DNA of 64,000 nt from NCBI GenBank assembly GCA_951406725.2, contig OX597825.1:88722001-88786000 (forward strand), read 5' to 3'. The position numbers and the translations under genes were made by a program. The notes beneath the pieces were generated by a model. The model was not told the DNA's origin. It ran no database searches and saw nothing but the letters and a program-made list of their open reading frames with translations. Shown one piece after another: positions 1 through 64,000 of the stretch. Source of the stretch: Octopus vulgaris. Taxonomy: Eukaryota. Position 1 is the first letter of the stretch; each line of letters starts with the position of its first letter.

Positions 1-1375
1 TTACATCATCTTCGGTATCTCATGCTTCTCTCCTGTATTCTGCACATGGTGTAAGACTATAGTTAAAGATGTTTATTTATTCAGCATACTAACTAAAACC
101 AAAAATAAAAAGAACGTGTTTGGGCTCCGAAATAACTTTATTGCCTTCGAAGAATCAAAGGAAGAAATTTAGTTTGTGGAAATCTAACCGAATACTTCCT
201 GTGTGTGTGGAGGGGTGAGTGCGGTGCAAAGAAAAGAAATATATTAGTCGTGTCATATTTCATTTTGCCCGTGCGCTATTATATCTCCAGACAGCACTTG
301 TCACACTAAAGTGACTTCATTTACGCTGTTATAGAGAGAATAAATTAACTTTTTCTTCAAAAGAAAACACCGTTCTCTGTGATAAATGATTTCACAAAAG
401 AGTTTCACACCACCACTAAAGAAACAGGAACGAAACTGAGCAATGGTTTTGTCTATTCACAGTATTTTTGAGGTGATTGTGTGTGTGTGTTGTTGTATAT
501 GTGTGTGTGTGTTATTGTATGTGTGCATGTGTGCGTTTGTTTCCGTGTTTGAACGATTGGGAGTACGTCTGTGGCTGTGTGCATGCATAGTTAGGTAGTT
601 AGTACACATCGCACTGTTTAACCCAGCCTTCAGCCTCGTCTAAGATACACACATTTTTGTCAAAATCTGGTGTCCCTCGTTACCTATTAAGTAGAAACGT
701 GGAAGCTGGCATTGCGTGAAAGCAAGTCAAGCAACTAATCTTACTCTATACAACAACGAAGATTGCATTGAATAAAATGATGTTTGAGGAATCTCCATCA
801 ACAGTAAGTATTCAGTCCTAATACTCCAACATCTTCAAAATTCTTCTTCAAACCAAGAGAGCATCCTTTACAGCTATGTGACCAGATAAAACTTTGACAA
901 TATTTTAAGAGGAAAATATCGGAACAAGGAAATTTTCTGTATGGTTGCCTCCCCTCTAATAGTTGTCTACGTCTAGTTAACAAAATCTCGTGTAAGTATA
1001 AACAAGACCTGGGTCCTTATATACATTTTTATATTGCTGGTATATTACAAACTACAAAATGAACAGTAAGCTGAATTCATATTTAAAACAGAAGTAACTT
1101 ATAACTGCCAAAGCGGCAGAGATTGGTTGAAATGGTCATATTTCGTAGGCGAATATCTACATACCCGAATACCTATATAAGTGAGTTTCAATACAAATGA
1201 TTCGACTGAAAAACCGTAACTCAGACCGGTGCATTATGCGAGCCTGACTAACTCTGTGTGCGGGGTGTAGGTATGTCTGAATTTTCTGTGTGCAGAGAAG
1301 CTACATTGATACATGATAGCAAAAATATAAATCACACGTGAAAAATGACTTTTGAAAAATAGATGAACTAAAGTA

Positions 1376-1715
1376 GGCGTATGAGTGGCTGTGTGGTAAA
1401 TAGCTTGCTTACGAACCACATAGTTCCGGGTTCAGTCCCACCGCGTGGCACTTTGGGCAAGTGTCTTCTACTATAGCCTCGAGCCGACCAAAGCCTTATG
1501 AGTGGATTTAGTAGACGGAAGCTGAAAGAAGCCCGTCCCCCCAACATCGCTTGACAACCGATGCTGGTGTGTTTGCATCCCTGTAACTTAGCGGTTCGGC
1601 AAAAGAGTCCGATAGAAAAAGTACTAGGCTTACAAAGAATAAGTTCTGGGGTCGAATTGCTCGACTAAAAGCGGTGCTCCAGCATGCTCGCAGTCAAATT
1701 ACTGAAACAAGAGAG
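1376..1715 (+). mobile_element. tRNA-derived SINE (octopus OK/OR-like family)
   Basis: A-box-like GTGGCTGTGTGG, B-box-like GGTTCAGTCCC, conserved body, LINE-like tail GCGGTGCTCCAGCATG...CTGAAAC; homologous copies at 21.5k, 26.8k, 60.2k and 61.2k. Confidence 0.85.
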
Positions 1716-2658
1716 TAAAAAAGTAGAGAGTAAAATATTTAAAACCATCCTTAACATCGCTGGAACGTTTACTGGTTTCATTAGAGAAGCGATGCCGGAT
1801 TATCTTCTACCGTGAAACATTGAAAGTCATTTTACGTTTCCACGTTCTGTGTGTTCGATAAAGCCCCCCCACCCTACTTCATTGCATTACTTTTGGCACT
1901 CACTTCCCCATTACACAGTTTCAGTAGCGTGCGTACACAATACAAATAAGAATTCTTGCATCAAATACATTATCATAAATTATAATAAACACCTAGAAAG
2001 AAGCCTGCATATATTAGTTTCAGTGAGTTAGGTCTATTGGTCAATTTCATTAACCAGTCTATCGGAGAAACGGTAACACGATAGTTTAGTAAACGGAGCC
2101 AACAGATTACGGGAATAAATAAATAGTGAAGCCTGGTCAAATGGAAGACCGATGTGATACTAAGACATAGTCTCCTATGTATAACAGATCGATCCATTAT
2201 GTAGAGAGCAATCTAGATTTATTGAAATATACTTTGAAATGACTGTAACGTAACTAATTTGAATAAACGTGATATATATCATTACATAACGTCAAAATTC
2301 TGGTAAATAATAGGAAAAGAGATACATTTATTAATACATTACATATGAAAAATAAGAGTTAGAGACAGAAATATTAGTGAGAGAATGGCGTAGATAGTGG
2401 CTTACAGAGAAACTGGTCGGTGTATAACTGTAAGTACCGGAAAGTGGTGATCGATCGGGCGGCCTGTATTTTGAATATGCGTGTACGTGTCTAAGACAAA
2501 CCCGGAAGAAAATCCATCAGAAACCGTGTGAATCAAGACAGGCCATTTGAAGCACACCTATAGGGACACAAATTCCACCATACTTATGCGAGATAAATAC
2601 ACACACACACACACACACACATATACACGCGCACGAACGCGTACTCATAAAATACACA

Positions 2659-2719
<61 letters not shown>

Positions 2720-2720
<1 letters not shown>

Positions 2721-3232
2721 TAGCAGTATCGCCCGGCGTTGCTCGGGTTTGTAAGGGAAATAACTAAATAAGCATTTTTAGAGAGTTACTTCCCTTATAG
2801 ATGCCAATTCGGGCTTTCTTAGCCATTTCTGTTTTGGTGTCTTCAAGCCATGAAGTCGTTGTTCTAAAAGAACGCTGGTCTCCTTGACAACGCTTTACGA
2901 CGTTGATTTCCGTACACTCCCTTCCCCACAGCTTCACGAGGGAGGGAAGAAGGGGGAGAAGCAAACAGGTACAGGCGTTACCGTGGACGCCAACTCCGCC
3001 GCCATCGACACACGAAAAATTATGCATTAAAATGGAATAAAAATAGATGTTAAATAATTTTTAAAATCGTAGACTCATCGTAGACGCGCGCTAATACTCA
3101 GACGGGCTCGATATGAATCACGACTATAAGATACCCGAATTTGGTTAAACTGCACCGCAAAATGTGGGCGTAGTTAGGAATCTAAATCGAAGGGGACAGA
3201 CACTCACACAACTACAGTTTTATATATATAGA
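2720..3232 (-). mobile_element. Non-autonomous Helitron
   Basis: Minus strand reads A|TC...hairpin (CCCGAG CAACG CCGGG)...CTAG|T: canonical Helitron ends, inserted between A and T with no TSD. Confidence 0.8.
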
Positions 3233-3259
3233 TTTATTCACATATTTATTCAGATGAAT

Positions 3260-3291
<32 letters not shown>

Positions 3292-3309
3292 GCATACATA
3301 TATATTTAC

Positions 3310-4448
3310 AGGCCATGTATAACTTAATAGCACCACCTGGTGAAGTCTTTCAAGTCAGAATTTGGGCACTATGGCCCACTCAAGTAGAGAGTTATTGTTT
3401 ACAGAGACATATCCGGGTGTAGGGGGTTTATCCGGGATTTCTTGAAGGAATCTGTCCAAAGATTTCTTGAACCCTATAGGGTCTGTTTCTGTTTTAATGT
3501 GTTTTGGTGTAATGTTAAAGAGAGCGGGGCCAATTGAGGTGAAATAATTGTGCCGTATTGTTGTTATGAGATGAGAGTGCGATTTTTGTTTTGGGCGGAT
3601 GGCACGGGGCCCAAGCCTTGGATGTACCTTAAAGGTGATGCCAACATCATTTGGGCAATGCTGATGGAATATTTTCCACATCATGCAGATGATGTAGCGC
3701 TCACGACGACGTTGGAGAGAATAAAGTTTTAGCTTTTCTAATCGACCCCAATAGTCGAGGCCTGTCATGCCATCTATCATTTTTGTGATTGCCCTTTGAG
3801 GTGCTTCAATTTTTATGATACATTGTTTTGTGTGGGGAGACCACAGTGGACAACAGTATTCAAGGTGGGGTCGTGCAAAAGTGGAGAAGAGAAGGATAAT
3901 GGTGTGGATATCTCTGGACTGGAAAGTTCTGAGAATCCAGGAACACATTCTGCGGGCCATGTCAACTTTGGTGTTTATATGAGTGGCCCAGCTTATGTTG
4001 TTGTCCACAATTACTCCCAAGTCTCTGATGTTGTTCGATGCCACGAGAGTTTCACCTGAAGGAAGGGAGTATGGGAGTTTCAGGGCATCCACTTTTCCAA
4101 AGTGGATTAACTCAAATTTATCCTCGTTCAGCAGCATATTGTTTTCTTCTGCCCATTGGATAACAGCCAGTAGATCTGACTGAAGGCATGTCCGGTCACT
4201 CGCCTCATTTATGACCTTCTGTAGCTTGGAATCATCTGCAAAGATTTTTATGTTGCTGTGCTTGATGATGTCATTAATGTCATTAATGTAGATGATGAAA
4301 ATAAGTGGGCCCAGCACAGTGCCTTGCGGAACGCCACTACTGACATTGGCTGGGCTTGATTTTACCCCTTCAACTACAAAATGTTGAGATCTGTCTGTCA
4401 GGAAACACTTGATCCATTTCATTAACTTTCCAGAGACACCAATGTTGG

Positions 4449-4455
<7 letters not shown>
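3310..4455 (-). mobile_element. 5'-truncated CR1/L2-type LINE; C-terminal RT half is an uninterrupted frame (3355-4455)
   Basis: [41 protein letters not shown] motifs; the N-terminal YI run of ORF 3355..4794 is microsatellite. Confidence 0.92.
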
Positions 4456-4516
<61 letters not shown>

Positions 4517-4596
4517 TATACATATATGTATATATATATGTATATATATATATACATATATATATATACATATAAATATATATATACATATATATA

Positions 4597-4627
<31 letters not shown>

Positions 4628-4667
4628 AATATGTATACATTTATATATACATATATATATACATATA

Positions 4668-4740
<73 letters not shown>
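4456..4740. repeat. (TA)n microsatellite between two divergent LINE fragments
   Basis: Direct sequence. Confidence 0.95.
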
Positions 4741-4742
<2 letters not shown>

Positions 4743-6478
4743 ACTGAATGAGCAATTCAACAGTGCTTTCACTCCACCCCTTGGGCCATTCCAAATCACC
4801 AATCCAACTGACTTCTTTACCACTGCAGATATAACATCAGAGGCGGCGACGATAAATTACATCGATATAAAGGAAGACGATGTAATAAAGGCTATAGATG
4901 AAATGAAAACAGACTCAGCTACTGGCCCCGATGGATTCCCGGCAATCCTCCTAAAAGTATGTAAGAGAGTCCTAGCAAGACCACTGCAGTTCCTCTTTCA
5001 GAGCTTCCTTGCAGCTGGCAAACTTCCAAGAAAACTGAAAGAAGGTAAAATATGCCCTATTCATAAAGGAGGTAGCAGAGCGGAGGCCAAGAACTACAGA
5101 CCTATCTCTCTGACCTCACACATCCGCAAGGTCATGGAACGAATAGTCAGAAGGAAACTGATCACCTTCCTTGAAGAAAATGAATTGCTGCCTGACACCC
5201 AACATGGTTTCTGACCAGGGAGAAGCTGCTTAACTCAGCTCCTACAACACTATGACTGGGTGCTGAAACAGCTGCTCAACCACTCAAAATGTGGAAGTGA
5301 TATATCTCGACTTTGCAAAGGCCTTTGATAAAGTCGATCATGGAATGATATGTCACAAACTGCGTGATCTCAGCATAGTTGGAAAACTGGGAGAATGGCT
5401 TCATGACTTTCTGAAATAGTGAGCGGTGTTCCGCAGGGCACAGTTTTGGGTCCACTACTGTTCATAATGGCCCTCTCAGACATGCCCTCAGCCACGCATA
5501 GAGCCACGATCACAAGTTATGCAGATGATACAAAAGTTTCACAGGCAATACAGAACCCTGAGGACTCTAAATGCCTGCAATGTGAGCTGGACAAAATATA
5601 CAAGTGGGCTGAAAAGAATAGCATGCAGTTCAATGCTGAAAAGTTTCAAGCTTTATACTATCAGCATGCAAAACTAAATGCAATACCCAATGAATACACT
5701 GGACCCAGATGAATTGCAATCCCAGAGGCACAATCAGTGCGTGACCTGTGTATTTACATGAGTGATGACGCAACCTTTCGTGTACATGCTGCTAAATTGG
5801 CAATGAAATGTAGACGACTGGCCGGATGGATTCTCAGAACCTTTAGAACAAGAGAACAAGAAACCATGATGGTCCACTGGAGGACACTTGTCCTAAGCCA
5901 CTTTGACTATTGCTCTCAGCTATGGTCACCATCCAGTGTCAAGTTGATCACAGAACTTGAGGCGATCCAACGTAGCTACACGAAGAAGATAGCCTCTATG
6001 CAGAATATAAGCTACTGGGAAAGACTCAAGAGATTAAAACTCTTTTCCTTGGAGCGTAGGCGAGAAAGATATGCCATAATATACATCTGGAAGATCCTGG
6101 AGGGTAGTGTACTGAACTTTGGCATTGAGAGTTACACAAATGCCAGAACTGGGCGCCACCGCGTGGTGCCTAGGATCCAAATTTGCCATCAAGATGTAGG
6201 ACAAGCTCTTCAATATCCTCCCGAAGAATCTAAGAGACCTGCATGGGGTGGATGCAGATGTCTTTAAAATGAAACTTGATCTCTTCTTGTCAGGTATCCC
6301 AGATGAACCAACTTCACGGCAGGAGGTGCAGATAAGAGCAGCTGCATCGAACTCTCTCATGCACCAAATGGCAGTTGCTAAAAAGCATTCGTGAAGTAAA
6401 ACCATGTAGCAACACCAAATGGCGGTGCCCCAGCATGGCCACAGCTCATGAGCTGAAACTAGAATCAAATCAATCAAT
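4741..6478 (+). pseudogene. 5'-truncated CR1/L2-type LINE RT with stops, frameshifts and an internal deletion; 3' tail intact
   Basis: [45 protein letters not shown] across ORFs 4903, 5419, 5737; ends in a short (AATC)n-like tail. Confidence 0.92.
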
Positions 6479-6490
6479 CATATATATATA

Positions 6491-6876
6491 CTAGCAGTAT
6501 CGCCCGGCGTTGCTCAGGTTTGTAAGGGAAATAACTATAAAGCATTTTTAGAGAGTTATAGCCAAAAAAATAGCCAACTAATGGAAAAAAATGATGGTAA
6601 AATTTGTTTAGAGTAAAAATAGGTGGAGTTGCGTCCCCTAGACAGTGTGCCGTTTGTGTTTCTGATTCTCGACCCATGTCGAATTTATCGATTTTTTTCA
6701 GAAGTGGGGGAACTTTTCAAAATTTTCGCTGCGTTAGTTTTGAATTATGACATTGGGCTATGTGTATGTCAAGTTTCATCAGAATCGGTTGAAAGCCGTG
6801 GTCAGGGTGAGGGTACAAGCAAACAGACACACAGAAAAACGCACAGACAAACTGCCGTTTATATAGAGAGAGATAT

Positions 6877-6907
<31 letters not shown>

Positions 6908-7345
6908 GATATATATATACATATATATATATACATACGTATATATACATATATATACACTAGCAGTATCGCCCGGCGTTGCTCAGGTTTGTAAGGGAAA
7001 TAACTATAAAGCATTTTTAGAGAGTTATAGCCAAAAAAATAGCCAAAAAATGGAAAAATTGATGCTAAAATTTTTTTTAGAGTAAAAATAGGTGGAGTTG
7101 CGTCCCCTAGACAGTGTGCCGTTTGTGTTTCTGATTCTCGACCCATGTCGAATTTATCAATTTTTTTCAGAACTGGGGGAACTTTTCAAAATTTTCGCTG
7201 CGTTAGTTTTGAATTATGACATTGGGCTATGTGTATGTCAAGTTTCATCAGAATCGGTTGAAAGCCGTGGTCAGGGTGAGGGTACAAGCAAACAGACACA
7301 CAGAAAAACGCACAGACAAACTGCCGTTTATATAGAGAGAGATAT

Positions 7346-7382
<37 letters not shown>

Positions 7383-7812
7383 TATATATATACATATATA
7401 TATACATACGTATATATACATATATATACACTAGCAGTATCGCCCGGCGTTGCTCAGGTTTGTAAGGGAAATAACTATAAAGCATTTTTAGAGAGTTATA
7501 GCCATAAAATAGGAAAAAGATGGAAAAAAATTATGGTAAATTTTTTTTTAGTTAAAAAAGGTGGAGTTGCGTCCCCTAGACAGTTTGCGGTTTGTGTTTC
7601 TGATTCTCGACCCCATGTCGAATTTATCGACTTTTTTCAGAACTGGGGGAACTTTTCAAAATTTTCGCTGCGTTAGTTTTGAATTATGACATTGGGCTAT
7701 GTGTGTGTCAAGTTTCATCAGAATCGGTTGAAAGCCGTGGTCAGGGTGAGGGTACAAGCAAACAGACACACAGAAACACGCACAGACAAACTGCCGTTTA
7801 TATATATAGAGA
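6491..7812 (-). mobile_element. Tandem array of three non-autonomous Helitrons (6491-6873, 6960-7342, 7431-7812)
   Basis: ~470 bp period; each unit has CTAG plus hairpin at the minus-strand 3' end and TC at the 5' end; similar TA-rich spacers. Confidence 0.85.
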
Positions 7813-7871
7813 TATATATACATATATATATACATATATATACATACGTATATATACATATATATACATAT

Positions 7872-8151
7872 AAAGACCCCCTTCGGTCATGAATGACCAT
7901 GGGATTGCACCTAGAAAGTTACCTCCTAGACACAAGTCCAGGCAAGGTTGTTTATGGAAGGCTAGCAGTCGCCCATGCATACCAGCCTCCCCTCTCCACG
8001 CCACCAGTGTTATCCAAGGGAAAGGCAAAGGGCCCGATACAGCTTGGCACCTGTGACGTCGCAACTCAATTCTACAGCTGACTGAACTGGAGCAACGTGA
8101 AATAAAGTGCCTTGCTCGAGAACACAACACGCAGCCCGGTCCGGGATTCGA
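7872..8151 (-). mobile_element. 5'-truncated SINE of a second family
   Basis: B-box-like remnant at the right end (minus TCGAATCCCGG); flanked by a duplicated ATATATACATACGTATATATACATATATATACATAT (probable TSD); degenerate relatives near 55.6k and 56.3k. Confidence 0.7.
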
Positions 8152-8152
8152 G

Positions 8153-8482
8153 ATATATACATACGTATATATACATATATATACATATATATACATATAT
8201 ATATATATATACATATATATACATATATATACATATATACACATACATATATATATATACATACATATACATACATATATATATACATACATATATATAT
8301 ACATACATATACATACATATATATATACATACATATACATACATATATATATACATACATATACATACATATATATATACATATATATACCTACATATAT
8401 ATATATACATACAAACATATATATATCCATATAAACATATATATATACATATATATACATACATATAAACATATATATATAC

Positions 8483-8567
<85 letters not shown>

Positions 8568-8658
8568 CACATGTATATACATACATATATATATATATAC
8601 ATATATATACATACATATATATATATATACATATATATACATACATATATATATATAC

Positions 8659-8726
<68 letters not shown>

Positions 8727-8736
8727 ACATACATAC

Positions 8737-8772
<36 letters not shown>

Positions 8773-8934
8773 ACATATATATACATACATATATATATAC
8801 ATATATATATATACATATATATATATACATACATATATATATACATATATATATATATACACATATACATATATATATACATATATGTATATACATACAT
8901 ATATATATATACACATATACATATATATATACAT
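8153..8934. repeat. Complex (TA)n/(TACA)n microsatellite
   Basis: Direct sequence. Confidence 0.95.
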
Positions 8935-9183
8935 AAGAAAAATAAGTTGGCTAGCAGCGAGCTGTTTTGCCTCATACCGAAGGAATTAGAAATGGCAGTC
9001 AAAGACCGTTTTTTCCATTTCTATAAGTGGAGATTCCAAAAACGAAGGGCCTTCGTTTTTGGAATCTCCACTTCGTTTTTGGAATCTCCACTTATAGAAA
9101 TGGAAAAAACGGTCTTTGACTGCCATTTCTAATTCCTTCGGTATGAGGCAAAACAGCTCGCTGCTAGCCAACTTATTTTTCTT
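8935..9183. repeat. Near-perfect ~250 bp palindrome (fold-back or MITE-like)
   Basis: ~114 bp arms centred at 9049; the right arm has a 20 bp duplication CTTCGTTTTTGGAATCTCCA. Confidence 0.9.
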
Positions 9184-9307
9184 TACTATATACTGAACCT
9201 TACAAAGGTCTTGACAATTATTTTGTCGTATTTACATACCGAAATTTACCGGTAAATAATTGTTGGTTACATGGAAAACCACAGGAAAATTATTTACCAT
9301 TTTTATT

Positions 9308-9590
<283 letters not shown>

Positions 9591-9726
9591 ATTATACTTC
9601 AACTATTGTCACAGACTTCAATCTACAAAGAAATCGCTGAGGAAAGAAAAGTTTCTTGAATACTTTACCACTTCAAGATCTACTGGAGAAAGCCCCCCCC
9701 TCACACACACACATAGACATATACAC

Positions 9727-9768
9727 AAATATTTGATAAGATGAGATACATCGAAACCGGTAATATTT
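9727..9768 (+). ncRNA. Minimal type I hammerhead ribozyme, U3:A8 core variant, in a probable PLE 3' remnant
   Basis: AAATAT-TTGATAA-GATG agata CATC-GAAA-CCGG-TA-ATATTT: stems I and II pair perfectly, palindromic loop III. Confidence 0.65.
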
Positions 9769-9860
9769 TCTTTATATGATTTTTAAAATCATTTCATTAA
9801 ATTCCCTCTTAAATTGAACTGTCTTTGACTTACATTTCTGCTATATCCGCCTCCATGTTA

Positions 9861-9895
<35 letters not shown>

Positions 9896-10879
9896 GTATG
9901 CTTACATAGATAGGTCTATAGATAGAAGTATGTATAAATGGCTATATTTGTTAGATACATTTCGTCATTGCTACTACTGAACCAAAAATAAGCTGGCAAC
10001 AAAAAAAAAATCACGAGTTTTGAAATCTTTGACACAGCTGCCAATAAATCTATAATCAAAACCATTTCTTAGTTGCTACTTGCTCGGGACTGACAAATTC
10101 TTACTTAACTTGATATTCTAGACATTTCTCAGGTTAGTATTTTACAGTTTCTTTGACAGATGCTCCAAATAACATAGACACGTTTAGATGTTATTTTTGA
10201 ATATGTTTCCGTATGAGGTATACATAAAGGACGAAATTCAGTTTTGTTCGCATTCATCGTTTCCACTCATATATTATTTTTATCAATATCCATTTGAAAT
10301 TTCGGAAGATGCTTTCCAATAGATATAAAAAAACTGCAGAACCTATGTGCATGCATTTTACTTATTCTTCACCTTACAATGCATATGTATATAAAAGAGC
10401 GAAAGAAGAAAAGTAAAATGAAGCACATGTTTATTTCTTTAGAAGGCGACACGGCGTCGGTTATTCTTTCCAAGTCCGTAAAAGATTACAAACATTATCA
10501 ATTTAATAGAGAGATATCACTTTAACAAAAGATATCGACCGTAAAGAATCTTATGGTAGCAGCGAAAGTAAATAGCAGTTGATGACAGTTATACAATATG
10601 TCATATGTATAAAGTTATAGAGACTGAGAAAGAATTAAAGTCCTACATTTTTTGCTTTGCGTATAAACACCAACATGCAGACAGACATATCAACTTATAC
10701 ACTAAACTACACGTGCAAAAATTGCATATACAAAAACTTAAGCATAGAAAGATAATCATATATACATTTTCGCATACACACATGAATAAAATATATCCAT
10801 GTTTATTTAACTGAGTAAAATCTGACCACAGCTTTCAACAAAATGTATTTTGGTGTTTGAGTATTTTTATTCCCTTGTT

Positions 10880-11290
10880 AAAGAATCATGAGGAAATATA
10901 AGAACTAGAAAAGACTAAAACTTACAGACTAGCAAATGATGAAAGTGCAAGAATGTGGACCATGAAGAGAGTGTCTGTCATTCCAGTTGTTGTAAGGGAA
11001 CTCGGAGCACTAACGAGCGAGTGCAAGAAATATATCGCAGAAATCGGAACTGACACGAGAGCAGAGAATGCCGCAAGAAAACTGCTCTGTTAGGGACAGC
11101 TAGGAATTTGAGATAGGTACTTGGACGCCCAATGTCTCCCACAATAAGGAAAAACCAAGTATCAAAACTTCTGTTGTGCTGAAAGAGAGCCTGTGAGACC
11201 TACTTTCCGATCTGACGGTAGCAAACAAGAACAAACAAGATGGAGCGCTATGTGAAAGAAAATAACAACAAAACAACAACAACAATAATA
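10880..11290 (+). mobile_element. R4/Dong-type LINE 3' fragment (end of restriction-like endonuclease)
   Basis: RMWTMKRVSVIPVVVRELGAL resembles the ORF ends at 18.7k and 27.6k; (CAA/TAA)n tail. Confidence 0.65.
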
Positions 11291-11307
11291 ATAAGATCAA
11301 TACTAAA

Positions 11308-11860
11308 TGCCCTGATGCAGTATCCGACAGTGGCTCTCATGGCTTCTAATCTTACCTGATTGGAAGTCTATATTGTTTTGTTATGTACATTGTTTTGTTT
11401 TGTTTTTAAAGAAGGGCTACGTTAAATATGCCGCTTAATACCACAGATTTCTTTGAGAGTTATTCCACCATAACCAATTGAGCGATCCCTTAGTAGCTGA
11501 CGATATGTGCATCTCCGATCACGAGCAGAAGTAGTGAGGGAGCCATAGATTGAAGGGAATTCTTTGGGATTTATATAATTCACCTTTGGAAAAATGGGTG
11601 TTTTGTTCATCATCATTAAGCAACGCTTATTCAGGGACATTTTGAGCTGGATGGGCTACTTGACCTGAGGAAAATTCTAAGTGGGCCCCACCTGCAAGGT
11701 CGTGCGCTGTTTATCTTGATATGACATCACCACGTCACGCACATATGGTTGTGATGCATGTGCCTGGTTTATCCTTATCTGGCGGGTAGTCCTGATGGGT
11801 ATATTGGGCTTCGTATATTTTACCCGTGTCACTTTGACTGCATGCACTGCTCTCTCACTC

Positions 11861-11899
<39 letters not shown>

Positions 11900-12470
11900 C
11901 ATTGCCCTGATGCAGTCCCAGGCAGTGGCTCTCATGGCTTCTGATCTTAACTGATTGGAAGTGTTATCATGTACATTGTTTTGTCTTGGTATAAAAGATG
12001 GGCTACAGCAAATATTCTACTCAATACCACAGATTTGCTTGTCAGTTGTTTGACCTTAACCAGTTGAGCATGTCCCTTGGTGGCTGACGATATGTGCATC
12101 TCTGATCACGAGCAGAAGTAGTGGGGGAGCATCATAGCCATGTGTTGAGAGGAATTCTTTGGGGGTTTGGATAGTTCACCTCTGGAAACATGGGTGGTTC
12201 TTTCAACATCCTTAAACAACCCTTATTCAGGGACCGTTTGAGCGGGATGGGCTACTCAACCTGAAGAAAATTCTAACTGGGCCCCACCTGCAAGGTCATG
12301 TGCTGTTTATCTTGATATGAGATCACCATGTCGCGCACATATGGTTGTGATGTATGTGCCTGGTGTACCTTTATCAGACGGGTAGTCATGATGGGTATAT
12401 TGGGCTTCGTATATTTTACCCCAGTGTCACTTTGATGGCATGAACTGCTCTCTCACTCAATAATAATAAT
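11308..12470 (+). mobile_element. Two head-to-tail copies (11308-11860, 11903-12458) of a ~555 bp non-coding element ending in (AAT)n
   Basis: Both start TGCCCTGATGCAGT and end CTGCTCTCTCACTC-AATAATAAT; copies are diverged; no credible ORF. Confidence 0.75.
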
Positions 12471-13337
12471 ATCATCAGTGATGTGTATATTAGCATATTA
12501 AAATGGCAAAGTTTAGAATACCATTTTTGAATGGGGAGATGAAATCGATAAAATCTATTATGAAGGCAAAAACGAAAGACAATAATAGACATATGATGAC
12601 GGCCAGACGAAATGACTGCATTGGTGATTCACATTAAACTAAATTATTTTTGCCCGAAGATCAAAACCACCTTCACAACATTTATAAATATATATTTAGA
12701 GAACAAAATAAATACAGATTTCAGATGTAGAAGTCTAGAAAAAAGGGTTATAGAAAACCACGGACAAAAGAAAACGAATATATTTACTAAAATATATGGA
12801 AATTACAAGAGATGAGTTATATCGAAATAAAAACCAATATATTACTTAATATTAATAATCTCTGAATACACATTTGTTCTGCTAACGCTTGAAAAACAAT
12901 AACGTAGCTGAAGGTAATGACCTATCCTATATCGGCATATTCAGTTCGTGTTTACTACATTTTACGATATAAACCATTAAAGCAAACATATTTAAACGGG
13001 AAAGACTGTATTGTTCCGAGTAAGACCAAATGAATATATACTAACACATACATGAGGCAGGGACATACATCTTAATACACAATACATATAAGATAAAATG
13101 ATGCAACATATATATTAATATATTAGAGACACAGCATCAATAAATGACATTCATAGAAAATATCATGAAGCACATCAAAATCTCACAAACACGATTCATA
13201 TACGGCAATCAAACCCGAAATATAAATTAATACAGATTATGATAATATAATACAGAGATACAATCCAGTCTAGCGACATGTTTATCACATTCATTACAAG
13301 ATTTCAACGTATCAAACTACTTATATGTATATATGTA

Positions 13338-13372
<35 letters not shown>

Positions 13373-13769
13373 GGGTGGCGGGGCATGGGGTGGGGATGTG
13401 GGTGGATGTGTTGTGGTGGTGTATGGGGATGTAATGGTGAGGTGTGAGTGTAGGAGGTATCAATGATGAGAGGAGGGGAAGTAAGCCCATATGGCGCAAA
13501 GAATCGAAGAGAGAAGATTACATTTGTTCACGACGAAGGTACCGTCAAAACAAAATGGTAACTGTCGAGTTTATATCCTCTCTGTTTTCTAATTTGTCGT
13601 ATAAATCAAGAGTAAACCACTTGTTACCCCCGCCCATATGTAATACCCAATTGTGAGATTGCCATGCAATAACTAGCACTTAGATATGAATAATAGGGTA
13701 CCCTACAACCAACAGTATGTTGGATAGGTACTATCCCTTAGTTGGTTTCTCAACCTCTAACTCATACAG

Positions 13770-13799
<30 letters not shown>

Positions 13800-13807
<8 letters not shown>

Positions 13808-15020
13808 CCATTTTCGAACATTAATGAATTCCCGAATATCAGCAGGGGCTTGTATAGAGACGATGCGTTATTCGCTATTTATGTCTCCCCTGCACAATTG
13901 ATTGATAGGGTAAAGAAAAGGTTAATTACATTCTTTAAGTTATATAACTTAGATAATATATTCTGTAAATGTCACTAATAAGCTTAATAAAAGCATTAAG
14001 TATATAGAAGTTTTATGAAATCATCCCCAAAGTGTTCTTGATGAAGAACCGCTAACTTATCTGCCAACGAAAAGACTTTTTGTAGCTTTGCACCCTTTTA
14101 CAATACAGCACTGGAAGACAGTGGATTCGATAGGAAGATATACTAAGAATAAAATATTTAAAAAGAAATTAGGTAAACTTTTTCCAAATCTTGCAAAATT
14201 AAACGTCGATACCCCTCCCCTGAACACCACCCGCCAAGCATCAGAACTGACACCATAATGGAAGAGATTGTAATTCGTTTAAATATAATAACTATACTGG
14301 GCGGAGTAGGAAGGACTCGGTGATAAAACGGGAAATTATCCGGAAACAGGAAATTACACCTCCTTTTTCCTTCCAAGTCATTAACATCCCTAAATTATTC
14401 TTTAGCATTACTGACAGGAATTTCCCATTAGGCCATAAATATCATCCCTTCTTACTAGATCCTGCCTTAAATTATTGTAGTCAACAATGCCCAATCAAGG
14501 ATCTGTAATTGCAGCCAATAATGGATCATAACTTAGAAATAATGGTATCCAAAGAGATGATAATATAGCTGACCTTAAGATAATAATATGAATTCTGATA
14601 GTAAAAACCTAAAGGCGAAGCGTGGAAATAAAACATGTTATCTCCGTAACCGGGATTTATGTCCTTTAAAAGGATTCTGTTTAAGGAGAAATGTCGTATA
14701 TAAAGTTGAGGCTTCAACCCTTAATGAATAAAAAAAAAAGAATATACGTAGGAAGTACAACTCACTTTAAGACTAGATATAGCGCACACACAAATTCATT
14801 TATTAATCAAGAAGCAAACAATAGCTACTCACATTAATCGATTAAGAATGTGCAATAAAGCATTCAGTATAGTTTGGTCTATTATAACGGAATGCACACC
14901 ATACAAAACATAGACCAGGAATGGTAAATTATGCAGAAAAGAAGCGATCTATACACTCTGTGCTGACAAAAAATTCTTCAGATTTCGGATGTCACTACAG
15001 TTTGTAAACATAAATGTTAA
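13800..15020 (+). pseudogene. Degenerate Penelope-like element (RT C-terminus plus GIY-YIG endonuclease)
   Basis: GLYRDD RT motif, PFYNTALEDSGF, FPLGHKYH, YVGSTTHFKTRYSAH; related to the 39.5-41k element. Confidence 0.75.
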
Positions 15021-15203
15021 TCAACTTTTACATTTTTTTTCCAAAACTAATTAGTTTAAAGGATTTTAACCTATTCATCATTTATTCACTTGGATTCATC
15101 TTGGATAAACACTGTTTATCTATAACTGCAGACTCTATTTCAACATGTAATTTTAGGTGTAATTATATCATACGATTGAATGTGATGGACTATTTTGATA
15201 GGA

Positions 15204-16665
15204 AGTCACATTTCGTTGTTACATAGTTCAATTTATTGTATCATCTTCTAACAAATACGTTGTTTTGCCGCCTTACGGCAGGTGTTGTTGAGGTTTAGCC
15301 TCTTGTTTGAAGGGGGAAGCGCGGTACAGTGGAGATGGAGTGAATTAGCTACTCAGAGTTGTTGTTGTCGTCTGAGTCGGAGATGGCAAGATATTTCGAG
15401 ATAATAGAATTTTGTATTGAGACGGTGAGAGACAAATCAGAAGACGTGTACACAGAAGATATTGATAAAATGAGAGAAACGATGAGAAAGGTGGGGACAA
15501 TATAAAGATGTCCCCTCCGAGAGAGACAACCGAAGATGTGTCAAGACGAGCGATAATGTATAGAATGTACAACGTAAACAACCCATCAAATATAGGAAAT
15601 ATAGCAGAAGTTGAAAGAGCTTTAAGGCGCCGATGGAGAGAAAAGAAATACCTGAGCGCAGGGAGAAAATTCACAATGATGGAGGTGTGGTGTACGTCTG
15701 AGGCTGTGGCTAGACAGCACGCCGTTGCTACCCTCAGAACGGAAGAGGCGATCCTTTTGTCCATATATCAGGAAAGACGGGCTTCACAGGCAAGTGTAGA
15801 TCCCTCCTGAGGTGGATACTGCATGTCTGGTAGCTGCTATTTCAATTGGAATGGAGAAGATTGTGGTCCTCCAGACGACAAGAGAGCCACCAACAATTTG
15901 GCAAGGGCAGTACCTGGAAATGGTATTCCAGATCGCCTCGGAATACCTAGAAAGGATGGTGGAAACTATCACAGTTGGTGAAAAAGTTAAGTTGAGACGC
16001 GCAAATGTTATTATTAGATCTGGCGAAAAAGTTCACATTAACGCTGAATGCCCCCACCCAGCACAAAGGCACCAAAAGAGACAATAGCGCCTACGGTGAG
16101 GTCGTGTGTGAGCGAGGAGGAGCCAGAGAAGATAGAACAACAATAGAGATGGACAACACAACAAAAATAAAAGGATAAAATCAGGAGAAAAACATGTGAA
16201 CCCTCACTCTACTCCCACCAGATTCCCCAAACCAACTGCTAGAAATATGTTACGCGTTAGGGTACAACAAGGCAAATGGAAAACTGAAGGATTATTTATA
16301 AAAGCTAAAAAGCGTACCTGAGTCAGTGGTCGAGAAAGATGATGAGGGTTGCCCGAAAACTCCGAATGCGTCCTGGTGAATGAGTAGGAAAGAACTAGGC
16401 TGATTAGAAACTTTGCGACAGAAATTAATGGCAAACCTCGTATCGGAGTCAAGTATGTTCCAACCTTCGGCGACCTTTAATGGATTTTAAGTGTTTTTAA
16501 GAAGTGTAAATGAAGTCGCTGGAATGTTGAGTCGAGTGGATTCGTACCCTTTCATTGTTTATGTTCCTTCCTACTCGTTTTTCTTCTTTTGTCCCCACTT
16601 ATATGTTTGTCTGCCCTTGTGTCGTGCTCTTATATTTAGTCCCTTTTGGGCGATAAATATAAAAA
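15204..16665 (+). mobile_element. Decayed ORF1/Gag-only non-LTR-like element
   Basis: ORFs 15508 and 15812 align by eye with the 57.5-58.9k protein (YLSAGRKFTMMEVWCTSEAVAR vs YMTKGLEYGTITVQFKSEKAAR); degenerate knuckle GEKVHINAECP; T-rich 3' UTR and A-rich end; no RT. Confidence 0.65.
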
Positions 16666-16777
16666 CATCCGTCACAGACCTCCGGTACTGAATATGATTT
16701 AGAATGTTGGAAAGTTGTCCGGTTATAAAGTTTGCTTCCTCTTATCCGCCTCAACTTTTTAGACACTTTTCTTTGTC

Positions 16778-17262
16778 AGTCACATTCTTTAGTTTTTTAT
16801 TATTGTTTCGTGTTTTAACAAAAAAAAAAAAACCTTTGTTTTGTTGCTTTACGGCAGCTTTGCTGTTACTTTCACTCTTGTTTGAAGGGGAAGCCCGGTA
16901 AAATGGTGATGGAGAGAATCAGCTATTCAGACTTGTTGTGTGAGGAGGAGCTGGCAAGATGTTTGGAGAAAAAAAGACAGAATTTTGCAGATGCGGTGAG
17001 AGAGAAATCAGAAGACGTGTCCTGGTGATCGAATGCGTTCTGGTGAACGAGAAGTAAAGGATCAGGCTGATTAGAAAGCTTGCAACAGAAATTTCTGACA
17101 CACAGACTGAAGTGGCCACCCACGCTGAACTTTAATGACTTTTCTCTTAATTAATCTTAAAAGTTGTAAATGAAGTCGCTCGGCTGTGGGGTCGAGTGGT
17201 TTCATTTCATTTCATTATTCATTTTACACCTTTCACTTTCGTTTTTCTTTTTTGTCCCCCAC
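16778..17262 (+). mobile_element. Internally deleted copy of the preceding Gag-only element
   Basis: Shares the 5' AGTCACATT start and CTCTTGTTTGAAGGGG...AAATCAGAAGACGTGT, joined directly to the 3' block CGAATGCGT...TGTAAATGAAGTCGCT...TGTCCCC. Confidence 0.7.
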
Positions 17263-17934
17263 CGGTAGAATGTGTCATAGACAGAATCTTTTACTCTTAG
17301 CGTTGTTGAGAAAAGCTTCTATTTTCAAACGCATTTCGTGTTAAAGTTATCGTATTTCGGTAATTTCAACCAATCAATGACGTGTATTCAGCTGAATAAA
17401 TTCACTGCTGTTGTTTGTCAACAACAGCTATAGGCGCGTATTTCTTCACACTTTTAAGATTAAATTATTAATAACAATATACCGTACTTGCCGCTTATTG
17501 GACGCCCTTTCAAATTTGAAGCTCTCTCTCTCTCTGATTAGAATAGCCGCGCATCACGTCGCCGGATTGTTTTAGATAAAAGTACACTGTACCTTCCATC
17601 TCTTGATTCCTGGTTGCAATCAAAGCTTGCGGATTATTATGCCACATCTATCAATATTTCACACATACACACTCTCACTCTCTCCCTCTCTCTCTCACTG
17701 TATCTGTCTCTCAGCAACAACAACAACAACCTCTCATTGTAGTAAACATCGCATTAGTGTTACTTGGGCTACCGAAGACACATCAAAGAGATACACACCA
17801 CGAGACCGAACGATAATTGATACTTTTCATCAAATACATTGTTTATTTCAACAGATAATTTTTAAGATCAGGAGCTAATATAGCCTAAGTGAAATTAGGT
17901 TACTTGCTGGTCTCTCTTTCTCTTTCTCTCTCTC

Positions 17935-17997
<63 letters not shown>

Positions 17998-18136
17998 ACT
18001 CAATTTCCCATTGGTGGTATGCGCATATTACACGAAAGGAAGATTTTGTAGGTTTTTTGAGAAAAAACATCATCCAGTAGCCATCTCGAGTATTTTGTTG
18101 AGTGCTGTTTTTCGCAGTGTGTATTAAGGCCCTAAG

Positions 18137-18268
18137 ATGTCGACCAAACGCTCTACATCTGCTATGGCTTCTGGCAGTGAACCTAAGCGGTAGAAAAAGG
18201 TTACGACGCTCCATAAGAAGGTACAACTGCTGGATATGTTCCGTGAAGGTAAAGTTATGCTGCAGTGA
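18137..18268 (+). pseudogene. Tigger/pogo transposase N-terminal (HTH_psq-like) fragment
   Basis: MSTKRSTSAMASGSEPKR*KKVTTLHKKVQLLDMFREGK. Confidence 0.55.
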
Positions 18269-18289
18269 AGTATAACATCTATAAAACTT

Positions 18290-18970
18290 CTGACACCTAG
18301 AAGTGCAGGCTCTGTGGAAAGAGGGTGGACAATGTGACCCACTTGGTAAGTGGATGTACGAGCCTTGCAGGAAAAGAATCCAAGCGCCGCCATGATAAAG
18401 CGTATGTGTATCTCCATTGGCTCTCATACCGTAAATATCAATATGGAGTAACTGAAAATTGGTATGAGCATGTACCAAGTAAAGTTCTGCAGGAGGATGG
18501 AAAAGTAACGATACTCTGGAACTGTGATTTTCAGACGGATCGGGAAATCGAACACCGTCGGCCGAATATTGTCATATTGAATAAGAGAGACAAATACTGT
18601 CAGATCATTGATGTTGCCATGCCAAATGACATTAATGTGGTGAGTAAAGAGGTTGAAAGAACCACCAAGTACTCCGAATTGAAAGTGGAAATGGCAAGAC
18701 TGTATGGAATGCGAGATGGTAATGTAAAAGTGATGCCAGTGGTGATCAGAGCGTTGGGCTCAATCCAATTGACACTTCAAGACTTCTTAAGGCAACTGGA
18801 AATCCCATGCAAGATTGATGTCTTGGAAAAAGCAACCTTATTTGGCAGAGCGCACATCTTAATGAAAGAATTGTCCGTTTGATGTATTTGTTGTAATTTG
18901 ACAAATGACTAAGTCTCCGGTGCATTTATACCTACACTCTGTTACAAATTAATAATAATAATAATAATAA
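18290..18970 (+). mobile_element. R4/Dong-type LINE 3' fragment: CCHC finger plus restriction-like endonuclease (ORF 18325-18882)
   Basis: CRLC...HLVSGC...RRHD, RRPNIV, IIDV; (TAA)n tail. Confidence 0.88.
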
Positions 18971-20434
18971 ATTGAGGATTATTAATATATGTTATAAATT
19001 CGAACAGACAGTAACTGGTTGTCATTATACTACTCGGAGTACTCCGAATACTATAATGACAACCTTTTACTGTTTGTTCTAATTTATAACACACACACAC
19101 ATACACACATATATATATATATATATACATATAGTATTGCATAATAACTCTAATGTGTATATATATATATATATGGGAGAATTCACAAAAAAACAAAAGA
19201 CGAAGACAAGTGGTGTAGACAATATACAGATGTAGTGCACACACACACACACATATATATACATACATGTGTGTGTATGTGTCTGCAACAACCTTTTAAA
19301 AAGTCAAATAAACATTTTTATGGTCGAATAAGTCCCCTACACACACAAAATAAAATAAAAGCAAATTATTAAACAATAGGGTTGAGTCAAAGGAATTTAG
19401 CGTTAATTTGCAAACATTCACATCTGCAACCATAAAACTTAGGAACAAATGATCAGAGGAGGGATTGCTTAATAGGAATGCATAATGATATTTAAAAGAG
19501 AAATTATCGCCTCCGATAATTATGAGTAGCACTTTGGTATATTGACTGATTTGAGAGTTCCACAAGCATGAATTTTTAATAGGAGCAAATTAAATATGCG
19601 TTTTAGAAAATGCAATTAGAATGAAACTAAATTAACTGGACTGCTTAATTTCAAGAAGTGAAGAAAGATGTGATCATAACTTAAATCGTTCCGGTAAATT
19701 ATTTTCCGCTTAAAAATCAACCTGTCAGCTTAGATATTTCAGCCATTTTTTTTTTTTTTTTGGCTTCTGAAGAAAACATAAATGCTTGATAACCAGAAGG
19801 GGTTTGAACAGACGCGGAAAATGATTATAATACAAAGTGTCCCCGAAATAAAATTGCTGATCAAATCCACAAAAATTGTAATAAGAGAAGTGGGTAGTTA
19901 ATTGCTAGTATTTCGAAATTTTAATGGTTACAAGATGATGCGTATTGTTGCAAATACCTTGAGGTACCACGTAATGATAAGATTAATAAAATTATAAAAA
20001 ATTACCTTAGCCTGCACAACCAACCATACTTTACTGTTCAGGTTGTATTTCACGTATATTACAACAATGTAATTTATGCTATTCCTTTAATTATCTAACA
20101 AGTGATACACACATATATAGTCAATCATGCACATGCACACACACACGCACATACATATACACGTACACACACTCACGGGCACGCCCATACGGACACCCAT
20201 CCATGCATCTAGATGCGTATAACAGACGTTTCTGTTTAAAATCAGAACCAGAAAATTGTGCACAAGATAGTAGAAACGGAAAGAAACAAATTACAAACAA
20301 TTGTAATGAAACAGCGTATGGTCTGCTTCTAGAAAGTTCACAAATTTCTTTCATTACGAGTATTCTCTGAGAAGTATCATATTTTTCTAATAATCATGTG
20401 TGCGTCGTCATTTGGAAGATGTTTGTGTTTGTGT

Positions 20435-21485
<1,051 letters not shown>

Positions 21486-21487
21486 TG

Positions 21488-21644
21488 TCGTAGCTCTGTG
21501 ATAAGTAGCTTGCATCCCAACCACATGGTTCCGGGTTCAGACCCAGTGCCTGACAATTTTGGCAAGTGTCTACTATAGCACCGGGTCGACCAAATCCTTG
21601 TGAGTGGATTTGGTAAACGGAAATTGAAAGAAGCCCGTCGTATG

Positions 21645-21692
<48 letters not shown>

Positions 21693-21878
21693 TGTTTGTC
21701 CTCTCCACCATCGCTTGACAACCGATGCTGGTGTGTTTATGTCCCTGTAACTTAGCGGTTCGGGTACCGATAGAATAAGTACTAGGTTTACAAATAACAA
21801 GTCCTGGGGTCGATTTGTTCGGCTAAAAGCGGTGCCCCAGCATGGCCTCAGTCATATGTTTGGAACAAATAAAAGATT
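21488..21878 (+). mobile_element. tRNA-derived SINE with internal (TG)n
   Basis: Homologous to 1376-1715. Confidence 0.85.
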
Positions 21879-24800
21879 AATAGAATTCACACAGATTTGC
21901 TTTCGGGTTCTTTTCCAGGTAAGAAAAACTGAAGGACCGCTGCAATAACTGGGAATCTGAGAAGGGAATAAGATCATAATTAACTAATCTTCCTCTATCT
22001 TTGTTTACCCAAACACAGGAAGATATGTATGCGCCCGCGTGTGTGTGTGTGATTGTGTCTCTGCGCACGCACGTTTTGCCTTCTACTTGGAAATCGCCAT
22101 GAAAACAGAAATATCCTCTTTTTAATTCTTCGATATTGTGTCAGTCGTGTTATTTGTCTGACTGCTCGCCTAGCTTTTGGCGTCTTGACGTTTCACTTAG
22201 AAATTTTTTTGTCGGTGAACGCAAGTGAATACCGTTAAGACAATACGTCTCTGTTGCGCACACCGGTCTACGCTGCAAGGAATATTATGCATTTAATATT
22301 TTAACGGAAACAAATAAATGTGATTATTTCTAATGAATGCCGTTGGATAAAGTCGATACATATTACATTTACAGGTAGTTTGACATATATGTGTGTTGAT
22401 TGTTTGCTTGTGTCCGTGTGTGTATACTACCATGTGTGTATATGTGTGTGCATGTGTGTTCGTTCGAGTGTATATATGTATTATTGTGTAAATTTGTGTG
22501 AATGTACACGTGTAGATGTGGGTGTATGAACTAAATATTCTAATGATTCAACACCGCAAAAATGGAAAGGAAAGCTTTAAAATTGAATATCAATAATTTA
22601 AATTCAAATATAAAACATGACTATTTTAATAATGCGTGTTATTCATGAAGTGGGCAAGAATTGGTCATTTTTAGATGTGAAATTAAATACGAAGTTATTT
22701 CTTTACATCGAATATTGATTGTATTTGCGAAGCTAACAATGTAACGATTGCTATTTTAACAGAGCTGCCATTTAAACACATGTCCACCGGAAACAGAATT
22801 GCATGAAGTTCAAATTAGGATTTTGTTGTCGTGGGCTTTTATTCTCAAACTCATTTTTCAATAAAATCATAATACATCCCAAAAATTGAAATACAATAGA
22901 ACCTAAAGTTCTATTTTTATCTTATATTCTGAAGCTCACAATGCTGACATTCTTCCGTTAATGAAAATTATTTTTCAGACTCTTTTTCTTTCTGCAGAAC
23001 AAGAAATTATTGAGTCCCTGTCAAGCTTCATTACTTCACATTCATAACCATTAACATTCACTGAGGACGTGTGGAAATGAATTCTCGTCGAAATCATACT
23101 GCGTACAATTTCTAATTTACCGATCGCTGTAAATCTGACACACACCAAAAGATCACATACCTATGCAAGTTAGGTTGAGTAATTGTAAAAGGGGGCGGCG
23201 TTTAACTGGATTCAAACATCTGAAAAAACCTGAAATATGAACCGACTTTCCTTTTCTCGGTTTGTTCTCGTACGTCATCACAGTTTCTCTATTAACGAGA
23301 ACAATATCTTAACATGCAACTTACTATTGTTTATATGATCACGTGATTACTATTCATAGACAAATTTCAAATCAGATACGACTAGAGATCTTGCTTGAAA
23401 ATGGTGTAATACTCTCGACTCTCTGTGTTTTACTCTCAAAGCCAGTTTATGAATCTCATTAAATTGTGCACCCTTTACATTTTCTTATTGTTCCACTAAT
23501 GATTTTATTTATCGTTTTTTGCTTTATAAATAAGTCTTTCGGAAGTACATATTCGAATTCGGAATAAAAGAGGTTGCGTGACTTTCTTTAAGCTCGATGT
23601 AACTAATGAACCTTTTCTTAATAAATACAATCAATAAACGTAATAATTTTTATAACAAAATCAATAATAATAAGAGAAAGATCTTTTATTACCAACAAAA
23701 GCGCATTTATATTAGAAATTATGAAAATGTGTTTTACAAGATGTGCATTACTGGTTAGATCAGACACATAGGGATATGTGAGGACATGATCTCATACGAC
23801 AAATTGAAAACTTAATAAACGCAAAATAAGTGTAAAAGTGTTGAAAACCTCTAATTTAAAACAATATATAATGAGTGTGATGACTTTCAAAGCATTTGAG
23901 TTCTACAAAATCACTCCAGTTTGAGACCAAGCCTTTCCTGCTCGCCTCTGGCACAATATACTGCCCTGGGGAGGGGGGGGGGGTCGAAATCACATGTAAA
24001 CATTAAAGTTCTGAAGTGTATTCTACATTTTCCTGAGGGAGGAAATATAAAGCTGACCACGGAATAATTTGATCTCTGTCTGCAGAAATCTGGAATGAAT
24101 ACCGCACCAAATACTGCATCGCAAATACACTGATTCTCATGTATATATACATTCAAACATACACACATACACCCACATATGTATAAGTGTGTATGTGTGA
24201 GTTGTATATGCGTGCGTAGAGCGCTACATTTCATCTAAGTTGTTGTGATGCTGGATATATATTTGATATTAGAGAAATAACATTCTGTGAACATATGGTT
24301 TGCTCTAAGTATAATCTATCGCTTTATTATTTGTGCTTGTTTTTACGCATCTTCACTATTGGAAAAGCGTTTAAAAATTTGAAATGGAATTGATTTTTGT
24401 TTTCCTGATATTTTGCGCACATAGATCCCCTATGTTACTTCAAGCGGTGTATATTATTTTTATTTAAATCTAGGTATTTTATTAAATATTGGCATCCAAG
24501 GAAATATTTGTGATATTTTTTAAGGGATTATAGTTTATTAAAGAATTGTACCGATTCACAAAATATATTGATTTTCACACACATACACACACATATACAT
24601 ACATACATTAATACCTCCATACATACATTCATACCTCCATACCATACATACATACATACATACATACATACATACATACATACATACATACATACATACA
24701 TACATACATACATACATACATACATACATACATACGTATGTGTGTGTGTGAGTATTTATGATTTCCTCTTTGAAGACTTCTCTAGAAATCTTTTCAAGTC

Positions 24801-26039
24801 TTTGGTTGATATTGAAGCGAATGCCTTGGAAGTGTATTTTTTCTTATATATTTTCGTAATTTGTTTCCCTGTTAGAATAAGAATGTCGGGTACTGTGTAT
24901 TTTAAATTTACGATGGTATCATAATCGAAATGTTGAGTAGAAGATCCGAAGGCTCCAGAACATCTCAAACTTTAAATATCCGCCTCCACAGCAATCAACC
25001 ACTTAAATCAACTTGTGTTGCAATATCTTTGGTTTTCTGAAATCCAGCCTTGCATTTCCTAATTCGGGACGTCTCAAATACCTTACTTATGCAGGCAAAC
25101 GTATACAATATTAAGGATCATATAATTCCTTTAAGCTCAGAATGAGACATCCGTGTATTAGTTTTTTTTTTTTTTTTCATTCTGTTGTAGGATAGAAAAC
25201 GAAACTGTACTGATATATATATATATACTTAACCCGTGGAAAGAGAAGTGAAAACTACGTCAAACGGATTCATTTCGCATATTCATCACATCGCCCACCT
25301 ACTCATTTGAATTCTTACTAACTTCAAACGGTTGAAGTTTTAAAAGATATATTTTATTACATTAATCTACTTCATCAGATTGATTTCTTTTTTTACTTTT
25401 TTTTTGGTTTGTCTTCCTTTTCCACCATTTTTGTTTTTCTCATTTCTGTAAGTCTCTTCTTTTTTTTTTTCTTAACACCCACAGATCTTTTCTCCTAACG
25501 AAACAACATTCGCTTTCCAAATTATTGTCAATACAATCACTCTCAGTTATGCGTAACGTTTTTGATATTTTTCCGATTACAAACAAAATATTTCTCCTGA
25601 CATCTCCAAAAGTGACGCCCGTGTCATTTACTATGACAGACTATAGTTTACTAAAAGTCATTTACCTTGATGAAAGCCGAAGTGTCTATCTGTATTTTTC
25701 TTATAACATTTCTTCCTAAAACCCCTAAATTACATGAAGATAGAAAGCCTGAAAGAGTACAATGGCTTCAAATTCGGAAAGATACTATAGCACATTACCT
25801 CCGTTTCTTTTATAAATAGCAATACGGATTTTAAATTTATGTATGAAGTACAATATTTTGAGAAACTTCTGATATACAGAAATTATGTGAGTGTGTGCAA
25901 ATATATGTGTAAATGTATGTATACTAAATATGTATAGATGTGTGTATTGTGTAGATAGATAGATAGATAGATAGATACATACATACATACATACATACAT
26001 ACATGCATGCATGCATACATACATACATACATACATACA

Positions 26040-26073
<34 letters not shown>

Positions 26074-26465
26074 CATATATATACATATAGATATATACAT
26101 ACATACATACATACATAAATGGGGTTCAAAATTCACGACAGCTTTTCCGGTAGAATTTTACTGATGTATTCTTACATGACATGATGGTAAAAAGCAGCCA
26201 CCCTGATGTAAATGTTAAGCATATAAACAAGTAAGACAGAAATAGAAGAAAATTGTTCACGGATAACCACGGCGAGCTAGTCGCCTTCTTTTTCCCACTT
26301 ACCTATCTATATGTTTAGATTTTAACGGAAGATAGCAGATTGTTGCCATGACGCAATAAAATAATGCAGCAATAACATGGCGCCGAAACAACTGTTTTGG
26401 ATTCTGAACCACACTTCTTGTGTTCCACATTATAAATAGGCAATAGACTATATTTGGAACCACCC

Positions 26466-26521
<56 letters not shown>

Positions 26522-26552
<31 letters not shown>

Positions 26553-26697
26553 CCCTAAAACTTGAGAATTACACAACCAATTTCATTCAAAATTTACATA
26601 TGCCTTACTTAGGGTCTATGTAGTGTCATGGGCAAAAATTTTAACTTCTTGCCTCTGGCGAGCCCACAGCAGTATCATATCTTCTCCACTATTTCAG

Positions 26698-26703
<6 letters not shown>
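26522..26703 (+). mobile_element. Helitron 5' fragment (family of 56915-59603)
   Basis: Reverse-complement match to ~59405-59570. Confidence 0.6.
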
Positions 26704-26751
<48 letters not shown>

Positions 26752-26794
26752 ACATACAAACACACACACACATATATATATATATACATACAAG

Positions 26795-26941
26795 GCGGGG
26801 GTTTCTTTCAATTTCTGTCTAGCAAATCGACTCACAAGGCTATATTAGGGAAACACTTGCCCAAGGTACCACGCAATGGAACTGAACCTGGAACCATGTG
26901 GTTGGTAAGCAAGCCACTGACCAAACAGCCATCCCTGCGCC
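26795..26941 (-). mobile_element. SINE 5' half
   Basis: GAACCTGGAACCATGTGGTTGGTAAGCAAG is the reverse complement of the SINE head. Confidence 0.75.
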
Positions 26942-27244
26942 TGTTAAGTAACATATTCCTATAAAATGCATGCAGTACCAATAATAAGCCGTTCATTGCT
27001 CTTCATTAGAATATATTTTCATGTGCGTTTTTTTACTGAATCAAATATTTTCAGTAAATTACATTCGGCAAGAATTTCCTGTCTTGTATATTAACATTTT
27101 ACAAACGGAATACAATACCGAACGGAACATTTATTATTGAATTATGAATCATGTGTTAGTTGTGACTCATTTTATAATACTCTTAACAAAAATGTTCATA
27201 TAATTAAAATATCACTCTACTACCACCCTACTAGCATGATGATG

Positions 27245-27287
<43 letters not shown>

Positions 27288-27297
27288 TAATAATAAT

Positions 27298-27845
27298 GAG
27301 GTAACTAGAATGTGGAATGGAAATAGAGGTAACTAGAATGTGGAATTGGAAATAGAGGTAACTAGAATGTGGAATTGGAAATATAGGTAACTAGAATGTG
27401 GAATTGGAAATAGAGGTAACTAGAATGTGGAATTGGAAATAGAGGTAACTAGAATGTGGAATGGAAATAGAGGTAACTAGAATGTGGAATCTGGAAATAG
27501 AGGTAACTAGAATGTGGAATCCAAAATACAAAGACCTGGAAATAGAGGTAACTAGAATGTGGAATCTGAAAACAGAAACAATTCCTATCATAGTAGGTGC
27601 ATTAGGCATGATAAAAAAAATATTCAGACAAATACATAACAAAAACACCAGGACTTACAAACACATATAACATACAGAAAATTGCACTACTAGGCACTGC
27701 ACACATCCTACGCAGAACACTTTCCATACAATAACCATCAGAGCATCACAACAAATCACAGCACATACCCAAGGCACACAGAGCTGCGCTCGGTAGTGAA
27801 GTGAAAGCACGCTATAAAAATAAAAATAAAACTACTGAATAATAA
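27298..27845 (+). mobile_element. R4/Dong-type LINE 3' end in a (TAA)n tract, with a ~29 bp tandem repeat at its 5' junction
   Basis: KYKDLEIEVTRMWNLKTETIPIIVGALG, IQKIALLGTAHILR; TAA flanks. Confidence 0.85.
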
Positions 27846-27860
27846 TTATTATTATTATTA

Positions 27861-27894
<34 letters not shown>

Positions 27895-27934
27895 CATTAT
27901 TATTGTTATTATTATTATTATCATTATTATTATT

Positions 27935-27969
<35 letters not shown>

Positions 27970-28039
27970 CATCATTATTATTATGTATTAGCGTTTGTGT
28001 TTCTTCAGGTGCTGACAGGTCAGAGCAGCGAAGAACGCG

Positions 28040-28556
28040 TCCAGCCGCTGCCACGTGGAAGTTATTGACTGGAATTCTCGCAGAGTCAATGTATGAACAC
28101 CTGGGGGAAAATAGAGTCCTAGCACGTGAGCAGAAGAGTTGCAAGCTTAAGTGCAGATGTACCAAAGATCAACTCCTGTAATTAGAGAGTGCAAGAGGAG
28201 GAAGATTAAGTTAACCATGTCATGGATCGACTATCGTAAAGCGTACGATATGGTCCCACATTCTTGGATTATGGAGTCTATAAACCTATTAGGAACGTTG
28301 AGCGATTGCTAGGAAAATGTATAGCGAATTGGAGGACATGACAGCATACGGAAGAAGTTTAGAGACACTAGAAATTAGGAGTGGTATCTTCCAAGGGGTC
28401 TGCCTGTCCCCATTGGTCTTTGTATTGTGCTTGATACCACTGACACCGATTCTGAGAAAAGCAAAAGCTGGGTATGTATTCAAAAGCCACCAACAAATTT
28501 CAAAACAAGTCAGTTTCCTCGTTGATACGGTGTATAGCATCAGTGCTGACATCAGA
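28040..28556 (+). pseudogene. R4/Dong-type RT fragment, followed by an isolated SINE/LINE tail (~28560-28605)
   Basis: TWKLLTGI, TKDQLL, WIDYRKAYDMVPHSWI, GIFQGVCLSPL. Confidence 0.82.
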
Positions 28557-30351
28557 ATGAGGCGGTGCCCCAGCATGGCCGCAGTCAAAAAACTGAAACA
28601 GTGAAGGAAAACTAAATTATTCAATTAATATCTGAATAATTCCTAAATCAAACTTTATGTTTCTATTTATGGTTCACGGAATGTGAAGAATCGTTTTTTA
28701 ATTTTTTTTATTAAGTAACAAAAAACTATATTATGAGTAAATATAAACCAACATCAAAAATTTTACTGAAGAAGATATTCTAAATAATATTACGTAACGT
28801 GGATACGGATGTACTGTAATTTTAAATGGAATTTGTTGATACGTTTGTTGTCAATAATTAATGATGATAGCTTCAATACTTTGAAAACAAAAGATTATCT
28901 TTTCCGAAATGTTAAAACTACGTTATTTCCTCATGATTAAGTTTAGAATCGATTACATTCAATTCATAAGAAACGGTTAGGACCAAACTTAAGTAGTTAT
29001 AACGTAATTTACATCTCCTCCAAAGTCAACATCTCAAACCACATACTAGTATCAATTGTACATGTTTGGTTACTAAATAGATATTTTTATATAAATCTAA
29101 TGACATCTAAAATACTCATTCGATAATTAATTCGATAATTATAAAAATATGTAGCAGTTTAAAAATTGTATCATAATCTTTACTCCCGTGATTTAGATTA
29201 GCATTTTCAAACTTTGATCCATATTTTAATTTAAATAAAATATAAATTTTAAAATAAACGATCGCCAAGACATAATCGTAATTGCAGAGTCAGGCAATTT
29301 TATTCCCATTAGAGACGCCTGTGAACTAAGCACAACTTTCATCAAATTGAAATCGTTACATTTTATATCATCATAAACACTAGTAATAACCAATGCAAAG
29401 AAATAAATACCTCTTCTATATTGACCATTTCATGTTTTATTTCAGAATAGCAATTTATATTAGAATTTTGACGAATTTAATTTCAATTTGAATTGATTAT
29501 TCTTGTAAATTTTAATGTTATCCGTTGCAAGTCTCAGTTGATATCCCAATAAATTAGTTAGTTCAGGTACTTGTACATGTAACGCTATATATATATGCGC
29601 ACGTTTTCATACAAACAGACCCCACCCCATACACGTGTGTGTGTGTGTGGATTATATATTTATGTGTGCGTTGTATATACTGCCTAAATGGCGCAAAAAT
29701 GAAAATAGCGCTCACATCACATTTTAATAGAATTACATAAACATATATTGAAATGCTAAATATGTGTATTCAATAAAATCGACATTGCGCTTTCCGAGCT
29801 GCCGTCCCTTCCTATTCACCATTAGACTCATCCAACTGCTTTCGAATCCTCTACACTGTTTTCATCAGATTGAAGTGTTCGTATTGTATCTTTCGGCGCG
29901 AATACAAAGCAGTACAGCGTGTCGTTTCAAGATATCTGACAGAGTGAATTAGCGTCATGCTGCTGTATTTCTCACAGACGGTGCCCAACTGACCATACTT
30001 GGAGTCGACAAATCAAAAACGAACAATGCGCATGCGTGAATTTAAAAATATAAGATTTCAACAATTTACCCATCACAACCTGTGTAATTTCTTTCCTTTC
30101 CTGAGCGTCCAATAACACTATACTTGTTCCACGTCCTTGCGTTGTTGTTTTCTCTCTTTGTGTTTTCATGTTTGGATTAACTATATATATATATATATAT
30201 ATACACATATATATATATATATACACACAGAAATATATGTGTGTATATATACATACATAGAGGAGAGACGTATGTAATACATTTGTTTGTTTGTACACCA
30301 CCTGACTTCGTGTTTTGTTTATTTTCGTAAACTTTCCCTTTATATATATAG

Positions 30352-30482
30352 ATATGCGTATAAGAAGGGATGACCACTAAGTGGACATCCAGTATGCTAG
30401 AAATAGATCACCTACTGTCGTAGGTGATCTTTTTCTAGCATATTGGATTTCCACTTAGTGGTCATCCCTTCTTATATGCATA
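30352..30482. repeat. ~130 bp palindrome flanked by TA-rich sequence
   Basis: TAAGAAGGGATGACCACTAAGTGG...TAGATCACCTAC tgtc GTAGGTGATCT...CCACTTAGTGGTCATCCCTTCTTA. Confidence 0.88.
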
Positions 30483-30584
30483 TATGTATATCTGAGAAAA
30501 TAATTATTTACGTTTATCGAATTTAACCACATGAATGTATTAGAAATTATTTTTATTTCTGTTAGAATAGTGACTGCATAATAC

Positions 30585-30868
30585 CAGTGGTGGACTGGCC
30601 AGGTTGACAGCTTGCCCGATGGCAAGTGGGCCATTAGAACTCATATACTTTGGCCCATGTTAGTATCTAAGGAGGCCATCCCCTCAAGATTAAGAATTTT
30701 TTATTCACTTCTGGAAGAATGCATTATTTTAACTTGGCTGTGTTTGTAGACACTTGAAATGAATACCTTTAACAAAAATAAATAAATAAATAAATGATAT
30801 CATTGTAGTTGCGGATAGGCCCCCTTAGTCTCCTGGCAACCAATATTCTTAGACCCAGTCCGCCACTG
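30585..30868. mobile_element. hAT-type MITE
   Basis: TIRs CAGTGGTGGACTGG / CCAGTCCGCCACTG; 8 bp TSD CATAATAC/CACAATAC (7 of 8 match). Confidence 0.85.
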
Positions 30869-31128
30869 CACAATACTCCTTGCAGCGTACTCCAGTAGGT
30901 ACAACAGAGAGACTTTGTCTTGCTACTTGCTTGCATTCACTCAAAAGACAGTTTCTCAGAGTGCAATATCAAGACGCCAGAAGCTAGACGAGCTGTCAGA
31001 TAAACAATATGAGTGACATACTTAAGAATTCAATCGGATGAAAACATTGTTTTTATTTTGACAACTAAATTTCAAAAAGTCTAGACACTTTTTTACATTC
31101 TAGCTTCTTGTTTTACATTCTATCTATA

Positions 31129-31174
<46 letters not shown>

Positions 31175-31590
31175 TAGAAAGATGGATAGATAGATAGACG
31201 TAATTACTTTCGAACTCATTTTTGTGAAAAGCAGAAACCATTTAATATTTAGAAATAATTATGCATTTCAGAAAGAGACTGAATACACCCGCATCAGATA
31301 CTCTTTAGACATATATTTGTTGAAAGATCTGTATTCAGGTCAAGAGACATGATATCAGAAAACGGTTAAAAAATAGTTCACACGTATACCATGTTATATT
31401 TAGGTTATGCATATCCGTCTTTTGACATCGAAGCCCATTCTGTATTTCTGAGAAAGAGAGAAGAAAACTGGAAGTGAACAATGAATATCCCATGCCAATA
31501 TGTCGCAGACACACAAACTAATGCACACGCATACACAATAAGATATGTTGAGGAATATATGACTGTGTATATATGTGTATGTAATGTGTG

Positions 31591-31648
<58 letters not shown>

Positions 31649-32966
31649 TCCCTCCCAGAATAGTGCACCTAGCACTAGTTAAATCAACGGTCCCTTCCTT
31701 ATTTAAAACCATTGGACAAGATATGTTTCTGGTGTGCTTCGCAGATAGTCACTCATTAGAATCTTGTCTGGTTATGGTTAATTTAAGAATGCTAACATGG
31801 TAATATAGAAGTTGAAGGATAGTGACATAGCTTCAATAGTAAACATGCAGCATGATTCCGGCAGTTCAATGGGGCGGAACAATGAAAGAAAATCAATTTC
31901 TTAAGGTGAAAGGCATTAAAGCAACAAGAATATCAGAAACTATTTTTGTTCGGCGAGGTAAGATAGTAATTGAATTGAAGATGTAGCAGGCAGAAGAAAT
32001 GTGTAACATTTTACTGTCATCAAGTATATGAAGTTATTTAATATCGTTCAAAATATTACTTTAATATGCGTTTAATATCCTATTTAATCTGTGTTTGCCA
32101 TAAATGGTTACCTATTTAAAATATTTCGACAGACATGTATCTGATATACTTAGATATACTCCGAGTGGATTCAATTTTAGCAACGAAAGACTGTGGGAAT
32201 CGCATTGATAACATCACTAGAGTATGTTAGCTTTCTAACTTGCAGGTAGACATACGGGAGAGGTAAGGGCTATCGGTTTTGACTATCAATATAGTGATGC
32301 CATCGATACTTTTCTCTTGATATAATCGAATGTGTAATCAGTTTATTTTAGTCTAAAATAATGAACAGTATACATTTTATATATTACAGCATTTAAATAA
32401 AAGAGAGTATGATATAAACAGACAATTCCAACGCAAAGTATATTTATCCTTTCACTTTTTCTGTGAAATATTTGGTTATATAATATACCTGCTTATTAGC
32501 AAGACAATAAATCTACAAATACGTCTGGAAATGACCAATGCATTTGAAGAGAGATATGTCTGGACAGCTCGTGTTCAATGGTTCCGTAATGCTTGACAAA
32601 TTATTACATACGAATTTGTGTTATTAAAGTTACGAAGCAAATAGGAGTGAAACGGTAATGACACCCTGGCATTTCGGAAAGCGATGTGTAGTATGCAATG
32701 ATATACCGAGAATAATTTCATTCAAAACAAAACGTCGATGCATCCAATTAACACATATTACAAGTATTCAATAAGAATTCCTGAAAGCACATTTTCACGT
32801 TGGAAACATGATGACATATGCTCTTACAGTGTGTGTGTGTGTGTGTGTGTTAGTTGATGCATATATATGTAAACATACATACATGCATACAAGCAAGCAA
32901 ACAAACATACATACATACATGCATACATTCCGAATTTGTGTAAATGTGTTTAGAATAATACATCAG

Positions 32967-34190
32967 TTGAATAAAGTTACAACATGGTCTGGTTTTCACG
33001 AATTTATTGTTATTTTAAAAACAAATATTCATTTTTTTACTATGCTGAAATGTGTTAAACATCAAAAACAACATATTTTGTAATGTTCATAAAGTTCAAT
33101 GGCGGCGCTTTCACATGTTCGTAGTAATCGCATCAGATTTGGAAATGTATTTGACTGACTGTTGAGCTCTTGACAACTGTAGTAAATTGACTGACCTCTT
33201 CCGTCTTGTACGTCTTAGAAGGCTTCAACAGGCCGATTCTTTGAAATACAGTTTTGACCAATCCACAAGTAGCGGTTTGCCAGGCGTAGCGATTTTACTG
33301 GCATAGACCCCGCCTTTATTTTAACCAATTAGCTTGCGGTTTACACGTAACAGTTTTATCAGTAATCAAACTTAGTTGGTTTCGATCATTTTTATTTCAA
33401 TTGGTGGGAGTCTTCTGTAATTTGTTTATATTCATATGTTGAAGACATTTTTTAATCCACATCATTAACTCGTTTTTGTTATTTCCGTTCAGAATAGGTT
33501 TGAACATTTTAATGAACCGTTTTTCTTTCATCTTTCTTCAAACCTCGCTTGTTCCATGTAGTTTGTGAAAAGGAAACATTAGAAGCATTTTCTGATCACA
33601 TATTCCTTCTATACGTTCGCTCAGTGGAATTTGGCTAACATTATTAGCGTTCCGAATTTTTGTCTGTGGACTCGTGTGCGTTCCGATAACGCATTTCTTG
33701 TCTCACCAATATAAAGTTCCTTGCAATTCGAGCATTCCATGCAGTAGATCAATTTTGCTTTGACGATGTTCAAGTTTTAGTGTTTCGGATTGTGTGTTAC
33801 TAGAAATGGCATTGTGTTCACTTGATGGGTTCGTCTTTCTCGTGTTGCTCGAAGTTGTCTCTGTGGCTCGTTGTATAAAGGGGGATTTTGCTTCAGCAGA
33901 AATCCTTTGAGTTCTATAAGTCGTATGGTCCTGGTATACGAATTATCTACTAAAGTGTAAACGTTTCCTGGCTAGACAGTACAGGATGTTGCATTTTCTG
34001 TGTGTTTGGTGGCATGATTTGAAATTTAGGCTCTGGTGTGTATCTGTGCTTGTGTAATAAATATCAGATGTCATTGTAGTGTTGTTTTTAATTACCATTG
34101 TGTCAAGAAATGGTAATTGTTTGTAGCTCATTTCTCTTGTGAAGTTGAGGCTAGGGTGTAGATTGTTGAGGAAGGTGCTGAAATAGCATA
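32967..34190 (-). mobile_element. Penelope-like element 3' part (RT thumb, GIY-YIG, pseudo-LTR)
   Basis: LPFLDT...DTHQSLNFKSCH, CKELYIGETRNALSERTRVH, KEKRFIKMFKPILN; pseudo-LTR with decayed hammerhead at ~33094-33146. Confidence 0.8.
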
Positions 34191-34470
34191 CAAAGAGCGA
34201 AAGAGATACCCGTAGAACAACTTAGGGCAACATGAGAAAGACGAACCCATAAAAAGTACACATCATTTCTAGTAATATACAAAATAAGCGTCACCAAAAC
34301 CTTTTTAACATCATCAAAACAAATTTACCAATCATGAAATAAAGTGAAACAGTAAAAAAAAACTAACTAACCAAACACTTAACTTAATCAAAAGGAAACA
34401 TCATAACCTAAAGAAACTATTAACAAAGGCAAAATTCAACATGAACAAACAGGATAAAACATTCACAGTA

Positions 34471-35205
34471 ACTAAGCTGAGTGAAAATTTTGTAAGGAAT
34501 AAAAAGATGATTTGGAAAGAGGTACAGAGGGTAAGGAATGAGGTTGGAGGAAGGAAAGGAAGTGAGGATGTAGAAAGGAGATGGGCAGAGTATTTTAGTG
34601 AGCTGTTAAATGTGAAAGATGATAGGGAGGCGAGTTTAGTGGCTGTGGGAGGAGAGAGGAGAATGCCTGTTGTTGAGGAATGAAACTATGGTGGAATGCC
34701 TAAAGAAAGGAGTGACAGTGATTGAATGGTTTAGTGAGGGTCATGAATGTTTGTTATATGGCCGGAAGAGTACCAAAGGACTGGTGCAGTGTCTGTATAG
34801 TGCCAGTGTACAAGGGGAAAGGGGATAAATGTGTGTGGAAATTTTAGGGGTATGAATTTGTTATGTGTGGTTGGTAAAATGGATGGGAGAATTCTGATTG
34901 TAAGGATGAAGGATAGGACAGGGAATGTACTAGGGGAGGAGCAGTGCGGTTTTAGGAGTGGAAAGGGCTGTGCAAATCATATATTTGTTGTAAGGGAGAT
35001 GTGTGAGAAGTTTTTGGCAAAAGGGAGATATGTATATTGGGTGCTTATGGACCTAGAGAGGGCGCAAGTGTTGCGGTCCTATGGAAGTAGATGGTAGATT
35101 GTAGTTTCTACAGAGAAATTAGGGCGTGCGTTAGAGTAGGTGGTGAAGTAAGTGGTTTGATGTCAGGAGGGATTAAGGGAGGGTTGTGTGATATCTCTGT
35201 GACTA

Positions 35206-35242
<37 letters not shown>

Positions 35243-35597
35243 ATGGTGTGGTGAGAGAGGTGAATGCTAGAACCTTTAGTAGGGGAGTCCAAATGGTGGA
35301 ATAAAATGAAGAGGAATGACACGTGAGTCAGTTGCTGTTTGTTGATACAGCACTGGTGGCGGATTCGGAAGAGCAACTGAGGAGAATGGTGTTATAGTTT
35401 GGAAGTATGTGTGAGAAGAAGAAACTGAAAGTGAATGTAGCTAAGAGTAAGGTGATGAGATGTTCGAGAGATGAAACGGCTGGTAGGAGGAATGTGAGTA
35501 TAAATAGTCACTGGATGTGAGTGTTTTTAAGTATCTGGGATCACATGTGACGTCGTTTGGGGGTGGGGTGGCTGAGGAAGTGGGGTATAGAGTAACC
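34471..35597 (+). pseudogene. Degenerate RTE-type LINE RT fragment
   Basis: RWAEYFSELLN, NFRGMNLL, EEQCGFRSGKGC, FKYLGS. Confidence 0.85.
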
Positions 35598-36049
35598 GAA
35601 TACGGCTTTGACTATTCTGCCTGCAGCTTAAACGTCACGGTTTGCCTGGTGTACCGATGATATTACTGGTATACATCCCGTAAACTAATTGTTTAAATAA
35701 AGGCGGGATCTATGCTAGCAATATCGCTTCGCCCGGCAAACCGTGACGTTTAAGATGAATGCGGATTGGTCAAAACCATATTCCAAAAATTCGGCTTGTT
35801 GGAGCCTTCTAAGAGGTACAAAAAGGAAGAAGTCAGTCATTTTACTACAGTTGTCAAGAGCTCAACTGTCAGTTAAATATATTTCCATTCTGATGATTAC
35901 TACTAATATATGAAAGCGCTAATTGAACTTTATTAACATTGCAAAATAAGTTTTAATGTTTAACACACTTCAATATTGCAGAGAAATTTATATATTTTTA
36001 ATTACCATAATAAAAAATGTGGAAATCCAGACCATGTTTTAACTTTATT

Positions 36050-36052
<3 letters not shown>
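35598..36052 (+). mobile_element. Inverted PLE pseudo-LTR with a fold-back 5' end
   Basis: 35678-36052 is a diverged reverse complement of 32967-33339; CTGATGA...GAAA-GCGC-TA at 35890-35921. Confidence 0.75.
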
Positions 36053-36126
<74 letters not shown>

Positions 36127-36449
36127 TACACATACATGTAAAAGTTTTGTTTTTATTAATAATCGTAAAAATCCAGAATGATTCAAGATCAGAGACTTTC
36201 GTGTGTTGATACTTTTTAAACGGGTTTCAAATCAATGGGACACAGGTTTATATACTGAGCAAATTTAAAACGTGAGACCTGTTTATATATTGGCCACCAC
36301 TTGATAAGCTTACTGTAGATCAGCTTTACCAAACCGACGCTGCTGCCTCTATTCTTTTCATAGTTTATTCTTAGTCAAGCCCTTCCCAATTGTTCATTAA
36401 ATTATTTATCCCATAATTTCTTTACAAGACCTTGTTATGGAATGTTCAA

Positions 36450-37400
36450 CTAGGTTTCACTTTTCACCACGCAACAGTCCCGTCTCCTTGCAGTTCATAG
36501 AATGGTTCACCCTCACCAGTCTGTTTGCTGTGCTAAAATTTCGTTTAAATGTTTTGAAGATGTTCAAAAAACGATTCTGCCTGTTTTTTCAAATATCTTT
36601 TTCGCACCATCGGTAATTTTCTTCCAAGTGCTTAGTCAAAACAAAATAAAATCTGATTCGTAATGCAGAAAGAGCAGCTAAAGCATTAAATAGTTCGATT
36701 TCAAATCGAACCTGTCTTAGGCAATTCTTAGGACGTCTACGATTCGCTTCTATTTCCAATGACTTTTGTTTCAACGTAACATCACCATTGTATTTGCAGA
36801 GTAAAAAGGTAATTTTCTAAAGGTATCAACGAAATAACTCTAATTGCAATAATCTGGCTTTGACACTCATGGTTACGTGTGCGATGTTATCTAGCTTCCA
36901 GTTCAAAAATAATGGAATAGTTTTAACCTTGAACGCGATGTCCGTTGATAATAGGGAACTGATCCAATAATTTTCTGCATGTATTATATTTTACATAATG
37001 AATAGTGTAAATAGTTACATGAACAGTTTTCCGCGATGAATAGATATGAGTTTTACAAATTCGATCAAAGCTTTGTTCTACATTTAAAATGATCTAGACA
37101 CATACATTCTTATCTCAGAATCCCACGCATACAAGTATTAATTAATTAATTATATAAATTTTCTAAAAAAGGAACTACATAATTCTGTTCGAAAATTAAT
37201 TTGAAAATATAACTTTTGCTAATTGTCTGCATCCCAATTCGTTTATTTGACCTGCAATCTTGAACATCCCAAATTATAAAAGTCATTTTAAGTCAATTTT
37301 TCCTAATCATGTTGTCAATAGTGTTCACTGTGAAAATCACTCTTGATTGATTTAACAAATTAATTGTGAATACTTTCATTACAAATGATACCTAATTGAG
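36450..37400 (-). pseudogene. Possible highly decayed hAT transposase
   Basis: Weak peptide resemblance only (DVQDCRS; VTLK...RFEIELFNALAAL). Confidence 0.25.
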
Positions 37401-39499
37401 GTCGGCAGACGTATTTAAAGAGTCATTCATCAAATAGTGTCTCATTGTGAGAAGTCTTTTATTAATAGTTCTTAACTACTAACACAAATTTTAACACTAA
37501 AAGAACGAAAGATGTGGTTTTTAAAAGCAATTAAATGATTCCATCGAACAGTATTTCAACTACTTTCAGAAGTTCTATGAAAATGAGAGACTTCATACCA
37601 CGTTAGAGAATATGCAAAGTAGACATAATTAGAAGACACTTTCCGAATTAATCTACAAAAGAAATAGACTTCAATGCATCTAGTAAATTGTCATTGACGC
37701 ATCTAATGAAGCACATAAAATGTCATACATAAAGCGTCGACTGTAGACACAGAGACATCTATGGCGCTTCTGAGAATATAACACAATGAAATCTCTATTT
37801 GAAGGAAATACTTTACACAATGTCGGTAGAACTTTAAGATGTAATGAAATGTTGGAATGGCAGAAAAGTGAGAAGACCGGACTGAATATCTGGCAGTATT
37901 TACAGCAGATCTTATCGTTCTCAGTTCAAATCCAGGAGGTGTAAATTTTGACTTTAATCCTTTCGGGCTCGGTAAAATAAATTATCAAATAAGCAGTACT
38001 GTTGATGTAACTAAGTCATTCCTTGCCTAAATTTCAAACATTTTTCATCAATTGCTGTTGAAAGGTGTTACCCAGAGGAATGATTAGAACTTTAAACAAA
38101 ACATATCGTGATCTTTCTTTTGTCTCTTTAACGTTTGAGTTCAATTCCAGATACAGTTACTTTTATTTTGCAGATTCTAGGATCAAAAACTATGTACAAG
38201 TCAAACATTGTGGTTGAATTGATCAAGTCACTTCATATGTCATGTCTTATATTTATATTAGTGTTTGTGTTTGTGTGTGTGTGTGTGTGTTTGTGTGTGT
38301 GCGTGTGAGCGCGCGCGAGTTAGCGTGTGTTCTAGACTATATCATAGAATGTATGGAAAGAGGTAAATATAGAATGCATATGTTTCAAAATTAAACTTTC
38401 TGTTTTATATATGGTAGATCGGAAAAGCTAAATCAAATTATCAATGAGAACAATAGTCAGCTGGCGAGTAGCACTAGGGGGAGAAATCGGATGTGTTTAC
38501 AGATGTCAAAAGAAAGTAGAAGACGGAAATCACATATAAGGGGAGGAGTTGGCGGAGAGGACAAAAGAGAATAAAAAAATTAAGGTCTCTGAGAAGCGAG
38601 GCAATAAAATTAGAACTTTGACGTTGATAGATTTATGATATCCAGAACGAATTAAAACAAAAAATAAGCAATATGGCGTGAGAGCAAATATAAGTAATTT
38701 AGGGTAACAGCCAGAACAAAGGAAGATATTATCATGCAAAAAAAAGATGAGGAAAGAACAAATATAAATAGGAAAGCATGAATGGCAAATAAAACCTAAA
38801 ACAAAGAAAAATGAATCAGCAACATTGAAAAGAAAGTCTGTGGAGAATGGCACGAATAAATCTTGTGTGGAAAAAATATATAAATATAAATGAAAAACAA
38901 TAAAAACATAAAGATATTATCGAGACACTAGAATATATGTGTGTGTGTGTTAGAGTCAATTGTTGGTGGTAATGTTGTATTTTCAGGGACGGCTTTATAT
39001 TATCAAGTCAGTTGCACTTTGGTTCCGACTCTTTCGAATATTGGATTATCTGTTTTATGCGCGGAAAGCGTTCTACTTTTGTAGATATCCCCAAAGAAAC
39101 ACAGCAGCAAAAATCGAACACGGAGACATTCTGAGAGAAATGTTGCAATTATTTTAAAAGTTTTCAAACTACTACATACACATTTCTAGAGCAAAAGAAA
39201 CAATTTTGTGAGGATTGAATGAAACTTTGATATTTCGGAAATAATAACATCAGAAATAATATATCCATCGAAATTTCCTTGCATAAACATACACTAAACA
39301 TTGAAGATATTAGTGAACGAAAGAAAGAGTAGCTGCATATTACTTCATAATTGCATTTCAACACGGACATCAAAGAGGCAATCAGAAACGTCGCTTGAAA
39401 TAACATTTCATCCCCGCATGACTCAGTTACAGACAAACACGAAGACGAAAAGAAACTGCAATGTTAGCGGAAGTGACGCATGAGTGTGTGTCAAATGTT

Positions 39500-40995
39500 T
39501 GGAGTAATATCCTCGTGTAATAAGTACTGGTCACAAGAAACGTGTTTAATAACTTGCAAGTCTATATAAGCACTTGATTCCGGAGTTTTAATTAGACATG
39601 CATTGGCAGCCAAAGACGATAGTGCTGCCCGAATATTGCAAAAGGCTTAACCGTTTTAAATGCAGCAGCAAAATCCCGATGAGAGAGAGAAACAAAAGTT
39701 CAAAGCGTGGTGAACGGCATCAATAACAGTGTCCAGTGATAGTAATTCCAAACTCGGCGTCAGTGGGAGTTTTCTTCGTTCTTGGCAGAAGAGATATTCT
39801 TGCCGTTAGCTTTGGGTGATGACTAGAGAAGCAAACGATATATTTTCTGGCACCGTAAAAGCAAATCCCCATGTTTCAATCAAATTACGGATATTAATTC
39901 CGCTCTCTTCTACCGAAGAAGTTCTCGAGAAAGCTTCCCGCTATTATAACAAGGCCCTAGCCAATAGTAGCTTCAAAGATATATTAATATATAATCCCTT
40001 TAATAATAAAATATAAATAACAGATCTAGATAAAGTAGTACATAATCACTCTAGTATCAATCAGGATTATTAGAAAGCTAAAAATAGGTCAAGGATTATT
40101 TAGTTGGTTCGCACCTCTATTTTCCCTTAATATAAAAGTTAACTTTGGCAAAAGATTTTTGTCTGTCCTAGTCAAACACTTTCCAATCCCTCACAGATAC
40201 AGGAAAATATTTAATAAGTGTTCTGTGAAATTATCCTATGACTGCTGCCCCAATATGAAGAGTATCATTACACGGGGTCAATACCAAGAGCCTGAATCTA
40301 GTTGCAACTGTCGTGACTCAGTATCAAGTGTACAGGACCCTACAACAATGTAGGACTAAATCTGTCATACACGAGGCAGACGTTGATGCAAACCTAAATA
40401 ATAATACAACTGATAAAATATATTGGATTATGTGAAAGTGAATTTTAAAATATCTATGCCAGTCACATAACCTCCTTCAGACATAGGGACACAAGTAAAG
40501 CTGTTAAGATGGCTAGCTACGTATGGAGTTTCAAAAATGACGTATTACCACATGTGATTAAATAGAAAGTATTTGAGAAATCTAAACCTTTGTTTGGCTG
40601 AAAGAGCGCAGATCCTGTTCAGGTCTAAGAACCCTAACTCTCTATTGAAATCCAAGACAGAAATTTTCAGTGGTTGCGTGCATATGTATAAATATATTTT
40701 GAAGAATTGGAAAATTCCGCCTATTCCTCTGTGACTTGATGTCTTCCCTGCCTTATCATTTAAGGGCTAAGGAGGACAGCTCTTTTACTTTTTTACTTTT
40801 TAGTTTCCGTTGTTTACTGTCTGCGTTTTCTATATGCTGTCTTCTCAGCTTTTTCGCGTTCTTCTATTATTCAATTTCTTTAGTTTGTTATGATATCTGG
40901 ATTGCGTCTGAAGAATATGTTTTTTAGTGCTGCTCTACATATGAAACTATTAGTAGCGTTCCAATATATGTATTGTGCCCTTTGTATAAATGAAT
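39500..40995 (+). pseudogene. Degenerate Penelope-like element with 3' pseudo-LTR
   Basis: SSTEEVLEKASRYYNKAL, HFPIPHRYRKIFN...KLSY, CNCR, YIGLCE; 5' limit uncertain. Confidence 0.8.
40893..40967 (+). ncRNA. Type I hammerhead ribozyme with canonical core
   Basis: CTGAAGA (40908), stem II ATATGT/ACATAT, GAAA-CTATTAG-TA, stem I TGGATTGCGT/GCGTTCCA; predicted cut after 40955. Confidence 0.7.
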
Positions 40996-42214
40996 AATAC
41001 ACACTTACACATAGACATATATATACATACATGATATATACACTCATATATATATATATGGATAAACATACATATATCTGCATGTGCGTGTATGTTTATG
41101 TGAGTATGTGAGCATGCATGCGTGTATGTGTGTGCGTACGTGCGCGTGCGTTGTGGGTGCGTGTGTGCACGAGTTTGTGAGAATTACAGATAACCACTGT
41201 CGGCAAATCGAAATTGAAAGGAAAGTAACCAGATCCTCAGATAAATAAACGATTTTGGCACAAATTCTTGAGACAATCGAACGTCAAATTTTATTTCCTT
41301 TCATAGTTTGCAGTTCATAACCATCGCGATTTTAGGATTAGTACCTCTTCATGGTTTTATTTTTCCTTTTAAATATAGAAAACTGGCTTTAAATTCTTTG
41401 ACAAATACAACTTGAAACGAGAGAAGTGCTGTAAATATTGGTATAAAATGAATTCCAATAGATTGCAATAAAACACTACAGTGTCGCCAATGCTGTGGAA
41501 TTGTTTCTATTTGTTATTTTTCAAGTAACCCTGTTAATTTAGTTCTTCACTCATATTCTTGAATACAACGGCTTACATTATTAATTATGACCTATATGCA
41601 CGCATACACATACATATATATGCATGTTTGTGAATGAGTGTCTGTATGTGTGTGTGTGCGACTGTATAATATTTATAACATATATATATTATATACTATA
41701 TAGTATATATAGTACTTATAATGTATATATAACCAGTGGGTGTCAGTCATCTTTGCTCATTCGTGCAAGTCGACACTAACTCAGGAACAGAGGTTGTCTT
41801 TGTTTGATTTTCATGAGTACCACATTGGATCGGCTCCGTCGTTTATCAGCCCACGTGCAGGATGTTTTCACAAGAAACGACTAGAATTCATGGCTGTCTT
41901 GTTTTCAATAATACATAGTCTCCATAATACCGTCTTCAGCTTGCATGTCATGTAGTCGCGAGCCGGTTGGTCATTGACCGTCAGATCATGAAACAGGTAA
42001 TAATAGGTTACACGGTACCAGCGGCAGGAGCTTCATAGCCTGACATGAAGGACGACTGTAGATCTGACATTCTGTCAAAGAGAAACTTTTCAAAATGAAT
42101 TGTGCGTTGAGGAATACACCAGCCACTTTCAAAAGTTACTCTTAGTGAAAATATTATAGCGATTGCCGTTCTACGTTAGCACGTACAATGTAAATGTATA
42201 GAATATATACATCT

Positions 42215-42441
42215 CTATAATGATAATGAAATTATTGTATACAGTGCTCAGGTGCACCACAACTTGTCAAAAGTGCGTATAAAGCATATGCAGTAATGTA
42301 CAAATGTCTGGAAAGTGAACAATGTATGAGTCAGATACTTGCTTGCGTGTGTTTGGAGGGAAGAAAATCAGGGGTAGTGACGGCGAATCTCAGGAAGCAT
42401 GGAAGTTTTGAAGGATGCAGTGCTCCGACAACTAATAACTG
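42215..42441 (-). mobile_element. CR1-type LINE 3' end
   Basis: Minus SCRSTASFKTSMLPEIR followed by a 3' UTR and a short (ATT)-like tail. Confidence 0.55.
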
Positions 42442-43624
42442 TATATACATACACGCGCGCACACACACAAAAATCTCTCTTGATATATATGTGTGTGTGT
42501 GTGTATGGTAGTGTCGTTTTGTATGTTTCTTCATTCTATATTTATTCATTCTCTCTTTTGTCCTCACTCAATGTCTTTCCCTTTCAATTCGTCTTCTAAT
42601 TGCTTCCCCAACACGTTTCACTTCTATGTATATATATTCTAATTTAGAATATTATCAACATCATGCTTTATGGGAAAAATGGAATATATATAAGAATCAA
42701 AATAGTCTTAAGTCCCATGCCATATCCGTTTACTACATCTAATACACACCTTTTTTTTTTTATTTATCTTTGTTCTCTGATCCCTAAATCATTTACGTAA
42801 CACTTTAAAAATTTGCCCAGTATGACACATCGAAAATTTTAAACAGTGTCGAGAATTCCTCTGCTAAAGTTCCTTTTCCTTAAACTAAGCCATACATTTT
42901 TCATGATGAATATCGAATTCGTTAATACGGGAAATTATAAATGTTTAATTGTTACTATTCATTCCCCTTTTTAAACAACAATGTGTTTCCGTTCATAGAT
43001 TCGTAAATCTCCAAGATTAGGAGTAAAGTATTCTCCCCATCAAGGAGAAATTTCAACCACATCCAACTTCCATTTCTCATGAAATATTATGTGGAGTGCT
43101 AAAAACGATAAAACGGATTAAAACTTAAACGGAAACTCAATTTCAATACACATTCTCTATTTAAGAATTGTATTAAATGAAGGATGTTCAGAACAACAGC
43201 TGGACACCTCACATACTTACACAATAGCAATGTCTCTCCTGTAACTCCAAATTTTGCCTTTCCCAACAACACATACGGACAATGTACATTATTAACTTAT
43301 GTTGGTTCCGAATTTTGGTATAAGGCTAAAAATTTCGTGAGAGGAGGTAGTTGATCACAACAGTCCCAGTGTTCAGCTGCTACTTATCTCATCGGCCACG
43401 AAATGATGAAAAGCAAAGGTGACCTCAGCGGAATTTTATTTCAGAACGTGAAGACGGGCGAAATGCAGCTAAGTCCTTTGTCCGTTCTGTTAACGATTCT
43501 GCTAACTAACCGCCTTACTATTCCTTTAACATTGAATGGTATGTTTCAAACATATTCTATCAGTAATGTCAGCTCTTACGTAATGTATATCATTGGTGGG
43601 ATATTTCACCGAATATATATTTTT

Positions 43625-44050
43625 TTATCGTAGACAGGTGCAAGCGTTGATGTACAGTCGATGGGCAGTAACTGGTGAAGTCGAGGCTGTCGGTAATCGG
43701 ATGTAGAGATCTTAGAGAATGGATGGTGAAGGTGCTTGGTGTACAGATAATGAGGTAGTCGGAGATGGAGTCCGAGGACAAAGAAAGATAGAAGGGAGTG
43801 TTTCTGACAAGGCACTGTCCTAGATTGTTCGGCCTACAGCACATCTCCAGCGGTCTGCTCGTCTGCTATCTTTATTACAATATCGACAAGGCATCGATTG
43901 AGCGGAGAGTAGACAGAGGGGGGGGGGGCAGGGAATGTTAATGTAGTGTGAACACTTCTGGAATTCGATTCTTTTTCCTGGTTGGTGGGACTCATTTACA
44001 AGCAGGTCCAGGGTGTCCAACCGGCTAAGTTTTGAAGATTAGAGATTGAA
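43625..44050 (-). pseudogene. Possible decayed PLE RT N-terminal fragment
   Basis: DIVIKIAD (compare IVIKPADKG) and FYLSLSSD. Confidence 0.35.
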
Positions 44051-44318
44051 CATAGAGGAAGACCGTTATTTTCCAATTCCGTCTCTATTCACATTCTTCC
44101 TTCTCTTTTCCAAATTTCTTTTCTCGTTTCTTCCCCTCTGTTTTCTAACTGAATTCCTATTACTTCTCTCTCCCCTCTCCCTCATCATCTCTTTCTTTCC
44201 TTCTGCATGTATATATACATTCATACACGTGCAATCACACGCACACACATATATATATATATATATTATGCACACACAGACACATATCTATTTTTATGAA
44301 TGCCGATGTATGTCTATC

Positions 44319-44374
<56 letters not shown>

Positions 44375-45249
44375 ACGAGAGATGGGAATGAAAGAACGTC
44401 ACATTTATTGTGAGATTGCGAAGGAAAGAGTGAGGTGCAATAATTTGATGTATATATATACTGTTTCAATTCTAGTTACGTTGTCATTTGTAAGAGAAAG
44501 CAGTTGTATGTGTTTGGTGTGAGATAAACAGCTATTTAGTTGTAAATGAAGTATTAAATATATAAACTTTCTTAATGGCTTTCACGTGAGAATATATAGA
44601 AAGTTATATGATTTCATTCTGAAAATGTCTATTGAATATGTGAAAATTATTAGAATTTATAAGAATTCTCACAAAAGAATGAAGAAGAGTTCTATGAATG
44701 TATCCCAGCCACTCGTTCTAATACTTTCGATGAAACCACATAAATTCTATTGTATTTTGAATGTCCTGACAAATTGCATGGAAGTCATATTGAAATGTCC
44801 AACTGATCCAACCATTTTGAAGAATTGCCCGGCTATAGAAAAGTCAATATATTTGCGTTCATATATTTATTGTTGAATTAATCCTTCAATATATTTGCCT
44901 GATTTTCAGTATTCTATTATCCGTGATTTAAGAAAACAGAAGACATCAATATGATGACAAAGGACAAAATTCAACAAAATAAGTTCAGCTGATCTGAACC
45001 AACAATGCTTACTTCCGAAAACTTATATTAAGTATATTTTAGGCGTGAGAGAAATTCTAAAGTTTAACTCAAATGGATTTGTATTCATCTGCGATGGGGG
45101 TTCAATTTCTTTTGACAATAATTTTATCATCCGGTTGCATCAGATTCGAGTTAACAGCCTGAGCCGCCAATACTCGAGATCGCACGAACAATGGATCCAG
45201 AGTGGCGATCACTGGTACCTACGGAAATGCAACGCAGTCACTTCTACTG

Positions 45250-46245
45250 AATGTCAGATGCTCGTAAAAGAAACCTACATTTTCTACTTGAGAGATTTTA
45301 CTACATGCCATCAAAATCTATGTATAGCACTCACTGAGATACATATACGGTAAAACAAATGTAGAAATACACATACCAAAGTCTCTTGTATTATGGAATG
45401 AAGGAGAGATTCATGGTGGAGCTGCGATCTGCATCAGCAAAAGCCTTGTGCCACTAACTCTCTTCTGATATTCAAACTCTATATGACATACTCTTAGTAC
45501 ATAAAAGCAACTAGAAATAGTTCTATGTAATATATATCGCCTACACGTTAGATCATATGGATGATTTTGAAGGCAGCTTCACAAAAACAAAAGTATGAAC
45601 CAAACTTGTTGAAACCATCTGTGAACTTAGAAAAGACTTAAACAATGTCAGATGGCTAAAAACCATGACGGCCACCTAGAGAATATTTGTCTTCGGCTGT
45701 CTAGATTAATGCTCCCAAATGTGGTTACCATATGACCGCTAAGATTAATTAAAAGTTGAATTTAAAGTAACCCAGTGTTGCTATACGATAATTGTATCAG
45801 AACAACAGACCAAATACTGTAAAAGTGAAGATTCTACTCGAAAGAGCAAAGCGGGTGAGATATACCGAAATATATTCCTGGAAGATCTTGGATGGTGTCG
45901 CATGAAAATTTGACATTAAAGATTATACTAATCCGAGGAAGAGGGGAACACTGCAGAGGACCGAAAACCCTATCTTTACCATCTCGATTTGGGAACAGAT
46001 AATGCTATAGTTTACATTTCAAAGGACCACAAGTTTTCAGTATCCAACCCCGAGACAAGAGACACACACGAAGATGTCTTCAAAGCAGATATTCAAGTGC
46101 CTGGAATTCTAGTGGAACACAATTGGTCGCGGTAACATTTACGTCCCTCATTCATTTAATACCAATAAAAGAAGGAAGGTCGGTAAATGTGTTGCAACTT
46201 CAAAGGCAGTGCCCAGCATAGCCACAGGCTACGGGCTGAAACACT
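45250..46245 (+). pseudogene. Internally deleted CR1/L2-type LINE (AP endonuclease remnant plus 3' tail)
   Basis: IALTEIH, HGGAAICI, LEIVLCNIYR; tail GGCAGTGCCCAGCATAGCCACAG...CTGAAAC like 6420-6460. Confidence 0.6.
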
Positions 46246-48447
46246 AACATTATAAAGGTACATATATACATATACCCCAATACACACACATACACACACG
46301 TATATACATGTATATACTTTTGTACATATGCTTATAGGTGCGCGCGCACGCACACACACACACATACACACACACATACACACACATACACATATATATA
46401 TTCCTTCATTAAATACATCGAGGTTCTTATGGACGTTTTTCGATTTAGAAACAATTCCTAAATGGAATGCAAATTGCTATAACTAATTTTTCCCCAGGCA
46501 CTATTCATGACCAAGTTCTTCACAGAAATTTCAAATCTGAAATCAATTCTAATTGAAACCATTCTTCTAATACGGATTCAGTTGCAGCAGTGAAATTCTA
46601 TTATTGGTGCTACTGCAAGAACACATAACGACATTACAGTTCTTGTTTGGGGATAAATTGGTGATAATTGTATATATCGTTAAGTAGTGACTAGCTTGGA
46701 GAAATTCAGCGAATCACTTCATTACAAAATTCCATTTATTATTACCACAAAATATCATTATGCTTGAATATGTGGTTATATGTATCTTTATGTGAATGTA
46801 TTTTGTGTATGCTTGTGCAAGCATTCACTGTGTTACTGTACTTATGAGTGTGTGTTTGCGTGTGTGTGAGTGAGTGTGTAAGTGTGTGTGTGTGTGTGTG
46901 TGTGTATAATACATATTTTAAATTTACTTTAGCAATAGCATCTTAAGACATGTGTTCCCTTTTGTAAGTTATGGCGTCCCAGGCTACAGAAGGAAATTAC
47001 TAGTTGACTGAATGGAAATAACATAAAAGGCGCTTTTGTTCTTTTATCACTTCATACACATTATATAAGAAAACAACAATACAAATTCAATTTAACTAAA
47101 ATTGATTTTGCATATATATATGCGTTGTGTACTGTTGGTCTTTCTTTCTGCTTTTATGCAAAACCAATGATTAAATTTGAAGAACGAAGAAAAATAGAAA
47201 GAAGAAAAGATTAACTGAATACAAGAAATTGTCTGAATAAAAATATACCAACTTCAAATCCTTTAAAAACTAATACAAAAGCTAACAAACACTGAATTGA
47301 ATTACTGCAAAGCAAAATATGCATGATTTACGATAAAAGATTCTATATAATACATAAAAAGAATAACTACCGTATTGAATAATGATAAGATTTCGAAAAG
47401 AAGACAGTTTGTTGGCCATTCAAATTGATAAAGTAAAGAACATGAGTGTTCTATGCAGCAGTGTGTGTTTTTTTGTTTTAATGTAGTTTAAAATGTAGGT
47501 GTGTGGCACCGGGAATCTTATCTCTTTTAACTGTTTAAAATATCTCGCCTTTTACTCAGTGACAACTCAATCTTTATAAATTGTATCTGATATATCTGCA
47601 ATTGTTGGTCCACTCTATGAAACGGAATAGACAAATAACAATAATTATATAAAATATAAGAAAAGAAATTTGCTTGCAAAGAATAATTTATAACCATGTA
47701 TTTAAGAAGTTAAGTATTTTTCAACCACGCGGTCTAGAATTTCGCATGTTTCGCTCAACAACTTTATAAAGTTTCATCTAGTGTAACTTTAGATTAACTA
47801 ACAGCTTTTTAAGAAAACTTGTTTTTTATAAACATAATAACATACATATATATGGGGGAAGGTCTGAGTGTCTGTGATGAAATAGTTGTGAAGTTCTCTT
47901 AACCGCATCAAGATACCTTGTGGTATTTGAGCTTGTTTCTTACATTCTTTAAGTCTACCAAAGAATTCGATAAAAAATGAAAAGAATATATAGTGAGTTT
48001 GATAAACTCGACACGAAAGCGATAGCCGGCATTATATGCCACATTGCGTTGAGTGAAACATACAAAAGTCTTTAAAATTCATGGGAATAAACCATCTTTT
48101 TATGTATTGCAGTAATTCCCATCTGCGCCCTTGAGCGTCTCATCTGTCCAATGTCCGTTGAAATGAGCGCAATCCAGTTCCACACAGTGAAAATGCTATG
48201 AACTTAAAACGTAATATTCATGAGAAAGTTTTTTAGGAAAGTATTTGGAACGATTACTTTTGTAGTGTTTTTGTTGGCTATTATTCAATTTCTTGTATTG
48301 CAACAATTTAATTAATACTAATTACATATTTGTATGATGAATTAATTGGCTATATTTACTTAATTCTTTATTTTCGGAGATTTCTGCGTCTATTATGAAA
48401 TATCAATTAGGTTCTGGATGTAAACCAGTGAATTGCATTCTTCCAGT

Positions 48448-48494
<47 letters not shown>

Positions 48495-48817
48495 TTTAAC
48501 AGTCTGAATTCGGAAGTATTTTGCTGTTGCTATTGTTATTGTCAGTATGTGTGTGTCTTGTGTGTATGTGTGTGTCTTGTGTGTATGTGTGTGTATGTTG
48601 TGTGTGTGTGTTTGGAAAATATAGCTCCTGAAAATGGCATTTATGCATGCAAGATACGTGTTAATGAGTGTGAGGAAAATAGGACTCAGTCCCGATGCTG
48701 AATTAGCTACACGTTTCTCCTTTTTGCTTTTGATCAGGATACGATCAACCTTTAACTATCATTTTGATGTATAGAATTTATGACTTTATTATCCATTACG
48801 CACACTTTCGTATAGAC

Positions 48818-48884
<67 letters not shown>

Positions 48885-49749
48885 TGTGTGTATAATGTTC
48901 CCCACACATAAAAACATATCTCAAACTTGCTATGTGTATATCTCGAACACAAAAATGCTGCTGAGAATATGTTGTTTCGCGATAAATATAGAGGTTGCGT
49001 GTAAATATATAAATTACATACGACAATGGAATGTGAAACGATACGTCAACACGCTCAAGTTTATATTAGTTAAAGGCACTTGACATTTCTATTTCCATAG
49101 AAATTATATACAAACAGAGCATTGATGCTTAGCTAAATAATTTGAAATTCCACATTTGTCTTTGCTACTTTGATTTTTCAAAATTAGAAATTCATCGATT
49201 TCCTGAAGGAATTCTTCAAAATTTCAACATATTTATGGATAATTAAAACTTCTCTTCAAGCAGAAGTAATCACTTAAAATAAACAAAGTTCTAACAAAAT
49301 TTATTTACATTGTAAATCTAAGAATCAACAATTGTGCATGAGGAATTAAACAATTATTTTAGGATTAGGTTTCCTTTGGGGTATTGCATTATTTTGCAAA
49401 CCGTAAAGTTACAACGAAAACAGTTATATCTCTCTCAGCAGGTGATATTACAGAAAGTTCTGATATAATAACACTTCAACGAAGATGCAAAATAATAACT
49501 TGAATTACTTCAAGTAGAAGTGATACCTCGTAGCACCTGCTACTATTTTATATAATGTGCGAAAAATTTAGATTTCTATTCCAACACATCTCAAGTAGAA
49601 TTGATCATAGCGGTAATACCATGTCAAAAGTAAGCTTGATCAGAATTGAATTGAGGCTAGGACAATGTAGGTTCGTCACATAAACAAGTCAACACAACAT
49701 ATTATGTAAAAGAAACTACTAAGCAACTCCCCCCCCCCCAGATGGAAAA

Positions 49750-50180
49750 CAGCGTTTGCAGAAAACAACGACATTCTACGCTGCTATTATTGGATGGTTA
49801 ACCACGCTAATAAGATGTAAGACGAATAATGAGTTTACACATCACCAATTAGAATTTACGAATAAATTAACAAACCCTATGAGGACTCTTCTCAGGAAAC
49901 TCTTGCACTGAGAGGAAAGCTTCGGTAGCGCAGGCGAAGTTTTCAGTTGTATGAATCGCAACTACTAATTCACAAGCATTGTAGAGGGAGATTAGGAAGG
50001 AAAATGTTACAGCTACGAAAGCTCCCTCTCCAGAGAATTTTGAATCATTCGGGTTGAAAGCCTGGAGCGACAAATGGGATTTCAACCTTAATGCATCATG
50101 GCTAAATGCGGTGACAAGAGAATACTGTTCCGACAACAACAGTAACACATATACGTTTGAACCAGATGCATTTACATACA
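49750..50180 (+). pseudogene. R4/Dong-type LINE pre-RT fragment
   Basis: ALYREIRKENVTATKAPSPENFESF...WSDKWDFNLNASWL. Confidence 0.5.
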
Positions 50181-50232
50181 AATATCACATGCCTACATAC
50201 ATAGCTACCTACCTACATACATACATACATAC

Positions 50233-50883
50233 ATGATGGCTGCCCCCTCGTTATCGAGTATGGTCATTGCACGAAGCTTAACTGTTATTGGTGCTGTGAT
50301 CGAATGTGACTTTTATTTGCTTTTTAAGGCTACAGCCAGCCATTCAGTTGAGACTCACAGTACTATCAACAATCATGAACAATGTTGTTATCGTGCAATG
50401 CCTGTGCAGGAAGACATTTTTAAAGGGAGGAAAGGATGTGCACTGAGTCAATCCCACTCACTAAGCAACAGCAGCGATAATCCCAAAAGAAGAACAAGTC
50501 AACATCATCGGTAACCATTGAGCCGCAGGTTTTATGTCGGAGTTATCCCAGTTACCTGAGTTACCTTTTCTTAGAAGGATGCCCTAACAAAGGCGAGGAG
50601 TCCTTCACCCCCAATGGTTTAACCGCACGATCAGGTATTCAATCCGATTATTTCTATGTCCCCGCGCATGATACAGCCTTAAGACATTTATTGGATGGCC
50701 GTTGACTCTCAAGAGTTCCTCCGCCCTTTCACGGGTTTTGTTTTTCATCCCGCTGGGTGTCTAATAAACACCCTCCTCACCAAGCAAGCTTGGTGGGGTT
50801 GCCGGTTTAGTCGCCGACTGCCCGACCGTGCAACAGGTTATACTGGGTTAAATGTTACCAGTAGCACTCGAAAGTGACCTGAC
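50233..50883 (-). mobile_element. GC-rich non-coding insertion in (TACA)n, probably a non-autonomous RTE derivative
   Basis: Sharp boundaries within the microsatellite; minus-strand GAGGAGGG near the 5' end and a CGAGGGGGCAGCCATCAT 3' end. Confidence 0.5.
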
Positions 50884-53639
50884 ATACATACATACCAACA
50901 TACATACATACATATATGTATACAAAAATATACACACACATATATGCGTTTACATACATTCATACCTACATACATACATGTATACAAACAGGTACACACA
51001 CATATATGTGTACGTACATTCATATATACATAAAGCATGCAATCATATATACATATATAACATGCATCCATACATTCGTACATATGTACGTACATACTGA
51101 CAAACATGTTTTCGAAAAGTATTAGTAATTTTCTCCTCTGAGAATCATTTCTGCAACATAAAACTACTGGCATCGAGAATATACTTCCTGTTTCTATTTG
51201 CTTTTCCCTCAACTACAACCACATACTGCACACAGGCACGCTTTCAGTCGGTTAACATAAGACATAGGAGCAATGAGTAAACTGTTTGAAAGGATATGCT
51301 TAGAAAATGTATTGCATTTCTAATGATACACAATAAATAATAAGGCTGCTGCAGAATGTAAGTGAAATACAGAAAAATAAATCTAGCATCCCAAATCGCA
51401 GAAAGAGTAACAAAACCTACTATCAGCTGATAGAAGGCAATGCTAAGTTATGAATAACGGCAACGGGACAGGCATTTAAAGTGACGGAATCCTATTTCAA
51501 ACGGATATCAACCTATATCGAATAGAATTCGAAATAAACCCATTGTTGTGTCAATAAAACTTGCTGTCTGTAAATTAGGTTGCTTAAACATAAATGAACG
51601 AATAGTGCCATTTATGGAGAGAAAAGAGTGACGGGAGATGGCAATCGTTTATGCCAGTCAACCAACACAGGAAATATAGAATTATGCAAAAATCTGAAAT
51701 ATGACCCCTACTAATGCTCAAATATGCCAGCGTAAATCAGCTCGATAGGATAACACTTATGAATAGCAACAGTACAAATATCAAAGCAAACTATATTTTC
51801 TATCAAGTATAGATGAGGAATAAATATAATTCTCGATCGAATGAGTCGCTTTGCCAAGAAAAAATGTATGATGGAGAGTCAAATATAGTCATTTGAAACG
51901 ACTAAACACCAAAGAAATATATGGAGTTTCTGAAAAACAAATATCATACTTCAACCACTCAACGAATCAACAAGAAAATTAGGGAAAATCTTTAAGGATA
52001 TTTGCAGATATAACAACAAATATGTGAAGGCGTAAAGATATGAAAATAAACAATAGGAATACATTAAAACAAAATAACTGATCACAAACAAAGGAAAGGG
52101 TAAACTTCTATGCAGCTAGGAGTGTCCCAGAACAGAACCGGTGAGCCAGAGAAGAGAGAAGTTCAAGCTACGTAGACGACGAACTTCAGGTGAGACGATA
52201 TTGATAATAATTCAGAAACTACTATCACTATAATGCTAACTTCACACAAATAAACTTAACAATGAGTGCTCGAGTACAATAGAAGCTGGGCCACCAATGA
52301 GGAATTTCGGATAAAAGCAACAAGGTAAATGGGGCCTTTTCTAACGAATACCTATACGAACTAATGAAATGAGGTCCTCGGAATACAGAGAAAATCCATT
52401 TCCAGAGAAAAGTAAATACCTCGTGACTGCCTGATACTCGTCTCTGTTTCGTAATGAACCCAACATATATACGCATTATTTAAGCTATACTACACGATAG
52501 TGATGGGAATACCGAATGATTTCTAGATATATATATACAAATAATCACAGCAGTAAGAAATTATGATATAAAGATAAGATTCAATACTGTTTACTTCCCA
52601 GTAACTAATCCGAAATATTTATACTTTAGCTCCTAAGATATTAGGAACATTACGCGTCAATGGAAAATAAAAGAACATTTGTACGTGAAACGAGGCGCTT
52701 TAGAATTCGAAATAATCGTTTCTATTTCACACGACACATTTCTAACAAGCTATCAGTAAAAAGTATATTAATGCGAGAGAGTTTATCCTCATTAGAAATA
52801 AACACAATCCTAAAGAGGGACATCTGAAGTGCAGATGTAGAAGACTACAAGCTTGGGTGATGCAATGCATCCCATCGAAAAGAATTTGTGAATAAGAATG
52901 CAGCACCGAGATAAGAGCGACACGTTTTAACATCAATAAGATAATATTTAATTGCAATTCTCTTTGATACGACTTTAGCGATAAAATATGATATCCTTCC
53001 TGTCTATGGGTGGTTCCAACATATATAAATCAGACCAATATCGGCTTGCATTGAGCAGGCCAGTCAGTTTGACATTACACAAGAGAACGTAAATGTTTCC
53101 AAAAGATGCAATTTAATAGTACTTTTTTTTATTCAGTAGTTTTTGATGTATTCCAACTGGATTATCTTTTAAATGTCACCATTCTTTCCTTTAATTCAGT
53201 GGAGAACATCTTTGAATTTTAATAGCCATTTGCTTTTCTATAAATGTTTTGTTATATCCCTCGTCAAATGGACACTATGCTATCACGCTCTTTTATTTAT
53301 GTATTGTGATATTCAAAACGCCTTTCTTAAGTTTCGTTATTTCTGAAAGTCTGAAGTAGATAACATGTTACCATATTTTTTTTTATATGTAACTAGAGTG
53401 AGACTCCCAAACTTTCTCTCTCTCTCTCTCGCTCCCTCTTCTTGTCTATTTGTTTTTGCTGCAAGTTTCATTACTATGCAATATGTAGTGTAATATATTC
53501 CTCTCTACAGGTCTAATCGATTTACTAAACGCGAAACTGAATATAGAAATATATTTTCGATTCCTCATTGTTTCAGTTAGTATCTGTGTTGCTCGCTGCC
53601 TCACACTTTTATCGCAATCTTTACTTCATATCTCTCTCT

Positions 53640-53961
53640 CTCCGGCGAACATAAGGCAGTTGAGGGTGAATACGAGCTCTGCCAGACGAAGAAGGGTGGA
53701 GGTGCTGGGTGTTGGGTGGTCGAGGAAGAATTGGAGGGCTAAGAGACGGTCAAGGTGAAGAGTAGGTGTGAGGGGCCGGGAGGGAAGGAAAATAATTTAA
53801 AAGGCGAAAGCCGTGATTGGTGTCGTGTATGTGCGATGGAAGGGCAGCAACTAAAGGGTACAGGATGCAGTGAAGGTATTTTGAAATGAATTCGGTGGGT
53901 TAATTCCAGGCGGAAACAATGGGGCGGCGATGGTTGTCTGGTTTAGGTATTTTGGGAAGGA

Positions 53962-53963
<2 letters not shown>
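53640..53963 (-). pseudogene. PLE RT fragment
   Basis: [18 protein letters not shown], matching the PLE motif LPKIHK...RPIVS. Confidence 0.65.
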
Positions 53964-54019
<56 letters not shown>

Positions 54020-54083
54020 TACACATACGTATATACATATATACATATATACATATATATACATATATACATATATACATATA

Positions 54084-54123
<40 letters not shown>

Positions 54124-54924
54124 CATGTATACACATATATATATATACATATTTTCCTACGGCGGTTTTCGGTTATTCTACCTTAAGCTTTCTCTTAGGT
54201 TATATTATTTATTTTGTCTTTTCTCTGAGTAAGGGAGGATATAATGATTCAACGTCACTTATACTCAAGTGTTATCATTATACCTAAAAACCCTAACTAC
54301 AGTTATAATGTCATAGAGACATATACGCATGGAACGCTATATTAATGACATGTATGTTGAATATTTTAATCGTGTCCTTTAAACCTCTATAAGAAACCTA
54401 AATCAAAGATTACAGAAATGCATATTTATCTATGCTCAGTTGAAAAACAAACGTGAAGAGAAACATTTTCTTTTTAATTATTTTTTATTATATAATTATA
54501 AAATTTTATATTATTTACAAGAAGAAAGATAACTTTGTCGTGAAGAAAAACGACTATAAATTCCTTAGCTAATTTCTTCTTTCTATCTAATACATTAACC
54601 AGCAAATCAAAATAGATTTGTGATTAACTTAGACATGGCATAAAAATTACCGATGTCTCCAAAAGAGTGAGTGACGTGGAGTTATGTGACAACCAACGAA
54701 CACTGAAATATTTTCCAAAATCCAGGGTTTTTATAACTGCTCAACTTGACTTAAAAAGAATCGAAATCCCTGACAAATATTATTTTCGAAACTTCTAGAA
54801 TCTTTATATGAGCAGTTATAATAACCAATGGGAAAAAACGAAAATGATAATTCTTCGGCAATACGACATTACGTCATATTGCCAATTCGCGCTACATTTC
54901 AAAATGGCTAAAATGGTTATTGCT

Positions 54925-54927
<3 letters not shown>

Positions 54928-54980
<53 letters not shown>

Positions 54981-55275
54981 TACATATATATACATATATA
55001 CATACATACATATACATATATACATACATATACATATATACATACATATATGTATATATAGATACATATACATATATACATACATATACATATATACATA
55101 CATATACATATATGTATACATATATATATACATACATGTATACATATATGTATAAGCATATATATGTAGATGTATATATATATATACATATATATATACA
55201 TATATATAAACATATTTACGTACATGTATATATACATACATATACATATATACAAATATATAAATACACACACAC

Positions 55276-55320
<45 letters not shown>

Positions 55321-55368
55321 TATAAATACACACACACATATGTGTGTGTATATATATATATATATATA
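54928..55368. repeat. Complex (TA)n/(TACA)n microsatellite
   Basis: Direct sequence. Confidence 0.95.
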
Positions 55369-55381
55369 GTGTAGGTGACAT

Positions 55382-56918
55382 ACTAGTGGGTATATATTTA
55401 TAAAAAAGAAGTTTGAAAACGCCACTATATACGATAAATTTTAATTTTCTGAGACATTTTACATGCTTCGGTTCTTCTTGAAAAACGAACGTTATCAAAA
55501 AATATATTTTTAAAAGTTAAGTGTAATAAAAGAAAAGTTCATAATTGTTTCTTACTAGTCTCAACAGAGTCCACGTGGAAGCGTTTTATGTGTGGGAACA
55601 TAATGGCTGTCTTGTGCATTGACTAGAATCGTTGGCTGTAATAGTGACTTTCAATATTATACCCAACGATCCTTGTCAACGTGAAAAAAGAGTCTTACTC
55701 AAGGACACAACATAACATGAGGAATTGAACCTACGACCATGAGCCAAATGCCCTAACCATTAAACCATTTGTTTCCACATATATAACGAAAGAAATACAC
55801 ATACACACAAACTGTTGTAGTTATCAGAAAGTTGAATGTCTCTATAACAAAACAGAAGTGGAATCCAAAAAGACAATCAAGTAGCAACAGTCACATTACT
55901 CTAGATCAATAACTTAACGAATTCCAAAGAGGAAGCCATAGCAGTAATGGACGACAACATTTGTTATGAAAGAATTGAACCGTTAGAAAACCACATCCAG
56001 AATGTTATGAAAGAATTGTTATGATTCTCATGAAATAAGACTTGAAACAAAACAGAATTAGTGATCTAAAATGTGATTTGTATAGACAGAAAGAGCAGTA
56101 TGCTACAAGAGATCACACAGCACACACACGATATCTTATGTTAGAGATGTTGCTTTCATTAGTACCGGAGAAGATAATAGCCCAGATCTGGCTATTGTTA
56201 TCATGTCAATGGAACAAACAAATAAAAAGACTGGCACTTCATTGGCTACAACAACAAGGGTCCCAGTTAATCTGATCAACAGAACAACCTGCTCATGAAA
56301 TTAACATAGCCACAGGGAGATTCAGTGTGACAGTATTTGACAAAGCCGGCCCTTTAAAATACACGTAATACTCACTTTTGCCAGCTGAGTGGACTGGTGC
56401 AATGTGAAATTGTCATACTCAAGGACAATACGTGCTGCTGTGTAGTAACATAAAAATGATACAAGACACTATATAGTTATATGTTGAGCCACTAGTTATC
56501 AACTTTCCTAAGTAGGCAGATTTCTTTAAGATTATAGTATGTATACATACTTACACACACAATTTTTTTGTTTTGTTTTGAAATTTAAGATGTTTTACAG
56601 AATTTTAATTAAACCCTTATTTTTGTTATATTTCTCTTGAAAAGCACTTCACCTTAATTTGAAAAGTAATGAACAATTTAGTAAAACAACTTATTAAGCT
56701 GGTGTTTAGAACATAAATTAACAGGAAATTATTATGCAAAGTTTAATTTGTTGATACTAGTAAGAAACAATTATGAACTTTTATTACATTTAACTTTTAG
56801 AACTATATTTTTTTGATAACGCTCGTTTTTTCATGAAGAACTGAAAGTGTAAAATTTCTCAGAAAATTAAAATTTATCATACAGTGGCGTTTTCAAACTT
56901 CTTTTATATATACACTAG
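55382..56918. repeat. ~170 bp inverted repeat pair (55382-55559 / 56756-56918) enclosing SINE remnants
   Basis: AAAAGAAGTTTGAAAACGCCACT...TTCATAATTGTTTCTTACTAG and its reverse complement. Confidence 0.8.
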
Positions 56919-57089
56919 CATTAAAGACCCGTCGTTGCCGGGTCATAGTGCTAGTGCATGTATATATATGTGTATATATATGTGTACATATTACATGTAC
57001 ATCTATATATATACATCTACACATAAATTACAATATACAAAGTTATATCTTGATATCGCTAGTGATAACAATACTCAAAATATATAACA

Positions 57090-57405
57090 GACTGGAATTG
57101 TTAGCCCGTCTCTTGTAATTTCGATCAATTGTATTTTGTCCCCCCTCTTGTATAGAAGTGTGGCTACAATCCAGCCTACCTCTACTTCTGGGGGGATGGC
57201 ATTTTAAAGTTTTTTTCCGGGACGTCCTACGTCCCAGATATTAAGGTAAAAATAAAATATTTCCACTTTGCAAGTTCGAGTCGAGTACTCCCTTGCACGC
57301 TCCGTTGACTCGAACCTTGCTTCTATTGTGGCGAATTTACCGCCTCTGATTAGATATCTTTCATAGTCGCACCAAGACACTTTTCGAAGGTGCTTTCCTC
57401 CATGT
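57090..57405 (-). pseudogene. Fragment of a third Gag/ORF1 family member
   Basis: YLIRGGKFATIEARFESTERAREYSTRT...GRRTSR...EVGWIVATLL. Confidence 0.65.
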
Positions 57406-57552
57406 TATTTCTTTATTACCCACCAGGGGCTACGAAGAATGGCGGACATAACAAAACATGGGGGACATAGAACAATATGATTAAATTTATGAGCAAATGA
57501 AAATGAAAAAATGATAATATGAAAGCGATGCTAACGGCCCCCTCCGCCAGCA

Positions 57553-58916
57553 TCACTTACCTGTCCTTTTGTTTTCACTGTCACCTGAATGTTCATTCCC
57601 AATACGAAGACCATCCATATCCATTCTTACTCCGAAACTGTCCTCCATATATTCCACGAATTCATCGCTCATTCTTGTATCTTTCACCTCCCAATTCTCC
57701 CTTTCACACCTCAACACAAACTCATCTATATTCTTCTTTTCCAGCACTGCATATCTGGTCCCATCCATTTCATACCATTCATACTCCTCCATTACCCTTT
57801 CAACCTCTTTCTGTTCAGTCACAATATAAATGTTCGGCCTGGGTTCGTTTTCAAACTCTTGTCTGTCTGTATTGTTATTTTTCTTTTGTTTTCTTGTTGG
57901 AGGGGAGCGGGTGGGTTCACTGTCTGCAGGGGAAGGGTGGGATTCAGAGGGTGCGGGTGGTGTTGGGGTGGGTTGGGGCTTCGCACAGTTTTTCTTTTTC
58001 TTTCTTTTTCTCTTTTTTCTTCCTTCTTCCCACTCTTGTTGCATCTCCTCTTCTTCTGTCGTTTCTTTTTCCCTTTGGTTCTCTTTGGTTTCTTCCTCTT
58101 TTGGGGCTTCCGCGACGATTTCCTTTTCTTTTTCCTTTAGTGGTGGAGGGCAGTAGGCTCTTATGTGACCCCTCATGCCACACTTGTAGCACCTGGGCGC
58201 CCTACCCTCCACCCACACTCTCATAATAATATTTCCAGTTTTTATACTGTCCGTAAGCTTTTCTATTACTTCCGCCTCCGTCTGTATGTTCATTTCTAGT
58301 GTGGCACCTCTCACGCCTTCATATTTCATAATGGCGTGGAGGATGTCCACTTTATCTTCATTTCCTTTGATAACCGCAGCCGTTATTAATTCGCCCTCTA
58401 GGTGTGGAGGTATTCCTTCCACCCTAATTCTGGTGGTCCTTCTATTCAAATACGAGGGAACAAGTAAAACTTTTCTGTACTCACCACCTTGGCTGCTATA
58501 TTCCTGGCTGCTTTCTCACTTTTAAATTGTACCGTTATGGTTCCATATTCTAATCCTTTTGTCATGTACACAATTTCTTCTCCTGTCCGTTTGAAAGCCT
58601 CTTCAATTGCTTCCATGTTAATCACTTCCATTTTTCTACCTCCATTCATAAATACTTTATATTTAATGGTTCTACGATGGAACCAGTCTCCGCGCCCTGC
58701 TAGAGGCAACAGCTCAACCTCTCCGTTCTCCTCCTCCTTCATGAACTCCTGGAAGTCCGTCAACTTAGCCAGGTCTATCTCTTTTTCTGTTGACTTCTTC
58801 GTTATACCTGCATAGGTGCTTTCCATTTTTTTCACCGCCAACTCCTCCTCAGATGTCGACGAATTTTCAGAGAAATTTCTCCCTTCCATCTCATCCGTTT
58901 GGTAGAGGCGGCTCAT
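57553..58916 (-). CDS. Gag/ORF1-like nucleic-acid-binding protein (~455 aa) split by one frameshift near 58455
   Basis: ORFs 58446..59027 and 57553..58449 join as LFPSYLNRRTT if one base is added; RRM-like region, CYKCGMRGHIRAYC (CX2CX4HX4C), K/E-rich and basic NLS-like linker; CpG-rich 5' UTR; AATAAA near 57415. Confidence 0.75.
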
Positions 58917-59897
58917 AGTCGCCTCAGACCGAAAAACGGCCTCCCGAACAGAAAACGTGCGACGCACAGAACCAGTGCGACGCGAAACCGCACCAACCGA
59001 CGTTCCAATTCCGCAACCACAATTCACTTTTTGTTGTTTTTTCTTTTTTAACCGAATTTTACAGAGCGCAAAAAAACGCGACCTTTTTTCTCTACATTGT
59101 ATACTTTATAGACAATAGTCTTTTCTTTAATTTAATTTTTTATTATCCATCTGGACTATTCCAGTTCTGCACGCTAATTTTATTTTTAATTTATTCCCAT
59201 TCATGTGAAACCACTTATTCAAGTTCAAGTCATTCATGCAATTTTATACCAATTGCTATTTTTACTTTTGTTATGTTACGATTAAATTATACTTTAGTTT
59301 GATTTTAATTATTACTTACTACATATAATTCAATTGTTATTATTATTGTTAAAGTGAAAGTATCTGATATAAAATAGAGAAATGTTTTTGTTTCACTTTT
59401 AACACGTAATATGAAATAGTGGAGAAGATATGATATTGCTATGGGCTCGCTCTAGGCAAGAAGTTGAACATTTTTTTTTGCCCATGAAACTACATGGACC
59501 CTAAGTAAGGCATGTAAAATTTGAATGAAATTGGTTGTGTATTTCTCAAGTTTTCGGGAAACACACAGACAGACAGACATTCTCAGTTTTATATATATAA
59601 AGATATGTGTCAAGTAAAGAACTCACACGAGCTAACGTAGTGTATATATTAGAAATAGATGTTAAATGCTGTTTTCAACTGAAGATCGCAAAGTATGTTT
59701 CTCATGCAATGCGTGAAATCAATTGGTATTGAAATATACATTAGATATCGGTGTATTCAAAGCAAAGCTAAACCTATTTCTGAAATGCTCATGGTATTGC
59801 TCGTGTGTATGTCTATCGTAATTTTTATGGTGGTTTTTGTAGCAATGGCTCTGATTTTAGCAAGTGATATTATATACCCTACCTAATCTTAAATTAG

Positions 59898-59963
<66 letters not shown>

Positions 59964-60008
59964 AATATGTATATAAATACATAGTGAAACTAACAGAAAT
60001 GTAACTTA

Positions 60009-60056
<48 letters not shown>

Positions 60057-60079
60057 CAGTAATTGAAACTACTATATAA

Positions 60080-60240
60080 TAGTGAAGGTATCACTTTACA
60101 ATTGAGATGATATTCTTTCACTTTTGACACGTAATACGGAAACAGCATAAGAGATTAGTCCGGGCTCCTATTAGGCAATAAGTTGAAAATATTTTGGGCC
60201 CATGACACTGCATAGCCCCTAAGTGAAACATGCGTAAAAT
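60080..60240 (-). mobile_element. Helitron internal fragment
   Basis: Diverged direct match to 59352-59520. Confidence 0.55.
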
Positions 60241-60630
60241 TGTTTCAGTCATTTTACTGCGAACATTCTGGAGCACTGCCTTAAAGGGTTTCTTTAGTCG
60301 AAGAAATTGATCCCAGGACTTATTTTATATAAGCCAAGTACTTGTTCAATACGTCTCTTTTGACGAACAACTAAGTTCCGGAGGCTAAAGACCAACATCG
60401 GTTGTCAAGTGATGGTATGGGGACAAATACAAGCACAAAGACAAACACATATAAATGTATATATCAATATATATACGGCGGGGCTCTTACAGTTTCCGTC
60501 CCCCAAATCTACTCACAAGGCTTCGGTCGGCCCGTGGTTATAGTAGAAGATACTCCCCCAAGATGCCATGCAGTGTGACTGAACCCGGAACCATGTGGTC
60601 GGGAAGCAAGATCCTTATCACAGAGCCACT
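60241..60630 (-). mobile_element. tRNA-derived SINE
   Basis: Reverse complement of the 1376-1715 family. Confidence 0.8.
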
Positions 60631-61200
60631 TTTATTTGTTTCTCAGTCTCTCGCTTCTGTAATTTATCACCTTATTCCGCCATTTATAGTTTCTAAAGAA
60701 TTGAGGACCTTTGCTTCCATTTATTCATTCATTTTCTCCCCGTCAACTTTACAAGTGCTTTTGATTTATATGAAATTACATGTAGATTACATTGCTGAAT
60801 TGTGTCCATAATTTATAGAGATCAAATCCTTTCTATCATTTCTCGTTTTTACCGTGGTTTAGATTCTTATTTTATGAATAGTAACTATTGAGCGTCGGTT
60901 GTGTTTTATGATGGCCAACTCATACTTAAAATGGCTTTCTTTGACTTTCCAGATGTAAGCCTTTCGTGATTCTTTTTCTATCGACAGTAAACGTAATCTG
61001 TAACGTTGTGCTGTACCACTGAGCTGCATAGAAATCACTCATCCATTCGCAATATATTCAATATTCTCTTATTTTCCATGACATTTCAAGCATTATCGAT
61101 ATATCTTTCAGAAATATCGGTTCTTGTCATCCCAAATACAGGGATGTTTCTATATTTTCTCAGCAATTCAATTAGTTTTGTTGTTGTAGTGCATAGCTCT

Positions 61201-61342
61201 TTCTCTTTCACTCGTTTCAGTCATTTGGGGCCATGCTGAAGCACCGCCTTTAGTCGAGCAAATCAATCCCCGGACATTCTTTATACGCCTAGTACTTATG
61301 CAATCGGTCTCTTTTGCCGAACCACTAGGTTACGGGGACGTA
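61201..61342 (-). mobile_element. SINE 3' half
   Basis: GTTTCAGTCA...CCATGCTGAAGCACCGCC. Confidence 0.75.
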
Positions 61343-61737
61343 TCGAAGAAATTAATGGTTTTTCGTATTACGTTTATTGTCTCGCTGAGTTTTCCATTTA
61401 TTAATTGTTAAATTTGCAAAAACATATTTTATCAATGCTCATCTAACTCTATTACTGATCACACCCATTTACTGAGCACCACGCTAGATTAAAATCTTGT
61501 TCATGTTGGATTCTGTGAATGCTTATTAAGATGAAACTCAATATTTAGCCCTCAATCGTCGCCTCTTTCCGTAGTTTTTCGTTTTTACTTCGGTTTCACT
61601 GTTAGTTTTGGAGATGTCTGGAACATATTTTCATTTAGTTTCTCAAAAGATTAATATTCAGACATGATCTCTCTATGGGAATAAATAGGAAACTATTCTC
61701 TAATACCAAGTTGTTTGTCAGAAGCCTTAACGCTGTT

Positions 61738-61835
61738 CTATTACTACTACTACTACTACTAATACCACCGCTACTACTACCACCACCACCACCACCACTA
61801 CCACTACTACTACTACTACTACCACTACTACAACA
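61738..61835. repeat. (CTA)n/(CCA)n microsatellite
   Basis: Direct sequence. Confidence 0.9.
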
Positions 61836-63319
61836 ATTACAACAAATAAGCATAATACTATTATTTAATATGATATTCATAGTGTAACTACGATTTAGAT
61901 GGTGATGGTATCAGATGACAATCCATTTGTTACGAGCTTAGGGTATTTGGTCAACAGACGTTTGAATATTCATTGAGAGAATCGTTTTTCTTTATTTTTC
62001 TGTGTTTTACGTTAATACATCATAAACCATTGCAGCTGCAACCATACCTTCACAAACGGTTCACTCCTTTTCAATTTGATTTTTTTTTTGTCATACCTGA
62101 TTAATAAAATATTTCTTTTCTTCGACAATGCATTTAAAGCGACTGCGTTGTTAGGATTCTAGTTCCTTCCTTTCATCATTCACGCATATTTTTATTCATT
62201 AAAATAAAACTAGCTTCTTTTCCTCTGAAATTAAATATGGTATCCTAGTCGTAAAGGATTTGATTGTATGCTCTTTAATTTCTTTTTTGGTTTACTATCA
62301 CCTTCCATATATTTTAGCATCTTGTTTTTTTTTTATCGACTACCAGTTTGCATCGAGTGCAATTATAGAAGTTTAGTTTTTTACCACTATACTTTTAGGA
62401 TTTTCAAAGCATTCACATACGTTACAATTGAAATTTTATTATATCTTGGTAGAAAATTAGTAATGCACGACATCAGGGGAAATAGGAATGGCACAGACGA
62501 GTGGAAACAGAATTACCTGAGAAATTCAGAAGGATTACAAGGATGTAATAGAAAGACTGAGATCAAAGTGACTTAATTTCTTGCAATATTTTTCCTGTAA
62601 TCCATTTCCGAATATTAATCATGAGCAATGCTACAGCAAACACGTGATGAGAAAAACACAAATTTTACAACTTGTGATATAAACACGGCGATGTTACGCT
62701 TTACATTGACTCACGAAGGTCGGTGTAAGCTGTCACAGCACACGCAACCGTGTGCTGCCATCTATTGATGTGCTACAGAATTCGTCTGGGAACCTTATGA
62801 TACCATCTTGTATTTGATTAATCTTCCTGTTTTGATCAATATTTTTAATCCTTGTTTCTTTAGTAAATATTAGAAACAATTAGAGAATTCTCTTAATTGT
62901 TCTATTCACTAATTCTATATCTTCTTGGCGAACTTAAATTTAGGTCTCCGAATTAACAATCAATACCGTACAATCAGTCATGTCGTTATAATAATATTTT
63001 CTGCAATTTGATGTCATTTGTTCTGATTTCCGTTTTAACCTAGAAAATTTCGATAATTACTATTCCACTTTTTCCTTTTATCACAAATATTCTTCTGCAA
63101 ATTCTATCTCATATCTCTACAGCACAAGAATATTGCAGTTTTTTTCTTGTCGTATAGATTCATATAGATAATCTCAGTTAATAGTATAAGACTATAAGAT
63201 AATACTATAAGACTATATCTTTCAAAAAATATTAGAAAGAACGTGCTGACAATGCCTTCACGAACACTTAGCAGGTCTAACTCTTGACGCCCTTCTTCAA
63301 CACACATTATGTATGCCGT

Positions 63320-63498
63320 AATATATATATATATATATGATATATATATATATGGTATCTATATGATATATATATATATATATTATCTAGATATATCATT
63401 TATAGATATATCATATATAGATATATCATATAGATATATCATATAGATATATCATATATAGATATATCATATAGATATATGTATATCTATGATATATA

Positions 63499-63539
<41 letters not shown>

Positions 63540-63553
63540 CTATGATATATATA

Positions 63554-63591
<38 letters not shown>

Positions 63592-63605
63592 CTATGATAT
63601 ATATA

Positions 63606-63685
<80 letters not shown>

Positions 63686-63709
63686 CTATATGTATATCTA
63701 TGATACATA

Positions 63710-63773
<64 letters not shown>
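63320..63773. repeat. (TA)n tract with a 13 bp ATAGATATATCAT higher-order unit
   Basis: Direct sequence. Confidence 0.9.
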
Positions 63774-63774
<1 letters not shown>

Positions 63775-64000
63775 CGTATTCGTTTGAGTCATCTGTGTAT
63801 CCAATTCCGAGCGATAGTTTTGCCTGGATTGTCGGGAATAGATATTGTTTTTGGAAAATTATTTCCTGCCTCAGTAGTCATATTTTAAAATAACATCTAA
63901 AATTTAACAGAGTCCCGAAAAACCTATTTATGTTAAGTATATGTGGTTTTTTAAATGTTTTTGTATTGTTGTATTAAGCATGGTATGTGGTGTGATTACA

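Follow-up and report, generated by a model that had tools for sequence, protein, structure and literature searches.

Several non-autonomous LINEs that retain an ORF1 are already known, among them HeT-A, HAL1 (half-L1) and Ag-Sponge (PMC5786205, PMC5753468). At fly telomeres, an ORF1-only element and its RT-bearing partners form head-to-tail arrays, as in the HeT-A/TART/TAHRE system (PMC5537684). Other LINEs are specific for sites inside DNA transposons: Tx1L lies within Tx1D in Xenopus, whereas in crocodilians Tx1-Mar and SINEU elements occupy Mariner-N4_AMi and Tx1-9_AMi occupies a Harbinger element (PMC4494074).

The window analyzed here is a stretch of 64,000 nucleotides from Octopus vulgaris (contig OX597825.1, positions 88,722,001 to 88,786,000), in which an earlier note, made from the letters of the DNA, had described a near-intact retroelement carrying only an ORF1 (Gag). 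We conclude, with a probability of roughly 0.85, that this is an ORF1-only unit at a fixed site in a Helitron-like repeat, likely copied in trans by a co-resident L1/Tx1-type LINE. The earlier note had recognized neither this host repeat nor the helper and the chains described below.

The element in the window

The element is very probably a single young, frameshifted unit of an old octopus family of ORF1-only non-LTR retroelements (Table 1). The boundaries first proposed for it (59080 and 57406) coincide with unit ends in other copies, and the parts that the earlier note had named were all recovered: the CpG-rich 5' UTR, with a CpG observed/expected ratio of 2.0 versus 0.82 for the whole window, the single CCHC knuckle and the short 3' UTR with its AATAAA. 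The protein, which had been put at about 455 aa, is 454 aa long in intact copies elsewhere; in the window it is split over two frames by a 1-base gap at 58459/58458, beyond which 2 substitutions separate it from copy L003. Endonuclease and RT are absent from the element, as had been claimed, and the sole ORF2-like match in the window is the unrelated fragment at 4867-5538.

Table 1. Positions of the element, its parts and neighboring features in the window.
Feature	Positions	Strand	Evidence or remark
ORF1-only non-autonomous retroelement (very probable), single full-length unit, 1.68 kb	57406..59082	(-)	Ends 98-99% like other copies; 5' junction GT/CGCG recurrent
CpG-rich 5' UTR, 165 nt	58917..59082	(-)	CpG o/e 2.0
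ORF1	57553..58916	(-)	ATG at 58916, stop ending 57553; intact copies encode 454 aa
Predicted tandem RRM pair, about aa 83-236	58210..58670	(-)	AlphaFold2 pLDDT about 75-89; Foldseek IMP3 RRM12
Single CX2CX4HX4C knuckle	58150..58191	(-)	Sequence; invariant C243 C246 H251 C256; Pfam below cut-off
Predicted C-terminal alpha/beta domain, about aa 362-439	57601..57834	(-)	Apparently swapped between subfamilies; AlphaFold2
3' UTR, about 147 nt, ending GCCCCTGGTGGGTAATAAAGAAATA	57406..57552	(-)	AATAAA at 57417
Target motif ACATGGAGGAAA, immediately 3' of insertion point	57394..57405	(-)	Empty hosts read TTTGAAC-ACATGGAGGAAAGC
5' part of Helitron-like host, starts TC	59083..59603	(-)	Last 17-70 nt are the leader on inner units elsewhere
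3' part of host: hairpin (56926-56944) and CTAG end; dead ORF1 fragment 57117-57359	56915..57405	(-)	
Old degraded ORF1-only relative, distant family	15230..16670	(+)	Profile E 1e-19; closest genomic relatives 65-81%
Relative of the 15.2k copy with an internal deletion	16800..17260	(+)	70-73% to both its 5' and 3' ends
Degraded RT fragment of an unrelated LINE	4867..5538		24% to helper RT
Inverted repeat pair, possibly the termini of another DNA transposon	55399..55566 and 56749..56910		87%; ends 5 bases past host 3' end
Tandem repeats	6479..7872 and 11272..12471		Periods about 470 and 595 bases
Further copy of host 5' end	26503..26703		83% identical

The region that had been called RRM-like is predicted to be a tandem RRM pair. 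AlphaFold2, run on 22 natural copies, predicts order at about residues 50-250 and 360-440 with a disordered linker between, and the best Foldseek matches are tandem RRM proteins (IMP3 RRM12, E 2e-6). Pfam recognized nothing on ORF1 beyond a weak zf-CCHC (E 0.056-0.09, below cut-off), and in the protein database the only named homologues are three incomplete Octopus vulgaris proteins, all hypothetical. The C-terminal domain reached a pLDDT of 54 when folded from a single sequence, too low for use, and found no match in the Atlas. An LTR retrotransposon or retroviral Gag was rejected, since self-BLAST detected no terminal repeat and the fold matches are RRM pairs.

Homologues of the element had also been reported at 15.2-16.7k, 16.8-17.3k and 57.1-57.4k. 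Searching the window with the element by tblastn and blastn missed those at 15.2k and 57.1k; a profile built from 26 genomic ORF1s matched at 15487-16246 (E 1e-19 and 3e-15) and at 57117-57359 (E 1e-9). The first two homologues are thus borne out, the second by a DNA match of 70-73% over 16800-17259. The third is indeed ORF1-related; it is no separate insertion, however, being a dead fragment within the host repeat that empty hosts carry as well. Among 19 other locus rows of the 15.2k family, 11 show the ORF1 part and the 3' end in collinear order and no ORF2 match in between, and one member (L180) has an ORF2 fragment past its 3' end. Neither the 15.2k nor the 16.8k copy is bracketed by an exact TSD of at least 9 nt.

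Persistence of the family without an ORF2

Genome searches with the unit returned 125 scored matches among those listed, at 62 to 100% identity and on many contigs; such searches score top candidates only and may have overlooked an autonomous member of the clade. The fetched loci held 118 distinct ORF1-like ORFs, comprising 91 of this clade, 20 of autonomous families and 7 of a second ORF1-only family. The clade is separated from the autonomous ORF1s with a support of 100/100 in a tree for which the program warned of a long branch leading to the second ORF1-only family. An endonuclease was seen with 18 of the 20 autonomous ORFs and directly downstream (within 900 nt) of none of the 91 clade ORFs, so the search for a downstream APE-RT ORF2 that the earlier note had suggested, far from finding one in most copies, found none. 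The tail motif follows 76 of the 91, whereas the other 15 run off the locus edge, are broken or have a variant tail.

The comparison of dN/dS between subfamilies, likewise suggested beforehand, points to a protein that has been maintained. Across 36 pairs the ORF1 core (RRMs to knuckle) gave dN/dS values of 0.10-0.28 at a dS of up to 2.55, and purifying selection was significant in every pair except one that is near-identical. Taken with the 0 of 91 ORFs followed by an endonuclease, this supports the long-lived ORF1-only lineage that had been postulated. Private changes in 18 young copies, a sample of chosen intact ORFs, gave a dN/dS of 0.53, not 1. The C-terminal domain evolves faster than the core (0.29-1.48), and its distances are out of step with those of the core: L002 and L034 differ by a dS of 2.55 in the core and 0.31 in the C-terminal domain, L002 and L046 by 0.25 and 1.9. 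On these distances, the domain is swapped between subfamilies.

We give almost no credence to the view that the units are artefacts of assembly or the dead remains of an ordinary LINE from which ORF2 was deleted. The frameshift in the window copy and the identical neighbors seen in some arrays would fit it, but neither purifying selection across dS values above 2 nor the at least 125 matches on many contigs would, and contigs of four public runs also cover the unit. One of those runs, presumed to be RNA, contains the host repeat besides the unit and so does not bear on transcription.

The second ORF1-only family (L005:2712-3890, L132, L137, L139 and L144) is about 1.78 kb long, carries the knuckle CYLCGTRGHIKKEC and forms a separate branch. 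Its tail is of the helper's own type and its 5' end is ACATG-like; it probably represents an independent loss of ORF2. At another locus (L117), a C2H2 zinc-finger-like coding sequence is flanked by two ORF1-only units and a LINE end.

The host repeat and its target site

The unit interrupts a repeat of about 1.1 kb at one fixed position, TTTGAAC^ACATGGAGGAAA. Both flanks of the element are common to other loci, and the host spans from 59603 (TC) to 56915 (hairpin, CTAG). Empty copies of 1.0-1.2 kb account for 30 of 60 locus rows, with at least one place counted twice, and their site reads AGAGAAAAAAG(AAG)ATTTGAAC-ACATGGAGGAAAGC. The host is Helitron-like, as judged by its termini only: CTAG is followed by T in 49/50 cases and A precedes the 5' end in 36/37, a test that bears on the flanking bases alone because the search patterns presupposed TC and CTAG ends. 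Of the 30 best copies of the element, 25 end at an ACATG-type motif and the other 5 at the start of another unit or element.

Such a constant position raises the question of whether an ORF1 cassette was picked up by a Helitron on a single occasion and then spread with it by rolling-circle transposition, as the identical 5' junction shared by many loci, which lacks a TSD and 8-11 host bases, and the dead ORF1 fragment already present in the host would suggest. The distances between copies make this highly improbable. Units are far more alike than their hosts: L001 and L003 are 0.1% apart in the unit versus 2.5% and 5.6% in the flanks, 17 young units average 0.94% versus 2.8% and 5.4%, and unit and host-flank distances are not congruent. 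Near-identical units in diverged hosts argue for separate insertions rather than a ride on a copying Helitron. Moreover, the same site is filled by different subfamilies and by an autonomous LINE, A>G clusters suggest that RNA was involved, and the common junction is explained by host leaders found on inner units (all described below). Host diversity is 1.3% beside filled sites compared with 3.4%, and another bin was equally low.

Four loci (L016, L018, L021 and L045) have a 5' junction in which the host motif is one base shorter, a form that none of 20 empty hosts shows, and the hosts of the four differ by up to 8%. The junction of these four was likely copied along with the RNA.

Marks of an RNA intermediate

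RNA editing is extensive in cephalopods, and ADAR disfavors G on the 5' side of the edited A and favors it on the 3' side. Clustered sense-strand A>G changes were present in four copies (62 + 23 examined), which were selected post hoc on their counts of A>G versus T>C: 59 vs 0, 24 vs 1 (L015, of the window's subfamily), 24 vs 3 and 24 vs 5. Around the edited A, G is depleted at the 5' neighbor (8% vs 32%, p 2e-11) and enriched at the 3' neighbor (40% vs 28%, p 0.006). The clusters therefore appear to be of the ADAR type, which would point to an RNA step. The edited C1 unit adjoins an unedited one, and the copy in the window shows no A>G editing. Together with TSDs in divergent subfamilies and 5' truncations, the clusters are indirect evidence suggesting that the family moves through RNA by TPRT.

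A candidate helper LINE

In four of the first five arrays opened, the last element is a LINE that has a 5' UTR and an ORF1 of its own and a 1131-aa ORF2 containing the Pfam domains Exo_endo_phos (APE), RVT_1 and zf-RVT. Among solved structures, this ORF2 is closest to human L1 ORF2p (E 5e-65, against E 5e-26 for R2). Its RT has at least 150 matches at 96-100% identity, many of them in tandem with a 5.27 kb period; tandem arrays of this period lie in G000 on C27 (32.95-32.99 Mb), C22 (14.18-14.24 Mb), C30 (10.43-10.45 Mb) and C58. In a hand-picked sample of 20 autonomous copies, 14 occupy the host site, with the 3' part of the host directly after them, and 4 more end at ACAT or ACAC starts. Three truncated helpers outside the host have TSDs of 18-30 nt that begin with ACA, as judged by eye.

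The helper resembles the unit in two respects only. Their ORF1s are 33% identical over about 240 aa (E 6e-40) and were aligned in full, and the last 45-60 nt are about 83% alike; the latter is what became of the suggestion, also in the earlier note, that the 3' UTR be matched to autonomous tails. MFE folds of the two 3' tails revealed no clearly common hairpin. Because it shares both the insertion site and the 3' tail, the co-resident APE-RT LINE is likely the helper that supplies RT in trans. By its architecture and targeting it likely belongs to the Tx1 clade; the automatic name 'TX1' on one match at 26% does not count toward this.

Divergent ORF1-only subfamilies lie at other repeated targets with TSDs (by eye), which suggests that the lineage has likely changed helpers. 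These subfamilies are found at L113, L115, L116, L118 and L120-L130; a downstream repeat is common within each of the groups L120/L122/L123, L124/L126/L130, L127/L128 and L113/L115, several with TSDs.

Chains of units and how they may arise

Filled host sites have a recurrent order: the 5' part of the host, 1 to about 17 ORF1-only units, often a helper and then the 3' part of the host. Make-up differs between loci, and solo units and helper-free chains are common. The counts of unit order, nearest relatives and junctions rest on a set of 106 parsed units, from which the parser drops units directly before the 3' part of the host and most autonomous copies. The nearest relative is in another array for 36 of 57 units; for the remaining 21, all in two arrays, it is an array-mate, so local duplication likely contributes. 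None of 30 adjacent pairs has another adjacent pair as its nearest relatives.

These observations bear on the idea that a single autonomous LINE possesses several ORF1s, the units being its additional cassettes, and is copied through a long read-through RNA. Many arrays do terminate in an autonomous LINE, and 12 of the 30 top loci have an RT no more than 15 kb downstream. In the arrays opened, however, that RT is part of another element, which has a 5' UTR of its own and an ORF1 that is 33% identical; each unit likewise has its own 5' UTR, tail and AATAAA. With the frequency of solo units and helper-free chains, the variable order and composition and the lack of paired ancestry (0/30), we regard this reading as highly improbable.

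At 78 junctions preceding the main ORF1-only classes, counted by hand and some of them local duplicates, a 3' end that is complete adjoins a 5' end that varies, and ACATG occurs in none. At 12 inner junctions, the unit carries a leader of 17-70 nt matching the host sequence that immediately precedes the target, which makes it likely that the RNAs start within the host. Such a start would also account for the way in which the copy in the window joins the host at its 5' end, a junction that recurs and has no TSD. Within a chain, the final ORF1-only position nearly always belongs to the subfamily of the window copy. At one junction (L111, position 4121 in element orientation), an autonomous copy bears a tail of the ORF1-only type and is followed directly by a unit, which looks as though the leader of that unit had replaced the tail upstream.

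We propose that transcription begins in the host, up to about 70 nt upstream of the site, and yields an RNA with a host leader that the element's own ORF1p would coat, a role that would keep ORF1 under selection. The helper's ORF2p would bind the common tail, nick at ^ACATG and prime reverse transcription. On reaching the 5' end of the RNA, the RT could close onto the upstream host DNA by way of the leader, leaving a TSD-less junction as in the window, or could jump to the 3' end of another RNA, adding to a chain with no target DNA between units. A few arrays would have been lengthened afterwards by local duplication.

Chains could instead be built by the same element and helper through repeated single blunt insertions at a regenerated ACATG, without template jumping. 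This is a serious competitor, to which we assign somewhat less than an even chance. It would explain why the window's subfamily comes last before an ACATG start, which random jumping does not, and blunt insertion would be expected to produce identical unit-unit junctions. Autonomous copies are stacked with ACATGGAGGAAA between them, and the SINEU-3 tandems of crocodilians have been interpreted as sequential (PMC4494074). At other targets (L116, L130 and L113/L115), neighboring units are separated by TSDs, and there sequential insertion is indicated. At the host site, the 78 inner junctions contain no target remnant, whereas the same endonuclease gave TSDs of 18-30 nt on the three truncated helpers, and arrays showed no significant trend in age from one end to the other (rho -0.20, p 0.26, n 34), in what is a weak test. 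The lack of target DNA between units, the host leaders and the A>G clusters favor assembly RNA by RNA. On balance we lean slightly toward template jumping over sequential insertion as the source of these chains, and both may occur.

Relation to known systems

Like HAL1 and Ag-Sponge, the octopus unit is LINE-derived, encodes only ORF1p and appears to rely on an autonomous partner, and like them this type of element seems to have had more than one origin, as the second family lies on its own branch; unlike them, it is site-specific inside another transposon, young and active, and part of mixed chains (PMC5786205, PMC5753468). The HAL1-like class that the earlier note had assigned holds in its working, given the ORF1p-only coding capacity, an ORF1 homologous to that of the autonomous LINE and the common 3' tail. 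Membership in HAL1 proper, which is derived from mammalian L1, was rejected, since the closest named proteins are Octopus hypothetical proteins and the ORF1 has a CCHC knuckle. Mammalian L1 ORF1 has a coiled-coil/RRM/CTD layout, in contrast to the RRM-RRM-CCHC layout in octopus.

The chains resemble HeT-A/TART/TAHRE in their same-direction, head-to-tail arrangement of a Gag/ORF1-only element with RT-bearing partners, and resemble HeT-A in a transcription start in upstream sequence, which in octopus is suggested by the host leaders; unlike HeT-A, they are interstitial, lie at many loci inside a Helitron-like repeat, have a short 3' UTR and are L1/Tx1-type rather than Jockey (PMC5537684). Membership in HeT-A was rejected on the interstitial loci, the 3' UTR of about 147 nt and a partner closest to L1 among solved structures. 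As with Tx1L and Tx1-Mar, a LINE that is specific for its target inserts into a DNA transposon that is itself non-autonomous, and passengers share its target and occur in tandem (PMC4494074). The octopus passengers, unlike SINEU and the other SINEs of that paper, encode a selected protein, and the host is Helitron-like, a word that the paper does not contain (PMC4494074). SINEU-3 tandems sandwich a TSD there, whereas the octopus tandem units have none and form chains of up to 14-17 units (PMC4494074).

Within the literature in scope, to which most subscription papers did not belong, we found no ORF1-only Tx1-type family, Helitron target or such chains described in cephalopods. The ingredients each have precedents (HAL1/HeT-A; Tx1L in Tx1D; Tx1-Mar/SINEU); for the combination we found no description, with Repbase and Dfam outside the search. 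R2 performs template jumping and 5' joining through upstream homology. The octopus chains would be like R2 in joining RNA templates end to end and forming the 5' junction via a host-derived leader, and they differ in that the process is deduced from genomic junctions and would involve an APE-type system acting in trans.

We tentatively picture, and would put at slightly below even odds, an ancient protein-coding LINE parasite that has switched helpers and targets, swaps its C-terminal domain, builds HeT-A-like interstitial chains at many Helitron sites as a borrowed RT jumps between templates and carries ADAR-edited RNA into the germ line. The family offers a young, high-copy, intact system in which to ask why a non-autonomous LINE retains a selected ORF1 when SINEs manage without one, a question on which HAL1 fossils are silent. 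Its likely helper is an active APE-type LINE that is specific for a defined sequence of 12 bases. RT template jumping is known mainly from R2 biochemistry, and here a genome may record it. The A-to-G clusters, in turn, may mark a route from RNA editing to heritable DNA change.
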